Shown here: piece after piece, positions 1-64,000 of the stretch | Position numbering within the stretch: the stretch's first letter is position 1 | Layout: the number at the start of each line of letters is the position of its first letter | Source of the DNA: Abditibacterium sp. | Lineage (GTDB): Bacteria; Armatimonadota; Abditibacteriia; Abditibacteriales; Abditibacteriaceae | Reading direction: 5' to 3' | Assembly (NCBI GenBank): GCA_965246885.1 | Contig: OZ251992.1 | Coordinates: 1,696,001-1,760,000 of the forward strand | DNA length: 64,000 bases | The notes under the pieces: model-generated | What the model was told of the DNA's origin: nothing | Databases searched by the model: none | The model's input: the letters and a program-made list of their open reading frames with translations, nothing else | Position numbers and translations under genes: made by a program

Positions 1-1
1 C

Positions 2-277
2 ATCGTTGTGTCGCTCACCCGCACCGAACTGCCTTCGACATGGCACGGCTACGTTCCGACCGGCTGGGACTGGGCGCAATACATCGGCACCTTCGGCTTG
101 TTCCTGACCTGCTTCTTGCTGTTCTGCCGCATCCTGCCCGTGATTGCGATGGCCGAAATGCGCGAACTGGTGCACCACGAGATGCATCACGGCTCGCACA
201 TGGACGAGCACGAGGGCGCCGAACCCAACGGCGGCTTTTCCGGCTCCGACCCGTCGGTGGTTCCGGCGCACGCTTAA
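2..277 (+). CDS. actC: Alternative complex III NrfD/PsrC-like subunit ActC, C-terminal part (starts before the window)
   Basis: Translation ...W..Y.PT.WDW..YIGTFGLF...FLLF.R.LP.IAMAEMREL is the typical ActC C-terminus; it precedes actD and actE. Confidence 0.85.
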   Translation: MVVSLTRTELPSTWHGYVPTGWDWAQYIGTFGLFLTCFLLFCRILPVIAMAEMRELVHHEMHHGSHMDEHEGAEPNGGFSGSDPSVVPAHA

Positions 278-282
278 AGATT

Positions 283-927
283 ATGGCAACTCAAATCGAA
301 CGCCCTTCCGCCCAAACCGAATATCCGATCGGCCTTGGCGCCATTAACAATCGCGGCGCCGACGTGCGCGCCGCCGAAATAGACCACGCCCAGCGCAAGC
401 ACTCCGTGTGGGGCATTTGCGCCGAGTTCGACGAAACCGAGCCGCTCATCCAAGCCGCCCGTGCCTCGCGCAAGGCCGGATACACCCGGTTGGACGCTTA
501 TACGCCCATGCCCGTCGAGGGCTTGTCGGACGCCATCGGCTACTTTAACAAGCAGATGCCAGCCCTCATGTTTTGCGGCGGCGTGCTTGGCTGTTCACTG
601 GGTTACTGGATGCAATGGTATTCCCTCGGCTACTCCTACGTCCTCAATCACGGTGGGCGCCCCTATCACTCGTGGCCCAACTTCATCGTGATTACCTTCG
701 AGATGACCATCTTGTTCACGGCCTTAACGGGCGTGTTTGGGATGCTCGCCTTGAACGGTCTGCCGACGCTGTATCACCCGATGTTCAACCTCGAAGGGTT
801 CGAGCGCCACTCGCAGGACAGGTTCTTTCTGGCCATCGAAGCGCGCGACAAGAACTTCGACTTCGAGCGGACGATGGAGTTCATGCGCTCGATGGGCGCG
901 CTTCGCGTCGCGGTCGTGGAAAAGTAA
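283..927 (+). CDS. actD: Alternative complex III subunit ActD (DUF3341)
   Basis: Motifs LDAYTPMPVEGL, GGRPYHSWPNFIVITFEMTILF and S.DRFFLAIE; two TM segments. Confidence 0.88.
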   Translation: MATQIERPSAQTEYPIGLGAINNRGADVRAAEIDHAQRKHSVWGICAEFDETEPLIQAARASRKAGYTRLDAYTPMPVEGLSDAIGYFNKQMPALMFCGGVLGCSLGYWMQWYSLGYSYVLNHGGRPYHSWPNFIVITFEMTILFTALTGVFGMLALNGLPTLYHPMFNLEGFERHSQDRFFLAIEARDKNFDFERTMEFMRSMGALRVAVVEK

Positions 928-944
928 GCGTTTAAAGCCACATC

Positions 945-1742
945 ATGCAATTCTCTCTTAAACACCTGCTGTGGGGCGCGCCTCTGGCGCTCGCGGCTCT
1001 TGGCGGTTGCACGCGCGACGGGAAATTCCAGCCCGTTGATATGTGGAACTACGCGCGCCTCAAACCCTACGAGCAGATTAACTTCTTCGACGATAAGCGC
1101 TCCTCCCGCTTGCCGCCAACGGGCACCGTCGCGCGCGGGCAAGACCGCTTGAACGAGTCGCTTTACTACGGCACCAAGAACGGCACCCTCGTGGCGACCA
1201 ACCCCTTATTCGACAAAGCGAAGCCGCAAGACAAAGTGGCGTTGTTAGAGCGTGGGCAGGAACGCTATCAAATCTACTGTCAGCCGTGTCACGGCCTCGC
1301 CGGATATGGCGACGGCATGATCGTCAAGCGCGGCTTCGCCAAGCCCCCGACCTATCACCAAGAGCGCTTGCGCAAAGTCACGGACGGCTACCTTTATGAT
1401 GTCATTACTAACGGCTACGGCTCGATGTACTCGTATGGATCGCGCGTTCCGCCGCGCGACCGGTGGGCCATCGTCGCTTACATCCGCACGTTGCAGCGTT
1501 CGCAAAACGCGCAACCGGGCGACGTTCCGGCAGGAGTAAACCCCAACGAAGAGCGCGACGTGCCGGAAATCGGTTCGGGCGCCGACAAATACATGGGGCC
1601 GGGCGCGGGGCGCGAGTATCACGGCACGGGGCCGGGTGGCAAGGGCGAACCCGGCTCGAACGGCGCCAACGAAGAGCAGGGCATGAACCAAACCGGCGAA
1701 ACGAAGCCCGGCGAGCACAAAGCACCGCTTTCTAAACCGTAA
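945..1742 (+). CDS. actE: Monoheme cytochrome c lipoprotein ActE
   Basis: Lipobox-like LGGC, one CxxCH (CQPCH), PTGTVARG and DRWAIVAYIRTLQ; position in the operon. Confidence 0.85.
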   Translation: MQFSLKHLLWGAPLALAALGGCTRDGKFQPVDMWNYARLKPYEQINFFDDKRSSRLPPTGTVARGQDRLNESLYYGTKNGTLVATNPLFDKAKPQDKVALLERGQERYQIYCQPCHGLAGYGDGMIVKRGFAKPPTYHQERLRKVTDGYLYDVITNGYGSMYSYGSRVPPRDRWAIVAYIRTLQRSQNAQPGDVPAGVNPNEERDVPEIGSGADKYMGPGAGREYHGTGPGGKGEPGSNGANEEQGMNQTGETKPGEHKAPLSKP

Positions 1743-1764
1743 GCGAAAAGGAATACCTATTTTG

Positions 1765-3105
1765 GTGGCAACACACGAACAATCGCACGAACGCACCGAC
1801 GTTCGCATCAACGACCTCATCGGCCCACGCCTCGCGCTGTTGGCGGCCAAGGCGCCGATCCTCGCGGCGGTTGGGGGCGTCCTTTGCTTGCTGGGCCTCG
1901 TCTTGACGTGGGGGACGAACTCCTTCTTCCAGTCGTATCTGTTCGCTTTTATGTTCTGGTTCGGGGTCACGCTCGGCTCGACAGCGTGGCTGATGGGCCA
2001 CCACATCACCGGCGGCGGCTGGAGCTATATCATCCGCCGCCCCCTTGAAGCCGCGACGCGGGTGTGGCCGCTCGTATTTGCGATGTGGATTCCCATCCTC
2101 GTCGCCATGTTGCTCTCGCTCCAGAACGGGCATCACGGCTTATACGAGTGGGCGGACGCTTCCATCCGCGACAGCGACAAAATCTTGACCGCGAAGTCTG
2201 GCTACCTCAACCCCATCGCGTGGATTGTGCGCTCGCTCCTCTTCTTTTGCACGTGGTTCGGACTCGCGTTCTACCTGAACAAGTGGGGCCGCGAGGAGGA
2301 TGTCACCGATAACCCGCTTGTGCGTCATCGCTTGTCGCTGTTGTCCGGCGTCGGCATTTTGGTTTACGGACTCACCGTCACGTTTGCCGCCGTTGACTGG
2401 GTAATGAGCATCGAGCCGCACTGGTTCTCCTCTTTGTGGGGTTTGCTCTTCATCGTTGGGCAGGGGCACTCGACGCTGTGCTTGATGGTTATCCTCGTCG
2501 CTTACTTGGCGGGCGACCTGCCCATCGTGAAGCAAATCGAGTCGCGCTACATCCGCGACCTCGGCAACTTGATGCTTGCCTTCACGCTGTTGTGGGCGTA
2601 CACGAACTTCTCGCAGTTCATGATTCAGTACTCGGCAAACATGGCCGAGGAAGCGACGTGGCAACTGCACCGCACGACGTTCGGCTGGCAGTATGTGGGC
2701 TTTGGCAACATCATTTTCCACTTCGCCGCGCCGTTCCTGTTCTTGCTGATGAGCCTAACGAAAGTCAACATCCGGAACTTGGCGAAGCTGGCGCTGTTTC
2801 TCATCATCGCGCGGCATATTGACCTGTTCTTCTACGTCGTGCCGACGTTTCGCAAGTCGCCGCTCGACACCTTCCCTTGGGCAGTGTTGGCCGACATCGG
2901 CGCGCCGCTTCTGCTGGGCGGGCTGTGGCTGACCTTCTGGGCGAACCAGATGCGCCGCGAAAACGCGCCCATCGTCCCGCAGTTCGACGAGCGACTCAAC
3001 GGCTTCTGGCCACTGGGCGGGCACGACGCTCACAGCAACGGCGCGCACGCCAACGGGCACCCGCCCTTGGCTTCACCAAAAGGAGTAACTACACAACATG
3101 GCTGA
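1765..3105 (+). CDS. actF: Alternative complex III membrane subunit ActF
   Basis: About 10 TM segments; DWVMSIEPHWFSS and DLGNLMLAF..LWAY..FSQF motifs. Confidence 0.85.
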   Translation: MATHEQSHERTDVRINDLIGPRLALLAAKAPILAAVGGVLCLLGLVLTWGTNSFFQSYLFAFMFWFGVTLGSTAWLMGHHITGGGWSYIIRRPLEAATRVWPLVFAMWIPILVAMLLSLQNGHHGLYEWADASIRDSDKILTAKSGYLNPIAWIVRSLLFFCTWFGLAFYLNKWGREEDVTDNPLVRHRLSLLSGVGILVYGLTVTFAAVDWVMSIEPHWFSSLWGLLFIVGQGHSTLCLMVILVAYLAGDLPIVKQIESRYIRDLGNLMLAFTLLWAYTNFSQFMIQYSANMAEEATWQLHRTTFGWQYVGFGNIIFHFAAPFLFLLMSLTKVNIRNLAKLALFLIIARHIDLFFYVVPTFRKSPLDTFPWAVLADIGAPLLLGGLWLTFWANQMRRENAPIVPQFDERLNGFWPLGGHDAHSNGAHANGHPPLASPKGVTTQHG

Positions 3106-3820
3106 TATGACTCCCCAAGGCACCCAAGCGTATGGTGTCGAATCGGGTTACGAGCGCGGCGACGCCAACGTGCGCGGCGTCGTGCAAGGCTTGGCAATCA
3201 TCTTCATCGGCGTTTTCGTCGTGATGGCCTCGATGTTCGGCATGTTCAACTTTCTGAACAAACGGCTTATCTCCGAGGAAGACCGCACGCCCGTCGCGCT
3301 CACCCGCGCCATCGTGCCGCCGGAGCCGCGCTTGCTCCCATCACCGCATACCGACGAGGCGCCCGAAGCTGAGCAGGCGGCGAAGGCACTCGGCGAAAAC
3401 CCTAAGCGGGCGACGGCGGATGGCTACCCTTGGGACAAGCGCAACCTCGAAATCGCCGCCCAATACGACGAGGCGAACTCCTACGGCAAGAATCCCGACG
3501 GCTCGCAGCGCATCCCCATCAAGGAAGCGATGAAGCGCGTCGCGGGCGTGCCCGACGGCGGCAGCCCCGCCATCATGTCGTGGCAACCCGAAACCCCACG
3601 CGTTGTCGCAGGCGAGACCGGCACTGGGCGCGAAAAGACGATGAACCTTGAACTTGACCACAAGCAGCAGGACGGGCGCATCTACGACCACCGGCCTTAT
3701 TGGGAATCGCAGGATGAGAAGTTCACCGTTGAATCAACGGGCGGGCTAATCCTCAAACCGGGCGGCGACACTGCCGTCCCGACCGACCCAGCCATTGCAC
3801 CGCAGGGGTTAAGCCGCTAA
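3098..3820 (+). CDS. ACIII-associated single-TM protein (ActG-like)
   Basis: GYE..DANVRG, then a TM segment, PPEPRL and RIPI.EAM; lies between actF and sco. Confidence 0.6.
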   Translation: MADMTPQGTQAYGVESGYERGDANVRGVVQGLAIIFIGVFVVMASMFGMFNFLNKRLISEEDRTPVALTRAIVPPEPRLLPSPHTDEAPEAEQAAKALGENPKRATADGYPWDKRNLEIAAQYDEANSYGKNPDGSQRIPIKEAMKRVAGVPDGGSPAIMSWQPETPRVVAGETGTGREKTMNLELDHKQQDGRIYDHRPYWESQDEKFTVESTGGLILKPGGDTAVPTDPAIAPQGLSR

Positions 3821-3925
3821 CGGGCGGGGTGCGCGTAGTTTTGACTTCGTGCCGCCGCTTCCTTTAGTGCAGTTGCGAGGGAAAAGGGGAAGAAGAAACG
3901 GGCGAATTGCCGCACACTTAACACC

Positions 3926-4870
3926 ATGAAACACAAGACACAATTCGCGTGGGTGTTAGCCGCCGTTTTGGGCGGCGTGGCCTGCTTCGCGCCGTCTTCG
4001 GCACGCGCGCAAACGCCAGATGCCCCGCTCGCTACTAACAGCGCGGGCAAGCAAGGCACGAACAACTGGGACTTCACCGCGCCCGACGGCGGCGTGCCCA
4101 AAGACTTGGCGCAAAAGGTCGGCGTTGACCAGAAGTTCGGGGCGCCCGTTCCTTCAGGCCTCCAGTTCCGCGACGAAGACGGCCACACCGTCCGCTTGGG
4201 CGACTACTTCGGGAAGAAGCCGGTGATGATCACCATGCTTCAGATGACGTGCGATTTGGGGTGCTCCGCGCAGTTGGGCGCTATGTCGAACGCCTTCAGT
4301 AAGATTCCCTTCTCGGCTGGCAAGGAGTTCGAGATCCTCAACGTTTCCATTGACCCCAAAGAGGGGCCGCTCATCGCCAAAGACGCCAAAGAAGAGCGCC
4401 TCAAAGACTATAAGCGGCCCACCGCCGCGCAGGGCTGGCACTTCCTGACCGCCGTTCCGGGGCAAGAGGAGAACATCAAGACGCTCGCTTCGGCGCTTGG
4501 TATCCGCTACATGTGGCACGCGCCCAGCCACCAATTCATCCACCCAAACGGCATCGTCCTCGTCACGCCCGACGGCAAAGTGTCGCGCTACTTCCTGTCG
4601 CTCGCTTATGACCCGCAAGACGTAAAGTTCTCCATCATGGATGCCTCGAAGGAAAAGGTGGGCACCGTGCTGGAAAGACTCGCGTTTTCCTGCTTCCACT
4701 ATAACCCCTCGACGGGCAAATACTCCTTCGAGATCATGGCGTTCCTGCGCATCACCGGCATCGCGTTCGTGGTCGGCAGCTTGCTGGCGATTCGGGCGAT
4801 GGTGAGCTTGGAAAAACGCCGCGCCAAAGCGGGCAAGGGCGGCCCATCCGTCCGATTGAAGAGCGCTTAA
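3926..4870 (+). CDS. sco: SCO1/SenC-family copper chaperone
   Basis: Signal peptide, VGVDQK, CxxxC (CDLGC), VSIDP, WHFLT and a C-terminal TM segment. Confidence 0.88.
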   Translation: MKHKTQFAWVLAAVLGGVACFAPSSARAQTPDAPLATNSAGKQGTNNWDFTAPDGGVPKDLAQKVGVDQKFGAPVPSGLQFRDEDGHTVRLGDYFGKKPVMITMLQMTCDLGCSAQLGAMSNAFSKIPFSAGKEFEILNVSIDPKEGPLIAKDAKEERLKDYKRPTAAQGWHFLTAVPGQEENIKTLASALGIRYMWHAPSHQFIHPNGIVLVTPDGKVSRYFLSLAYDPQDVKFSIMDASKEKVGTVLERLAFSCFHYNPSTGKYSFEIMAFLRITGIAFVVGSLLAIRAMVSLEKRRAKAGKGGPSVRLKSA

Positions 4871-4888
4871 GCGCGCAACAGAACTCAA

Positions 4889-6331
4889 ATGGCTCAATTA
4901 TTCCCTTGGCTTTTGCCTCAAGCGTCCAGCGTGTCGGAGTCCATTGACTTCGTCTACTGGCTCATCACGGCGGTGTGCGCGGCCTTCTTCGTCGGGGTCG
5001 CGTTCTTCGTCACCCTCTTCGTCGTGCGTTACCGGCAGGGCAGCAAAGTCAACCGCGTCTTGCCGCACCACGAGGGCATCGCGCTGGAGATGATTTGGAC
5101 AATCATCCCGCTCTTCATCGCTTTGGGGTTGTTCCTTATCTCGACGGTCGTTTACTTTCGCGTCGTGCGCGCGCCCAAAGACGCAACGGAAATCTTCGTC
5201 GTCGGCAAACAGTGGATGTGGAAGATACAGCACCCCAATGGCCGATGGGAAATGAACGAAATCCACGTTCCCGTCGGGCATGCCGTCAAGCTGACAATGA
5301 TCTCCGAAGACGTCATCCACGACTTTGGACTACCGTCGTTTCGCTTGAACATGGACGTGGTTCCCGGCAAATACACCCAGACGTGGTTTACCCCGACGCG
5401 CGTGGGGCGCTACCACATCTTTTGCGCGCAGTACTGCGGCACTAACCACGCCATCATGGGCGGCTACGTCACCGTCATGGAACCCGACCAATACGCGCGC
5501 TGGGAGCAGACCGGCAACGTGCGCGCTTCGACGGCTTCCGAAGGCGAGCGCTTGTTCCGCGAAAATGGCTGCACCGGCTGTCACGGCCCCAACGCCAACG
5601 TGCGCGCGCCGAGCTTGAACGGCTTGTTCGGGCGCTACCGTCCCGTCCAGATTCCGGGCGACGAGCCTTGGCGCCCCGATATGCCCGCCGTGATGGTGAA
5701 AGCCGACTACCGTTACTTGCACGATTCCATTTGGACGCCCGCCAAGGAAGTCGCGGCGGGCTACAAGCCCATCATGCCCTCCTTCGCTGGGCGACTCAGC
5801 GAAGAGCAGGTATTGCAAATCATTGACTACCTCAAAACGCTGCAAACCTCCAATGGCACCAGCAACGGGAGCGCGGCGGGGTATAACCCCGGCGATGGCA
5901 CGACTTTGGGCGGCAGTGGCACGGGCAACGCCGTTGGCGGCTCGCAATTGGGAGACGCGCGGACGGGCCGCAACTACGGCGGCAACCCGACGGGTGACAT
6001 GGCTAACGTCATAGACCGCGAGTCCACCTATGTTCCGCCTTTCGAGACGGGGCGCCCCGGAGACGCTTCGACGGGCCGACTGTATGGCGGCTCGCCAACG
6101 GGCGACATGGCCAACGTGCGCGACCGCGAGAACATCTTTCATGGCGGCGGCGCGGTGGATAACTTAGGCACCATAGACCGCAGCGCCGGAGGGCTTCGCG
6201 GAAAGCACTACGAGGAGCGCGGCGGTTTGAACGTTTATAACTCCGACAATTACATCAAGTCGCAAGTGAAAGACATCACTGGCGGCCTCAAATCGCAAGT
6301 TCCGGCGGGAGCGGCCAAAGACCAATACTAA
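4889..6331 (+). CDS. coxB: Cytochrome c oxidase subunit II with fused cytochrome c (caa3 type) and a long C-terminal extension
   Basis: DVIHD, CuA motif CAQYCGTNHAIM and heme motif CTGCH. Confidence 0.93.
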   Translation: MAQLFPWLLPQASSVSESIDFVYWLITAVCAAFFVGVAFFVTLFVVRYRQGSKVNRVLPHHEGIALEMIWTIIPLFIALGLFLISTVVYFRVVRAPKDATEIFVVGKQWMWKIQHPNGRWEMNEIHVPVGHAVKLTMISEDVIHDFGLPSFRLNMDVVPGKYTQTWFTPTRVGRYHIFCAQYCGTNHAIMGGYVTVMEPDQYARWEQTGNVRASTASEGERLFRENGCTGCHGPNANVRAPSLNGLFGRYRPVQIPGDEPWRPDMPAVMVKADYRYLHDSIWTPAKEVAAGYKPIMPSFAGRLSEEQVLQIIDYLKTLQTSNGTSNGSAAGYNPGDGTTLGGSGTGNAVGGSQLGDARTGRNYGGNPTGDMANVIDRESTYVPPFETGRPGDASTGRLYGGSPTGDMANVRDRENIFHGGGAVDNLGTIDRSAGGLRGKHYEERGGLNVYNSDNYIKSQVKDITGGLKSQVPAGAAKDQY

Positions 6332-6415
6332 AGCGAAGCGGTTGTTAGCTATTACCCAATCGCCGTTCACGCAGCCTTCTCACGCGTCCTGATTTGCACT
6401 CTAACACCAAGTTCC

Positions 6416-8233
6416 ATGTCACAATCATCCTCTAACCCCCAAGCCGCAACGGGCACCATTGCGATGGCGGCCAACGGCGCGCTCGTTCCCGATCCGGGCA
6501 ACGGGGTGCGCCGCGAATTGCCGTATGACCCGCTCACCGCGATGGGCGTGCCTCAAGAGACCTACCTCAACAACGACTTTTCGTGGAAGTCGTGGGTCTA
6601 CACGCTCGACCACAAGCGCATTGGCATGATGTACCTCGTGCTGATTTCGCTCATGTTCGTTATCGGCGGCATCGGCGCTTCGATGATTCGCTACAACCTC
6701 ATCGAGCCGGAAGGGATGCTGGGCGCCGAAGCGTATAACCGTTGGTTCACGGCGCACGGCGTCATCATGGTGTTCTTCTTTCTGGTGCCGTCCATCCCCG
6801 CGACACTCGGAAACTTCCTTGTGCCGATGATGATTGGCACCAAGGACGTGGCTTTCCCGAAACTGAACTTGCTGTCGTTCTACCTTTACGCGCTTGGCGC
6901 GTGTTTGGCGCTCGCGGCGCTTATTATGGGCGGCATTGATACCGGTTGGACGTTTTACGCTCCCCTTTCCTCGACGTACTCGAACGGTATGACCGTGTGG
7001 GCCATCGCGGGCGTATTCCTCGCGGGCTTTTCGTCCATCTTAACGGGCCTGAACTTCATCGTTACCATCCACAAGATGCGCGCGCCGGGCATGACGTGGT
7101 TCCGCATGCCGCTCTTCATGTGGTCTATCTACGCCACCTCGCTCATTCAGGTGCTGGGCACGCCCGTCGTTGCCATCACGTTGCTTTTGCTTGTGGTCGA
7201 GAAGTGCTTTGGCGTCGGCATCTTCGACCCCAAACTGGGCGGCGATCCGGTGTTGTTCCAGCATATGTTCTGGTTCTACTCGCACCCCGCCGTTTACATC
7301 ATGATTCTGCCGGGCATGGCGGTAGTGTCGGAAGTCATCGCCTGCTTTTCGCGCAAGCCTATTTATGGCTACAAGTTCGTCGCGTTCTCCTCGCTCGCCA
7401 TCGCCGTCTTCGGCTTCCTCGTGTGGGGCCACCACATGTTCGTGTCCAGTCAGTCGCCCTACGCGGGTATGGTGTTCTCGCTCATCTCCTTCTTGGTGGC
7501 CATCCCCTCCGCCGTGAAGGTCTTCAACTGGACGGCGACGCTGTATAAAGGCTCGATTCGGCTCACGACGCCGATGCTGTATGCCCTCGCGTTCATCGGC
7601 CTGTTCTCCATTGGCGGCTTGACGGGCCTCCACCTCGCGGCCTTGGCGACCGACGTTTACCTTCACGACACCTACTTCGTCATCGCGCACTTCCACTACG
7701 TCATGGTCGGCGGCGCTATCTCCGCCTACTTTGCGGGCATCCACTTCTGGTGGCCCAAGATGACGGGCAAGATGTACAACGACGCTTGGGGCAAAGTCGC
7801 CGCGTTGATTCTGTTCATCGGCTTCAACCTGACTTTCTTCCCGCAGTTCCTGTTGGGCATGTGGGGCATGCACCGCCGCTACCACGCTTACCCGTCGGAC
7901 ATGCAGTTCCTCAACATCATGTCCACTGCCGGAGCAACGGTCTTGGCGCTGGGCTTCATCATGCCCGTTTGCTACCTCACGTGGTCGCTCCTCTACGGCG
8001 AGCAAGCGAGCGACAACCCCTTCGGCGCGACCGGCCTCGAATGGCAGACCTCCTCGCCCCCGCCTCTGCTTAACTTCGACCGCGTTCCCATCGTTGTCAC
8101 CGGCCCCTACGCTTACGACGCCGTCGAATCCGAGCGCATCTTCGAGAAAGAGGACGCCATCACGCGCGAAGTGCGTGAGCGCATCCTTTCTGCCGAAGCC
8201 GAACGACCCACCAAGGAAACCACTTCCGTCTAA
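6416..8233 (+). CDS. coxA: Heme-copper oxidase subunit I, A2 type
   Basis: [15 protein letters not shown] (YS motif), WGHHM and AHFHY. Confidence 0.96.
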
Positions 8234-8236
8234 ATT

Positions 8237-9187
8237 ATGGCCGTCCAACTCGAACGCCCCACCGACTCCGAAATCGCGGCCCATGCCCAGTCCACTGAGC
8301 ATGGGCACGACGGCCATCACGGGCCTGCCAACCTGCACCACCACTTCACCGACCTCGCGCAACAGCGCGAGGTCAACGCGCTCGGTATGTGGGTCTTCCT
8401 TGTTACCGAAGTGATGACCTTCGGCGCGCTGTTCTTCGTTTACACGCTCTACCGCCACCTCTTCGAGAACCAAAACCACATAATGAGCGGTGATGTCGTG
8501 TGGCTGTCGCCTTGGGGCGTTGGCTCGCACTTATTGGACAACTCGCTCGGTTTCATCAACACCCTTGTCCTGCTGTGTTCGTCGCTCACCGTCGCTACCG
8601 CCGTCCACATGGCGGGCATCAAGCAACGCGGCTGGCTCGTCGGGATGCTCTCCATCACGGCCTTCTTGGGTGTGGTGTTCTTGGGCATCAAGTCCGTCGA
8701 GTGGTATCACGATTACCAAGAGAAGATCGTCCCCGGCCTGAACTGGGAGCCGCGCAACACCCTCGCCCGCAAAGGCTTCTTGCTCGCTACCCCTACCGGC
8801 GTGAACGGGCAGGGCTATATCCCCGGCGGCACCCTAAACGCCGAAAGCCAGTGGACTGCTGTTCACCGCGATGCCGAAGCCGAGGAAGCCGCCGAGGGCG
8901 GCACTTCTAAAGGCGAAGACGTAAAGTTTCAAGGAATCATCAACGGTATGCAGTTACAGATGTTCTTCGTCATCTACTTTTGCATGACCGGCCTCCATGC
9001 CATCCACATGATCATCGGCCTCGGCCTTATTTCCGTCTTCCTTTATCACGCGCGGCGCGGCACCTTTACCACTTCGCCCAACGACCAGCCCGTCGAAATC
9101 TTCGGCCTGTATTGGCACTTCGTGGACATCGTGTGGGTGTTCCTTTACCCGCTCCTCTACCTCGTGACGCTCCCCGTCCGGCACTAA
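8237..9187 (+). CDS. coxC: Cytochrome c oxidase subunit III
   Basis: GMWVFLVTEVMTFG, TGLHAIH and YWHFVDIVWVFLYP. Confidence 0.93.
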   Translation: MAVQLERPTDSEIAAHAQSTEHGHDGHHGPANLHHHFTDLAQQREVNALGMWVFLVTEVMTFGALFFVYTLYRHLFENQNHIMSGDVVWLSPWGVGSHLLDNSLGFINTLVLLCSSLTVATAVHMAGIKQRGWLVGMLSITAFLGVVFLGIKSVEWYHDYQEKIVPGLNWEPRNTLARKGFLLATPTGVNGQGYIPGGTLNAESQWTAVHRDAEAEEAAEGGTSKGEDVKFQGIINGMQLQMFFVIYFCMTGLHAIHMIIGLGLISVFLYHARRGTFTTSPNDQPVEIFGLYWHFVDIVWVFLYPLLYLVTLPVRH

Positions 9188-9193
9188 CTCATC

Positions 9194-10192
9194 ATGGCCC
9201 AACCTACTCAAGAACGCCTCGTGAATCAACTCGAACGCCCCGAACAGACGGGCGGTAACGTCGGTCAGGCCGGAAGCGGCACGCAGTCCGAGAACGCCCC
9301 ACACCACGAAGACCACTCCGATAACCACGTCGAGCACGTCTCGATGAACACGTACTACCTCATCTTCGCGGCCTTGATGTTCCTCCTTCTCATCACCGTC
9401 GGCGCGTGGTATTTCGACCAGCATATCAGGCCGCTTGGCCACTTCTCGCCGGTGCTCGCAATGGCTATCGCCGTTGCTAAAGCTGTGCTCATCGTGCTGT
9501 TCTTCATGCACGTCAAGTTCGCCTCGAAGCTCGTCCAGATATTCGCTTGCACCGGCATCGCGTTCGTGGCTATCATGTTCCTCTTGACGTTCAACGACTT
9601 CGTGACCCGCGATTGGCTTCCCGTTCCCGGTGTTTATGCTCCCGCCACTGTTACTGCTGGCCCCGCCGAAAACACCATCTACCGCCCATCCAGCGTTGGC
9701 GCCGCGCCGAACTCCGTCTCCACTCCGTCAGATAATATGGTCGGGAGCGCCATGACCGCCCCCGGCAACGCGACGCAAACCGCCATTGACGGCGGGCGCG
9801 ACGCTGGTGGTCGCACCACGACCCCCGGCGCGTCGGGCAGCGATGTCCGCGTCATACCCAACACCAACGGCGCCACGACGACCGGTCCCACCAACATGAC
9901 GACCGGTGCCATGCAAAACGGCGGTACGAGTAGCGCAAGTGCCGGTGCCCCCGGCGGCGCGTCCGTCTCAACGGGTGATAAGCAGGCCGGAGCACTCGGC
10001 GCATCGGGCATAGACTCCGGCCCGCAACAAGTCGCCAGCAACGGCAGCGCTTCGCGCCCCGGCCCGCATATCGGTGGCGCCGCGAACAACGTCTACGGCT
10101 CGGCGGCGCAGTCCAAAGGCATCCAACCGCAAAGCGCCGCCCCCGCGCCCGCCATCCCACAGAGCGCTCAAGTGCTGAATAACGGGCAGTAG
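9194..10192 (+). CDS. Cytochrome c oxidase subunit IV (caa3 CtaF-like) with a long low-complexity tail
   Basis: Three TM segments with IAVAKA.LIVLFFMHVK, followed by about 190 aa rich in S/T/G/A/P. Confidence 0.82.
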   Translation: MAQPTQERLVNQLERPEQTGGNVGQAGSGTQSENAPHHEDHSDNHVEHVSMNTYYLIFAALMFLLLITVGAWYFDQHIRPLGHFSPVLAMAIAVAKAVLIVLFFMHVKFASKLVQIFACTGIAFVAIMFLLTFNDFVTRDWLPVPGVYAPATVTAGPAENTIYRPSSVGAAPNSVSTPSDNMVGSAMTAPGNATQTAIDGGRDAGGRTTTPGASGSDVRVIPNTNGATTTGPTNMTTGAMQNGGTSSASAGAPGGASVSTGDKQAGALGASGIDSGPQQVASNGSASRPGPHIGGAANNVYGSAAQSKGIQPQSAAPAPAIPQSAQVLNNGQ

Positions 10193-10207
10193 AGTGGTAA
10201 CGCCAAC

Positions 10208-10241
10208 GCGAAACGTCCCGACAGATGTCGGGACGTTTCGC
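10208..10241. terminator. Bidirectional terminator hairpin between convergent genes
   Basis: Perfect 16-bp inverted repeat gcgaaacgtcccgaca / tgtcgggacgtttcgc. Confidence 0.7.
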
Positions 10242-10257
10242 ATTTCTGAGCGTGCCC

Positions 10258-13200
10258 TTATACCTTCCGCTCGGTCAAGGGCGCGGTCGTTGGCGTGTTG
10301 ACGACGGGCTGGCTGGTGGTGCCGCGCCTGCGTGCCCACCAATTCACGGCGTCGTCGAGGAGCGAGTAAATCACCGGCGTGGCGATGAGGGTCAGCAGTA
10401 GCGAAAGCGTTTGACCGCCGAAGACGACGGAGCCAATGGCGCGGTTGGTGCCCGCCCCCGTCCCGCTCGATACGATAAGCGGAAGCATGCCCGCCACAAA
10501 CGCGAGCGTGGTCATCAGAATCGGGCGCAAGCGGTCGCGGTTGGCGTCTAACATCGCCGTGTGCCTATCCAAGCCTTTGGCGCGCAGTTGGTTGGTGTGG
10601 TCAACTTGCAGGATGGCGTTCTTCTTGACCACGCCAAACAGCAGCAATATCCCCAAGGCCGAGTAAATGTTGAGGCTCTGGCCAAACAGCACCACAGACA
10701 GAAGGGCAAAAGGGACGGTGAGCGGGAGCGACACGAGGATGGCGAGGGGATATATCCAACTCTCGAACTGCGCGGCCAGAATCAGATACATAAACACGAC
10801 CGACAGCCCCAGTGCGAGGAAGAAGGCTTTGGCCGCGTTGTTCTGCTCCTTGCTCGACCCGGCGGCGGCCCCCGTATAAGCCGGGGGCAGTTTCAGCGCC
10901 TTGAAAGCGCCGTCCAACTGCGCCAGAATGGTTCCCGCCGAAGCGGTAGGCGCCGTGTTGATTTGCAACTGAATCTGCCTCTGGCGGTTGAGGCGCTGTA
11001 TCGAGGTTGGCCCAAGCCCCTTCTTGAAGGTGATGATTTGATCTAAATTGACCGGCGTTCCCGAAGCGGAGGAAGCGGTATAGAGCGCGAGGCCCTGCCC
11101 GCCAGTTCGGTATTGCAAGGGCGCCCTCACCCAGACTTCATACTGTTGCCCGCCCTCGTTGTATGTGGAAATGCGCTGACCGCCCGTCACGTAGTTGAGG
11201 GCTTGCGAGGCGTCGCTTACAGCGACGCCCAAGTCGCCCGCGCGGTCGCGGTCAACTTGCGCTTGGAGTTCGGGCTGGGCCGCGACGAAGTTGGTATCGG
11301 CATCGGCGACGCCGGGGAATTTGCGCGCTTGCTGAAGCAACGTGGCGGAGGCCTTCTGAAGCACTTTCAAGTCCGGCCCCGACAGGACATACTGCACGCC
11401 GCGCCCGCCACTGCCCGCGCCAAACCCCGGCAAGGCTGCCAAAGGAGACACGCTGAGCCGCAGGTCATCCGCCGCGAATTTGCGACGCACCAGTTTGCGC
11501 ACCGTCGCCATGATCTCGTTTTGTGTCTGCCTCCTCGCTTCGATGGGCTTGAGGCCCACGAACAGGTTCGCGTTGTTCTTGGCCGCGCCCTGACCGAAGC
11601 CGTTCACCGTCAGCAGGGTGTAGCTTACGCCCGGTAGCTTACGGATTTGCGCGCCGATGCGGTTGCCTATCTTCGTTGTTTGCTCCAACGATGTTCCCGG
11701 CGGCGCGAGCGCACCGACTTGGAACTGCGACTCATCATCGTCCGGCAGGAAGTTGAACGGCGCCATTTTATACAGCACCGGTACCGCCGCAAGCGACAGC
11801 GCGCATACCAGCATCACCAGAGCGCGCCGCCGCAAACTCCAATCGAGAAGCGCGACGTAGTGATGCTCTATCCAGCGAAAGAAGCGGGGCGATTCGCCAT
11901 GCCCCGCGCCGCCTTTTTTCTCCTTCGCGCCCTTGTTTTCCAGCCAACGCGCGCCCAAACTGGGGGCGAGGGTGAACGAAACCAGCAACGACACCAGAAT
12001 GGCGAAGCTCATGGTGAGGCCGAACGAACTGAGCAGCCGCCCGGTCAGCCCCGACATAAACGCGACCGGCGCAAAGACCGCGACAAGTGACAGCGTGGTG
12101 GCCAGCACCGCCAGACCAATCTCGCGCGTTCCTTCAATGGCCGCGTCGTACGCCGACAGTCCTCGCTCGTTCATCACGCGGAAGATGTTTTCTATCACAA
12201 CGATGGCGTCGTCTATCACAATGCCGATGGCGAGCGTCAGCGCCAACAGGGTGATGATGTTCAGCGTATACCCGAACGCCCACAAGAGGCCGAAGGTAGC
12301 GATAATCGAAGCGGGGATGGAAATCGCGGAGATAATGGTTGCCCGCCAGTTGAGCAAAAACACCAGCACCACCAGCACCGCCAAGATGGAACCGACGACC
12401 AAATGCTCCTCGACGGCATGGACGGCGGCATCTATATACTGCGACTGATCGCGCACGATTTGCATCGAGTAACCGGGCGGAAGCGTCGCCTTTGCCCGTT
12501 TCAACTGCCCCTTGACATTTTCGATAGTGGCCAAGGTATTGACGCCCGACTGCTTGCGGACGTACATCAGCACGGTCGTTTTGCCGTTGAGCGCGGCGGC
12601 GGTCGAAGCGGTTTGCTCGCCGTCTTCGACGCGCGCCACATCGCTTAGGCGCACCAACCCGCCGCCTTCCAAGTTGTCGGCAACGGGTTGATTGGTTGTC
12701 GAGGCGGGGGTGAATTGGCGGGCCTTGACGATGATTTTGTTGAAGTCGGCGACGCTTGCAATGCGCCCTTGGGTGCGTAAACTCAGGGTGCGCGCACCCG
12801 TTTCCACATCGCCGCCGGGCACTTCCAAGTTTTGCTTTTGGACGGCGCTCACCACGTCGTTGACCGACAAACCGTAGGCGCGCAGTTGAATTGGGTCGGG
12901 CAGGACGTTGATTTGGCGCAAGCGTCCGCCAGCTAAGAACACCTCGCCCACGCCATCGGCGGTCTCGACTTGCGGAATGAGGGTTTCGTTGGCGTAAGTG
13001 GAAATGGTGCGGGTAGAATCCGGCCCGGACAGCGCCACGCCGATAATGGGCGCCGAGTCGGGGTCTTGCTTGCGCACAATGGGCGCGTCGAGGTTTTGCG
13101 GCAGGTTGCGCGCGGCCTGAGCGACTTTGTCGCGCACGTTGTTCGTGGCGATGTCGGCGTTTTGCGACAGGTTGAACTGCACGGTCACGTTCGAGGAACC

Positions 13201-13461
13201 TTCACTCGAAGTCGAGCGAATCTCATCCACGCCCGCGATGGTGTTCACCGCTTCCTCAATTTTCTGGGTAATCTCGGTTTCGACCGCTTCGGGGGGCGAG
13301 CCGGGGTAGTTCACGGACACCGAAACCGTCGGGTTTTCGACTTGCGGGAAACGGTCTACTCCCAAGCGCGTAAAACCGAACGCGCCCACCACCACCAACA
13401 CTAAAATGAGCACCGCCGCGAAGACGGGGCGCTTCACGCACAACTCGGCCAGTTTTTGCAT
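10258..13461 (-). CDS. RND efflux permease (AcrB/AcrD/AcrF family)
   Basis: 1067 aa; GIVIDDAIVVIENI, KNAILQVD and RLRPILMTT. Confidence 0.95.
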   Translation of the reverse strand: MQKLAELCVKRPVFAAVLILVLVVVGAFGFTRLGVDRFPQVENPTVSVSVNYPGSPPEAVETEITQKIEEAVNTIAGVDEIRSTSSEGSSNVTVQFNLSQNADIATNNVRDKVAQAARNLPQNLDAPIVRKQDPDSAPIIGVALSGPDSTRTISTYANETLIPQVETADGVGEVFLAGGRLRQINVLPDPIQLRAYGLSVNDVVSAVQKQNLEVPGGDVETGARTLSLRTQGRIASVADFNKIIVKARQFTPASTTNQPVADNLEGGGLVRLSDVARVEDGEQTASTAAALNGKTTVLMYVRKQSGVNTLATIENVKGQLKRAKATLPPGYSMQIVRDQSQYIDAAVHAVEEHLVVGSILAVLVVLVFLLNWRATIISAISIPASIIATFGLLWAFGYTLNIITLLALTLAIGIVIDDAIVVIENIFRVMNERGLSAYDAAIEGTREIGLAVLATTLSLVAVFAPVAFMSGLTGRLLSSFGLTMSFAILVSLLVSFTLAPSLGARWLENKGAKEKKGGAGHGESPRFFRWIEHHYVALLDWSLRRRALVMLVCALSLAAVPVLYKMAPFNFLPDDDESQFQVGALAPPGTSLEQTTKIGNRIGAQIRKLPGVSYTLLTVNGFGQGAAKNNANLFVGLKPIEARRQTQNEIMATVRKLVRRKFAADDLRLSVSPLAALPGFGAGSGGRGVQYVLSGPDLKVLQKASATLLQQARKFPGVADADTNFVAAQPELQAQVDRDRAGDLGVAVSDASQALNYVTGGQRISTYNEGGQQYEVWVRAPLQYRTGGQGLALYTASSASGTPVNLDQIITFKKGLGPTSIQRLNRQRQIQLQINTAPTASAGTILAQLDGAFKALKLPPAYTGAAAGSSKEQNNAAKAFFLALGLSVVFMYLILAAQFESWIYPLAILVSLPLTVPFALLSVVLFGQSLNIYSALGILLLFGVVKKNAILQVDHTNQLRAKGLDRHTAMLDANRDRLRPILMTTLAFVAGMLPLIVSSGTGAGTNRAIGSVVFGGQTLSLLLTLIATPVIYSLLDDAVNWWARRRGTTSQPVVNTPTTAPLTERKV

Positions 13462-13555
13462 AAAGAGCTTAGAGGAGGTTTAAGCTGAGCGCGCGGCGTG
13501 CCGGATACAAAAGTTAAGGAACAATCGTTAGAGGAACAGGCGCGCTGAACCGTCG

Positions 13556-13723
13556 GCACAGCTAATTCTTTCGTTGGCGCAGGCGCGGGACTTGTTGGCG
13601 CGGGCGCGGGACTCGGCGGCGCGGTTCATTCTTTTGGCGGCGCGGGCGCGGGATTCGTTCACAGGCATGCAAAATTGAATCACAGGCATGCGCCGACGAG
13701 TCCCGCGACTAATTCTTTCGTTC
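13556..13723. repeat. Degenerate 21-bp tandem array A (8 units)
   Basis: In-phase units include gcgcaggcgcgggacttgttg, gcgcgggcgcgggactcggcg and gcgcgggcgcgggattcgttc; acaggcatgc occurs at 13661 and 13682. Confidence 0.75.
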
Positions 13724-13780
13724 CCACACGATAGCAGCGCGCCGGAGAAGGGCGCGCTGTCAGGGAAAGACATCGGGAAA

Positions 13781-13996
13781 TCAGCCGTTCATCTCGTCCT
13801 CCGGGTTGCGGTCAACGTTGCGAATCTTTAGTCGCTGATCTAAGCGGTGCAAGAAGCCGCCGTTGTCGAAACCCCAGAAAATCAGCGCCATAGCGAGCAC
13901 GACGATGGCCGCAAAGCCAAACCACAGGAAGACGGGCCAGTTCAGGTGCCCCGGCTCGCCAAAAAAGCCCGAATAAGGATCGTTATAACCAGACAT
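13781..13996 (-). CDS. Small single-TM hypothetical protein
   Basis: 71-aa ORF with one hydrophobic helix; TAAAAT lies 8 nt upstream of the ATG. Confidence 0.5.
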   Translation of the reverse strand: MSGYNDPYSGFFGEPGHLNWPVFLWFGFAAIVVLAMALIFWGFDNGGFLHRLDQRLKIRNVDRNPEDEMNG

Positions 13997-14046
13997 AGCG
14001 TTCTATTTTAAGGCACTTCACGCGCCGTGTCGCCCCCGAAATGCTA

Positions 14047-14622
14047 TCACTTCAAAAAGACCCACAGCGAACCGATGGCAATGGCCACCATAATCCATAA
14101 AAACGGCTGAAACACATCGGGGAGCGCCTCAGCCAGTGGCATGCCGTGCGCCATGCGGGATTGAAGCGTCAAGAGAGAGTGACCCAACGCCCCCACGACG
14201 AAGCCCGCCGAGGCTACTATTGCCAGTTTCGTCCCGCGCTTGCCGCCCGATGCCTTGACTATCAGTTTGCCCAGCGTCGGCCCGATGGCGGGCGCGTAAA
14301 ACAAAATCAGCAGCGACAGCCCGCCGATGGCGCCCAGAATCACCGCGCCGACCACGCCCGCCACGAGCGACAAGCCAAACGCCGCCAGCGCGCCCACCAA
14401 GCTCAGTTGATACATGTGGCTCGACTTCATGCTCAGGCAGCCGCGGCACCGCGCTCCGGTTGGCCCGTATTGCGTGCACTTGGGGCAAATCGGCTTCTCG
14501 CACCGCCCACAGCGCAGACGTGTGTGCACCCCTTTGTGGCGCGCGCAGACATACACTCCCGGCTCGCCCGGAACTTCGAGAGCCGCCCACTCTTGGCTTT
14601 GTTGGGATGGAAGAGACGACAT
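14047..14622 (-). CDS. B-box-like zinc-finger membrane protein
   Basis: CARH...LRCGRCEKPICPKC...RCRGC followed by four TM segments. Confidence 0.75.
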   Translation of the reverse strand: MSSLPSQQSQEWAALEVPGEPGVYVCARHKGVHTRLRCGRCEKPICPKCTQYGPTGARCRGCLSMKSSHMYQLSLVGALAAFGLSLVAGVVGAVILGAIGGLSLLILFYAPAIGPTLGKLIVKASGGKRGTKLAIVASAGFVVGALGHSLLTLQSRMAHGMPLAEALPDVFQPFLWIMVAIAIGSLWVFLK

Positions 14623-14680
14623 GACAAAAAAGACGAGCGCCAGCGCGCCAAGCGCGATTATTTTATCCGATTCCACCGAT

Positions 14681-15664
14681 GTGCGCTCCCCCGATTTGCT
14701 GGGGACGGCGGGAGAATTCGGGGCCATCGCGCGCTTTGCCGCTCGGCTCCAAACCCGTGCGGGCGTGCGGGTCGGCATTGGCGATGACTGCGCGGTTCTC
14801 GACGCCCTGCGCACGCCCGTTGTCTCAACCGATGCTCTCGTCGAAGGCGTGCATTTCCGCCGCGACTGGACGAGCGCCCGCGACTTGGGCCGCAAAACCT
14901 TAGCGGTTTCCGTGTCGGATTTGGCGTCGGGTGGTGCCTATCCCGTCGCCGCTTTCTTGAGCTTGTGCGCGCCGCCGGATGTGGAAATGGCGTGGCTCGG
15001 CGAGTTTTACGACGGCATGGAATCGCTTGCCAATGAGTTCGCCTTCACGGTCGCGGGTGGCGACACCACGCGCGCGGGTCAGCTAATGATGAGCGCCACT
15101 CTCGTCGGGGAACTATTACCTGAAGCGGACGGGCAACCGGTTTTGCGAAGCGGGGCCAAGGTCGGCGACTGGGTATGCGTGACGGGCGACTTGGGCGCAA
15201 GCGCGGCGGGGTTGGCGCTGTTGCAACGCGGCCAACGGGCGCAAAGCCCCGCTCACGCGGAGGTGTTGCGCCGCCATTTTGACCCGTCGCCGCGACTGGA
15301 CACGATGCGCGTCCTGCTTCAGGCCAACCGCGCCGCCATTCATGCGGGGATGGATATCTCCGATGGGTTGGTGGGGGATGCGAATCACATCGCCGCGCGG
15401 TCGGGCGTGCGTCTGGTATTGGACGCGGCCCAAATACCACTCTCGTCCGCTACTCTGCGAGTAGCGGACGAGTTGGGCGTTCCTGCGCTCCCTTGGGCGT
15501 TGGGCGGCGGGGAGGATTACGAACTGCTCTTGTGCCTCGCGCCCGACGCGTTCGACTCGCTCCACCACCTCGGTGCGGGTTTAACGCGCGTCGGGGACGT
15601 GGTAGCAGGTGCGGGGGTGAAAGTTTTGCAAGGAGCGGAGGCGGAGAGTTGGACGCACTTTTGA
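14681..15664 (+). CDS. thiL: Thiamine-monophosphate kinase (start uncertain)
   Basis: GEFG.I, GIGDDCAV, VEGVHF, GGDT, DISDGL and GGEDYELL. Confidence 0.93.
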   Translation: MRSPDLLGTAGEFGAIARFAARLQTRAGVRVGIGDDCAVLDALRTPVVSTDALVEGVHFRRDWTSARDLGRKTLAVSVSDLASGGAYPVAAFLSLCAPPDVEMAWLGEFYDGMESLANEFAFTVAGGDTTRAGQLMMSATLVGELLPEADGQPVLRSGAKVGDWVCVTGDLGASAAGLALLQRGQRAQSPAHAEVLRRHFDPSPRLDTMRVLLQANRAAIHAGMDISDGLVGDANHIAARSGVRLVLDAAQIPLSSATLRVADELGVPALPWALGGGEDYELLLCLAPDAFDSLHHLGAGLTRVGDVVAGAGVKVLQGAEAESWTHF

Positions 15665-15678
15665 CCTAAACTGCGCGC

Positions 15679-16416
15679 GTGGACAAGAACACGACCTTCG
15701 CCGACTTGGGCATCCCGTTTCCCCTATTTGAGGCTCCCATTGGAAGCTGTTCTGAGTTTGTCGGGCGCGGCGACTGTGGCATTTGCGCGCGCGCCGAGCA
15801 GTGGGTCTTTCGCGCGGGCATCGGCGGCTACCTGCTGGTATCTTGTTCCGAGTGTAGCCAGACCAACGCGCTTCGGTGCGACGATCAACGAGACGCTGTT
15901 TGTTCGCGCTGCCAATCTGTGGTAGCGTGGCCCCATGCGCGCGTGGGCGACTTCCGCGTTTGCTACGACTGCTTGCGCGCCGGGCGTGTCTGCTTCACAC
16001 AGGATACGGCTTTGGGCATGGTTCGCTGGGAAGATGCCCAACGCGGCTGGACGCATGGACTCCCCGGCGAAGTAGAATCCCCCTTTGCTTCCAAGCCCAA
16101 AGAAGACGACCCCGAATGGCACGAGTTCGCGCTTGTGCCCGAAGACGCGCAGGAGTTGGGGCGCACTCCACGCTATAGCACATGGCAAGGCGAGCAGTGG
16201 CCCTTCCACTGTGGCCGCGTCATGGCTTACGTTGGCGAACCTTTGGCACGTCCCAAAAGCGAGGCGTCGCCCGATGTGCTGGCCGCCACGCGAGCCATTC
16301 TGGAGGACGAAGGGTGGGGGTTAAGCACCGATGAAGCGTGGGACTCCATCATCTGCGTTTACCTGTTTCGCTGCCCCGTTTGCGGGGCGCTCGGTGGCCA
16401 TGCCGATTGTGACTGA
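15679..16416 (+). CDS. CbrC/UPF0167-like Cys-rich protein
   Basis: ELGRTP.YSTWQGEQW..HC, YLFRC..CG...GH.D.D and several CxxC motifs. Confidence 0.7.
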   Translation: MDKNTTFADLGIPFPLFEAPIGSCSEFVGRGDCGICARAEQWVFRAGIGGYLLVSCSECSQTNALRCDDQRDAVCSRCQSVVAWPHARVGDFRVCYDCLRAGRVCFTQDTALGMVRWEDAQRGWTHGLPGEVESPFASKPKEDDPEWHEFALVPEDAQELGRTPRYSTWQGEQWPFHCGRVMAYVGEPLARPKSEASPDVLAATRAILEDEGWGLSTDEAWDSIICVYLFRCPVCGALGGHADCD

Positions 16417-16482
16417 GCCAATCAACGAGCGAAAGCGACCAATCTGCCAGAAACAGTTGGCCGCTTCTACTCGCGGTGACTC

Positions 16483-17427
16483 TTAATACGTCAGGTAGTA
16501 GACCGCCGTTCCGACGGCGACGGTGCCGACGAAGTTGCGGGCGAAGGTGTCGAACTCCTTTTCATCTATCTGGCGCGAGGTGGGCAGGGCGCGCTTTTCG
16601 ACGGGGTTGTTGATCAGGCGCACGCGCTGGTTGACGAAGATGCCGGGGTATGCGGTTTCGGGCGCGACGGAGGCCAAACCCTCGCCCGCCGCGATGTCGA
16701 ACAGGGTGCCGAAAGCGATTGGCTCGCCCAATTCGTTGAGGTATTCAATGCGGGCGCCGCCGCGCGCGCCGGAAAGCGTGCCCAGCGACAAGCGGGCGAC
16801 GTAAGTGCCGCCCATCGAGGGTTTGGACAAGACGACGCCGGGGATGGTCGCGGTATCGCCAAAGTGTCGGACGGCGTCGATAATTGCGCTCGTCAAGGCC
16901 GCGTCGCCGCTTTGTCCGGCAGGGGAAGTGCCCTTGCCGTAGCCAGTCAGGACGCCGATTTTGGTGTCATACAGTTCGGCAGTGGCGGAGTAACCCTCGC
17001 CAACGGGTGAAACGGACAAAGTCATGGCGCGCGTCACCTTAGTCGCTTTGCCGAGTTTGATATAGTCGGTCGAGGTAAACGGCCACGCCCAGTTGGTCTT
17101 GCTCGCGCCCGCTTTGGCGATGGCGGCGGACAGAGCGGGATATTCGCTGGCGGGCATGGGCGCGTAGCCGGGTGTGACGGCCAAAGCGCGCGGTGCGAGG
17201 CCAAGAGCTTTCTTGGCGATGTCGGCGTCGCCGGTAGTGTCCACGACGGCAGCGACGAGAACGGGCGTGCCGGAACGAAGCGGGCCGCCGGGAACGACGG
17301 CGATGGTGCCCTCTTGCGCGACGGGCGGCGAGATGACGGTATCGGCATGGGCGCGCGAGCCGACGGCCAGCAGAACGGGCAGAAGCGGCAGCAAACGTAA
17401 GGCGGAGCGACGGGTGATGTGCAGCAT
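16483..17427 (-). CDS. Secreted hypothetical protein (possible Tat signal)
   Basis: TRRSALR followed by a hydrophobic stretch and AHA cleavage site; high-GC3 codon usage. Confidence 0.65.
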   Translation of the reverse strand: MLHITRRSALRLLPLLPVLLAVGSRAHADTVISPPVAQEGTIAVVPGGPLRSGTPVLVAAVVDTTGDADIAKKALGLAPRALAVTPGYAPMPASEYPALSAAIAKAGASKTNWAWPFTSTDYIKLGKATKVTRAMTLSVSPVGEGYSATAELYDTKIGVLTGYGKGTSPAGQSGDAALTSAIIDAVRHFGDTATIPGVVLSKPSMGGTYVARLSLGTLSGARGGARIEYLNELGEPIAFGTLFDIAAGEGLASVAPETAYPGIFVNQRVRLINNPVEKRALPTSRQIDEKEFDTFARNFVGTVAVGTAVYYLTY

Positions 17428-17638
17428 AATTTTCCTTGAAACTGAGGCGACGAATTGGCCTTTGACTTCTCTGTCGAGTTCTACCACAAAACCCGCGCCG
17501 TTTACACACTCGAATGAAGCGGGAACGGCGAAGTTTAGCGGGAGCTTTAAGGTGCAAACTCTGTCAACGCCGTCACTTTGCGAGACTTTGGCCAAAGCGG
17601 AAGCGGGCGCGAAAGCGCTGCCTTGACCCGCAACGTCA

Positions 17639-18118
17639 ATGATTATGACCCAGACCTATTTTCTTCCCGATGAGGCCGCGACGCGCGCACTTGCGGCGAC
17701 GGTGGGCGCACAACTGGGGGCGGGCGACTTGGTGCTGCTTTCCGGCGAGATGGGAGCGGGGAAAACGACCTTCGCGCAAGAGTTGGCGCGCGCTTTGGGA
17801 GTGGCGGAGGAAGTCGCGTCGCCCACGTTCACGCTCATTTTGGAATACACAAGCGGGCGACTACCGCTTTTGCACTGCGACGCTTACCGGCTCGAAGGGT
17901 TGGCGACGCCGGAATTAGAGGATGCGGGCATCTTGGAGTTTCTCGCGCGAACGGATGCGGTGCGGTTGTTGGAGTGGCCAGAGATAATTCAATCGTTCCT
18001 GCCGCCGCCCGCGTGGACGGTGGAACTGCAATTCGACGGCGAGGCTCGCCAATCGCGCGTATGGCGGCGCGAGGAAGCGGAAAAGGTGGGTGAACAAATG
18101 GCCAAAATAGGACGTTAG
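17639..18118 (+). CDS. tsaE: tRNA t6A biosynthesis ATPase
   Basis: GEMGAGKTTF, SPTFTLI and HCDAYRL. Confidence 0.93.
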   Translation: MIMTQTYFLPDEAATRALAATVGAQLGAGDLVLLSGEMGAGKTTFAQELARALGVAEEVASPTFTLILEYTSGRLPLLHCDAYRLEGLATPELEDAGILEFLARTDAVRLLEWPEIIQSFLPPPAWTVELQFDGEARQSRVWRREEAEKVGEQMAKIGR

Positions 18119-18133
18119 AGGGGGTATCTGAGC

Positions 18134-18604
18134 ATGAAAGAGACCCCCATGACGACGTACTTTTTCCCCGACTGCCGCTTGAACGTGTCCAACTGCGGCG
18201 AAACGACGACTCACTGGAACACCACCCATGTTCTCGCGCGTTGGCCGCGCCCCGCCGAGGATAAGTTGCTCGCGCGTTGTCTGGGTTATGGCGCCGACAC
18301 GCGCCGCTTCCGCCGCGAACACGATGTGTTGCTTCACACCCTCGCGGCGTTGCAGGGACAGGAGAGTAGTCCGTTGCTGCATGCGCTCGCGTTTGGCGAA
18401 GCGGACGCGGGATGGGCCGCCGAAGCCGAGGAGGATTTCGCCGCCCACGTTCATCGCTGGCTCAACCTCGATATTTGGAGCGACGAAATCGAGCGGTTGC
18501 TCCACTTGGGCTGGGAAAAAGCCGAGCTACGCGGTTTTCTGCGCGCCGTTCTCGAAGGGGAGATTACCGTCGTCGAGGCGCCGCTCACGGCGTTGGCGGT
18601 CTAA
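18134..18604 (+). CDS. Hypothetical protein
   Basis: 156-aa ORF directly after tsaE that fills the gap. Confidence 0.55.
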   Translation: MKETPMTTYFFPDCRLNVSNCGETTTHWNTTHVLARWPRPAEDKLLARCLGYGADTRRFRREHDVLLHTLAALQGQESSPLLHALAFGEADAGWAAEAEEDFAAHVHRWLNLDIWSDEIERLLHLGWEKAELRGFLRAVLEGEITVVEAPLTALAV

Positions 18605-18637
18605 GTCACGCTCCGCCCAACGCGCTTAGCATGAGCA

Positions 18638-19405
18638 TCATGCGCGAACTTTGGGTTTGGAGATGCCCAAGTGCTTGGAGTGAAACTGCACGGCGCTTTG
18701 CACGTGTTTGTCCCAGTAGCCCCACTCGTGCGAGCCGGGTGCCTCGATGTAGTCGTGCGGGATATTGAGGGCTTGCAAGTGCGCGTGGAAGTCGCGGTTT
18801 TGGTCGAGGAGGAAGTCGCTGGTGCCGCAGTCTATGCGGAGCGCAGGCAACTTGGCGCGGTTGGTGGCGGCGCGAAAGCGCTCGGCGAGGGCATAACAAT
18901 CGTTAGGCAAGGGGTCGGGGCCGATGACGCGTTTGAATTCCGGTTCCTCTTCGCGCCACCCGCCGTGCGAGAAGCCATACGCGCCGGAGTGTCCGTTGGC
19001 CGAGACGAACAGGTCGGGGAACTTGAGGGCGAGTTTGATGGCGCCGTAGCCGCCCATCGAAAGGCCGCCGATGGCCCGCCCGCCGCGCTCGGCGATGGTG
19101 TTAAACGTGCGGTCTACAAAGGGAAGCAGGTCTTTGATGATGGCCGATTCGTAGGCGAATCCCTCGTGCGCGTCGCAGTAGAAACCGCGTCCGCCATCGG
19201 GCATCACGACGATAAGTGGGAGGGCTTGGACATAGCGCCCGATGCTGGTGCGGCGCTGCCAGATGGAATAATCGTCCGACAAGCCGTGCAGGAGGTAATA
19301 GACCGGAAACGGCCCATCGTGGCCGGGGATTTCGGGAAAGATGACGTTGAAAGCGGTCTGCTTGTCGAGCGAGGGCGAGTAGTGGTTGAGCGTGGCGACG
19401 GCCAT
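18638..19405 (-). CDS. Alpha/beta hydrolase, putative esterase family
   Basis: YLLHGLSDD, GLSMGGYGA, DCGTSDF and GSHEWGYW. Confidence 0.9.
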   Translation of the reverse strand: MAVATLNHYSPSLDKQTAFNVIFPEIPGHDGPFPVYYLLHGLSDDYSIWQRRTSIGRYVQALPLIVVMPDGGRGFYCDAHEGFAYESAIIKDLLPFVDRTFNTIAERGGRAIGGLSMGGYGAIKLALKFPDLFVSANGHSGAYGFSHGGWREEEPEFKRVIGPDPLPNDCYALAERFRAATNRAKLPALRIDCGTSDFLLDQNRDFHAHLQALNIPHDYIEAPGSHEWGYWDKHVQSAVQFHSKHLGISKPKVRA

Positions 19406-19444
19406 AATCCCAAACAGCTTACCCAAGACGGAAACACGAAACAA

Positions 19445-19474
19445 AACAGCCTCCCCCGTGCGGGGGAGGCTGTT
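19445..19474 (-). terminator. Intrinsic terminator
   Basis: Hairpin aacagcctccccc / gggggaggctgtt with a T-rich tail on the minus strand. Confidence 0.65.
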
Positions 19475-19479
19475 CGGCT

Positions 19480-20133
19480 TTAGAGATCGGGAGTGAACAG
19501 TTCCAAGCTGGCGGCGTCGGCAGTGGACTTGTTGAGCCATTTGGCGTGCCCATCGGCGAAGCAGAAGGCATAACCACCAAGGTGTCGCGCCGAGTTAGTC
19601 ATTCGTTGGTCTGCCAGAGTTCCTGCAGGGTACTCTGCGTCGGCAAACAGCACTGTGCCACTGGGGTTCGTGAACTCAGAAAGGGCAGTGCCGTTATTAC
19701 CTACAGTGTCATTAAGGCCGTAAGACCCGGTGAACGCCCCGGAAACAGGAGTGGTGGCTGGATACGACCAAATGTGGTCGAGACCGTCACTCGGAAAGTG
19801 TGGTGCAGGGAGGGGATTGTATACGCTTCCCGTCGCGGAGGGGCACATGAAGATCTGTTGGCTTTTGACGTAGGGTTGGAGGATATAGCCGAAGTGTTTT
19901 CCGACGTCGGGCTTTTGAATGAGCATCCTCTCGTCGTAGTCTTGGGAATACTGCGCCATGCCTAATCCAATCTGTTTGAGGTTGTTTAAGCAGGAAGAAC
20001 GGCGCGCGTTCTCGCGCGCTCTGGCGAAGGCGGGGAATAGGATGGCGGATAGAATGGCGATGATAGCGATAACTACCAATAATTCTATTAACGTAAATCC
20101 TTGCCGCTTCTTGGAAGAAGTAAAAGAAAGCAT
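19480..20133 (-). CDS. Prepilin-type N-methylation, DUF1559, H-X9-DG domain protein
   Basis: [41 protein letters not shown] and RHLGG....FADGHAK. Confidence 0.9.
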
Positions 20134-20247
20134 AAAGATAAAGCAGCCCCGGAAAAACGGACGCGCGAGCGAAACTTCCCTTTTATTATACCCGCCGTAT
20201 GTTAAATCTAAACCGATTTCCGGCGCGGCGGTGGCAAAAAGTGTGTT

Positions 20248-21153
20248 TCACGGCGCTTCCATTGACGTTGTCCCAATTTCGAGGGCGCCGTCCGCAAGGG
20301 CGCGGGCGAGCCACTCCTGATGCGCGCCATGTCCGGCGCGTAGAGCAACGATGTGGCCGTGAAACAGCGCGCCACTCGCGCACAATCCTAACGCTAAATC
20401 GCCCACGCAGTCGAGCGCTTTGTGGCGGGCCAATTCGTTCTCGAAGCGAAACGGCGACGAGGGTGCTCCATCGCTCCCAATGAGAATGGCGTTGTCGAGC
20501 GAACCGCCTTTGATGAGACCCGCCGCGCGAAGCGGCTCCAGCCAACTTTGCAGGGTGAAAGTGCGCGCAGCGGCGAGTTCATCGGCAAGCGAGAGGACGT
20601 TTACCACCCCATCAAAAGTCTGCGCGCGCGCGCCGTCAGCGCCGAAATCCACGCCGACGGAGCAGCGAAAAGTCGCGCTGCCATCGAAAGGGAGCGGCAA
20701 ACCGAACATCTGCGCGCCGCCGCCTTCCCACCACACGGGACGCTGCAAGCGCGCGATGGGCCGGTTTGCCGCAAGCGGGTGGCGTCCGGCGCGGCCTAAC
20801 AGTTCGACCCACCCGCGCGCGGAGCCATCCAAAATGGGCACTTCCGGGCCGTCCAGTTCAACGCGAACGTGCGTCCACCCCCCGGCCCACAGCGCGGCGA
20901 GCAAGTGCTCGATCGTTGAAACGCGGGCACTTCCGTGCGCGATGGTGGTGGCGTGAGTGGTGGCGATTATGGCTCCCACTTCCGCCCGCACAATGGGAGC
21001 ACCGGGCAAATCCACGCGGGCGAAGACTACGCCCAGTTTCTCGCTCGGCAGCAAACGCGCCGTGATACTTTTCCCGCAGTGCAAACCTACGCCCGCGATT
21101 TCGACGGGCGTGGCGAGAGTTTGAAAGGAAGCGGGCACGGTGGAAGCTGTCAC
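20248..21153 (-). CDS. lpxC: UDP-3-O-acyl-GlcNAc deacetylase
   Basis: GVGLHCG, STIEHLLAAL, EVPILDGSA and RHKALD.VGDL. Confidence 0.93.
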   Translation of the reverse strand: MTASTVPASFQTLATPVEIAGVGLHCGKSITARLLPSEKLGVVFARVDLPGAPIVRAEVGAIIATTHATTIAHGSARVSTIEHLLAALWAGGWTHVRVELDGPEVPILDGSARGWVELLGRAGRHPLAANRPIARLQRPVWWEGGGAQMFGLPLPFDGSATFRCSVGVDFGADGARAQTFDGVVNVLSLADELAAARTFTLQSWLEPLRAAGLIKGGSLDNAILIGSDGAPSSPFRFENELARHKALDCVGDLALGLCASGALFHGHIVALRAGHGAHQEWLARALADGALEIGTTSMEAP

Positions 21154-21156
21154 TCC

Positions 21157-22560
21157 TTAGCCGCGCACGCGCACTAAAAGCGACGCGGTGACGGGCGGTT
21201 TCTGGCCGGAGCGGTCGCGCACGGTGACTTCGATGCGGTAGTTCTGCTCTTCGTTGGGATACGAGAAAGAAGCGACAAGACCGCGCGCATCTATGCGCGG
21301 GCCAAGCGGCACGGCGGCACCGGCACCGGGAAGGGTGCCATTGTTCCCGCCTAATAGGGGATTGGTGCGAGGCATGCGCTGGGTGGGGCCGACGCCCAAC
21401 TGAGCGCGCGGGTTGCGTTGCGGGGCAGTGGGAAAAACACCGGGTGGAAACCCGCCCGGTGCGGGGTTGACCGCGCCGTCCGGCCCAACAGCACCTCCCG
21501 CAACGGGGCCGCCACTCACGGCGGGAGCGGGCAAGTTGCCCACGTTGTCGGCGTCGAAGTTCCACTCGACCTGCGGATCGGCGGCTCCGGCTTCGACATC
21601 GGCGACCAGCACAAGCGGGCGCTCCGGCTTCCACTCCAGTTCGGCCATTTGCGTTCCGGCGGGTTTGTCAGGGGTGCGGATGGAAACGGTTATCCTGCCA
21701 GTTTCGACCACGAGCGCCATTTGCGCCATGTAAAAGGTGTCGGGCGCGTCACTCGTGAGCACGACGCGGCGGATGGGGCCGGACGCTCCGGGCGTCGAGG
21801 TCATGTCTTTGACCGCGAGGGTAAACAGGCGCCAGCCATTGTTTTCTGGTTGGTTGTCGAGCGAGTTTAGGTTGACGCGGATGCGGCCCGACAAAGCGCC
21901 TTGCTCGCGTAAGAATTGCACTTTCAACTCTTTGATGAAAGTGCTTTGCGAAGGCGCGCTTAGCCCCGTCGCGCCGCCACCGGGCAGGCCACCGCCAAAG
22001 CCGGGGCCACCCGGCCCTCCTCCGAAGCCGGGCAAAGCGCCGCCACCGGGCGGGCCGAACTGGGCGGCGCCTTGCCAATGCGGAACCATCTCGAACTGCG
22101 GTTGGAAGCCGGGGGTAGCGGGTGGGTTGCCACCGCCAAAGCCACCACGTCCGCCGCCGGGGAAGCCACCGCGCCCGCCACCGGGGAAGTTGCCCCGTCC
22201 GCCGCCAGTGCCGCCCCCGCTTGAATCACGAAATTTGAGCCGCAAGCGCACGAAGCCGTTGGCCAGATAAGGCGTGGGGTCAACGGGGCGCGTGAGGTCA
22301 AATCGGGCGCCCTCGACAAAGGAGCGCGTACTGATTTGGAGCGATGGGGCGCCTTCGTAGTCCACGCGCCGCGACGGACGCGCCCCACCGTTGCCCCATG
22401 AGCCGGGGCGGGCATCGGGCACGACTCCCTCGGTGCCTCCGCCAAACGAGGAGTTGTAAAGGTAAACCGAGCGCGCCATTTGTGCGTGCGCCATGCCCCC
22501 CAAAGCGACGGACAACGCGCATAAAACGACTGGACACTTCGATAAGAAAGAAAGTTTCAT
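21157..22560 (-). CDS. Secreted hypothetical protein with Gly/Pro-rich inserts and a PKD-like C-terminus
   Basis: Signal peptide (AHA-Q), GGRGGFPGG repeats and VEWNFD...Y.IEVTVRD. Confidence 0.65.
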   Translation of the reverse strand: MKLSFLSKCPVVLCALSVALGGMAHAQMARSVYLYNSSFGGGTEGVVPDARPGSWGNGGARPSRRVDYEGAPSLQISTRSFVEGARFDLTRPVDPTPYLANGFVRLRLKFRDSSGGGTGGGRGNFPGGGRGGFPGGGRGGFGGGNPPATPGFQPQFEMVPHWQGAAQFGPPGGGALPGFGGGPGGPGFGGGLPGGGATGLSAPSQSTFIKELKVQFLREQGALSGRIRVNLNSLDNQPENNGWRLFTLAVKDMTSTPGASGPIRRVVLTSDAPDTFYMAQMALVVETGRITVSIRTPDKPAGTQMAELEWKPERPLVLVADVEAGAADPQVEWNFDADNVGNLPAPAVSGGPVAGGAVGPDGAVNPAPGGFPPGVFPTAPQRNPRAQLGVGPTQRMPRTNPLLGGNNGTLPGAGAAVPLGPRIDARGLVASFSYPNEEQNYRIEVTVRDRSGQKPPVTASLLVRVRG

Positions 22561-22571
22561 TGCACAAAACC

Positions 22572-23696
22572 TCAAAGCAGGCGCTCCACCAAGCGCCGAG
22601 CCAGCCCATCGGCCAGCGCAAAACCCGACGCAGTGGGCGCTAAGTGTGCCCCATCCCACGAAAGCAGGTGCGCGCCGCACAAATCGCCCATCGCCGGTTG
22701 CAACAGAGCCGCTTGCTCCGAATTAAGCCGGACGCCTTCGCGCGTGCGCAGGCCAGTCACGACCCGCTCCCCCAGACGTTGATGCGCCGTTAGCCGCTCC
22801 GTTTCGACGCGCGCGGCGCCGGTTTGTGTCACGCGGCGAATGTATGTCTTGGCGTCGCGCTCGTTCCAAAACCGCTCACCGTCAAAGTGTCCGTGCGCGC
22901 CGCACCCCACCGCATAGTAGCTGCCGCCGCGCCAGTAGTTCATGTTATGGCGGCACTCGAACCCCGGCACACACCAACTCGCCACCTCGTAGCGCGCGTA
23001 ACCCGCGCCTTCCAACACCTCGCTCGCGGCATCCATTAAGTCGGCCTGCGCGTCGTCGTCCAGTTCGTGCAAGTTGCCCTGCGCCAAGCGAAGCCCCATC
23101 GCCGTCCCCGGCTCGATGGTCAGCGAATATGCGGATAAGTGGTTGACGCCCAACGCGGCGGCATGTTCAAGCGTTGCGCGCCATTTGCGGGGAGACTGAA
23201 TGGGGGCGCCAAAGATGAGATCGAGCGAGATGTTCTCCCATCCGGCCTCGCGCGCCCAGCCGACGACCGAACTGATGCGTGCGCCGTCGTGTACTCTTCC
23301 CAAAAAGGCGAGCGTATCGTCGTCGAAGCTTTGCGCGCCCAAACTGAGGCGGTTCCAGCCGCGCGCGCGCAGTGCGCGCAACATCTCAAGCGTTAGGTTT
23401 TCGGGGTTGGCTTCAAGCGAGACTTCCGCGCCTTCTGCGAGCGGTGCATATTCGCGGATGGTGCTAAGAAGGGCGTTTAACTGCTCCGCGCTCAGCTCCG
23501 TCGGCGTGCCACCACCGCAAAAAACGGTCGCCAAACGCGCGCCTTGCCCGCCCAACTGCGCGGCCAGTTCCCGTTGCATCGCTTCCAGATACGCCGCGCG
23601 GAACTGCGCTTTGCCGTTGAGGGACACGGCGAAGTCGCAATACGGGCACCGCCGCGCGCAAAAGGGCACGTGCAGGTACAAAGAAGCGGGGGGCAC
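22572..23696 (-). CDS. hemW: Radical SAM heme chaperone, HemN-like
   Basis: LYLHVPFCARRCPYCDF, GGGTP, EANP, YEVASW and HNMNYW. Confidence 0.92.
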   Translation of the reverse strand: MPPASLYLHVPFCARRCPYCDFAVSLNGKAQFRAAYLEAMQRELAAQLGGQGARLATVFCGGGTPTELSAEQLNALLSTIREYAPLAEGAEVSLEANPENLTLEMLRALRARGWNRLSLGAQSFDDDTLAFLGRVHDGARISSVVGWAREAGWENISLDLIFGAPIQSPRKWRATLEHAAALGVNHLSAYSLTIEPGTAMGLRLAQGNLHELDDDAQADLMDAASEVLEGAGYARYEVASWCVPGFECRHNMNYWRGGSYYAVGCGAHGHFDGERFWNERDAKTYIRRVTQTGAARVETERLTAHQRLGERVVTGLRTREGVRLNSEQAALLQPAMGDLCGAHLLSWDGAHLAPTASGFALADGLARRLVERLL

Positions 23697-23765
23697 GCGA
23701 GAGAGTTTAAGGCGAGCCGGGAAAAGCGCTACCTTCGGCGCCGCTCTTGCGGACACTACGCGGGA

Positions 23766-25049
23766 ATGAAAGCCGAAATTTTATGCGTCGGGTCGGAGCT
23801 ATTGCTCGGACAAATCACCGACACCAACGCCGTCTATATGGCGCAAGGGCTGGCGCGCGCGGGCGTTGACTTGCACCGCAAAACCACCGTCGGCGACAAC
23901 TTGGAGCGCATCGCGGGCGCCATTAACGCTTCCTTAGAGCGCGCCGACTGCCTCATCGTCACCGGCGGCCTCGGCCCCACCACCGACGATCTGACCCGCG
24001 AAGCCATCGCCAAAGCCTTGGGCGTCGAGTTGGACTACGACGAACGCTTGGCCGCGAACTTGAAAGAAATGTTCGCGCGGCGCAACTGGAGCATCAGCGA
24101 CACCTTCCTGCGCCAAGCGTATTTGCCGCGCGGCACGAAAGAACTCCCCAACCCCGTCGGCACCGCTCCCGGCGTGTGGTTCGACGGCGAATTTAATGGC
24201 CAGCCCAAGCTCATCTTCGCCGTGCCCGGCGTGCCGCGCGAGATGAAAACCATGTTCGACGACACCATCATCCCCGCTCTGTTAGAAAAAAGCGAGGGCG
24301 AACGAATGATCATCGTGTCGCGCGTGTTACGCTCGTTCGGCATCGGCGAATCCGCCTTGGCTGACCCGCTCGAAGACATCCTCACCAGCGCCGAGAACCC
24401 CACCGTCGCGCCGCTCATCTATGGCAATACGGAAGTCCACTTGCGCTTGACCGCCAAGGTGCGCACTGAAGAAGAAGCCACGCACTTGCTCGACCAGATG
24501 GAAGACCGCATCCGCGCGCGCGTCGGGCAATACATCTTCGGGCGCGACGACCAAACCTTGCCTCAAGTCGTCGTTCACGCGCTCACCGGCCACAACGCTA
24601 CCCTTGGCGTCGCCGAATCGCTCACCGGCGGCATGTTAGGTGCCTTCCTCACCGAAGCGACGGGCGCCAGCCGCGTCTTTATGGGCGGCGTCGTCTCCTA
24701 CGCTCCCGGCCTGAAAATCCAAGTGCTGGGCGTGCCCGAAGCGGAGATCGAATCGGACACCGTCGTGTCGGAGGTCGTCGCGCGCGCGATGGCGCTGGGC
24801 GCGCAAAAGCTGATGAACACCAGCTACGCGCTTTCAACAACGGGCGAGGCTGGCCCCGACTCGGCAACGGGCGCGCCCGTTGGCACCGTCTACCTTGGCC
24901 TCGCGCTTCCCAACCAAACCGCCATCGTTGAAAAGCGCGAGTTTCACGGCGACCGCGAAGCCATTCGCCGCCGCGCTTCAATGGCTGCCCTCGACCTTTT
25001 GCGCCGCCACTTGCATGACAACTTGGAGGTCGAGGCGCAAGCGAAATAA
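23766..25049 (+). CDS. cinA: Competence/damage-inducible protein CinA (with NMN deamidase domain)
   Basis: GSELLLG..DTN, GGLGPT.DDLT, PGVPREM and AESLTGG. Confidence 0.93.
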   Translation: MKAEILCVGSELLLGQITDTNAVYMAQGLARAGVDLHRKTTVGDNLERIAGAINASLERADCLIVTGGLGPTTDDLTREAIAKALGVELDYDERLAANLKEMFARRNWSISDTFLRQAYLPRGTKELPNPVGTAPGVWFDGEFNGQPKLIFAVPGVPREMKTMFDDTIIPALLEKSEGERMIIVSRVLRSFGIGESALADPLEDILTSAENPTVAPLIYGNTEVHLRLTAKVRTEEEATHLLDQMEDRIRARVGQYIFGRDDQTLPQVVVHALTGHNATLGVAESLTGGMLGAFLTEATGASRVFMGGVVSYAPGLKIQVLGVPEAEIESDTVVSEVVARAMALGAQKLMNTSYALSTTGEAGPDSATGAPVGTVYLGLALPNQTAIVEKREFHGDREAIRRRASMAALDLLRRHLHDNLEVEAQAK

Positions 25050-25140
25050 GGCGTCGGACTTCGGGCTTCCCCGGTTGCCTTGGCGCAGTGTTTCGATTCA
25101 AGGGGCACCGGAGGCAGTGCTCAGCCTTCTGTACTATTCG

Positions 25141-25593
25141 ATGAAGCGATGGATGCGCGCGTGGGTGTTGCTAACGGCGTTAGTCGTTGGAGTTTCTCCG
25201 CGCGTCGTCGTGGCGGCGCTGTGTTGCACGGCGACGCCGCACATGGCCAAAGCACCGTGCGCGTGCTGCCACAAAACTTCCGTTTGCGCCCTCCCGTCTC
25301 CACTTTTGTGGGTGAACGCGCCTTCTCCGTTTGTTCAAGAACAAACGTTTGAAGCGCCGCTCGCGTTGCCCGTTTCGCCAAGGAGTTGGGAGCAACCCGC
25401 GCTGCAATGGCCGCGAATGTGGCCCGATGCGCCGCCTTTGTTGCCGCCGCCTGAGCAAGGGCGCGGGAGCTTTTCTTGCCGCGCGCCACCCGCTTTGGCC
25501 CCGGCCCGAATGGGCTTCGCACCGCAAGAAATCTACACCCAAAGGAGGGAAAATCCATGCAAAAACTCATTGCCACCTGCGTCCTCGGCTTGA
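25141..25593 (+). CDS. Putative DUF2946-like exported Cys-rich leader peptide with RAPP motif
   Basis: N-terminal hydrophobic segment, LCC...PCACCH...C, Pro-rich linker and RAPP at 25480-25491. Confidence 0.55.
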   Translation: MKRWMRAWVLLTALVVGVSPRVVVAALCCTATPHMAKAPCACCHKTSVCALPSPLLWVNAPSPFVQEQTFEAPLALPVSPRSWEQPALQWPRMWPDAPPLLPPPEQGRGSFSCRAPPALAPARMGFAPQEIYTQRRENPCKNSLPPASSA

Positions 25594-25700
25594 CGCTCGC
25601 CGGAAGCCTCGCGGCTGCCGTCGCGCAAAGCGGCTCATGCTGCAAACCCGGCGCTCCGTGCTGCGCTCCCGGCGCGCCCTGTTGCCCCAAGGCCAAATAA
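25557..25700 (+). CDS. Small secreted Cys-pair repeat peptide, 47 aa
   Basis: AAAGGAGG RBS; sequence MQKLIATCVLGLTLAGSLAAAVA-QSGSCCKPGAPCCAPGAPCCPKAK; followed by a terminator. Confidence 0.75.
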   Translation: MQKLIATCVLGLTLAGSLAAAVAQSGSCCKPGAPCCAPGAPCCPKAK

Positions 25701-25705
25701 CTCCG

Positions 25706-25741
25706 ACGCCCCGCTTTCAACTGAAAGCGGGGCGTTGTTTT
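25706..25741 (+). terminator. Intrinsic terminator
   Basis: acgccccgctttca-ac-tgaaagcggggcgt followed by tgtttt. Confidence 0.75.
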
Positions 25742-28700
25742 AGCCGTCTAAGTCCCCTGCCAAGGCAATGGCGCTTTGGGCGCCCTCTTTGTCCAGCCCA
25801 ATGGCTTTAATGCGCGCTTCGACGGCTTGCACGTCGCCCGTGCGTCCGGCTTCTTGCAAGCGTTTGCGCAGGCCCAACAGCGCCGCCGCGCGCGCGATTG
25901 GGTTCCAACTGGCGCCGGACAACTGCGTATAAAGCGCTGTTGCCTCGTCCGTTTTTCCGCCCGCCCACAGGACTTTGGCGCGCGCCCAAGCGATGCTTTG
26001 GAAACCGTCGGCATCTACTTCCGGCGCGGTTTGGGCAAAGCGGAACGCTTCGCCCGACCAGAAATCGGCTCCGGCTTTATCTCCTCCCGCGAGGGCATCG
26101 AGCGCCAAACGGCGCCACGTTTCGACCGCGAAATCGAGTGTCTGCGCGGCGCGGGCGCGCGCTTTGGGGTCGGCGTCGCCATTGGCCAGCGACAGCGCGA
26201 GCGAGGGTTCGCCGCCTTGCGTGGCGACCAGTTTTTGCAGCAAGTCGCGCCGCGCGTCGGGCGAGAGGGTTCGGGCATCGAGCAAAAGCAGGCGCGCGCG
26301 CATTGCCCAGAACGGGTCGTCGCCGTCGGCAAGCGGTTTCAGCGCGGCCAAGGCGGGCGACTGCGCGCGCGTGGCGCGTTCGAGTTCGGCGTCGGCGGCG
26401 GGCGGGGCGCCGGGAACGGCGATTTGCGCGCTCGCCAAGTCGAGGCGCGCGAGGGCAAGGGCGGCGCGCGCGACGATGGCGGCTTTGGTGGCGTTCCCGG
26501 CATCGCCTGCGCCCGCGAGGGCATCGAGATTTTTACTAATGGCGGGCATCATCGACGAGCCTGCCGCCCTGCCCGCCGCACCGCTCAGCAGGGCGGCGTT
26601 CGCGTCGAGGGGCCAGCGCTCACCCGCGACGCGCACCAGCAGTTGCGCGCTCGTCATAGCGTCTTGGCGGCGGTCGGCGCCATTTAGCAGTGCGGCGACG
26701 ACGCCCGCTTCGTCATCGGCGCCGCGCGCGACATCGAGTAGAATGGCCCATTGCCGCGCGGCGCCAGCCGGGTCGCCGCTTCCGTCGAGCACACGCGCCC
26801 ACACTTGGCGGGCGGCGAAGACAAGGGTGGCGCGGTCGCCATCGTCGGGAGCGGAATCGAGCGCCCGCCGCGCCTCGCCCAGCGCCTTTTGACGGTCTTC
26901 GGGGGCGGGTAGGGCATTCCAGCCAATGGCCGCGACCGCCGCGAAATCGGGGTCGGGGTTGCCGTCCAAGCGGGCGAGTGTGGCGCGCGCGCCGTCATCG
27001 GCGTTGGCCATTTCGGTCGGGTCGAGGACGCCGCCGATGCCTGTCGCGCGCTGGATTTGAACGAGGGCTTTTTGTAGCGTGTAGAAAGTGGCGTCGTCAG
27101 CCCCGGCGATGGCTTTGTCCAAAAGAGCGTTCGCTGTCCTGAACAAGGCGTTGCGGCGGTTGAAACCGGCGGTGTCGCTCGGCGCAAGCAAGAACGCCTG
27201 CGCCACCAAGGTTTCGGCGCGCTTGCCCGCCCAGAACGGCACGTCGGGAAAGCGAGCGTAGCCCGCGCTTTGTGCATCAGCGATGGCTTCGCGCGTGCCG
27301 TAGGCTGCTTGAAAGGCGAGCGCGAGGCGCAGGTCGGAGTCTTTGGCCCCAGTCGCGCGGGCGCGGTTGAGCAGGGGAACGCGCAGGGCGTCAACTTTTC
27401 CGGCTTTCTGGAAAGCATCGAAAAGGATGTCCTGCGCGTTGGCTTTTTGGGTGTCGAAAGCGAGGCTTGTGCTCCACCGACTCCACGCGCCCAGCGCCGC
27501 ACCCCCATCGCCCGCGCGCGCGGCCAAGGCGATGAGGTGCGCCCGCGCTTCGTTTTGAACGCCTAAGGAACTGGACTTTTCGAGGGCTTCCCAAAGCGGC
27601 TTGGCTTCTTCGCCGCGTCCGGCGCGTTCGAGGCCGCGCGCGAAGGCGGCTTGAAAGGGCGCCGCCGTGAAAGCGCCCGCCGCGAAAGTGCCCGTCGCCG
27701 CCTTGCCCGCGCGCAGGTCGAGCAGAACGCGCGCGAGCCTCGCGGTTTCGCCATCGCCGGTGATTGTTGCGCCGAGGGTTGCGGCTTCGTCGGGAGTGGC
27801 GGACAGCGCCATGTTTTCGGCGGCTTTGACGCCGACCGCGCGGGGGGTGTCGGAGGAAAGCAACTCTCCCCACACGCCGCGCGCGCCCGCGATGTCTCCA
27901 GACGCGCGCAGGGCGAGCGAGAGGGCGAGCGTGCGATCGGGTTCGCCGCTTTTGGTGGCGGTGCGGGCGTCGCGCAGCGCGGCAACGCGGTCGGCGCGCA
28001 GGTCGTCAACGGGCAGGGCCGACCACGCGAGGTCGGCCTCGGACAAATGCGGCCCCAGCGCGGCGAGTTCGCGGACAGCGCCCGCAGTGGCGCGGGTGGC
28101 GACCAAGACATCGAGCGCCGCGAAGTGCGGGGCGGTGGCGGTCGGTTTGCCCCCGGCGGCTCTTTTCCACAATGCCAAGGCGCCCTCCGCGTCGCCGCCC
28201 GCGCGCCACAGAGCGAGTCCGTGATTCCACTGCTCGTCGGGCGAAGCGTCGGTGTAAGTGGAGGGCGAGCGCAAAGCGGCGTCCTCGCGGATGGCGCCGT
28301 TCGCCACGTCGGGCAGGGCGAAGGTGCCATCGGGGAAAGCGTCGGTGCGCGCTTTGAGGGCATAGGCGAACGAAACCCCATCCCCGTCGGAGTCCGCGCG
28401 AAGCGGGAATTTGCCGTCGAGGGCGTAGGCGGCGCGTAGCAGGACGTTTCGTCCATCGTCGAAGTCGGTGCGGACGTTGCCCGCCAGTTGGACGCGCGCG
28501 GGAAAGGCGCGCACGCGCACTTTGGAGGCGACGTAATACGCGCGCCGCTCGTCGTTGCCGAGCAAAACACGGTCGCGCACGCGGGTGATGCCTGCACCCG
28601 GCGCGGCGACGAAACCGGTGGCGCCGGTGAAAGCGAAGTTGAGCGGCCCGCCCGACAATAGGCCCGCGCCGCGCCACCATTCGCGCGCAATGTTGGCGTT

Positions 28701-28955
28701 TAATACCGCGACCCGCCGGAAGCGGGTGTCGTAGGTTTGAGTGGTGTCACCACTCGCCACAACGGTCTGCGTCGGAGTGCCCGCGCCGTCGAGCACCTCG
28801 ATTTTCAAGGAGTCCGGCGGCTGAAAGAACAACCGCGCCCGAACCGGGGCGCCATCGCCGCTTTGAATCAGGGTGCCCTCGCAACGAGGCAATTGCGCGC
28901 GCGCCGGAAGCGCGAGCAAGAGGCAGGCAACGGTGTAAAACAGAGGAAAACGCAT
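25740..28955 (-). CDS. Large secreted protein with a LolA-like N-terminal region and TPR-like helical repeats
   Basis: Signal peptide MRFPLF...ARA-Q, FQPPD.LKIE and Ala-rich helical repeats. Confidence 0.65.
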   Translation of the reverse strand: MRFPLFYTVACLLLALPARAQLPRCEGTLIQSGDGAPVRARLFFQPPDSLKIEVLDGAGTPTQTVVASGDTTQTYDTRFRRVAVLNANIAREWWRGAGLLSGGPLNFAFTGATGFVAAPGAGITRVRDRVLLGNDERRAYYVASKVRVRAFPARVQLAGNVRTDFDDGRNVLLRAAYALDGKFPLRADSDGDGVSFAYALKARTDAFPDGTFALPDVANGAIREDAALRSPSTYTDASPDEQWNHGLALWRAGGDAEGALALWKRAAGGKPTATAPHFAALDVLVATRATAGAVRELAALGPHLSEADLAWSALPVDDLRADRVAALRDARTATKSGEPDRTLALSLALRASGDIAGARGVWGELLSSDTPRAVGVKAAENMALSATPDEAATLGATITGDGETARLARVLLDLRAGKAATGTFAAGAFTAAPFQAAFARGLERAGRGEEAKPLWEALEKSSSLGVQNEARAHLIALAARAGDGGAALGAWSRWSTSLAFDTQKANAQDILFDAFQKAGKVDALRVPLLNRARATGAKDSDLRLALAFQAAYGTREAIADAQSAGYARFPDVPFWAGKRAETLVAQAFLLAPSDTAGFNRRNALFRTANALLDKAIAGADDATFYTLQKALVQIQRATGIGGVLDPTEMANADDGARATLARLDGNPDPDFAAVAAIGWNALPAPEDRQKALGEARRALDSAPDDGDRATLVFAARQVWARVLDGSGDPAGAARQWAILLDVARGADDEAGVVAALLNGADRRQDAMTSAQLLVRVAGERWPLDANAALLSGAAGRAAGSSMMPAISKNLDALAGAGDAGNATKAAIVARAALALARLDLASAQIAVPGAPPAADAELERATRAQSPALAALKPLADGDDPFWAMRARLLLLDARTLSPDARRDLLQKLVATQGGEPSLALSLANGDADPKARARAAQTLDFAVETWRRLALDALAGGDKAGADFWSGEAFRFAQTAPEVDADGFQSIAWARAKVLWAGGKTDEATALYTQLSGASWNPIARAAALLGLRKRLQEAGRTGDVQAVEARIKAIGLDKEGAQSAIALAGDLDG

Positions 28956-29022
28956 GAATGGAAGCGCAGTTTGGATAAACCGACTCGCCCCAGAGTTGCA
29001 AATCCTCGCAAGACAGACGTCC

Positions 29023-29113
29023 GCCATCCAGTCACGGGCTTCTGTCACCCTGTGACACAGGCCCGTGACTGAGCGGCGCGCACGCGTGACTGGGCGGCGC
29101 GCACGCGTCATTG
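29023..29113. repeat. Degenerate 21-bp tandem array B
   Basis: gtgactgagcggcgcgcacgc and gtgactgggcggcgcgcacgc (20/21 identical) with in-phase degenerate flanking units. Confidence 0.7.
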
Positions 29114-29123
29114 GCCCGCCGCC

Positions 29124-32100
29124 CTATGGCAGCAGTTCGGTGTCAACCACAACGCGAAAGCTGCCCTCAGCTTGGATGCCAAAGAGGAACTCGACGTTCA
29201 CGCTCGCGCCATTGGCGAGGGTGCCACCGGGCAGGGGCGCCGTCCACGAGGCGTTGAGGCCGCCGCCGTTGCCGCTCGAAGCGGACGTGAGCGGCGTTTC
29301 GGTAGGGGTGGTGGGCGCGTCTATGGCCAGGCCATACGCTGCGCGCGTGATGGCGTTGCCGTTGTTCGCGTCGTAGTATCTGACGCCGCCCGATGAGATG
29401 GCACGCAGGTCGGACACGCCCGATGCGGTGCTACTTCCGGCGGTGGCGCCCACGATGCGGAAGCGCAGCTTGGAAACGGCGCCGCCGGTGTTGTTGGTGA
29501 TGGTGCGGCGGAAGGACAAACGGCCTTTGGAATCCACGCCACTCCCTTTGCTGGCGTAGCGCGCGGCGGAGTAGACACCGGGGATGTTCATGGGGGCGAA
29601 GGTGATATCGCCGTTGCGCTGGATGGTGCTCGCCGCGTTGTGCGGGTTCGGGCTACCCAAACGGGCGCCCGAAAACGCGCCCACGCCACTGCTGTCTGTC
29701 GTGCTGCTGGTAGCGATGGTGTTGACGCAATTCCAGTCGGTCGCAAAGGTGCCAGTGTTGGAGGGCGCGCCGCTTTCGAGACGGCGGATGTAGGCGTATT
29801 GGTCGGTGGTGGCCGCCGGAAGGAAGGCGCGAGTGCCGACGCTGTCTACAACGGTTCCGGCGGCGTTCTTCACGGCGAGCGCGGCGCCAGTGGAGAAGTC
29901 GCCGGTGTAGTTGATATCGGGCGCCGCGACGCTCCCCAACGAGTAACCGCCGGAGTTGGCCAACAACAAGTGCCCGAAAGCGGGGATGGTGCCGCTCAAG
30001 GGGATGGTGACGGGGGTAGTGGTGCTTGCCACAACGCTCCAGCCGCTCACGTTGAGGGCCGAGGACGTGGTGTTCGCCAACTCGATGAACTCATCGGTCG
30101 TGCCCCCCGGCCCGCTCAAGCGGAACTGCGACAAGAGTGCGCCTGTGGTGGCGGATGGTTGGGGAGCAACGGAAACGAGCGCGACGTCGGACGTGCCGCT
30201 CAAGCTACCGCCGCTTGAAAGGGTGCTGATGGTGCCGGTCGTTGAGACGCGCACGATGCTGCTGGCACTCCCCCGCGCCACATACAGGTTGCCGTCGTTG
30301 CCATAGGCGAGGCCTGCGGGATCGGTTAACGCGGCGTTGCCCGAAGCCGTGACGCCACTGGCGGAGGCGCCATCCGATGCGACTTTGACGACGCGCCCGT
30401 TGGCGTTGTCGGCCACGTATAAGGTGCCGTCCGGCCCAAAGGCGACTCCCCAAGGGCCAGCGTAAAACCCGTCACCGGAGACGAGAAGGGTGACGTCGTC
30501 TGTATAAACGCTTTGCGCGCCAGTGGCCGGGTTGACTTTGACGATGTCGTGGCCGCCGTCGTTGCCGACATACAGTTGCCCGTCGCTTCCAAATGTCAGA
30601 CCGCGCGGGCCGCTCAGACTGCCGCCCGATGTCAGGGTGCTTTGGGCGCCGCTCGTGGGGTCAACCTTGATGATGGCGCTGTTGCCGACGTTGGCAACGT
30701 ACAGTTGCCCATCGGGGCCGAGAGCGATGCCAAAGGGATGGTTGAGCAGGTTGGTGCCGGTCGTGAGCGTGGCGGGCACGCCGGAAGGCGAGATTTTGAC
30801 GACGCTCGGCGCGCTGAAGTTGGACACGTAGAGGGTGCCATCACTCGCGCGGGCGACGCCGTAGGAGTTGATGAGCGGCGGGTTGGACGAAGCGATAACC
30901 GATTGCGCACCGCTCGTGTCCACGTTGACCACGCGAGAGTTGCCAGCGTTCACGGCCACGACACCAAGAAGGGTGCCTACCGGGGCAAGAGAGTACGATT
31001 GGCCCGCCGCGAAGCTGCCGTTGCCCTTGCTGGCGTCGGTGGTGCCGACGCCGCCAAGGGGCACACTATCGGAGTCGTGGATGGAGTCGTCGTCCAGAAG
31101 GTTGAGCTTGACGGTGCCTTGGCCGCCCGAAACGGAAACGGTGACGATGTAAGCGTTGCCGCTCCCCGACACGTTGGACACGCTCGCTCCGGCAACGGTT
31201 CCCGTCGTGGCGAGGGCGAAGTCGGTGGCATCTACGCCGGTGACGGGCGCGGTGAAAGTGACGGAGAAGCGCACGGAAGTGGCGCTCGTGGGCGAAGTGT
31301 CGAGGCGGGTGATGGAACTGACGAAGGGCGGGATGGCCCAGCCGATGTCGTGGAAGATGCCCAGTCCGACCGGCCCGGCGTCGTGGATGGGACTGCCAGC
31401 GAAGGGCGCCATCAAATGATTAAGGTTGACCCCAGAAAACGTCGCTTGGTCGAGGTGCGAGACGCTGGAGCCGCTGCTAAAAGTAGCGGGGGCGTAGAGC
31501 TTGGCGGGAGCGCCACCGTTGGCGGCGTCGGTGCGCGGGCCATCGAAGAACAGGTTGTCCGAGACGACCGCCGTCGCGCGCTGAGCCGGTGTTTCGTTCG
31601 ACAAGCGCACCCGTCCGGCGCCATTGCCTTCTGTTAAAAAGTCGTCGTAGATGTCGGGGGTGGTACCGCCCCCATAAGTGCCCGTCGCGGTCAACGTTCT
31701 GGTGAAGCCCAGCCCGTGTCCGATTTCGTGGAGCACAATGGTGTAGAAGTCAATGCCGGAGCCGGGATTGCCGTCGGTACCGTAATAAAATTGTTGACCG
31801 CCCAAAACGCCCGGACTGCCTACGTCGGAGTTGAACTGGGCGTTGATCTCTGCTTTGGCCGGGTCAAGGTCGCGTCCGGCAAGATGGTTGGCGAGGGCAC
31901 TGGGGTAAAAGATGCCCGCTTTGAAGCGCGGGTTGGTAGCAGCGAAGTCGCGGAAAAAGCCGGTCGGCCCCGCTTGTCCAAGCGTTGCGCCACTGGAGGA
32001 GCCGCCGAGCGAATCGAACGAGGCGGTCACGTTGATAGCGACCGGAGAAGCGCCGAGGTGTTGCCCCCAGTTGGCCAGCGCCGCCTCGAACGCCGCGCGC

Positions 32101-32252
32101 CGCGCCGCGCCGACGGAAGGATCATAGAACCCTTGGCCGTTCGCGTTGGTATAAGTGACGGCGAAAGTTGCCGCGCGCGCTGGAGACAGCGCGAAAAGCA
32201 AGACCAAAAAACCAAGCAGGCGCCCGGCAGTGCGGATGGCGTGTGTGGACAT
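29124..32252 (-). CDS. Secreted multidomain protein: zinc metalloprotease-like domain, Ig-like domain, NHL/Vgb-type beta-propeller, lamin-tail domain
   Basis: HEIGHGLGF; P.G.A.G.DG.LYV repeats; DEFIELAN.....LNVSGW. Confidence 0.8.
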   Translation of the reverse strand: MSTHAIRTAGRLLGFLVLLFALSPARAATFAVTYTNANGQGFYDPSVGAARRAAFEAALANWGQHLGASPVAINVTASFDSLGGSSSGATLGQAGPTGFFRDFAATNPRFKAGIFYPSALANHLAGRDLDPAKAEINAQFNSDVGSPGVLGGQQFYYGTDGNPGSGIDFYTIVLHEIGHGLGFTRTLTATGTYGGGTTPDIYDDFLTEGNGAGRVRLSNETPAQRATAVVSDNLFFDGPRTDAANGGAPAKLYAPATFSSGSSVSHLDQATFSGVNLNHLMAPFAGSPIHDAGPVGLGIFHDIGWAIPPFVSSITRLDTSPTSATSVRFSVTFTAPVTGVDATDFALATTGTVAGASVSNVSGSGNAYIVTVSVSGGQGTVKLNLLDDDSIHDSDSVPLGGVGTTDASKGNGSFAAGQSYSLAPVGTLLGVVAVNAGNSRVVNVDTSGAQSVIASSNPPLINSYGVARASDGTLYVSNFSAPSVVKISPSGVPATLTTGTNLLNHPFGIALGPDGQLYVANVGNSAIIKVDPTSGAQSTLTSGGSLSGPRGLTFGSDGQLYVGNDGGHDIVKVNPATGAQSVYTDDVTLLVSGDGFYAGPWGVAFGPDGTLYVADNANGRVVKVASDGASASGVTASGNAALTDPAGLAYGNDGNLYVARGSASSIVRVSTTGTISTLSSGGSLSGTSDVALVSVAPQPSATTGALLSQFRLSGPGGTTDEFIELANTTSSALNVSGWSVVASTTTPVTIPLSGTIPAFGHLLLANSGGYSLGSVAAPDINYTGDFSTGAALAVKNAAGTVVDSVGTRAFLPAATTDQYAYIRRLESGAPSNTGTFATDWNCVNTIATSSTTDSSGVGAFSGARLGSPNPHNAASTIQRNGDITFAPMNIPGVYSAARYASKGSGVDSKGRLSFRRTITNNTGGAVSKLRFRIVGATAGSSTASGVSDLRAISSGGVRYYDANNGNAITRAAYGLAIDAPTTPTETPLTSASSGNGGGLNASWTAPLPGGTLANGASVNVEFLFGIQAEGSFRVVVDTELLP

Positions 32253-32292
32253 AAGGATGTGGGTATCGGATCTATGGCGAGCGCGGAGCGCG

Positions 32293-32616
32293 TTAACGGG
32301 AGTAGTGACGATGGCGCTTGTGGTGGCGCGCCTTGGCTTTGGCTTTGAGGGTGGGGGAAGAAGAGGGGTCAACGTCGGCCATGATGCCGTTGCGCGGGTC
32401 GGGCGCGTGGCGGATGTTGGTCAAGCGGATGCCGTTGGGGGTGGTTCCGGCCTTGGAGGATGCCGTCGTGCGCGAGGTGGGAGCGGGAACGTGGCGCACG
32501 AAGACACCGGGGAACTTCGAGGGCGTGAACCCCAGAGGGGCGGGGGCGTTTTGGGCGGAAGCCGCTTCCGCCAACATCAACAGCGCCGTAGAGACGGCGA
32601 ACAAGGAAGATTTCAT
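32293..32616 (-). CDS. Small secreted hypothetical protein with a basic, His-rich tail
   Basis: Signal peptide (ASA-Q); fills the gap between ribD and the multidomain gene. Confidence 0.55.
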   Translation of the reverse strand: MKSSLFAVSTALLMLAEAASAQNAPAPLGFTPSKFPGVFVRHVPAPTSRTTASSKAGTTPNGIRLTNIRHAPDPRNGIMADVDPSSSPTLKAKAKARHHKRHRHYSR

Positions 32617-32625
32617 ACCAAAGCC

Positions 32626-33786
32626 TTATGGGTGCGGCGGCAGTTTGACACAATTTTCGCCGCTTGCAAACTCCGCCGCCATTCCGGGGATGGGACGCAA
32701 ATAACCTTCAACCAGCACATCTTCGCCCATCACCCGCGTTTGAACCAGTGACAAACGCGGCGCTCCCGCCAAGTCGTCCGCGCTAAATCCGGCCAGCGCC
32801 GACTTGCCCTCGCCCATCAGCATCGGTGCCGAGAACCACGCGACTTTGTCTACCACGTTTGCGCGCAAAGCACTGCCCGCGACGCGCGCGCCGCCCTCAA
32901 TCAGCACCGACACAATGTCGCGGCGCGCAAGGTCTTCCAAAAACGGCACCCATTGCAAGAGGCCGTCCTCGCGCGCGACCGCGACCACCGTCGCGCCGCG
33001 CTCGCGTAGCGCCGCGACCCGCTCCGGCGGCGCCGCGTCGGAGACCGCGATCAGCACTGCGGGCGCGTCCGTCCACAAGCGCGCGTCGAGTGGCAAGCGC
33101 GCGCCGCCATCCAACACAACGCGAATGGGTTGCGTCGTCGGTTCGTCGCGGCGCACGGATAACTGCGGGTCGTCGGCCAGCACGGTTTCGATGCCCACGA
33201 CAACGGCATCGGCGTAGTGACGCAATTGGTGGGCGTAGGCGCGCGACTCCGGGCCGGTAATCCAGCGTGATTGGCCGCTTGGAAGCGCGATTTTGCCGTC
33301 CAGCGAGGTAGCGGATTTGAGGCACACGAACGGTGTGGCGCGCACGATGGAAAACAGGAACTCGTCCATCGCCCGCGCGCAGTCGGCGGCCAGCACGCCT
33401 TCGACGACTTCCACGCCCGCCGCGCGCAACTGCCGAAAGCCTTGGCCCGCGACAGCGGGATTGGGGTCGAGAACCCCTGCCACTACGCGCACTATGCCTG
33501 CTTCCAACAGGGCGAAGGTGCAGGGCGGGGTAGTGGCGTAGTGCGAGCAGGGTTCGAGCGTCACGTACGCCGTCGCGCCGCGCGCTCTGGCTCCGGCTTC
33601 GCGCAGAGCCATGACCTCGCCGTGCGGGTTGCCGTTGCCCTTTTGGGTATGCCCGCCGCCCACGACCGTCCCATCGTGGACAATGACGCATCCTACGCTG
33701 GGGCGGGGCGAAGTCCAGCCTTTGCCGCGCGCGCTCCATTGGAGGGCCTCGCGCATCCAATGCGCGTCGGCGTCACGCTGTTTCAT
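32626..33786 (-). CDS. ribD: Riboflavin biosynthesis deaminase/reductase
   Basis: H.EV.AL, TLEPCSH...TPPC, SLDGKIA and EGG. Confidence 0.95.
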   Translation of the reverse strand: MKQRDADAHWMREALQWSARGKGWTSPRPSVGCVIVHDGTVVGGGHTQKGNGNPHGEVMALREAGARARGATAYVTLEPCSHYATTPPCTFALLEAGIVRVVAGVLDPNPAVAGQGFRQLRAAGVEVVEGVLAADCARAMDEFLFSIVRATPFVCLKSATSLDGKIALPSGQSRWITGPESRAYAHQLRHYADAVVVGIETVLADDPQLSVRRDEPTTQPIRVVLDGGARLPLDARLWTDAPAVLIAVSDAAPPERVAALRERGATVVAVAREDGLLQWVPFLEDLARRDIVSVLIEGGARVAGSALRANVVDKVAWFSAPMLMGEGKSALAGFSADDLAGAPRLSLVQTRVMGEDVLVEGYLRPIPGMAAEFASGENCVKLPPHP

Positions 33787-34210
33787 CGCTGCCTCCCTGT
33801 TCCGCTCGTTGTGCGCGCGCCAACTCCCGCTCCAAGGCGTCTTTCGACTGCCGCGCGCGCTTGGCGGCCTCGATGCGCCCGATTTGCACCGTCCAGAAGA
33901 TGTCCAACGACATCAAAGCAAAGGCGACCAGCATCAGCGCGAGGGCGCTGCCCGACACTTGCACGAACTGCTTGATATGCACCCGGTCGGCACTTGAACG
34001 GGGCCACAGATACACCGTCGAAATGAAGAAGCCCGCCAGCACGAGAAGCCACGTCACTCCGGACAGCAGTCGAAAGCGCAGGTGCTGGGCCGTCAGCGCC
34101 GACTCGCCGCGCGAAAAGCGCAGCCACTCCCACACGGCGATGCCGCCGATGGCGATAAAGAAGGTGCCGCACAGCGCGGCGAAAATCCAACGGACAACTA
34201 AAGTGGACAT
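33773..34210 (-). CDS. Three-TM hypothetical membrane protein
   Basis: Three hydrophobic helices; overlaps the ribD start. Confidence 0.6.
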   Translation of the reverse strand: MSTLVVRWIFAALCGTFFIAIGGIAVWEWLRFSRGESALTAQHLRFRLLSGVTWLLVLAGFFISTVYLWPRSSADRVHIKQFVQVSGSALALMLVAFALMSLDIFWTVQIGRIEAAKRARQSKDALERELARAQRAEQGGSDETA

Positions 34211-34324
34211 AAGCGCAGTTCTTCCCGTTTCTTGAAGTTGATTTTAACGCGCCACCGCCTGCACCTCGGATTTGCCCCTTCCATCGGGTAAAATAAAAGC
34301 AGTTCTTTGTTTTCCAAACACCTC

Positions 34325-35212
34325 ATGTCCTCCCGCCCCTTCGCGCCGCGCCGCGCTGCGTTCACGCTTGTGGAAATCTTGGTCGTCGTCGGCATCATCC
34401 TCTTGCTGGCCGCTATCTTATTCCCAGTTTTTTCCAAAGTGCGCGAGACTGGGCGCCGAAGTGTGTGCAACTCCAACATGCACCAGTTGGGCTTGGCCTT
34501 CCAACAATACACGCAGGATTTCGGCGGGCGCTACCCCTACGCGGGCAACTACCAAGTCTGGGCCGGAACCGATGCCGCCTCCGTTCCCACTGCATGGAAG
34601 GGCGCGACGGCGCATTGGGTCACAGGCGGCGATGTGGGCGGCATCCCTAAGAACTACACCGATGCGGAGAAAGGTTTAGCGGACAGCACCAAACCCACCA
34701 CGCCCACTCCCGGCAAGGACGACTTCAAAACAGTTCCCGGACGGCAGGCGTATGTCGAAAAAGGCGCGCTTTTTCCCTATGCTAAGTCCGCTTCGGTTTA
34801 CGTTTGCCCCTCTGCCCCAGACGGGGACGTGCGCAAATTGTCTTATTCGATGAACTGCGCCATCGCGGGCATCTCCGGCGTTCGCATCCGCAACGCCAGC
34901 GAGGTCGTGCTTTTAGTGGACGAGGGCCGCTCTCTCAACGACGGGTATTTCTGGGCTAGCGACGCAGGCGGTGGCGTTTCGACCGACTCCCTCTTCGACG
35001 GGCACAACGGCTCCGGCAACCTCTTATTCGCCGACGGCCACGTGAAATCCGTGCTTTCTTCCGAACACCCGCTCGACTATTCCACCCAAGGAATCGCCAA
35101 CAAGATGCTGCTTTCCGGGGACATCCGCTTCCGCGACGCCGCCTTTGGCAAAAAGGGATCTAACATCGCTCCCTCCGGCACTCAAACAACTTGCGGCGAC
35201 TCACTTCCCTGA
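34325..35212 (+). CDS. Prepilin-type DUF1559, H-X9-DG protein
   Basis: AFTLVEILVVVGII...C.SNMHQLG and HNGSGNLLFADGHVK. Confidence 0.9.
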   Translation: MSSRPFAPRRAAFTLVEILVVVGIILLLAAILFPVFSKVRETGRRSVCNSNMHQLGLAFQQYTQDFGGRYPYAGNYQVWAGTDAASVPTAWKGATAHWVTGGDVGGIPKNYTDAEKGLADSTKPTTPTPGKDDFKTVPGRQAYVEKGALFPYAKSASVYVCPSAPDGDVRKLSYSMNCAIAGISGVRIRNASEVVLLVDEGRSLNDGYFWASDAGGGVSTDSLFDGHNGSGNLLFADGHVKSVLSSEHPLDYSTQGIANKMLLSGDIRFRDAAFGKKGSNIAPSGTQTTCGDSLP

Positions 35213-35275
35213 GCAACTTGTCAGCGCGCTCGCTGTCTTACACTCCACGCCCTGCGGGGCGCGGAGTTTTTCATT

Positions 35276-36115
35276 ATGATTACACGCCGGGCCGCTTTTA
35301 CCCTTATAGAATTATTGACAGTTATTGCCATCATCGCCATATTGGCCTCGATGATCTTCCCCACCTTCGCTAAGGCCCGCGAAATGGCGCGCCGCGCCTC
35401 GTGCCAATCCAACATGAAGCAGTTGGGCTTGGGCTTCGCGCTCTACATCCAAGACTACGACTACCGCTACCCCTACGCGGGCAATTATCAGCACTGGGCG
35501 GATGGAGGTCATTGGGTCGCTGGCGTCAACAGCACTGCCGCCAATGGCTCGCCCGGTGCCCTCGCCAAGTTCACTTACCCTTACACCGCCACCGGCGCGA
35601 AGGCGTCCCCAGAAAAAGGAGCGCTGTATCCCTACGTCAAAAGCGCTCAGGTCTACGTTTGCCCCTCCAGCCGCGACGGGGAAAAGACCGGACTTTCCTA
35701 CGGCATGAACTGGAACTTGGGGGGTGCGTCGGAAGTTGCTATTCAACAAGGCTCCGAACTTATTCTGCTCGTGGACGAAGCCTACCCAACGGACGGCTTT
35801 TTCTGGGCGACTAATAAACCCGAGGCCAGCGACCAGTTACAACAAATCCACAACGGCGGCGGGAACCTGCTGATGTGCGATGGGCACGTCAAGTTCTACC
35901 CCTTTGCCCGCTTCCCGGCAGGCGACAACAGTGACTCCGATGCTTCAGTTGCCGCCGCATCCAAAGCCATTAAAATAAATCCGACCGTTTCGCCGCGCTT
36001 CATCGAGCCGGACATGGCCCAAGGCACCTTCGATCCCAGCGCCACGCCCGTGCCCACTGCCACTCCCGGCCCCACCGCCACCCCCGGCCCGACGCCCACT
36101 CCCACCGGCCCCTAA
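35276..36115 (+). CDS. Prepilin-type DUF1559, H-X9-DG protein with a Pro/Thr tail
   Basis: [14 protein letters not shown]...[24 protein letters not shown] and PTATPG repeats. Confidence 0.9.
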
Positions 36116-36121
36116 TCCTAC

Positions 36122-36868
36122 GTGTCTACCCCCGTTTCTTTCCGCGAGCAGTTGTTCGACCGCTACAAGTTGCTCTTCGATTGGTTGCCCGAAGGTGCCG
36201 CGCCCGTGCTTGACGTCGGGTGCGGCAACGGCATTTATACGCAACACCTCGCGCGCAAAAGCGGTGCGGCGGTCGGCGTTGACCACAACCAAGCCAACCT
36301 CGCGTGGGCCAAACGGGAGTTTCCCGGTTGTGAGTTCGTCCTGTCCAACGGCGAGAATCTGCCCTTTGCTGACGCTTCCTTTGGCGCTGTAATGTTGACG
36401 GAAGTGCTCGAACACACGCGCGACGACCGCCAAGCCCTGCGCGAAATCGCCCGCGTCTTGCGCCCCGGCGGAACCTTGCTGCTTTCGACGCCCCATCGCG
36501 GACTTTTCGCGGGAATCGACCCCGACAACGCGCTCAACTCCTTCTTTGCGGGGGTCTCGAAACTGCGAATCCCCAAGCCGCGCGGCGGCAGGTTCTACGA
36601 CGGCTTTCGCTTCGACTGGCACCGCCACTACTCCGAGGCCGAACTGCGCGACTTGTTGGGCGATGGCTTCCGCGTCGAGCAAGTCGCTTTTGGCGGTCTG
36701 CTGCTTTACCCCCTGCTATACGGTGTCGAAAACATCTTGGACTCCTTCGGCGACACGCGCTCCTATTGGAAGGACTACCGCCTCCTGCGCCGCGCGCGCG
36801 GGCTGGACTTCAATCTGAGTTTCGGCGCGTGGAGCTACAACATCGCGCTGCGCTGTGTGCGGGTGTAA
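36122..36868 (+). CDS. Class I SAM-dependent methyltransferase
   Basis: VLDVGCGNG, LPFADASF, EVLEH and RVLRPGG. Confidence 0.9.
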   Translation: MSTPVSFREQLFDRYKLLFDWLPEGAAPVLDVGCGNGIYTQHLARKSGAAVGVDHNQANLAWAKREFPGCEFVLSNGENLPFADASFGAVMLTEVLEHTRDDRQALREIARVLRPGGTLLLSTPHRGLFAGIDPDNALNSFFAGVSKLRIPKPRGGRFYDGFRFDWHRHYSEAELRDLLGDGFRVEQVAFGGLLLYPLLYGVENILDSFGDTRSYWKDYRLLRRARGLDFNLSFGAWSYNIALRCVRV

Positions 36869-36871
36869 CCC

Positions 36872-38848
36872 TTACACCTTCGCGGCGACGACGACCGCAT
36901 CATCCGCGCGCACGATGACGTAGTTCCCGCGTTGGGCAATTTCGACTTTGGCGCCGGTCTTCCAGTCGGCTTTGCCGCTTGCGTTAGCCTTAGCGCCCGA
37001 CACTTTGGCGCCGCTCGCATCAAGCGCCACGCTCACTTTGCCGAGCGAAACCGTCGCGGTTTTGCCGCCACTCAGGTCGGGTAACGGGAAACGCAGCGTT
37101 TCGCCGCCCCAAAAGCGGCCCTTGTGTTCGAGGGTCGAGGCGCCATTGGTGGTTTGCGCAATCCAGAAGCCTTTGGGCGTGCTCCATCCGCCCATCGTTT
37201 CGGCTTGTTGCTCGACCTCGAAGATGGCGGGGACTTTGGCCCACGTCGGGCGGGCGCTTGGCCACTCGACCGAAAACGAGCGGGTGAGGGCGCCGCCCTG
37301 CGCCCAAATGCCCGCCCGCCCGTCTTTGCGGTCAGCGTTGAAAGCGTCTATCACCAGTTCCTCATCGCAGCGCGCGGCGAGATAACCGCGCTCATCACTA
37401 AGCGTCCACACGCGGTTCGAGCCGTCGAAGCGCGCGCCGTCAGCCGTTTGCGATAGAACCGTTGTCTTGCCTTTAAGCGTTTGCACGATCTGCACTTGCC
37501 CACGCGCCACGCCCGACTTCGAGCCGCCCACGCGCAGAAGGTAGGCGCCTTCTCCCGCTTTGTGGTTGAGAATTAGCCCTGCCGCGCCGCTTGCGGGAAT
37601 CGAAAGCTGAGCCGTCGCCGTGTAGCCGCTCCACCCTTGCTCGCCCATCACGGCAAAAGCGCCGCGCGGCCCGACGGGGCGGGCGACGCCGTTGCCGAAC
37701 GCGAACTGGCCCGCGACCGTCGTCCAACGGCCCGCAACCGGCGCGTGGAAGGGGTCGAAGAAATCGGGCAGGGAGCGCACCGACACGTCGTCGAATACCG
37801 CGCCGACGCCCTTCAAATCGTCGCCCGCAACGGGCAAGTTGGCGAGCAACCCGACCTGCCCGCGCGCGAACATCCCGGTATTGGCGCGCGCGACCTCGAC
37901 ATCATCCACAAACGCGCGTAGTGTCCCGCTCGCCGCAACGAGCTTGAGGCGCACCCACTCGCGCTGCTCAAAGCCGCCCGTGTTGGTGGCGCGCGCCAGA
38001 ACGCGAGATTTGCCGTCCACAACCGCGCGCAGTTCCGGCGCGCCTTTCTCGCTCCAAAACAGGCCGAGGTAGTTCTTCGCGTCTTGCACGTCGGTGAGCA
38101 GCGCGATTTCCGTTGCGCCTTGCGGCAAGGCCGACACACTCGCTTCGTAATCGCTCCAAAACGGGCGCCCCGCCACGCTCAAATTCTCGCCCGCCGCGAG
38201 GGGACGAAACGCGAACGGGTTCAGACTCTGCGCGACGAGCGCCTCGGAGTTTTCGGTCAATCCCGTCGTTTTCCACGCTCCCGTCAAGCCCGTCCAAATC
38301 GTTTCGGTGATGGCCGCGTCGCGGATTTTGACGCCCGCGCGCGGGTTGGCGAGCGCGTCTTTCAACGCCACATCCGACGCGACGCGCATGAAATCGTCGT
38401 CAAACGCGATGGTCTCGACCGGTTGCAAGCGCACGCCCGACAAGGCGCCGCGCGTGCCGATTTTGCCTTTGGTAAACGTTGCGTCTTCCGCTTCAAGCAG
38501 CGTCTGCCCCGCAAGAGTGAAGCGCCAACGCGGGCCGCGTCGTTGCGCCACCAAGGGCGCCGGAAGCGCGACTTTGGGAAGCGGCGCGCTCGCCACAAGG
38601 AAAGTTTTGCCGCCCGTCGTTTCGAGCAAATCGGCCTTCCCATTCCCCAAGCGCAACACATATCCGCCGCCCTGCGCGTCTTGGTCGAGCGCCAACTCCG
38701 ACCCGAACTTCTCGACTTTAGCCGAGACATCGAAGTCGGTATCTTCGGCTTCGTCATCCAAGAACTGCCACGCCGGAGCGGGTTTGGGCTGGGCAAGCGC
38801 GGGCGTCGCGGCGGCGAGTAGCAGGGGAAGCAAAAGGGCGCGTTTCAT
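36872..38848 (-). CDS. Secreted protein with tandem ConA-like (DUF1080-type) beta-sandwich domains
   Basis: Signal peptide MKRALLL...ALA-Q; repeated W..Y...., G.VG and FDDV.V patterns. Confidence 0.6.
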   Translation of the reverse strand: MKRALLLPLLLAAATPALAQPKPAPAWQFLDDEAEDTDFDVSAKVEKFGSELALDQDAQGGGYVLRLGNGKADLLETTGGKTFLVASAPLPKVALPAPLVAQRRGPRWRFTLAGQTLLEAEDATFTKGKIGTRGALSGVRLQPVETIAFDDDFMRVASDVALKDALANPRAGVKIRDAAITETIWTGLTGAWKTTGLTENSEALVAQSLNPFAFRPLAAGENLSVAGRPFWSDYEASVSALPQGATEIALLTDVQDAKNYLGLFWSEKGAPELRAVVDGKSRVLARATNTGGFEQREWVRLKLVAASGTLRAFVDDVEVARANTGMFARGQVGLLANLPVAGDDLKGVGAVFDDVSVRSLPDFFDPFHAPVAGRWTTVAGQFAFGNGVARPVGPRGAFAVMGEQGWSGYTATAQLSIPASGAAGLILNHKAGEGAYLLRVGGSKSGVARGQVQIVQTLKGKTTVLSQTADGARFDGSNRVWTLSDERGYLAARCDEELVIDAFNADRKDGRAGIWAQGGALTRSFSVEWPSARPTWAKVPAIFEVEQQAETMGGWSTPKGFWIAQTTNGASTLEHKGRFWGGETLRFPLPDLSGGKTATVSLGKVSVALDASGAKVSGAKANASGKADWKTGAKVEIAQRGNYVIVRADDAVVVAAKV

Positions 38849-39030
38849 GGCTTCCTTTAGAAGTCCCGCGCGCGCGGCGGTTGCCCCGTCGCGGAAAAAT
38901 GCGTGGTGAGCGAATGGCAAACCTTGAACTTGTAAAGCGTCTTGATGTTCCTTTCTGCCTAACAAATGGCGCGCGCGGTTTTTGCACCGTCGCCACTCTT
39001 CTCGCAGGCTGATTCCGTTGTTAGCGCATC

Positions 39031-39205
39031 GAAACAGGTGAACAGACGACCGAAACATGCCGCGAGGCGACCGTAGCAAGCCAATACATAATAGCAACAT
39101 GCGACGAGACGACCGTGACAGGCCGCGAGACGACCGAAACATGCGGATACATAATAGCAATATGCGAACAGACGACCGAAACAGGTGAATAGACGACCGA
39201 AACAG
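39031..39205. repeat. Degenerate 21-bp tandem array C (8+ units, 63-bp substructure)
   Basis: gaaacaggtgaacagacgacc-type units in exact phase; the tacataata variant ends units 3 and 6. Confidence 0.9.
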
Positions 39206-39297
39206 CGTAGTTCACGCTCAGAGTCCGCCCGCAAGGGCGTTTTTCCCCACAAACTGTGCCCGAACAAACCATCGTGAACGGGAAACTGCCGCAGTTG

Positions 39298-39423
39298 GCA
39301 GCGCCTCTCGCCCCTAACGCAAGCCCCTCCGTCGTTAATCGAAGACCTTCCGTTAACGCCGCAAGCCCTCGCGTCGCTTGTAGAAGCCCCTCTCGCCGTC
39401 CTCGCAACCCGTGCGCCCCATGC
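39298..39423. repeat. Degenerate 21-bp tandem array D (about 6 units)
   Basis: gcaagcccct, cgaagacctt, gcaagccctc and agaagcccct begin at 39319, 39340, 39361 and 39382. Confidence 0.6.
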
Positions 39424-39517
39424 CTCACTTGTCCAAGCCTACAAGTTTGGAGTAAAATTACGCCCGCAGTCCGACGTTATGCCGCAGAAACCGACTGATT
39501 CGCGGCATAATACCATT

Positions 39518-40350
39518 GTTAGGCCCTTTCCCACTCTATGTCTGAAACACACACCTTTCAAATATACCGCTCACGTATAGAATATTTGGAGCAGCATTTA
39601 CAGTTGATTGACATCGCACTCACAAAGCTCGCACAGACCACAAAGCAACAACGGCACGCAGGGAAGACTATCCTGCAAGTACTCCAAATTACCGGAGATC
39701 GTCATCAGCGACTTAATCACCCCATATCGAATACACCGCGGCTTTGCAACTTCTCTCGGCGTCGCAACATCGAACTTGCATTCCAGTCTTTATATCATCA
39801 CTTCGCCGAGTATATGAGGGGTATTCTTCGCGAGTTATACGACCACGATCCCAAGATGATCGTCGGCAAGGCTCCCAACTGCTTACAGTTTCACGAGATT
39901 GTCGAACTGGCTACTTACGAGAAGGTTGTTGAGCGTATGATCGATGATGTCTTTCGACGTTTACAGAGCGAGCGGAGCGACCTGAAACTCCTCGATAAGG
40001 TTCTCCTTCATACTGGAGTTCATCTCACAGATGCAGCGAAATCCCAAGGTCTCGCCTACCTTGGGATTCGTCACCTAATCGTTCACAACCAGGGAAAAGC
40101 CGACCAGAAGTTCTCCCAAGACTATGGGGCTATCATTCCTACACTTGTTGGCCAACCTTTGCCGATGCAGTTTCGCACAGCGGCAGACGCAATTACAGCA
40201 GTCAACAACCTCATTACAGAGATCGACACACAACTTATTCAACGTGGGCTTGTAACCCCAAGGGGCTAACCATGCGCTGCACCGAACCCGGCCATCGCGT
40301 CGAGGTTGCTATCTAACGCCCTCGTGGGTCGGGTCGCTGAGGTTGTGTCG
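39518..40350 (+). mobile_element. Lone integron-type gene cassette (no integrase in the window)
   Basis: GTTAGGC core 13 nt before the ATG, one lower-GC ORF, and an attC-like site beginning at the stop codon. Confidence 0.7.
39538..40269 (+). CDS. HEPN-like protein (putative RNase or defence effector)
   Basis: Rx4H motif (RHLIVH then NQG), upstream F..Y....L helix, and AT-richer codon usage than neighbours. Confidence 0.6.
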   Translation: MSETHTFQIYRSRIEYLEQHLQLIDIALTKLAQTTKQQRHAGKTILQVLQITGDRHQRLNHPISNTPRLCNFSRRRNIELAFQSLYHHFAEYMRGILRELYDHDPKMIVGKAPNCLQFHEIVELATYEKVVERMIDDVFRRLQSERSDLKLLDKVLLHTGVHLTDAAKSQGLAYLGIRHLIVHNQGKADQKFSQDYGAIIPTLVGQPLPMQFRTAADAITAVNNLITEIDTQLIQRGLVTPRG

Positions 40351-40352
40351 TC
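40264..40352 (+). other. attC-like recombination site
   Basis: GGCTAAC-catgcgctgcaccgaacccggcc...ggtcgggtcgctgaggttgtgtcGT imperfect palindrome; the R' end is degenerate (GTC instead of GTT). Confidence 0.7.
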
Positions 40353-40368
40353 GTGGCGGCTTGTTTTG

Positions 40369-40542
40369 TTACGTCAGTCTCGCTTCGGGTTCGGGGGCGC
40401 GGCCCTTCGCGCGCCGCAGCCATCCGAAACTCCATTCGCTTCGCCCCAGCAATCCTTGCGGGCGCAGGAGCATGACGACGATGAGGATGACTGAGTAGAT
40501 GACGTAGCGGAGCGCGCCTTTGGACGATTCCAGAAAGCCGCG
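40369..40542 (-). pseudogene. Duplicate of the last 57 codons plus stop of livM
   Basis: Same length as 41241-41414; 92/95 identity over 40448-40542. Confidence 0.88.
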
Positions 40543-40586
40543 CGGAGGAATTGAGTGGATAGACTAATAGATAATCGAGGTTTCAA

Positions 40587-40820
40587 ATGGTTCAAACATC
40601 CGAAGCGGTATTTGATGGCAAGGTGCTTCACCCCGATGAGCCACTCGCCATTGAACCTAACACGCGCGTTCGGCTGGTGATTGAAACGGTGCCAGAAGCG
40701 GAAGCCCGGCCCGCTTCTTTTCTTCGCACCGCCCGCGCGCTCAACTTGGAAGGGCCAGAGGATTGGTCAACCAACTTGGACGCTTATTTATACGGGAAGG
40801 AAGAGCCGAGTGGAGGCTGA
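40587..40820 (+). CDS. Putative antitoxin (AF2212/DUF104-like)
   Basis: EAVFDGKVLHP.EPL....NTRVRLVI...GPEDWSTNLDAYLYG; overlaps the PIN gene. Confidence 0.75.
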   Translation: MVQTSEAVFDGKVLHPDEPLAIEPNTRVRLVIETVPEAEARPASFLRTARALNLEGPEDWSTNLDAYLYGKEEPSGG

Positions 40821-41232
40821 GGTTTTCTTGGACACCGCTTATGCTCTTGCCCTGTCGTCTTCGCGCGACCATTTGCACGGCGTCGCGCTTCGCTTGGCAG
40901 ATGAGTTGGAAGAGGCCGGAACTCGCTTGGTAACGACGCGCGCTATCTTGATGGAGTTGGGCAACGCGCTGTCCAAACAACAGTTCCGCCCTGCTGCGGT
41001 GGCGTTGTTGCAATCGCTTGAAGCAGACCCCAATGTCGAGATCGTCCCGTTTTCTGAGGAGCTTTATGCCCAAGCGTTCAAGCTCTATCGGGAGCGGCCT
41101 GACAAAGAGTGGGGGCTGATTGACTGCGTGTCCTTTGTCGTTATGCAAGAGCGCGGCCTCATCGAAGCCCTAACCACCGATGAGCATTATGTGCAAGCGG
41201 GTTTCAGGGCGCTCATGCGTGGGGCAACGTGA
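40810..41232 (+). CDS. vapC: PIN-domain toxin
   Basis: VFLDT, E.GNAL, DKEWGLIDCVSF.VM and ALTTDEHY.QAGF. Confidence 0.88.
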   Translation: MEAEVFLDTAYALALSSSRDHLHGVALRLADELEEAGTRLVTTRAILMELGNALSKQQFRPAAVALLQSLEADPNVEIVPFSEELYAQAFKLYRERPDKEWGLIDCVSFVVMQERGLIEALTTDEHYVQAGFRALMRGAT

Positions 41233-41240
41233 GCTATCCG

Positions 41241-42470
41241 TTATCTCAACCTCACTTCGCGTTCGTCTGCCGAACGCTTCGCGCGGCTCAGCCACCCCAA
41301 CCCCCACTCCCGTCGTCCGAGCAATCCTTGCGGGCGCAGGAGCATCACGACGATGAGGATGACCGAGTAAATGACGTAGCGGAGCGCGCCTTTGGACGAT
41401 TCCAGAAAGCCGCGAAAGTCGGGGAAGTCGAGGCGCGGGAAAAGGCGTTCGAGCGCGGGTTTGAGCGTCGGCGAGAAGTAAAAGGTGCAAAGTACGGCGA
41501 GCGTCAGGAGCGGGAGAAAAATGCCCTTGGCGCGCGCCGCGTTGCCCGCGCGTTCGGCTTTGAGGCGCGCGAAGTTCCAATACGTCGCTAAGGCCACGAG
41601 GCACAGCGACGTGTAAAAGGCGCCGGGGACGCTGCGGAGGATTTCTTGCAAGACGGTGAGGCCCGTCGCCGCGAGCGCCGCGCCGGTGATGGAACCCAAG
41701 CCACCCAACACGACCGACACCACGACTTCGACCGAGCGCAAAAAGGTGAAGTCGTTCGGGTTCGCGTATTGGATGAAGTGCGCTTGCAGCGCGCCCGCCA
41801 CGCCCGCCCACATCGCCGAAAACACGAAGGCAATCACCTTCACGCGCGTGGTGTTGATGCCCGCCGCTTCCGCCGCCACTTCGTCGTCGCGCACCGCGCG
41901 CATTTCGCGGCCCAAGGCAGAACTGGCGAGGTTGCGGATGCTCCAGATGCACGCGACGACGAGCGCGAACACCCAGCTAAACGTCGAAAACTTCGGGATG
42001 CCGATGAACCCCGACGCTTCGCCCACCGCCTTCCAGTTGCGAATGAGCGACACGATGATCTGGTTGAAACCGAGCGTCACGATGGCCAAGTAATCGCCGC
42101 GCAAGCGCAGCGACGGCATCCCGACGAGCAGCCCCGCCAACCCCGCCGCGCCCGCGCCAAGCGCGATGCCGAGCGCGAAATTAACGGGGTCGAGCAGTTG
42201 CCCGCCGATGAACTTCGTAAAATACGCCGACGCATACGCGCCCACCGCCATAAACCCCGCGTGGCCAAGCGAAAACTGCCCCGTGATGCCGTTAATCAGA
42301 TTGAGCGAGACAGCGAGAATGATGGCGATGCCCGCGTTAATGATGGTGTTTTGGTAATAGGGGTTGACGCCCGCGAAGAGGGTGTTCTGCACCGCCACAA
42401 GCAGCGCGACGGCGACGAGGAATAGGACGAGTTGGACGAAGGGCGCGCGGGGAGAAGCGGAGAGTTTCAT
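41241..42470 (-). CDS. livM: Branched-chain amino acid ABC permease
   Basis: GQFSLGHAGFMAVGAY, LRLRGDYLAIVTLG and RPQGLLG. Confidence 0.92.
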   Translation of the reverse strand: MKLSASPRAPFVQLVLFLVAVALLVAVQNTLFAGVNPYYQNTIINAGIAIILAVSLNLINGITGQFSLGHAGFMAVGAYASAYFTKFIGGQLLDPVNFALGIALGAGAAGLAGLLVGMPSLRLRGDYLAIVTLGFNQIIVSLIRNWKAVGEASGFIGIPKFSTFSWVFALVVACIWSIRNLASSALGREMRAVRDDEVAAEAAGINTTRVKVIAFVFSAMWAGVAGALQAHFIQYANPNDFTFLRSVEVVVSVVLGGLGSITGAALAATGLTVLQEILRSVPGAFYTSLCLVALATYWNFARLKAERAGNAARAKGIFLPLLTLAVLCTFYFSPTLKPALERLFPRLDFPDFRGFLESSKGALRYVIYSVILIVVMLLRPQGLLGRREWGLGWLSRAKRSADEREVRLR

Positions 42471-42476
42471 TGGGGG

Positions 42477-43391
42477 TCAAACTTTTTCCGCGACGTTGCG
42501 GCCCAAAATGCCCGCCGGTCGCACAATCAACACCACAATCAGAATCCCGAACGCGACCGCGTCCCGGAACTGGGACGCGCCCGCCGCGACGGTCGCGGTT
42601 TCGGCGAAGGCCATCAAAAGCCCACCCAAGACCGCGCCATAGATGTTGCCGATGCCGCCCAACACCGCTGCGACGAACGCGCGCAGCCCGACTTGCACGC
42701 CCATGAGCGGATCTATCGTCGGCTGATAAATCGAGTTCAACACCCCCGCCGCCGCCGCGAGCGCGCTACCAAGGGCGAAAGTAAACGCGATTATGCGATC
42801 GGTCGGGATGCCCATGAGTTGCGCCGCCGCGCGGTCGAGTGACACCGCCCGCATCGCCCGCCCGATTTTCGTCTTTTGAATCAGGAAGTTGAGCGCCACC
42901 ATCAAGGCAACCGCCGCCCCGACGATGAAGACCTGCACGAGGGAAAGCGAAAACGACGGCGTTTCGACCAAGTTGCGCCCCGAAATGAGCGCCGCGAACG
43001 GCTGCGGGTCGGGCGAGAACATCTGCGCGCCCGACTCCAAAAGCAGCGAGACGCCAATCGCCGTAATCAGCGCCGTCAAACGCGGCGCCGCGCGCAAGGG
43101 CCGATATGCGAGCCGCTCAATCAACATTCCCAACAGCGCCGAACCGAGCATCGCGCCGACAAAAACCAGCACCGTCATCCACCAAGGCACCGCTTTGTTC
43201 GACTGCGACAGCGCCAGCGCCCCCGTCCACTTCGACACGAACAGCCCCACGAACGCGCCGACCATATACACATCGCCATGCGCGAAGTTAATCAGCCGCA
43301 ACACGCCATAAACGAGCGTGTAGCCAAGGGCAATCAGCGCGTAAATGGAGCCTTGCGTCAGGGCGTTGGCGACTTGTTGGAGGAATTGCAT
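42477..43391 (-). CDS. livH: Branched-chain amino acid ABC permease
   Basis: GSIYALIALGYTLVYGVLRLINFAHG. Confidence 0.93.
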   Translation of the reverse strand: MQFLQQVANALTQGSIYALIALGYTLVYGVLRLINFAHGDVYMVGAFVGLFVSKWTGALALSQSNKAVPWWMTVLVFVGAMLGSALLGMLIERLAYRPLRAAPRLTALITAIGVSLLLESGAQMFSPDPQPFAALISGRNLVETPSFSLSLVQVFIVGAAVALMVALNFLIQKTKIGRAMRAVSLDRAAAQLMGIPTDRIIAFTFALGSALAAAAGVLNSIYQPTIDPLMGVQVGLRAFVAAVLGGIGNIYGAVLGGLLMAFAETATVAAGASQFRDAVAFGILIVVLIVRPAGILGRNVAEKV

Positions 43392-43422
43392 TTATTTTTG
43401 GGCTTCTGCCCAGCTTGTCCAA

Positions 43423-43544
43423 TGCCCAGCGACTGAAGTCGCGGGCAACGCACAGCAAAGCCTCCCTGCGGAGGCTGGAGAATAAAAATGCAGTCGGCGC
43501 AGGCCGACTTTGCCGTGAGTTGCCGCGACTTCAGTCGCTGGGCA
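43423..43544. repeat. REP/REPIN- or MITE-like palindromic element
   Basis: Terminal inverted repeats tgcccagcgactgaagtcgcgg / ccgcgacttcagtcgctgggca enclosing two further hairpins. Confidence 0.8.
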
Positions 43545-43560
43545 ATCAAAGTGGCTCCTG

Positions 43561-44793
43561 CTACGGCTTCACGGTCGTCACATACTTCGCCTCGTTACCC
43601 TCGACCTCCAGCACGACGGCGGGTTTGATGGCGTTGCGGTCTTTGTCTATGGTGATGGTGCCCGTCACGCCCGCGTAGTTCTTGGTTTGCGCGAGGGCGT
43701 CGCGCACCTTCTGGCGGTCGAGGGCGCCCGCGCGCTTGATGGCGTCGGCGACGATATAGCCCGCATCATACGCGACGGCGCCGAGGGCGTCCGGCTCTTG
43801 GCCGTATTTCGTTTTGTAGTCGGCGACGAATTTCACGACGCGCGGGTCTTTCGACTGCGACGAATAATGGTTCGAGAAATAGCAACCCTGCAAAGCCTGC
43901 CCGCCGATTTGGAACAATTTCGGCGAATCCCAGCCGTCGCCGCCCAGAAGCGGTTGCTTGAGTCCCAAGCGGCGCGCTTGCACGGCGATGTTGCCCACTT
44001 CGGAATAGTAGCCCGGCACGTAAATCACGTCCGGGTTCTCGCCTTTTATCTTCGTGAGTTGCGATTGGAAGTCTTTGTCCCCCTCGGAATACGACTCGGT
44101 GGTTACAATTGTGCCGCCGTTCTTCGTCCAATCAGAGGTGAAGAACTCGGTTAACCCCTTGGAGTAGTCGTTCGCCACGTCGGTGAGGATGGCCGCCTTC
44201 TTGACGTGCAGCGTTTCGCGCGCGAACTTCGACATCACCGTCCCTTGGAAGGGGTCTATAAAGCAGGTGCGGAAGATGAAGTCGCCGACTTGGGTGACTT
44301 TGGGATTGGTCGAGGAGGCCGTCACCATCGGGACTTTGGCGGCTTGCGCGATGGGCGCCGCCGCTAAGGAGCGGGACGAAGCGACTTCACCCATCAGGAC
44401 GAGGACGTTGTTTTGGTTGATGAGCTTTTGCACGACGCCGGGGACTTGCTCGGTTTTGGAAGCGTCGTCTTCGGTGTGTAGTTCCAGCTTTTTGCCCAAC
44501 ACGCCGCCTTTGGCGTTGATTTCGGCGAACGCCATCTGGATGCCGTTGTCCGTAGACTTGCCAAAGGTCGCCGTGCCACCGGTTAAGGAGCCATAGTGCC
44601 CGATGGGAATGGTGTCGCCCGTTGGCGCGAGGGCAGAGGAAGTGGCAGCAGGAGCCGCAAGATTGGAGTCGCTGCCTTGGGTATTGGCGGGAGTTTCCGT
44701 TGCGGCGGGTTTGCAGCCGGACAGCGCGAGGGCGAGCGAAGAAAAAGCGGCGCCGCGCAGAAGGGCACGGCGAGATTGGAGGGCAAAGTTCAT
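43561..44793 (-). CDS. livK: Branched-chain amino acid ABC substrate-binding lipoprotein
   Basis: Lipobox LSGC, INAKGGVLGK, FRTCFIDPFQG and GGDGWDS. Confidence 0.9.
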   Translation of the reverse strand: MNFALQSRRALLRGAAFSSLALALSGCKPAATETPANTQGSDSNLAAPAATSSALAPTGDTIPIGHYGSLTGGTATFGKSTDNGIQMAFAEINAKGGVLGKKLELHTEDDASKTEQVPGVVQKLINQNNVLVLMGEVASSRSLAAAPIAQAAKVPMVTASSTNPKVTQVGDFIFRTCFIDPFQGTVMSKFARETLHVKKAAILTDVANDYSKGLTEFFTSDWTKNGGTIVTTESYSEGDKDFQSQLTKIKGENPDVIYVPGYYSEVGNIAVQARRLGLKQPLLGGDGWDSPKLFQIGGQALQGCYFSNHYSSQSKDPRVVKFVADYKTKYGQEPDALGAVAYDAGYIVADAIKRAGALDRQKVRDALAQTKNYAGVTGTITIDKDRNAIKPAVVLEVEGNEAKYVTTVKP

Positions 44794-44877
44794 AGAAGTG
44801 GATGGATTCGGGCAGTCCCGAAAAAGATGTTCCCCAGATTTTAACAAAGCGGGCGTTTCGGGCTTATTACCGGGCAC

Positions 44878-45456
44878 TTACACTCTCTCCGCGCGCAGAG
44901 CGCGCGTGAGGGTCGCCCAGCGCACCAACTCCCCCGCCATGTGATGCAACCCCTGCGCGACCTTGGCATCAGACAGCGCGCCGTCGGCGCCAAAGGCCGA
45001 ATAGGAACGGGCGATGGAAACTTGCTCGTTGATGCAAATACAGTGCAAGGTGCGCGCGACACCGCGTAGGTGCGCAAGCGACTGCGTGGCGCCGATGGCC
45101 CCGCCTGCCACTCCCAACAGGGCAACGGCCCGCCCCGCGTAGTCATCGTTCGACCCCAAATCGAGAGCGTTCTTGAGGACGCCCGAAAAGGAGCCGTGAT
45201 ATTCGGGCGTCGCCCAAATCATCCCGTCACCCCGCCGCACCAGTTCGTTCAATCGCGCGACATCGGGCCACTCGTCCGGCGCGAAGCCACTCGCGGCAAA
45301 GGGCAAGCGCCAAGACCGTAAATCGAGCAGTTCCGTTTGTGCGCCGCGTTCGCGCGCAACTTCAAGCGCCAACTCGCACGCGCGCCGCGTCGCGGAATCC
45401 TCTCCAAGCGACCCGCACAGGGCGAGGATGAGGGGCGGAGTTTGTTCGGTGGACAT
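44878..45456 (-). CDS. NADPH-dependent FMN reductase
   Basis: GSL...S and TPEYHGSFSGVLKNALD. Confidence 0.9.
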   Translation of the reverse strand: MSTEQTPPLILALCGSLGEDSATRRACELALEVARERGAQTELLDLRSWRLPFAASGFAPDEWPDVARLNELVRRGDGMIWATPEYHGSFSGVLKNALDLGSNDDYAGRAVALLGVAGGAIGATQSLAHLRGVARTLHCICINEQVSIARSYSAFGADGALSDAKVAQGLHHMAGELVRWATLTRALRAERV

Positions 45457-45478
45457 GGTGGGGAAGTTTGAGGGCGAT

Positions 45479-46276
45479 TCACCCCACTCCGCCCAGTTCC
45501 CCACGCAACTGCTCCAACAGCCGCTCCATTTTATAGGCGGGGAAGGGGGCGCCGCCCGCGTCGGTGACGAAGAAGACGTCGTCCACTTCGCGGTCGAAAG
45601 TGTTGATTTGCGCGTGCGCAATGCTGATGTTCATCCTCGCAAGGGCGCTCGTGATGCGCGAGAGAGCGCCACTGGAATGAAGGGCGCGGAGTTTGATGAG
45701 GGTGTAGTCGCCCGCACCCGTCGCGCTCAGGTCGGAAACGAGCAACGGCGCGCTTGCGGCTTTTTGGCGGGAACGGGGGGCGCGGGCGAGCAGGTCGGCG
45801 GCGTCTTGGCGTTGGTTGAGCACGTCGGTGAGGGTTTGCGAAAGCGTCTTTTGCGATTTGGCGCCCAGCGCGCGTCCGCGTCCAAGCAGGGTTTCGGACA
45901 AAAGGAGCGTGTCGAGGATAACCGTGCCGCCCTCGCCATAGGGGTTGTCGAGCGAGTGAATCCACGCCGTTTGCACGCCGATGCCCTGCGCGACCAAGGT
46001 GCCCGCGACGCGCGCGAGAAGGCCCGGTTGTTCTTCGTCGCGCGCGCACAACACCAACTCCGAAAAGGAAGCGCCCGGTGCGCGATAAAACTGCGCAATC
46101 ACGCCCGATGGGGCCGATGGCAACGCTTGCAAAATCGCCATGTGGCGGCGCATGCGCGACAGGGGCGCGTTGACGAAATAAAAGTCGGGCAGGTAGCGGC
46201 GCAGGTAAGTCGTCACCGTTTCGTCGGGCGCGGGCGAGCCGGGAACCAGCCCGACCTCGGCGTCATGCATAGGCAT
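45479..46276 (-). CDS. Stand-alone tandem ACT-domain protein resembling the GlnD C-terminus
   Basis: D...PGLLARVAGTL and I..AQINT....VDDVFFVTD; no nucleotidyltransferase or HD domain. Confidence 0.7.
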   Translation of the reverse strand: MPMHDAEVGLVPGSPAPDETVTTYLRRYLPDFYFVNAPLSRMRRHMAILQALPSAPSGVIAQFYRAPGASFSELVLCARDEEQPGLLARVAGTLVAQGIGVQTAWIHSLDNPYGEGGTVILDTLLLSETLLGRGRALGAKSQKTLSQTLTDVLNQRQDAADLLARAPRSRQKAASAPLLVSDLSATGAGDYTLIKLRALHSSGALSRITSALARMNISIAHAQINTFDREVDDVFFVTDAGGAPFPAYKMERLLEQLRGELGGVG

Positions 46277-46377
46277 TACGGTTAGGTGTAGCGCATCGGC
46301 GCGAAAAGCAGATTAAGCCCGCGTCACAAGCATATTTCCGCCCGCCCCCTTTTGGGGGGAGCAGTGGCAAGAATAAC

Positions 46378-46524
46378 GGACGTCGGCGGCGCGCTGATAG
46401 ACGTGTGGCGGCCATTCCCAGACGTCTGTCGTCCAGTCCCAGACGTGTGGCGGCGAATCCCACAGGGCGGTGAAAGTAAGCCAGACGCGTGTCACTGGGC
46501 GACAGACGTCTGGGATTCGCTGAT
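46378..46524. repeat. Degenerate 21-bp tandem array E (7 units)
   Basis: agacgtgtggcggccattccc, agacgtctgtcgtccagtccc and agacgtgtggcggcgaatccc; gacg is in phase in 6 of 7 units. Confidence 0.85.
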
Positions 46525-46586
46525 TTCTTTCGCGCAATAGGGGGCGGGCGGAAACGTGAAGCGTCCAGAAGGCGGAGTTGCTTTCG

Positions 46587-47228
46587 ATGCAGACCACACC
46601 TTCACCATCGGAATGGGCGTCACTTCTGGCGCCGTTTGCGCACAACGCGCCGTTTCTTCCCGTGCTCTTGTTAGGCATCGGCTTGGCGGCATCGAGCGGA
46701 CTGCGCGCCTTCTTGCCGCTTTTCGCGCTCGCACTGGCGTTTCACTTTGGCTTCGCGCCCGCCGCGACGGGGCACTTTGCGTGGCTCGGCTCGCCCGTTG
46801 CGCTGGGCGCGTTGGGAATAGCGGCCCTGTTGGAAGTGGCGGGCGACAAAATCCCTGCCGTAGACCATGCCCTTGACTCCGTTGGAACGATTGTGCGCCC
46901 CGCGATGGGCGCGCTCGCGGCAGGCGCAGTGCTCAACACGCACGACCCCGCAACCGGCGCGCTACTGGGCCTTATCGTCGGCGCCCCGATTGCCTTTGGC
47001 ATGCACGGCGCCAAAGCCACTACTCGCGGCGCATCGAGTGTCACCACGCTTGGTTTGGCCAACCCGGTTGTTTCGGTCTTGGAAGATGTCGCGGCGCTAC
47101 TGACCGTCGCCGCCGCGTTCTTCATCCCGATTCTGGTGCCGCTTCTGCTGTTGATAGCGGCGCTGGTCGGCTGGAAACTGTTCCGCGCGGCGAAGGTGCG
47201 GCTGGGCAAACGGGCCGTTGCGGGATAA
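46587..47228 (+). CDS. DUF4126-family membrane protein
   Basis: GLAASSGLRAFLPL, DKIPAVDHALD and NPVVSVLED. Confidence 0.85.
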   Translation: MQTTPSPSEWASLLAPFAHNAPFLPVLLLGIGLAASSGLRAFLPLFALALAFHFGFAPAATGHFAWLGSPVALGALGIAALLEVAGDKIPAVDHALDSVGTIVRPAMGALAAGAVLNTHDPATGALLGLIVGAPIAFGMHGAKATTRGASSVTTLGLANPVVSVLEDVAALLTVAAAFFIPILVPLLLLIAALVGWKLFRAAKVRLGKRAVAG

Positions 47229-47229
47229 T

Positions 47230-47331
47230 TTATAGCCACCGATGAACACGGATACACACGGATGGAATACAAATGCTTCTTGTCCTTCCCGCATTCCATC
47301 CGTGTGTATCCGTGTTCATCGGTGGCTATAA
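47230..47331. repeat. Perfect 39-bp inverted repeat containing internal acacggat repeats (REP-like)
   Basis: 47230-47268 is the exact reverse complement of 47293-47331. Confidence 0.9.
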
Positions 47332-47338
47332 TCAACTC

Positions 47339-48736
47339 GTGTCCGATTCCCCCGTTAAGCCGCTTTGGAGCGGTCGTTTCGAGAGTGCGCCCGATGCGGC
47401 GATGCTGCGCTTCTCGTCGTCGCTACCTGTTGACTGCCGCTTGTGGCGCGAGGATATTCGCGGTTCCCTCGCGCACGTCGAGATGCTGAGCGCACAAGGC
47501 ATCATTCCCCCTGATGACGCGGCGCTAATTGCCGAGGGCTTGCGCGCATTGGAAGGCGCCCTTGAGAGCGGCGAGTTAGGCTTTGCCGGGGCCGATGACG
47601 AGGATATTCACTCGTGGGTCGAACGCGAACTGACGACGCGCATCGGGCCGGTCGCGGGCAAGCTGCATACGGCGCGCTCGCGCAACGATCAAATCGCCCT
47701 CGATGTCCGGCTCTACCTCAAAGAGGCATTGCGTGCGGCGCGCGGCGAAATCCGCGCCTTGCAAGGCACCCTCGTCGAGCGGGCCGAGGAGCATTTCGGG
47801 GCGATTTTGCCCGGTTACACGCACTTGCAACGCGCTCAGCCGGTGCTGTTGTCGCATCACTTGCTCGCGTATTTCTGGATGTTGGAGCGGGATTACGAGC
47901 GGCTGGGCGAGTGCTGGGTGCGGGCGGACGTGTTGCCCCTTGGCGCGGCGGCGCTCGCGGGCACGACGTTCCCGATTGACCGGCAGATGGTCGCGCGCGC
48001 GCTGGGATTTGCTCAGGTGTCGCGCAACTCGCTGGATACTGTCGCCGACCGCGACCACTTGCTCGAATCAGTCTCGGCGCTGTCGCTGTGCGCGTTGCAT
48101 TTGTCGCGCTTGGGCGAGGAGATGGTGCTGTGGAGCGCGCCGGAGTTCGGTTTCGTGCGGCTCGACGACCGCTTTTCGACGGGTTCGAGCATTATGCCGC
48201 AAAAGCGCAACCCCGACTCGATGGAGTTGGTGCGCGGTAAAGCGGCAAGGGTCTTTGGCGACTTAGCGTCCTTGTGGACGCTGGTCAAGAGTCTACCGCT
48301 CACTTACAACCGTGACTTGCAAGAAGACAAGGAGCCGCTTTTCGATGCCTTTGACACGGTGATTGCCAGCCTTCAGATAGCGCGCGGGGCGCTTGCGGGC
48401 GCCGTGTTCAACACCGAGCGGATGCGCGCGGTCGCGGGCGGGGGCTTTGCAACGGCGACGGATGTCGCCGATTACCTCGTGCGGCGCGGCGTTCCGTTCC
48501 GCGAAGCGCACGAGATAACGGGCGCGGCGGTGCGGTCGTGTGAGGCGTCCGGGCGGGAATTGTGGGACTTGACGCTCCACGAGTGGCAGGCGCTCGACGG
48601 ACGCTTTGACGCGGGCGTTTTGGAAGCGGTGCAGGTGGCGGGCAGTGTGGCGGGGCGCACGAGCGAGGGCGGAACCTCTCCGGTTCGAGTGCGCGAGCAG
48701 TTGGACGCGGCGCGGGCGTTGCTGGGAGGGGAGTAA
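47339..48736 (+). CDS. argH: Argininosuccinate lyase
   Basis: LWSGRF, HTARSRNDQ, PGYTHLQRAQP and GSSIMPQKRNPD. Confidence 0.96.
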   Translation: MSDSPVKPLWSGRFESAPDAAMLRFSSSLPVDCRLWREDIRGSLAHVEMLSAQGIIPPDDAALIAEGLRALEGALESGELGFAGADDEDIHSWVERELTTRIGPVAGKLHTARSRNDQIALDVRLYLKEALRAARGEIRALQGTLVERAEEHFGAILPGYTHLQRAQPVLLSHHLLAYFWMLERDYERLGECWVRADVLPLGAAALAGTTFPIDRQMVARALGFAQVSRNSLDTVADRDHLLESVSALSLCALHLSRLGEEMVLWSAPEFGFVRLDDRFSTGSSIMPQKRNPDSMELVRGKAARVFGDLASLWTLVKSLPLTYNRDLQEDKEPLFDAFDTVIASLQIARGALAGAVFNTERMRAVAGGGFATATDVADYLVRRGVPFREAHEITGAAVRSCEASGRELWDLTLHEWQALDGRFDAGVLEAVQVAGSVAGRTSEGGTSPVRVREQLDAARALLGGE

Positions 48737-48754
48737 GGGAAACCCCTTGAAACC

Positions 48755-49858
48755 ATGAGCAACATTCCCCGGACGTTGGCGTTGGCGGCGTGGGGCGACC
48801 CGATGGCGACCTCGACGTGGTCGGGCACGCCCGCGAATCTGGCGGTGGTATGGCGCGCGCAGGGCATCGAACTTGTGGGCCTCAACTGCCGTCCCGAACG
48901 AGCGGCGCTTCTCGCGGCGCACGCGCTCGATAAGGCGCGGGGCATGGACTTGGGTTTCACGCGGCGGCGCTTGGGACGGGCGGCGTGTGTGCGATTGTGC
49001 GCGAGCTTGCCCGCCAGTTGCGCGGGCGTGTTGCACATGAGTAGCGTGACGGTGCCGCCCGCCGATGCGACGCCGGGAGTGCGCCATTTTCTGCTGTGCG
49101 ACTCGATGAACGATTACTGGGCACGCTACGGCGTGGAGTCCAAGGCCCAGTCGCCGCGCCAACGGGCCGCCGCCGAAGTTGCCGAACGCGAAGCGGTCGC
49201 GTCGCTTTCGCTGGGGTTTCCGATCTCGGAGCACGCCGCACAATCGCTCCGTCAGCACTACGGCATGGACAGCGCGAAAATCACCGTCGTGGGCACCGGA
49301 CGCGGGGGGATTCGTCCGCTAAGCGGCGCGAAGTCGCGCCGCTCCAAGCAAGTGCTGATGGTCGCCAAACAACGCTTTGAGGACAAGGGCGGCCCGCTCC
49401 TGATAGAGGCCATCCGCCTCGCGCGAGCAAGCGACCCCGAAATTAGCCTGACCCTTGTGTCGCCGACGGAATTCGAGCACTTCGCGCGCGGCATCGAGGG
49501 GGTGCAGGTGACGGGCACGCTGCCTTGGGACGAACTGCAACGCTTGTTTGACGAAGCGCCGCTTTACGCCATGCCCGCGCCGTGCGAGCCTTGGGGGTTA
49601 GTCTATGCCGAGGCGCTCGCCACCCGCACGCCGATTCTGGGCCTCAACCGCGCGGCGCTTCCTGAACTGACGGGTGGGGGGCGCTACGGGTTTTTGGTGG
49701 AGGACGAGACGCCCGACGCCGTCGCGCGCGCCTTGGTGGGTGCTCTTGGCGACCCGGAGCGGTTGGCGCGCATGGGCGAGGAAGGGCAGGCGTTTTGTCT
49801 GGAGCATTTCTCGTGGGAGCGGACGGCGGAACTGATTAACGACGCGATTTGGGGTTAG
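48755..49858 (+). CDS. GT4 glycosyltransferase
   Basis: KGGPLL.EA, EPWGLVYAEALA and FSWE. Confidence 0.85.
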   Translation: MSNIPRTLALAAWGDPMATSTWSGTPANLAVVWRAQGIELVGLNCRPERAALLAAHALDKARGMDLGFTRRRLGRAACVRLCASLPASCAGVLHMSSVTVPPADATPGVRHFLLCDSMNDYWARYGVESKAQSPRQRAAAEVAEREAVASLSLGFPISEHAAQSLRQHYGMDSAKITVVGTGRGGIRPLSGAKSRRSKQVLMVAKQRFEDKGGPLLIEAIRLARASDPEISLTLVSPTEFEHFARGIEGVQVTGTLPWDELQRLFDEAPLYAMPAPCEPWGLVYAEALATRTPILGLNRAALPELTGGGRYGFLVEDETPDAVARALVGALGDPERLARMGEEGQAFCLEHFSWERTAELINDAIWG

Positions 49859-49900
49859 AGCGGGCCGGAGGAGGAGAATTTGCGGCAAACTCGCGCGCTC

Positions 49901-50902
49901 ATGCCCAATAAAGCCATCATCGTCACGACGATAAATGCCCCCAACGATGCCATCCGCGACATCGCCCACGAAGCGCCCGACTGGGACTTTTTGGTGATTG
50001 GCGACACCAAGACCCCCTCGCCTTGGGAGTTTCCCGGCGTGCGCTATTATGATGTGCCCGCGCAAGAAGCGCTGGACTTTCGCCTCGCTAAATTGTGCCC
50101 AACCCGCCACTACGCGCGCAAAAACCTCGGCTACTTGCTGGCCATCCAAGGCGCAGCGCCGTGTATCGCCGAGACCGATGACGACAACCTGCCGTATCCG
50201 GGTTGGCTTCAGAACCCCACGAAGACCATTGCGGCGCGTCCGGTGAAAAAGGCGGGATGGGAGAATGTGTATGCCCATTTTTCGCGCGAGCGGATTTGGC
50301 CGCGAGGGTTTCCCCTTGAATTTATCAACGAAAGTCTGCGCGCCGCGTCCCTTTTGGGCGTCGAAGCGCCGGTTGGATGTGCCATTCAGCAGTTCTTGGC
50401 CAATGACAATCCCGACGTAGACGCGGTGTTTCGGCTCACGACCGACCGTGAGATTAAGTTCACGCCTAACCGCGTCGTGTTGGAAAAAGGCACGTTTTGT
50501 CCGTTCAACTCGCAGAACACGCTGTGGTGGCCCGAAGCGTATCCGCTCCTGTATTTGCCTGCGTTCGTATCGTTTCGCATGACCGACATTTGGCGCGCGT
50601 TTGTGGCCCAGGTTTGTTTGTACGCTATGGGTGGTAAGCTGGCGTTCTGCGAAGCGACGATGTACCAGATACGCAATGAGCACTCGCTTATTCGCGATTT
50701 CGCGGACGAGGTGCCCGGTTATTTGCACAACGCGCGCATTATGGAGATTCTTACCGCGCTCCCGCTATCGAGCGCGCCGTCACAATGCGGGGACAACTTG
50801 TGGGCGTGCTACCGTGCGCTCGTCGCGGCGGCCATCGTGCCGGAAGAAGAGATGCCTCTCGTCGAGGCGTGGCTGACGGATGTGCGCGCGCTGGAAGGTT
50901 AG
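49901..50902 (+). CDS. STELLO/DUF288-like glycosyltransferase
   Basis: VTTIN, IGDTKTP, YARKNLGYL.AI, TDDDN, PFNSQNT and FRMTDIWR. Confidence 0.8.
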   Translation: MPNKAIIVTTINAPNDAIRDIAHEAPDWDFLVIGDTKTPSPWEFPGVRYYDVPAQEALDFRLAKLCPTRHYARKNLGYLLAIQGAAPCIAETDDDNLPYPGWLQNPTKTIAARPVKKAGWENVYAHFSRERIWPRGFPLEFINESLRAASLLGVEAPVGCAIQQFLANDNPDVDAVFRLTTDREIKFTPNRVVLEKGTFCPFNSQNTLWWPEAYPLLYLPAFVSFRMTDIWRAFVAQVCLYAMGGKLAFCEATMYQIRNEHSLIRDFADEVPGYLHNARIMEILTALPLSSAPSQCGDNLWACYRALVAAAIVPEEEMPLVEAWLTDVRALEG

Positions 50903-51090
50903 CGGCCAACTCAGCATACGTTGGCGCGTTATTAGCATAGATTCCCAATTGCAGCAACTTATCCTAATAACAGAGCGAAGCGCCTAACGCAGTGCGCCAG
51001 AAATCTTGGCCATGAGCAGGTCAGTTTCTGGCGCGGGCAGTAGGGCTTGCGATGAGTTGCGTGTTGTTTTTCGGTGCAAGGGGAATCACT

Positions 51091-51885
51091 ATGACTTCGC
51101 AAGACCTTCGTGCAGATATTGCCCGCCTTGAAGCGGTGCGGCGCCAAACCCAGATTTGGCGCGCCGGGATCAGTGTGGCCCTGTTGGTCACTACTGTCGG
51201 CTCTTTAGCTATGATCCGTAATTCGGTTTACGGACTATTCCAACCCGGTGACATACAAAATCAGTTCACGACCAAACTGTCCAGCAACTTGCAAAAAGAC
51301 GTGGTGCCGCAGGTGCAAGCCCTCGCCACCCAAACGCTCACGCAGATGCGGCCCGAAGTCGAGACGGCGTTTAACGGCCTCAACAAGCGCACGCCCGAAC
51401 TCTCGCAAGCCGCCTCGACGCAATTCGACACCTTGCAAAAGAACGTGCAGGAGAAAGGGCAAGCCGCCATCGAGAAGACCTTTGGAGACATGCTGGCCAA
51501 AAAGGAAGTTGACCTCAAAAAGCAGTTCCCCGACGCCAGCGACGAGAAACTCAAGGCCATCGCCAAGAACGTTTCCGACGAGGCCGCTGAGCGCATCGTG
51601 TCCTCGCGCGACACCCTCTTTTCCAAGCACCTCGCCGCGCTCAACAGCAGCATGGGCCACCTCTCCGACATCCAAGAAAGCGAGAAAGTGCCCGCCGACG
51701 AGCAAGTCGCCGACTGGGACTTGGTGTCCGCCGTTCTCGATATGGCCCACCACGACGCCAACAACCTCGGCGCCCCCAGCCTGACCACCTCGGCCGGCGG
51801 CGCCACGACATCGGCTTCCGCTTCTACTTCGACCACCAAACCGGCTCCGGCCAAGGACAAATCCAATGAATCCACAGGGTATTAA
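51091..51885 (+). CDS. Single-TM helical hypothetical protein
   Basis: Long ORF with an N-terminal TM segment and amphipathic helices. Confidence 0.7.
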   Translation: MTSQDLRADIARLEAVRRQTQIWRAGISVALLVTTVGSLAMIRNSVYGLFQPGDIQNQFTTKLSSNLQKDVVPQVQALATQTLTQMRPEVETAFNGLNKRTPELSQAASTQFDTLQKNVQEKGQAAIEKTFGDMLAKKEVDLKKQFPDASDEKLKAIAKNVSDEAAERIVSSRDTLFSKHLAALNSSMGHLSDIQESEKVPADEQVADWDLVSAVLDMAHHDANNLGAPSLTTSAGGATTSASASTSTTKPAPAKDKSNESTGY

Positions 51886-52723
51886 TCCATCGAATGAGCC
51901 GACCGAAGGCGGCAAAATCGTGTCGGCGTCCGGCCCTTCCGAAGTTGTCACCACACGCACAGGGGATCCCATCGTTGCGACGACGGGCACGACCACGGCC
52001 GAAACCGAAGACTACGCGGCGCGCTATATTCACTCCGAACTGGCCTCGGCGCGCCGCTCGCTGCGCATGACGCAAATCGGCGGCACTCTGCTGGCGCTGG
52101 GCACGTTGCTTTACTTGGGCTACATCACCAAGACGGTGCAAGACGAGACGCAACCGGATAGGGCAGCGCAAACCGCGTCTGGCCTTATTGGTGCTCGTGT
52201 GACGGAGCAAGCCGAAACGGTAGCCGCCCAAGCCAAGCAGCAGGTGCCCAAGCTCATTTCCGGCCTGCCCGATTATGCGCTCAAGCAGATGCCGGGCTAC
52301 CGCGAGCAACTGGAAACCCAGATTGATTCCGACGTCAACACCAATCTGGAAGCGGCGAGCAAGCAGATGGACGGGCACTTCGACGACTTCATCGGCGCCA
52401 ACAAAGAGCAGATCGCTTCCCTGCTCAAAGACGGCAACGACAAACAGGCCACCCATCAACTCGCCATTGCGCTGCAAGGGGAGTTCGAGAAGTTCCTCAA
52501 AGAAACGCCCACCAGCAGCACCAGCCCAGAGACAGCAAAGCAGAAAATAGACCAGACACTTGTCGCGCTTCAGCAAGTGAACACGCAACTGTCGCGCTTG
52601 GCCGCCAATAAAGGGCTGTCGCCCGAAGAACAAAAGATGCGCCGCGCCATCGCCATCTTGAGCAAGAACATCCACCAAGGCGTGGCCGACAGTGGAATTA
52701 AAGTCGCGCAGAACCCGATGTAA
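51866..52723 (+). CDS. Single-TM helical hypothetical protein
   Basis: Overlaps the previous gene, has a similar architecture, and is followed by a terminator. Confidence 0.7.
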   Translation: MNPQGINPSNEPTEGGKIVSASGPSEVVTTRTGDPIVATTGTTTAETEDYAARYIHSELASARRSLRMTQIGGTLLALGTLLYLGYITKTVQDETQPDRAAQTASGLIGARVTEQAETVAAQAKQQVPKLISGLPDYALKQMPGYREQLETQIDSDVNTNLEAASKQMDGHFDDFIGANKEQIASLLKDGNDKQATHQLAIALQGEFEKFLKETPTSSTSPETAKQKIDQTLVALQQVNTQLSRLAANKGLSPEEQKMRRAIAILSKNIHQGVADSGIKVAQNPM

Positions 52724-52738
52724 GAAGAAACGCGCACT

Positions 52739-52770
52739 AAAAGGGCGGCCACAAACGTGGCTGCCCTTTT
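52739..52770. terminator. Bidirectional terminator
   Basis: aaaagggcggccac-aaac-gtggctgccctttt between convergent genes. Confidence 0.75.
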
Positions 52771-52788
52771 GGTTTGTTTACCGTCGTC

Positions 52789-53451
52789 TTAGCGCGCTTT
52801 GTCGCGCTCGGTGGCGAGGATAGCGCCCGCGATGAGGAGACCTACTCCGCACGTCAGTTGAGCAATGGACGCGATGGACAAGCCCGATTGGGCTTTCTGT
52901 GTGTCGGCGGGTGTGCCTTCGGTTCCCTCGGTGGCGGAGTTGACGGGCTGATGGTCGTCAACGGCATACTCGCCCAAGGCGAGTGAGGCGATGGAGGTGA
53001 TTCCCGCGCCAACGATGAAAAAATCCTTCGCCAAACCCGCGATTTTGTAGGTGTCGCTTTGGTTGCGCGGCGGGCGCGAGCGCATGGCGACGTGCGCGAT
53101 GAAGGCGAGGAGCAATCCGGCGGCGCCGTATGGCTGAAAGCGCGCCCACGCCTCGTCCACCATTTTGCCGCGCTCTTCGGGGTCGTCGAGAACTTCGACG
53201 GACGGGTTGAGCGACAAGATGCCGAAAACGGAGCCGCCAAACCACACGGCGGTGCCCAAGTCGCCGATGATGCGCGTTAGGGCGCCGACTTTCTTTTCGG
53301 GCTTGAGATAGGGCAGGGCGTCGGCGAGGGCGCCCGCTTTGGAAGCCGCCGCTTTAAGGGCGTTCTTCTTGGCTTTGGTCAGGGATTTTTCGGCGTCGGA
53401 GCGGGCCGATTCGATGTGCGCGGCGCCTGCCGCGAGGGTGTCTTTGAACAT
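52789..53451 (-). CDS. Hypothetical membrane protein
   Basis: DLG.AVWFGGS.FG...LNP and AWARF; four hydrophobic segments. Confidence 0.7.
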   Translation of the reverse strand: MFKDTLAAGAAHIESARSDAEKSLTKAKKNALKAAASKAGALADALPYLKPEKKVGALTRIIGDLGTAVWFGGSVFGILSLNPSVEVLDDPEERGKMVDEAWARFQPYGAAGLLLAFIAHVAMRSRPPRNQSDTYKIAGLAKDFFIVGAGITSIASLALGEYAVDDHQPVNSATEGTEGTPADTQKAQSGLSIASIAQLTCGVGLLIAGAILATERDKAR

Positions 53452-53550
53452 AACGAGGTTTCCCGTGAAGGAGCGCGCAGTTTACGAGCCAAAAAAGTGC
53501 CGCGTCGCCTCGCGCGCAAAGAGGAGCAGGCAAGCTCTTGCCAAAAACAG

Positions 53551-53581
53551 CGCGGCCCGCCGAGAAATTCGGCGGGCCGCG
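53551..53581 (-). terminator. Intrinsic terminator
   Basis: Hairpin cgcggcccgccga / tcggcgggccgcg with a T-tract on the minus strand. Confidence 0.65.
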
Positions 53582-53601
53582 TGGGTATTGAAAAATAAGA
53601 C

Positions 53602-54417
53602 TTAGCCTGTCCACCAGTTGCTGGGGTGTTGCGACGGGTAGGAAACGTGCCCCTCTTTGCCAACGACCTCGTAAAAGATGGTGGCTTTGTCCCACGCGTT
53701 TTGCTGAGCGAGCACCGAGTAATCGCCCGATGTCAGTGGCTGGCCGCGTCTCTTGGTCATATATTTATTGAACGTTTGCCCCGCATCCGCATCGGCGAAC
53801 ACGAAGATTTGCATATTTGACCACTTGCCGTTGCCCGACAACTGTTGGCGCGCGGTTTCGGCGAGGTTGAACGCTTCTTGCGGGCTGCCGACGGGTTGCG
53901 ACGGCGCGATGCCAAAGGTCGCCGTCTTAAAGCGCGGGCTGGGTAAGCCGAGCATCGCGTAAGAAGGTGGAGGTGGCGCCCCGCCGCCACTTCCGCCCGG
54001 AGACGCGTTACTGCCCCCCGGTGGTGGCGGAGGGGGCGGCCCGACAGTGGTTGTCCCACCCCCACCTGTAAAGCCGCTTGGCCCGGGGTTGACAGTGACT
54101 TTGGGAGGCGTCGTCACGGCCCCCGGCTCGGCGGCACTGCTGCCGCCCAACATGCCCGACATGAACAGCGCCGCAACCGCACCGACCGCGAGGACACCGC
54201 CGACCACGAACACTTTCGGGTCGGTCTTCTTTTTCTCCTCGTCATCTTTGGCGCCCGGCGCACCCGCTTTGCCGCCCACCGCTTTGGGGGCGACGCCGGT
54301 GCGCGGCGCCGTTGCTCCTGCGCTCGCTCCGGCAGTGAGCGGCGTATAGCACGCCCAGCACATCACGGCTTCCGCCGGATTATCTTCTCCGCATTTTGGA
54401 CATTTTTTATTGGCCAC
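53602..54417 (-). CDS. Zinc-ribbon, TM and Pro/Gly-rich linker protein
   Basis: CPKCGEDN.....MCWAC, a TM segment, and GGAGGGA RBS before the GTG. Confidence 0.75.
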   Translation of the reverse strand: MANKKCPKCGEDNPAEAVMCWACYTPLTAGASAGATAPRTGVAPKAVGGKAGAPGAKDDEEKKKTDPKVFVVGGVLAVGAVAALFMSGMLGGSSAAEPGAVTTPPKVTVNPGPSGFTGGGGTTTVGPPPPPPPGGSNASPGGSGGGAPPPPSYAMLGLPSPRFKTATFGIAPSQPVGSPQEAFNLAETARQQLSGNGKWSNMQIFVFADADAGQTFNKYMTKRRGQPLTSGDYSVLAQQNAWDKATIFYEVVGKEGHVSYPSQHPSNWWTG

Positions 54418-54549
54418 AACTCCCTCCCGTATAGAATCAAGAAAAGTAACAGAGCCGCGCCCGAAGGCGCGAAAGCTCAACCTTGTATTTTAACCTATCT
54501 CGCGCTTCTTCACTGCCCAGAGAAATCTCAGCCCACTTCCTTCCCCTTG

Positions 54550-55992
54550 CTAACGCACATCATCGGCGCCGACGCGGTGCAGTTTCATTAAATTCGTCGA
54601 ACCCGACTGGGTAATCGGCGCTCCCAGAATCACCACGATCTTGTCGTCCGCCTGCGCCAATCCGGACGCGACCAGTTCGGCATCGGCCTGCGCGATTTGC
54701 GCGTCGGTCGAGCCGCACGGTCTCACCCGCAACGCCCGCACACCCCATGCCAAGTTCAACTGACGCTCGGCGAACTCATAGGGCGTAAAGGCGATGATGG
54801 GCACCGGCGGGCGGAACTTCGCCAGCTTGCGCGCCGTCGAGCCGCGTTCGGTGAAGCACGCGATCGCCTTTACCTTCAAATGTCCCGCCGCGTATGCCGC
54901 CGCTTGGCAAATCGCCGAAGCGAAATCCTCGTCGTCGTAATGATACAAATGCGGGCCGCCCAAGCCATCCTCTGTCGCGCCCTCGACTTTGGCCACGATG
55001 CGCGCCATCGTCGCCACCGCTTCGACGGGATGCGCGCCGCTCGCGGTTTCACCCGAAAGCATCACAGCATCGGTACCATCAAGCACGGCATTAGCCACAT
55101 CGCTCGCTTCGGCGCGCGTCGGGCGCGGGTTGGTCGTCATGCTTTCGAGCATCTGCGTGGCGGTAATGACGATCTTCCCCAACTCGTTGGCGCGCTTGAT
55201 GATGTGCTTTTGCAAAAGCGGCACGTCCTCGGTCGCCATCTCCACGCCCAAGTCGCCGCGCGCCACCATCACGCCGTCTGAGGCGGCGATGATCTCGTCC
55301 AGATTGTCCATCGCTTCCGGCTTTTCCAGCTTGGAGATGATCTTGATGTCGCTCATTGAGCCGCGCACGACGCGGCGTAGCTCCTCCACGTCTTCGACGC
55401 GCCGCACGAACGACAGCGCGATGTAGTCGAGGTGGTTGTTGATGGCCCATTGCGCATCGGCGTGGTCTTTATCGCTCATGGCGGGCGCCGACACGTTCAC
55501 GCCCGGCAGGTTGATGCCCTTGTTGGTCTTGAGAACCCCGCCGTCCACCACGACGCACCGCACATCGGTGTCGCTCACCGATTCGACGCGTAGCGACAGG
55601 TTGCCGTCATCGAGCAGAATCATGTTCCCCGGCTGACAGTCGTGGGGCAGGGCGGCGTATGTAGTGGAAACCTCGTGCGCGTCGCCCGCGACGGGGCGGG
55701 TCGTGAGGGTGAAAGGGCGCCCCGCGACGAGTTCGACTTGCCCCGCCGCCAAAGCGCCGGTGCGAATTTTGGGGCCTTGCAGGTCTTGCAAGATAGCGAG
55801 CGGAATGCCCTCTTCGCCCGCGACTTGCCGGATGGCGGCGATATGGGGCGCGTGCATCATCGAGCCGCCGTGCGAAAAGTTGAAGCGCGCCACGTCCATG
55901 CCCGCAAGGAGAAGCGAGCGCATGACTTCGGGATGATTGGACGCGGGGCCGATGGTAGCGATGATTTTGGCCCGCCGTTGAAAGTGCAGCAT
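54550..55992 (-). CDS. pyk: Pyruvate kinase
   Basis: KIIATIGPAS, DLQGPKIR, MVARGDLGVE and PTRAE.SDVANA. Confidence 0.97.
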   Translation of the reverse strand: MLHFQRRAKIIATIGPASNHPEVMRSLLLAGMDVARFNFSHGGSMMHAPHIAAIRQVAGEEGIPLAILQDLQGPKIRTGALAAGQVELVAGRPFTLTTRPVAGDAHEVSTTYAALPHDCQPGNMILLDDGNLSLRVESVSDTDVRCVVVDGGVLKTNKGINLPGVNVSAPAMSDKDHADAQWAINNHLDYIALSFVRRVEDVEELRRVVRGSMSDIKIISKLEKPEAMDNLDEIIAASDGVMVARGDLGVEMATEDVPLLQKHIIKRANELGKIVITATQMLESMTTNPRPTRAEASDVANAVLDGTDAVMLSGETASGAHPVEAVATMARIVAKVEGATEDGLGGPHLYHYDDEDFASAICQAAAYAAGHLKVKAIACFTERGSTARKLAKFRPPVPIIAFTPYEFAERQLNLAWGVRALRVRPCGSTDAQIAQADAELVASGLAQADDKIVVILGAPITQSGSTNLMKLHRVGADDVR

Positions 55993-55998
55993 AGAGAA

Positions 55999-56027
55999 AA
56001 AGGCGGACTTCCAAGAAGTCCGCCTTT
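55999..56027 (-). terminator. Terminator-like hairpin just upstream of pyk
   Basis: aaaggcggacttc-caa-gaagtccgccttt. Confidence 0.55.
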
Positions 56028-56091
56028 ATTTTGACCCACCCGCTTTACGAGTGCATGAAGCGCGCGTTTCGTTTGGCGGCGCTTTTCGCTT

Positions 56092-57054
56092 TCACCTCCC
56101 GGCGATTTGCTCGTTCAGCTTGCTGTTGGAGAGAGAGAAGTTGATGGTGTAGTCACTCGTGGCGAAGTAGTTCCGCGATCCGGGGTTAGTCGCGTACGAG
56201 CCAAGCACTTGGCGGATCCCCTCGTATTTGCGCCGCCCGCCCTTGGGTTTGAAGTAGCCGTCCACCATTTGCAGATACGGCGAAACTTCGACGCGGTTCG
56301 CCAAACGGTCGGGTACGCTCACTTTGTTAGGGTCATTGACGAACGCTTTGGCGGCCCCTTCGAGTTGGAGATTGAGGCGCGAGTAGCGATATACGGCCAA
56401 GGGTGCCCCCGGCCCATCAAGGCTACCGCTCATCAGCGCGAACAGCGCGCGCGGATCCATCTTGCCAATCTTGTCGCGCAGTTGGGCGAACGAGTAATTC
56501 TTCCCCGCGACGGTTTGGGTCTTGGCAGTATCGAAGTCGCGCGGTGTGCCCGAACCGGGAAGTGGGTAGAGGTCGGTGATGGCCTTGATGCGCAGCCCGT
56601 TGTAAGCGTTAATCCAGAACGTCAGTTCCGCGCTCGTGTCGGGAACCGTGCCCTTGGTGAGGTCTTGCGGGTCTTTGGGCGAAGTAAAGATCGGGAATTG
56701 CCCCATGTCGGCGATGGCAACGGCGCGCGCGAAAGTGGCGAGGTCGTTGTCGTCCTTGGCCTTGAGGTAATAGAACTCGCCTTTGCCCGACACGAAGCGG
56801 TGTAGGGCGGAGTCGAGCAACTCATACGGAAACGCCACGCCCGTGCCCATCGCGCGCAGTTCGTCGTCAGAATAGTCGGCGGCTTTCTTGGTCGCTACGG
56901 TCGCCGTCGGCGCGACGCCGCTCGGCCCGCCAGCATTGGTGGCGTCGGGGTTGAGCGGCGTGGGCGGCGGGAGCGGGATGTTGACGGTGTCGCCGAACGC
57001 GGCGGACGCGGCCAAGCAGAGGGCAGTGGGCAGCAAGAATCTCAGGTGTTTCAT
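56092..57054 (-). CDS. Secreted DUF547-like protein
   Basis: Signal peptide, FWINAYN, DPR..FAL and L.GAA.AFVN. Confidence 0.7.
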   Translation of the reverse strand: MKHLRFLLPTALCLAASAAFGDTVNIPLPPPTPLNPDATNAGGPSGVAPTATVATKKAADYSDDELRAMGTGVAFPYELLDSALHRFVSGKGEFYYLKAKDDNDLATFARAVAIADMGQFPIFTSPKDPQDLTKGTVPDTSAELTFWINAYNGLRIKAITDLYPLPGSGTPRDFDTAKTQTVAGKNYSFAQLRDKIGKMDPRALFALMSGSLDGPGAPLAVYRYSRLNLQLEGAAKAFVNDPNKVSVPDRLANRVEVSPYLQMVDGYFKPKGGRRKYEGIRQVLGSYATNPGSRNYFATSDYTINFSLSNSKLNEQIAGR

Positions 57055-57131
57055 AAAATGCGTCTTTAGTTGACAACAAGCGCGCCCCCACGACGCGGCA
57101 ACGCGGCAAGAAGTTCAAAGGCGAGCGCCCC

Positions 57132-57773
57132 TTAGCGCGGGGCTTTCATCTCTTCGATGGCCGCCATCAGCTTCGCGCCCATCGCCTCGAACAGTTCGCG
57201 CCCGCCTTTGGAAGCATACTCGGCGGAAAAGTCGAGCGGCTTTCCAAAGGTAATGCGCGCCCGCACAAAGCGAAAGCCGGGACGACGCGGTGAGAACGCC
57301 CGCTCCGTGCCACGAATCAAGACCGGCACGACCGGACACTTCGCCGCGTGCGCGATCATCATCAGTCCCGGCTCCGCCCGCCCCAATTCCCCCGTGCGCG
57401 TCCGTGTGCCTTCGGGGAACACGAGGAGCGGCTCCTCGTTGTCCAGCACCCGCCGCGCCGTCTTGAACGCCGCCCTATCCGCCGCGCCGCGCCGCACCGG
57501 AAACGATCCCATCTGCTCGATGCCCCAGCCCACTATCCCCGAAAACAGTTCCGCCTTCGCCATGATGAACGGCCACCGTCCGCAAGAAACTCCCACCAAA
57601 GGCGGGTCAAGCAGCGACTGATGATTCGGCGCCAAAATCACCGCGCCCTGCTTGGGAATGTTCTCGCGCCCGCTTACCCGCCACCCGCCAACAGACAAAT
57701 ACGCCTTGAAGAGTGCGCTCATAAACGGAAACACCCACGTATGCCGGGGGCCAACCTCGCGCTTCTGGCTCAT
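57132..57773 (-). CDS. plsC: 1-acyl-sn-glycerol-3-phosphate acyltransferase
   Basis: NHQSLLD, FPVRRG and FPEGTR. Confidence 0.9.
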   Translation of the reverse strand: MSQKREVGPRHTWVFPFMSALFKAYLSVGGWRVSGRENIPKQGAVILAPNHQSLLDPPLVGVSCGRWPFIMAKAELFSGIVGWGIEQMGSFPVRRGAADRAAFKTARRVLDNEEPLLVFPEGTRTRTGELGRAEPGLMMIAHAAKCPVVPVLIRGTERAFSPRRPGFRFVRARITFGKPLDFSAEYASKGGRELFEAMGAKLMAAIEEMKAPR

Positions 57774-58453
57774 GGCGTCATCCGCTCCCTCGCCAAGGCG
57801 ACTATGTGCGCGACGACTTCCTCGCTGGTGAGGTCGTCGCTCAGGACGTGAACGGCGTCTTCGGCGGGTTTAAGGGGAGCGGTGTCGCGCCCCGCGTCGC
57901 GGGCGTCGCGTTCGCGGACATCGGAAAGGGCGCGCGCGGGGTCGAACTGCTCGCCGCGAGCGCGCCACTGTTCGATGCGGCGCTGGGCGCGCGCTTCGTC
58001 GGTGGCAGTGAGAAATACCTTCAGGTCGGCGTCGGGAAACACAACGGTTTGGATGTCGCGCCCTTCCAAGACGGCGCCGCCGCACTCTTCTTTGGCGCGC
58101 TCGCCCATCTCGCGCTGGCGGGCCGTCACGCGCTCGCGCAGGGCGGGCAGGGCGGCAATTTTCGAGGCCAACTCGCCCACTTCGGGCGCGACGATTTCCT
58201 CCGACACGTCGCGCTCGCCGACGAACAGCCGCGTACCGCCCGCCCCAAAACGCATCGGAAGCGCCGCCCCCAATTCGGCAATGGCCGTTTCGTCCCCGCC
58301 ATGCCCGATTTCCAACCCCCGCGCCCGCGCTTCCAAGGCAACGGCGCGATACATGGCGCCGGTGTTGATGTAAGCCAGCCCCAACTCCAGCGCCACCCGC
58401 CGCGCAACGGTGGACTTCCCGGCCCCGGCAGGCCCGTCAATGGCGATAATCAT
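57770..58453 (-). CDS. cmk: Cytidylate kinase
   Basis: IAIDGPAGAGKST, TGAMYRA and EGRDI.TVVFPDA. Confidence 0.95.
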   Translation of the reverse strand: MIIAIDGPAGAGKSTVARRVALELGLAYINTGAMYRAVALEARARGLEIGHGGDETAIAELGAALPMRFGAGGTRLFVGERDVSEEIVAPEVGELASKIAALPALRERVTARQREMGERAKEECGGAVLEGRDIQTVVFPDADLKVFLTATDEARAQRRIEQWRARGEQFDPARALSDVRERDARDAGRDTAPLKPAEDAVHVLSDDLTSEEVVAHIVALARERMTP

Positions 58454-58499
58454 CTGACGCGCGAGTTTAAAGGAGGCGCGCGGAACGGAAACTAACACC

Positions 58500-59216
58500 A
58501 TGCCTGACCTGCCGCCTTTGCCGGAGCCAGCCGAAGAACGAGCAAGGAACCTTTCCAGAAGAGTGGCAGGGTTGTGCATCGTCGGCGGACTACTCTTGGC
58601 TTGCATCTGCCTTTACTCGCCGGGCGTTACTCATGGAGGTGTCTGGGCGTTGGCTTTCTTCATCCTTGCCGGGATGCTCACTGCCGTTCTGCCCGGTTGG
58701 GTTTGCCGCCGTGTGGGAGTGTCTTTGGAAAGAAGCGAAGACACGCCGTTTGACTTGAGCGCCTATGCAGGCGGTGCTGATGTGGGCGAGGCCGAACTGC
58801 GCCGCTGTGTCGGGCGCGAACACCTATACCGCGTCGCTGTCTTCGGCGTCATGCTTCTCCTCGTGCCGTTGATAGCGAACCCCAAGCCGTTTTGGTCGGC
58901 GCAACTGTTCGTCCCGTTAGGGCTGGCGGCGTTGGGGCTACTGCAATCACTCTGGGGATGGCATCGGGCGGTCAAGACAAGTCTCGTTGCCCGCGCGGAC
59001 GCGCACGGGTTGCGAAGTGGCTGGAGGAACAGAGTCGCGTGGTCGCAGGTGGCTCGCGCCGCGCGCGTTCAGCAGTTCGGAGTGTTTGGCGGAAGGTGGG
59101 GCGAGTGGCTTGTGTTTCGTGATGCGGACGGCGCGGCGCTGGCGGAGATACCGCTTGGGGTTTTTGCGCCTGAGCAGGAGGAGCGGTTTCTGGGAGTCGT
59201 TGCCCGCTACTTCTAG
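58500..59216 (+). CDS. Hypothetical membrane protein
   Basis: Four hydrophobic segments and a PH-like tail (VAWSQV); fills the gap. Confidence 0.55.
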   Translation: MPDLPPLPEPAEERARNLSRRVAGLCIVGGLLLACICLYSPGVTHGGVWALAFFILAGMLTAVLPGWVCRRVGVSLERSEDTPFDLSAYAGGADVGEAELRRCVGREHLYRVAVFGVMLLLVPLIANPKPFWSAQLFVPLGLAALGLLQSLWGWHRAVKTSLVARADAHGLRSGWRNRVAWSQVARAARVQQFGVFGGRWGEWLVFRDADGAALAEIPLGVFAPEQEERFLGVVARYF

Positions 59217-59257
59217 TCGCCTTGGCATTGACGCCAAATTTGCCACACTGCGCCCCC

Positions 59258-60292
59258 ATGACTTCCACTCACAAGACCCGCGTGCTTCAAGTTGGCTGCG
59301 GCGGCATTACCGGGGCTTGGTTTACGCCCGCGACGAAGATGGACGACCTCGAATACGTCGGGTTGTGCGACTTGTTTCCCGACGCGGCGGCCAAGCGGCG
59401 CGATGAGTTCGGGCTGGCTGCCGATACGCCCATCTTCTCCGACTTGGCGACGGCGCTCAAAGAAACGCGGCCCGACTGCGTGTTCGATTGCACCATCCCC
59501 GCCGCGCATACGGCGACGGCTTTGCTCGCGTTTGAGGCGGGCGCGCACGTCTTAAGCGAGAAGCCGATGAGCGACACCCTCGCCAACGCGCGGCGGGCCT
59601 TAGATGCGTCCGTGCAGAACGGGCGCATCTACGCCGTCACGCAGAACTACCGCTACGGGGCGGGGCCGCGCCGCTTGCGGGCCTTTCTGGATTCCGGCGC
59701 GCTCGGCGACATTACCACCATCAACGCCGATATGTATCTGGGCGCGCACTTCGGCGGCTTCCGCGACGAGATGAAGCACGTCCTGCTCCTCGATATGGCC
59801 ATCCACACCTTCGACATGGCCCGCTACATCGGCGGCGCGAATCCGGTGTCGGTCTTTTGCCGCGAGTGGAATCCCAAGGGTAGTTGGTATGCGCATGACG
59901 CCTCCGCGAGTGCCATCTTCGAGATGAGCGAGGGCGTCGTGTTCAACTTCCGGGGCAGTTGGTGCGCGACGGGGTTGCCCAGTGGCTTCCAGTCGGGCTG
60001 GCGCATCATCGGCACGCGCGGCACGCTCGTCTGGGACGGGCATCAAGGCTTTTCGTGCGAAGTCGAAGACGGGAACGAAGGCTTCTTCCACCCCGTCAAA
60101 AGCCTCGAAGTCCCCGGCGGCGACTTCGGCTTCAAAGCGCAAGGGCACGGCGGCGTCATCCGCGAGTTCCTCGACGCCGCGCAAGGCGGGGCCGCGCCCG
60201 AAACAAGCGCGGGCGACAACATTCATTCCTTCGCAATGGTGTTGGCGGCGATCGAATCGTCGGAGGGGCGGCGCGTGGTGGAGATGGCTTGA
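59258..60292 (+). CDS. Gfo/Idh/MocA oxidoreductase
   Basis: VGCGGI, HVLSEKPM and DMAIH.FD. Confidence 0.92.
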   Translation: MTSTHKTRVLQVGCGGITGAWFTPATKMDDLEYVGLCDLFPDAAAKRRDEFGLAADTPIFSDLATALKETRPDCVFDCTIPAAHTATALLAFEAGAHVLSEKPMSDTLANARRALDASVQNGRIYAVTQNYRYGAGPRRLRAFLDSGALGDITTINADMYLGAHFGGFRDEMKHVLLLDMAIHTFDMARYIGGANPVSVFCREWNPKGSWYAHDASASAIFEMSEGVVFNFRGSWCATGLPSGFQSGWRIIGTRGTLVWDGHQGFSCEVEDGNEGFFHPVKSLEVPGGDFGFKAQGHGGVIREFLDAAQGGAAPETSAGDNIHSFAMVLAAIESSEGRRVVEMA

Positions 60293-60298
60293 AAACAG

Positions 60299-60330
60299 AA
60301 AAACGCGGCGCCCGAAGGCGCCGCGTTTTT
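60299..60330. terminator. Bidirectional terminator
   Basis: aaaaacgcggcgcc-cgaa-ggcgccgcgttttt. Confidence 0.8.
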
Positions 60331-60342
60331 GAGTTGGGCAAT

Positions 60343-60645
60343 TTACATCTTGCCTGCGGGTTTCATCGCGCTCTTCTTGATGAAGTGGCCCTTGGCGTCA
60401 CGGGGGTGCGCGGCGCTGTTGAATGGCTTCTTGCCGCCGGTCATTTTGCCGCCCATCATTTTCTTCATTTTCTTGGCTTTCTTTTTGGCCATCTTGTGGC
60501 TGCCCATTTTGCCACCCATCATTTTGCCACCGGACATTTTGGAGCCGGACATGGCGGGCTTGGGGGCCATTTTCGGTTGGGCTTGAGCGATGACGCCCAA
60601 GGGAGCGAGGGCGACCAAGAGGGCCGCGACGAGATTTTTGTTCAT
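60343..60645 (-). CDS. Small secreted Met/Lys-rich protein
   Basis: Signal peptide AQA-Q, (G/S)GKM(M) pentapeptide repeats and HPRDAKGHF. Confidence 0.7.
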   Translation of the reverse strand: MNKNLVAALLVALAPLGVIAQAQPKMAPKPAMSGSKMSGGKMMGGKMGSHKMAKKKAKKMKKMMGGKMTGGKKPFNSAAHPRDAKGHFIKKSAMKPAGKM

Positions 60646-60801
60646 GATGTTCGTGGGCGCGTTTTCGCCCAGCGATAGAAATCTTAACGAGAAATCATTT
60701 GTTATGGAATGGGAATCCGTCCAGAAGCCCCCCTTTTTGGCTAAATCTGAAGAAATTTCCAGTTTTTAACCTTGGGAATGGGCAATTAGACCCAAATTCT
60801 C

Positions 60802-60990
60802 CGAAGAATGAAGCGCGCCGCCGGAGGAGCGAGCCGCGCCATTGGAAGAATCAGGCGCGCCGTCCGAAGAATCAGGCGCGTCGCTGGAAGACTTAGCCCG
60901 GTGACTGGAAGAATTAGGCGAGTCGCTGGAAGAATTAACCCGGTGAGCGGATGGCGCGGGTGGGCAGACGGAAGAATCTCCTCTTCACGC
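60802..60990. repeat. Degenerate 21-bp tandem array F (9 units)
   Basis: (g/c)gaaga begins units at 60802, 60844, 60865, 60886, 60907, 60928 and 60970. Confidence 0.88.
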
Positions 60991-60997
60991 TCGCGAT

Positions 60998-61026
60998 TTG
61001 ACGAAGTGGGCGCGGGCGTTTACAAT
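60998..61026 (+). promoter_or_regulatory. Sigma70-type promoter of guaB-mrr-guaA
   Basis: TTGACG-17 nt-TACAAT. Confidence 0.65.
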
Positions 61027-61107
61027 CTTTGGAAAGCGTTTCGGGCGTGTTTCGCCCCGAATCCTCCCCCCGACCCGACAAACAGGCAGCGACGGAGAAC
61101 ACACATT

Positions 61108-62259
61108 ATGGTAATTGGCGGCAAACGAGAGGCGCGGCGCGCTTATGGATTGGACGAACTGGCCTTAGCGCCCGGAATAGTCAACATTGACCCCGACGAC
61201 ATCGAAATCGGCCTCAAAATCGGCTCGCTCGATTTTGGCATCCCCTTTTTGGCGAGCGCGATGGACGGCGCGGTGGACGTGCGCGTGGCCATTGAGATGT
61301 CCCGCTTGGGAGGGCTGGCGGTTCTCAACGGCGAGGGTTTGCAAACGCGCTACGAGAACCCGGCTGAACCCATCGAAGCGATCATCACCGAGCCGGTGGA
61401 AACGGTCGTGCCGCTCATTCAACGCCTATACCGCGAGCCGGTGAAGCCCGAACTCATCGCGCGCCGGGTCGAGGAGATAAAAGCCGGGGGCGGACGGGCG
61501 GTGCTTGCGTTCACGCCCTTTGGTGCCCGTAGCGCGCACATCGCGGTTGAAGCGGGCGCCGATGCGGTGGTGATTGCTACGACCGTGACGACGACCGAGT
61601 TCCGCTCGAGCAAGGGCACTTCCATTGATCTGGCGCGCTTTTGCAAAGAGTGCCGCGTCCCGGTCATCATCGGCAACGCCGTGACATATGCGGGTGTGAC
61701 GGATCTGCTTGAAGCGGGGGCGGCGTGTATTTTAGTGGGTGTTGGGCCGGGAGCGGCGTGCACGACGCGGCGCGTGTTGGGTTTGGGCGTGCCGCAAGCC
61801 ACAGCCGTTGCCGATAGCGCCCATGCCCGCGACGATTATTTCGAGCGCACGGGGCGCTACGTCCCCATCATCGCCGACGGCGGCCTGCGCACGGGGGGGG
61901 ATGTGTGCAAAGCCATCGCGTGCGGCGCCGACGGCGTGATGATGGGCCAGCCCATCGCCTCTTCGCACGAAGCCCCCGGCAAAGGCCACCACTGGGGCAT
62001 GGCCACCAGTTCGGCCAGCCTGCCGCGCGGCACCCGCGTGCGCGTCGCGCACCAAGCCAGCTTAGAGCAAATCCTTTTCGGCCCCGCCACCAAAGACGAC
62101 GGCACCCTCAACTTCGTCGGCGCCCTCAAACTGGGCATGGGCACCGCCGGAGCCGCCACCATCCGGGAGATGCAGGGAGTGGAAATCCTCATCGCGCCCA
62201 CCCTCGCAACGGAAGGCAAGCGCGACCAATTCGCGCAGAAAGTGGGGCAGGGTTCGTAA
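61108..62259 (+). CDS. guaB: IMP dehydrogenase-related protein (GuaB3 type)
   Basis: RRAYGLDE.AL.PG, ASAMDG, GVGPGAACTTR and IIADGG. Confidence 0.9.
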   Translation: MVIGGKREARRAYGLDELALAPGIVNIDPDDIEIGLKIGSLDFGIPFLASAMDGAVDVRVAIEMSRLGGLAVLNGEGLQTRYENPAEPIEAIITEPVETVVPLIQRLYREPVKPELIARRVEEIKAGGGRAVLAFTPFGARSAHIAVEAGADAVVIATTVTTTEFRSSKGTSIDLARFCKECRVPVIIGNAVTYAGVTDLLEAGAACILVGVGPGAACTTRRVLGLGVPQATAVADSAHARDDYFERTGRYVPIIADGGLRTGGDVCKAIACGADGVMMGQPIASSHEAPGKGHHWGMATSSASLPRGTRVRVAHQASLEQILFGPATKDDGTLNFVGALKLGMGTAGAATIREMQGVEILIAPTLATEGKRDQFAQKVGQGS

Positions 62260-62279
62260 GACTGGACAGTGGGAACCCT

Positions 62280-63194
62280 ATGGCCATTCCTGACTTCCAG
62301 ACAATCATGCGGCCACTCCTTCAATCCCTCAACGATTTGCAGGAGCGCCCTTCCTCGTGGCTCTACTCGGCTATTTCTGACGAGTTCAGGTTGTCACAGC
62401 AAGAACGAGAAGAGCTTCTGCCAAGCAAACGGCAGAAAGTCCTTCATAACCGCGTGGCATGGGCGTTGTTTCACATGAAAAGCGCCGGCCTAATTGAATC
62501 GCCCAAGCGGGGTGTGCATAAGCTCACTTCTCGTGGGCAGCAGATTCTCAAGAAATACCCCACCAAAGTGGATTTACGGATTCTGGCGCAGTTCCCCGAA
62601 TACATTGCGATGCGCGGGAAGGAAAAAATAGGTAATGAAGCGAGCCTTGACCCATCGGTTTCGCCCGCGCCAATCGTGACACCGGACGAAGCTATTGCCT
62701 CCGCATACGGAGAATTGCGCGCCTCGTTAGCGCAGGAACTTCTGGAGAAGATTAAGCAGTCGTCGCCAGAGTTTTTCGAGAGGCTTGTCGTAGATGTCTT
62801 GCTGGCGATGGGGTACGGTGGCTCGCAAACTGACGCGGGGGAAGCGTTGGGCAGAAGTGGCGATGGCGGCATAGACGGCGTGATTCGGGAAGACAAACTC
62901 GGCTTAGACGTGATATACATCCAAGCCAAGCGTTGGGAGAACGTCGTGGGACGTCCCGTTGTTCAGGGCTTCGTCGGAGCCATTCACGGCGCCAGAGCGT
63001 CGAAAGGCGTCATTATCACCACCTCCGACTTTTCGAGTGAGGCGCGGGAATACGTCAAAACCATCTCAGCGCGCATCGTTCTGGTTGACGGGCAAACTCT
63101 CGCCGGACTGATGATAGATCATAACGTCGCGGTGAGCCGCGTTTCAAACTACGAAATCAAGAAGGTAGACAATGACTACTTCTCGGAATTGTAA
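62280..63194 (+). CDS. mrr: Mrr-family type IV restriction endonuclease
   Basis: MAIPDFQ.IMRPLL, NRVAWA, FFERLVVDVL..MGYG, DGGIDG and IQAKRW. Confidence 0.93.
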   Translation: MAIPDFQTIMRPLLQSLNDLQERPSSWLYSAISDEFRLSQQEREELLPSKRQKVLHNRVAWALFHMKSAGLIESPKRGVHKLTSRGQQILKKYPTKVDLRILAQFPEYIAMRGKEKIGNEASLDPSVSPAPIVTPDEAIASAYGELRASLAQELLEKIKQSSPEFFERLVVDVLLAMGYGGSQTDAGEALGRSGDGGIDGVIREDKLGLDVIYIQAKRWENVVGRPVVQGFVGAIHGARASKGVIITTSDFSSEAREYVKTISARIVLVDGQTLAGLMIDHNVAVSRVSNYEIKKVDNDYFSEL

Positions 63195-63209
63195 ACCCAC
63201 TTCCACTTA

Positions 63210-64000
63210 ATGCAATCCATTTCCAACGAAACCATTCTCGTCCTCGATTTCGGCGCGCAATACGCGCAGCTAATCGCGCGCAAGGTGCGCGCGTGCCATG
63301 TCTACTGCGAGATACTGCCCTTCGACGCGCCGTTGGAGCAGATACTCGCGCACAATCCCAAGGGCGTGATTTTTTCGGGCGGGCCGTCGTCGGTGTATGA
63401 GATCGAAGCGCCCCAGTGCGCCGAGGGGCTGTTCCACTGCGGCGTGCCGATTCTGGGGATATGCTACGGGCATCAGGTCATGGCGCATATGCTGGGCGGC
63501 AAGGTGACGCCTGCCGACAAGCGCGAATTTGGCAAGACGGAGTTGGTTGTGCAAGAGGGTGCGCCGCTTTACGATGGGCTGAACCGCAAACTGCTGTGTT
63601 GGATGTCGCACGGCGACTTGGTGTTGGAGCCGCCGCCGGGGTTTGTGTCCACGAGTAAGACAGTCTCCACGCCCGTCGCTTCGATGGCCAACGTCGAAAA
63701 GCGGCTTTACGGCGTGCAGTTCCACCCCGAAGTGACGCACACGCCTTGGGGGTTGGAGATTATCCGCAACTTCGTGACCGGGCCGTGCGGCTGCTCCGGG
63801 ACGTGGACGATGGAGAATTTCATCGAGACCGAGTCGGCGCGCATCCGGGAGATTGTCGGGGATAAACGGGTGCTGTGCGCGCTGTCGGGCGGGGTGGATT
63901 CGGCGGTGGCGGCAGTGTTGTTGCATCATGCCATCGGCGAGCAACTGACGTGCTTGTTCGTCAATCACGGCTTTTTGCGCTTGCACGAGGCCGAGCAGGT
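63210..64000 (+). CDS. guaA: GMP synthase (runs off the window end)
   Basis: Own translation: ILVLDFGAQY, GICYG, MSHGD, QFHPEV and ALSGGVDS. Confidence 0.95.
   Translation, partial: MQSISNETILVLDFGAQYAQLIARKVRACHVYCEILPFDAPLEQILAHNPKGVIFSGGPSSVYEIEAPQCAEGLFHCGVPILGICYGHQVMAHMLGGKVTPADKREFGKTELVVQEGAPLYDGLNRKLLCWMSHGDLVLEPPPGFVSTSKTVSTPVASMANVEKRLYGVQFHPEVTHTPWGLEIIRNFVTGPCGCSGTWTMENFIETESARIREIVGDKRVLCALSGGVDSAVAAVLLHHAIGEQLTCLFVNHGFLRLHEAEQ

Follow-up and report, generated by a model that had tools for sequence, protein, structure and literature searches.

A locus in the genome of Abditibacterium sp. raises the question of whether a ribosome-arrest leader may control the synthesis of a tiny, cysteine-rich peptide with a predicted export signal. 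The locus lies in the 64,000-nt stretch of DNA that was analysed (contig OZ251992.1, positions 1,696,001 to 1,760,000; hereafter the window), where an ORF with an export-like N-terminus, a Cys cluster and RAPP, a known ribosome-stalling motif, precedes an ORF of 47 codons. The earlier note on this DNA had proposed a metal-sensing translation-arrest circuit with a metallothionein-like peptide as its target. With slightly better than even confidence, comparison with related genomes and characterized systems leads us to read this copy as a CutF-like arrest switch, in which the stall turns expression on and would induce a predicted exported metallothionein-like peptide.

The unit consists of two genes and occupies about 640 nt between cinA and a convergent minus-strand gene (Table 1). 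The leader, RAPP, the Shine-Dalgarno sequence (SD), the 47-aa ORF and the hairpin were all re-found where the earlier note had placed them, and its description of the leader was accurate: the N-terminus is basic and then hydrophobic, and C28-C29, C40-A-C42-C43-H and C49 are followed by a Pro-rich linker and RAPP. The distance of "about 50 nt" that it gave between RAPP and the ribosome-binding site (RBS) of the peptide measures 49 nt to AAAGGAGG, and its (CCxPGAP)n repeat consists of two full units and one partial unit. The terminator that it saw after the two genes is a hairpin of 17 pairs (−29.6 kcal/mol, z −6.4; 0 of 200 shuffles equally stable) followed by UUUU; a promoter/terminator pattern scan missed this hairpin and found no sigma-70 promoter. 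Export signals of leaders and peptides were judged by eye. The convergent gene (25740-29111, stop at 25740) encodes a large, Ala-rich protein of ~1.1 kaa whose N-terminus is export-like and which neither Pfam nor NCBIfam matches; it directly adjoins cinA in genomes G012 and G002.

Table 1. Features of the two-gene unit and its surroundings, in window coordinates.
Feature	Positions	Strand	Remarks
cinA, context gene	23769..25049	+	NCBIfam PRK00549 above cut-off
Possible ECF-sigma-type promoter, GGCAC-N16-CCTT	25104..25128	+	7/9 match to GGAAC-N16/17-CGTT
Leader ORF, 150 aa, predicted exported arrest peptide	25141..25593	+	ATG 25141, stop 25591-25593
Sec-type signal-like segment of leader, ~aa 1-26	25141..25218	+	by eye
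Leader Cys cluster C28, C29, C40, C42, C43, H44, C49, putative sensor	25222..25287	+	
RAPP motif, leader aa 114-117	25480..25491	+	PPP..G..FSC just before, as in orthologues
mRNA helix, FSC-RAPP codons (arm 25472-25479) with 25524-25531	25472..25531	+	ends ~10 nt before SD
33-codon read-through tail of leader	25492..25593	+	private to this genome
Shine-Dalgarno sequence AAAGGAGG	25541..25548	+	49 nt after RAPP
47-aa peptide gene	25557..25700	+	CCKPGAP-CCAPGAP-CCPKAK
Intrinsic-terminator-like hairpin (25704-25741) plus UUUU	25704..25745	+	between peptide gene and convergent gene

Leader profiles, both of which included the window sequence, found members in 22 of 26 family genomes (18 in a first round) and in none of 374 other genomes of the phylum. 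The exported, Cys-bearing R[AGS]PP leaders probably form a set restricted to one family, the Abditibacteriaceae. Conserved leader-peptide pairs, for which the earlier note had proposed a search, do exist in relatives: of 34 related leaders, 17 stand before a small peptide rich in Cys (6-17 Cys), and with the window included 18 of 35 complete leaders precede such a peptide of 38-86 aa at 43-291 nt, the gap being 43-111 nt in most pairs. The script found 19 pairs, of which L134 was dropped as a shadow ORF; the peptide of L143 has no clear signal. Left out of the 35 were the broken or truncated leaders L144 (G023:C9:133438-133940), which precedes a CusB-like gene, and L226 (G024:C364); L222 (G019:C194) matched in two pieces. 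Apparent ATA starts occur in the G015 peptide (L035), behind a strong SD, and possibly in the G005 leader (L209).

From the side of the peptide, a search of 60 relatives gave clear homologues in four, three of them with an upstream exported Cys-bearing ORF that ends in GRAPP plus 2-4 residues. The peptide profile matched in 5 of 26 family genomes, with one further match elsewhere in the phylum that covers the signal part only. The fourth of the clear homologues (G006:C24) has no leader, which counts against a CutF-like switch. Positional orthologues of the unit lie downstream of cinA in G001, G005, G006 and G007, all of the same genus (25 genomes inspected), and the gap from RAPP to the peptide ATG is 65 nt in the window and 64 nt in G001.

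Conservation of RAPP and of the cysteines, on which the earlier note had staked its reading, was also found. The R, P and P of the motif are invariant among the relatives' leaders while their codons vary synonymously, and the C29 column is invariant in 27 of 27 aligned leaders. By their substitution pattern, the leaders of the relatives are under purifying selection at the protein level (dN/dS 0.18-0.43 in five of five close pairs). The five cinA-linked orthologues share invariant W8, A13, L14, S19 and P20; three orthologues at this locus end in PPPP..FG..FSC-RAPP like the window leader, and G007 ends in SSG-RGPP. The spacing from the CxxC (C40-A-C-C43) to the Arg of the motif is 70 in the window leader and 76-79 in three orthologues, and 23 of the 27 aligned leaders have a distance of 71-84 from the last CC to this Arg, which counts for a CutF-like switch.

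The characterized systems are compared here on the basis of the available parts of the cited papers. CutF, from the Rhodobacter capsulatus cutFOG operon, and the CutF-like proteins (PMC9973294; bioRxiv 10.1101/2025.02.05.636593) resemble the present leaders in their small size, in export (judged by eye for the present leaders), in combining a Cys motif with a proline-rich arrest motif, in lying directly upstream of a same-strand target, in the SD-masking structure predicted for many relatives and in the occurrence of sister leaders before copper genes. Unlike CutF, the window leader has no DUF2946 match, reads 33 codons past RAPP, is followed by a little-masked SD and likely has an ECF-type promoter, and its target is a predicted mature Cys peptide of 24 residues rather than an oxidase or pump. 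The filter published for CutF-like proteins (PMC9973294) takes in the window leader by size and position (≤150 aa and a same-strand gene within 1000 nt; here 150 aa and a 37-nt overlap). Its PP motif in the last 15 residues is present in 34 of 34 relatives; the RAPP of the window lies outside these residues, and a PP in the tail passes by accident. For the Sec/SPI signal peptide that the filter also demands, the window leader has the signal-like segment recognised by eye. The available supplementary text of that paper contains no mention of this lineage or of metallothionein.

CruR of Bordetella pertussis (Bp2923, DUF2946) likewise has an export signal, a CxxC and RAPP in the first gene of its unit (PMC9426467). 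Its CxxC-RAPP spacing is 45 ± 2, against 70-79 here, and in DUF2946/CruR the motif stands at the C-terminus, whereas 33 residues follow it in the window leader and 1-7 in 34 of 34 relatives. Arrest in CruR is relieved by copper and acts through Rho over a 162-bp gap (PMC9426467), whereas the gap is mostly 43-111 nt in the present family and we infer induction. Membership in DUF2946, suggested by the earlier note, did not hold: PF11162 does not match the window leader at E ≤ 1, has 0 matches in the window's genome (G000), and matches 2 of 27 leaders weakly (best E 0.11). The ApdA/ApdP class (PMC12992588; PMC10951233) has a RAPP/RGPP core in a secreted protein of 130-180 aa, and this core is conserved at the protein level in the family of the window leader; here, in contrast to that class, a Cys cluster is present and the target is a Cys peptide, not a sec/yidC gene. 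The best reading is that the window leader, which has no Pfam or NCBIfam match, would work like CutF/CruR without being a DUF2946 member, and that its family, unmodelled by Pfam and NCBIfam, extends the functional kin of these two proteins.

The targets of sister leaders bear on the signal that may be sensed. The copper link that the earlier note had named for RAPP leaders is present in this family, where sister leaders (in G006:C25, G005:C307, G003, G009, G010, G011, G012 and G020) head operons for CusB-type adaptors with cupredoxin/HMBD/YtkA domains, RND pumps, OEP and sulfocyanin/cupredoxin proteins. These operons often stand back-to-back with genes for a metal-sensitive repressor, an HMA protein and an HMA P-type ATPase. 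The neighbour scan covered 43 proteins hand-chosen from 24 regions, and some neighbours were assigned by likeness, not by domain scan. Two peptide pairs (G014:C2 and G003:C1) sit among P-type ATPases and CDF/RND genes, and the pair of G015, which metagenome locus L068 resembles, is followed by a cupredoxin protein. Most peptide pairs, the one in the window included, have no evident metal neighbour, which counts against a CutF-like switch.

The window's genome contains a second leader (G000:C1, minus strand, ~376788-377264; L236:6788-7265), which has 148 aa, two CxxC motifs and the ending PPRGPPAL (RGPP plus 2 residues). Its GTG start stands 6 nt after a perfect GGAAC-N16-CGTT, and the leader lies before the gene for an exported protein of 626 aa that matches Copper-bind weakly (E 0.008); G020 (L164) has a comparable layout. 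In copper islands, the first gene after several leaders (L127, L137, L142) is an exported ORF of 103-117 aa with a four-Cys C-terminal motif, without annotation or Pfam match (e.g., L148:7224-7574, L160:6718-7026). A second leader subfamily (L151:11495-12025, L155:1464-1985, L223, L229, L231) has 174-181 aa, with a signal, CCC, His and ..ARPRxPD..GRAPP; one of its members precedes an OEP gene.

The putative target has a signal-like segment at aa 1-23 (AVA before Q, by eye) and a predicted mature part of 24 aa with the pattern CC-x5-CC-x5-CC. Six of these 24 residues are Cys and none is aromatic; F, W and Y are absent from the Cys-rich part in 11 of 11 peptides examined. The profile is matched by 93 representatives at E ≤ 0.001, and all 43 aligned homologues retain the six Cys, having been selected by a profile that already contained these residues; dN/dS was 0 and 0.2 in two peptide pairs. 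The 47-aa peptide has no match in Pfam, NCBIfam, a PDB sequence search or Foldseek against the PDB, the ESM Atlas gave only unnamed clusters (below 0.9), and the AlphaFold model is of low confidence (pLDDT 58.5). Across the cinA locus the Cys count varies (6, 9, 9, 10, 11), and this variation favours a metal-thiolate role over one disulfide fold.

HMA-like proteins of metagenome loci carry the CC repeat as well, C-terminally, and it recurs there in longer proteins built of repeats; the one HMA-like fusion scanned reached 24.6 bits against a cut-off of 24.8. At loci of other lineages (L106:2540-2899, L118:2477-2920, L121 upstream of 3001, L103:2293-2835, L051 upstream of 491, L060/L070 at ~2200-2560), CC-repeat peptides and proteins follow different leaders, likewise small and Cys-rich, that have endings of their own (..FRLKxDLRI, ..SLKEDLRL, ..YLLFCVLLI, ..FHPPRIA, ..YEFICVYLI), none of which has a Pfam match among those scanned. 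Myxobacteria-like loci (L040:3001-4369, Labilithrix; L073:2902-4198; L116:2935-3705) encode a CCxPGAxCC peptide that is followed immediately by a Sigma70_r2 (ECF-like) gene and one for a membrane protein without a family match, and in L122 such a peptide precedes YHS, HMBD and OEP genes.

In its very small size, abundance of Cys, lack of aromatic residues and variable Cys count, the peptide resembles the metallothioneins SmtA and MymT, and exported Csp1 offers a precedent for exported Cys-based Cu(I) storage (PMC7558416). The peptide has no sequence match to any of these three and differs from them in its Sec-like signal, vicinal CC repeats, lack of His and putative translational control by a leader; Csp1, moreover, is a Tat-exported four-helix bundle (PMC7558416). 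Bufferins, which are small Sec-exported Cys peptides that buffer periplasmic copper (PMC11626156), require an MNIO enzyme (PF05114). This enzyme is absent from G000 and, with a single exception, from the 26 other family genomes, so that a bufferin precursor was ruled out. A literature search largely confined to open-access papers returned no description of these leaders, of a Cys peptide placed behind an arrest leader or of an unmodified metallothionein exported through Sec.

Metal is one of two signals that such a switch could monitor. The same device might instead watch periplasmic thiol-redox state or oxidative folding, with the peptide serving as a three-disulfide mini-protein or a sacrificial thiol buffer, a reading that we consider rather unlikely, though it is the best placed of the alternatives. 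The Cys number is even in the 6- and 10-Cys types, and the genome has a VKOR gene and a Thioredoxin_4 (DsbA-like) gene (DsbB was not found in G000), so exported thiols may be oxidised. Redox genes follow two pairs, AhpC-TSA in G013 and DsbD in G026, and RAPP leaders are reported to be enriched before DsbA/thioredoxin genes (PMC12992588). The promoters point the same way. The pattern G[GC]AAC-N16/17-CGT[TGA] occurs in the 70 nt before 14 of 26 leader starts, in 12 cases at a distance of 8-17 nt, against 17 of 4004 genome ORFs (one leader was dropped, its flank being too short). It resembles the Mycobacterium tuberculosis SigH promoter of heat and oxidative stress, whose regulon includes dnaK and moeB1 (PMC4803200). 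On G000:C1, with ORFs identified by eye, GGAAC-N16/17-CGT sites precede dnaK (2592320, +), a moeB-like gene (1344266, −), clpS (1042932, −), an exported thioredoxin-like gene (2875774, −) and a merC-like gene (690788, −); a SigH/SigR-like regulon in this genome is possible. Set against the redox reading are Cys counts that vary and can be odd (9, 11, 17) among orthologous or sister loci, the predominance of copper-export proteins among the scanned targets other than peptides, and the origin of the promoter pattern, which was picked by eye from these same related sequences.

The window's own promoter candidate stands 12 nt before the leader ATG, and matches of its quality (7/9) precede 59 of 3000 random ATGs. 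Both of its mismatches fall in core positions, and the stricter pattern does not match it; G001 and G007 have the same score and the same 12-nt gap. As the window leader has no SD and the promoter candidate lies so close to its ATG, the transcript would have a short or leaderless 5' end.

The most conspicuous peculiarity of the window copy lies beyond RAPP. The earlier note had observed that the leader continues about 33 codons past the motif and overlaps the start of its target. This is present in the sequence, where the tail runs over the SD and ATG of the peptide and stops 37 nt inside its gene, but it is not a feature of the system, the tail after R[AGS]PP being 1-7 codons in 34 of 34 relatives. 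Since all of these stop so early, the tail is, on comparative grounds, a lost stop or an assembly error, and a conserved design was ruled out. The orthologues at the cinA locus have stops at codons +3, +4, +4 and +6 after the motif, and at +6 the window has CGA where G001 has TAA. The frame of the peptide is open from RAPP onward; a frameshift that fuses leader and peptide is unsupported, as all three frames are open there and the relatives have stops. Arrest should be possible despite the tail, which in itself should be no bar to it, because RAPP also arrests in reporters fused to lacZ (PMC12992588). The motif arrests in many N-terminal contexts (PMC12992588), which counts for a CutF-like switch. 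With the early stop missing, ribosomes that escape arrest would cross the SD and start of the peptide, and the switch may be leakier in this genome.

The predicted mRNA structure separates the window from its relatives in a similar manner. When 60 nt of upstream sequence are included, all 14 relatives have an SD that is mostly paired (unpaired 0.02-0.35), and that of the window is open (0.69). A ribosome modelled on RAPP lowers the cost of opening the RBS by more than 2.5 kcal in nine of the 14 relatives, which counts for a CutF-like switch, and produces no drop in the other five, which counts against it. In the window no such relief is predicted, and the opening cost is 6.0-6.8 kcal whether or not a ribosome sits on RAPP. 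In the comparison with ordinary genes, the window has a cost of 6.2-6.8 kcal and a drop of 1.5-2.1, and the cinA orthologues have 6-12 kcal and 0.5-6. Opening costs in ordinary genes are similar to those of the leader units (40 of 43 AGGAG control genes; median 8.5 kcal, quartiles 6.6-10.9), and their median drop with the upstream region covered is 0.7. Five orthologues share a consensus helix that joins FSC-RAPP to the bases shortly ahead of the SD, with one double-sided change and little covariation; it is also predicted in the window, at a z of only −1.3. In G001, G005 and G006 a CCTCC anti-SD within proline codons pairs with GGAGG, and this element is eroded in the window. Judged by the pairing and opening-cost figures and the control genes, SD masking is plausible for the leader family and weak for the window copy, where it counts against a CutF-like switch.

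The switch might thus be relaxed or decaying in this genome, with its stop lost, its anti-SD eroded and the peptide largely constitutive, or the missing stop might be an assembly error; we regard this as unlikely. The tail is unique among the 35 leaders, a single base change would turn CGA at +6 or TTG at +2 into a stop, and the peptide RBS is open. Among genomes with both flanking genes, the closest by cinA identity (G012 and G002) lack the unit. The window leader is also strongly diverged, and its weak similarity to its relatives counts against a CutF-like switch as well: a protein-database search returned no homologue at E ≤ 10, a search of the family genomes gave weak matches (best E 0.001), mostly with internal stops, leave-one-out profiles did not recover it among 33,977 six-frame segments of its genome, and BLASTP against the G007 orthologue was not significant. 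It nevertheless outscores all of ~500 shuffles against both profiles, and against shuffles its alignment reaches a z of 5.9-6.7 with three orthologues and 2.1 with G007, so we read it as a strongly diverged orthologue of the cinA-locus leaders. Against decay, it retains the signal-like segment, the Cys cluster, the spacing, PPP..G..FSC-RAPP and the FSC-RAPP helix, a 21-nt block at RAPP is identical to that of G001, and the reading frame is intact over 117 codons.

That RAPP stands here by chance, in a frame of GC-rich DNA that is irrelevant or does not code, is very improbable and already largely refuted by the existence of orthologues: R[AG]PP has 1163 six-frame matches in the genome, and the leader has weak codon bias (GC3 0.68 and GC2 0.61, against 0.80 and 0.45 in cinA) besides its lack of an SD and of database homologues, but the motif recurs at the same position ahead of a peptide of this kind at 17 related loci, four of them at the same chromosomal site, and the leaders of relatives are under purifying selection. 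A filter for an upstream Cys motif, a short tail and an SD-ATG ORF within 120 nt passed only this locus among the 1163 matches; it was designed around this locus and overlooked the second leader of the same genome.

Under the CutF-like arrest switch that we favour, the leader would be exported co-translationally through Sec, and copper or thiol stress would make its ribosome stall at RAPP, raising translation of the peptide. With RAPP at the peptidyl-transferase centre, the Cys cluster, 64-86 residues from the Arg, would lie just outside the membrane, where metal binding or failed disulfide folding could weaken the pull that releases the arrest. Stalled and queued ribosomes would then melt the FSC-RAPP helix and cover the C-rich anti-SD, freeing the RBS of the peptide, whose mature form would act as a small thiolate metal sink outside the cytoplasm. 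In this genome, ribosomes that escape the arrest would run on across that RBS.

A bolder and tentative extension is that the peptide may be the first representative of a widespread class, namely unmodified metallothioneins that consist of CC-x5 repeats and are exported through Sec. These would have been coupled independently in several phyla to different stalling leaders (R[AG]PP; ..FHPP..; ..LKxDLRI), giving a two-tier circuit of an ECF stress promoter and a periplasm-sensing arrest. Here the loss of the stop might have rewired the output, with arrest holding leader ribosomes off the start of the peptide.

The unit would extend copper-type arrest leaders such as CutF and CruR to a target of a new kind: a tiny peptide, predicted to carry an export signal. 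Targets of this size would be skipped by annotation-based surveys, one of which, in its available part, excluded unknown downstream products (PMC12992588). Natural variants within the family, with an early stop or read-through, with a leader or none and with 6-17 Cys, offer ready comparisons of how arrest translates into output. If the peptide binds metal in the periplasm, it would be an exported metallothionein.
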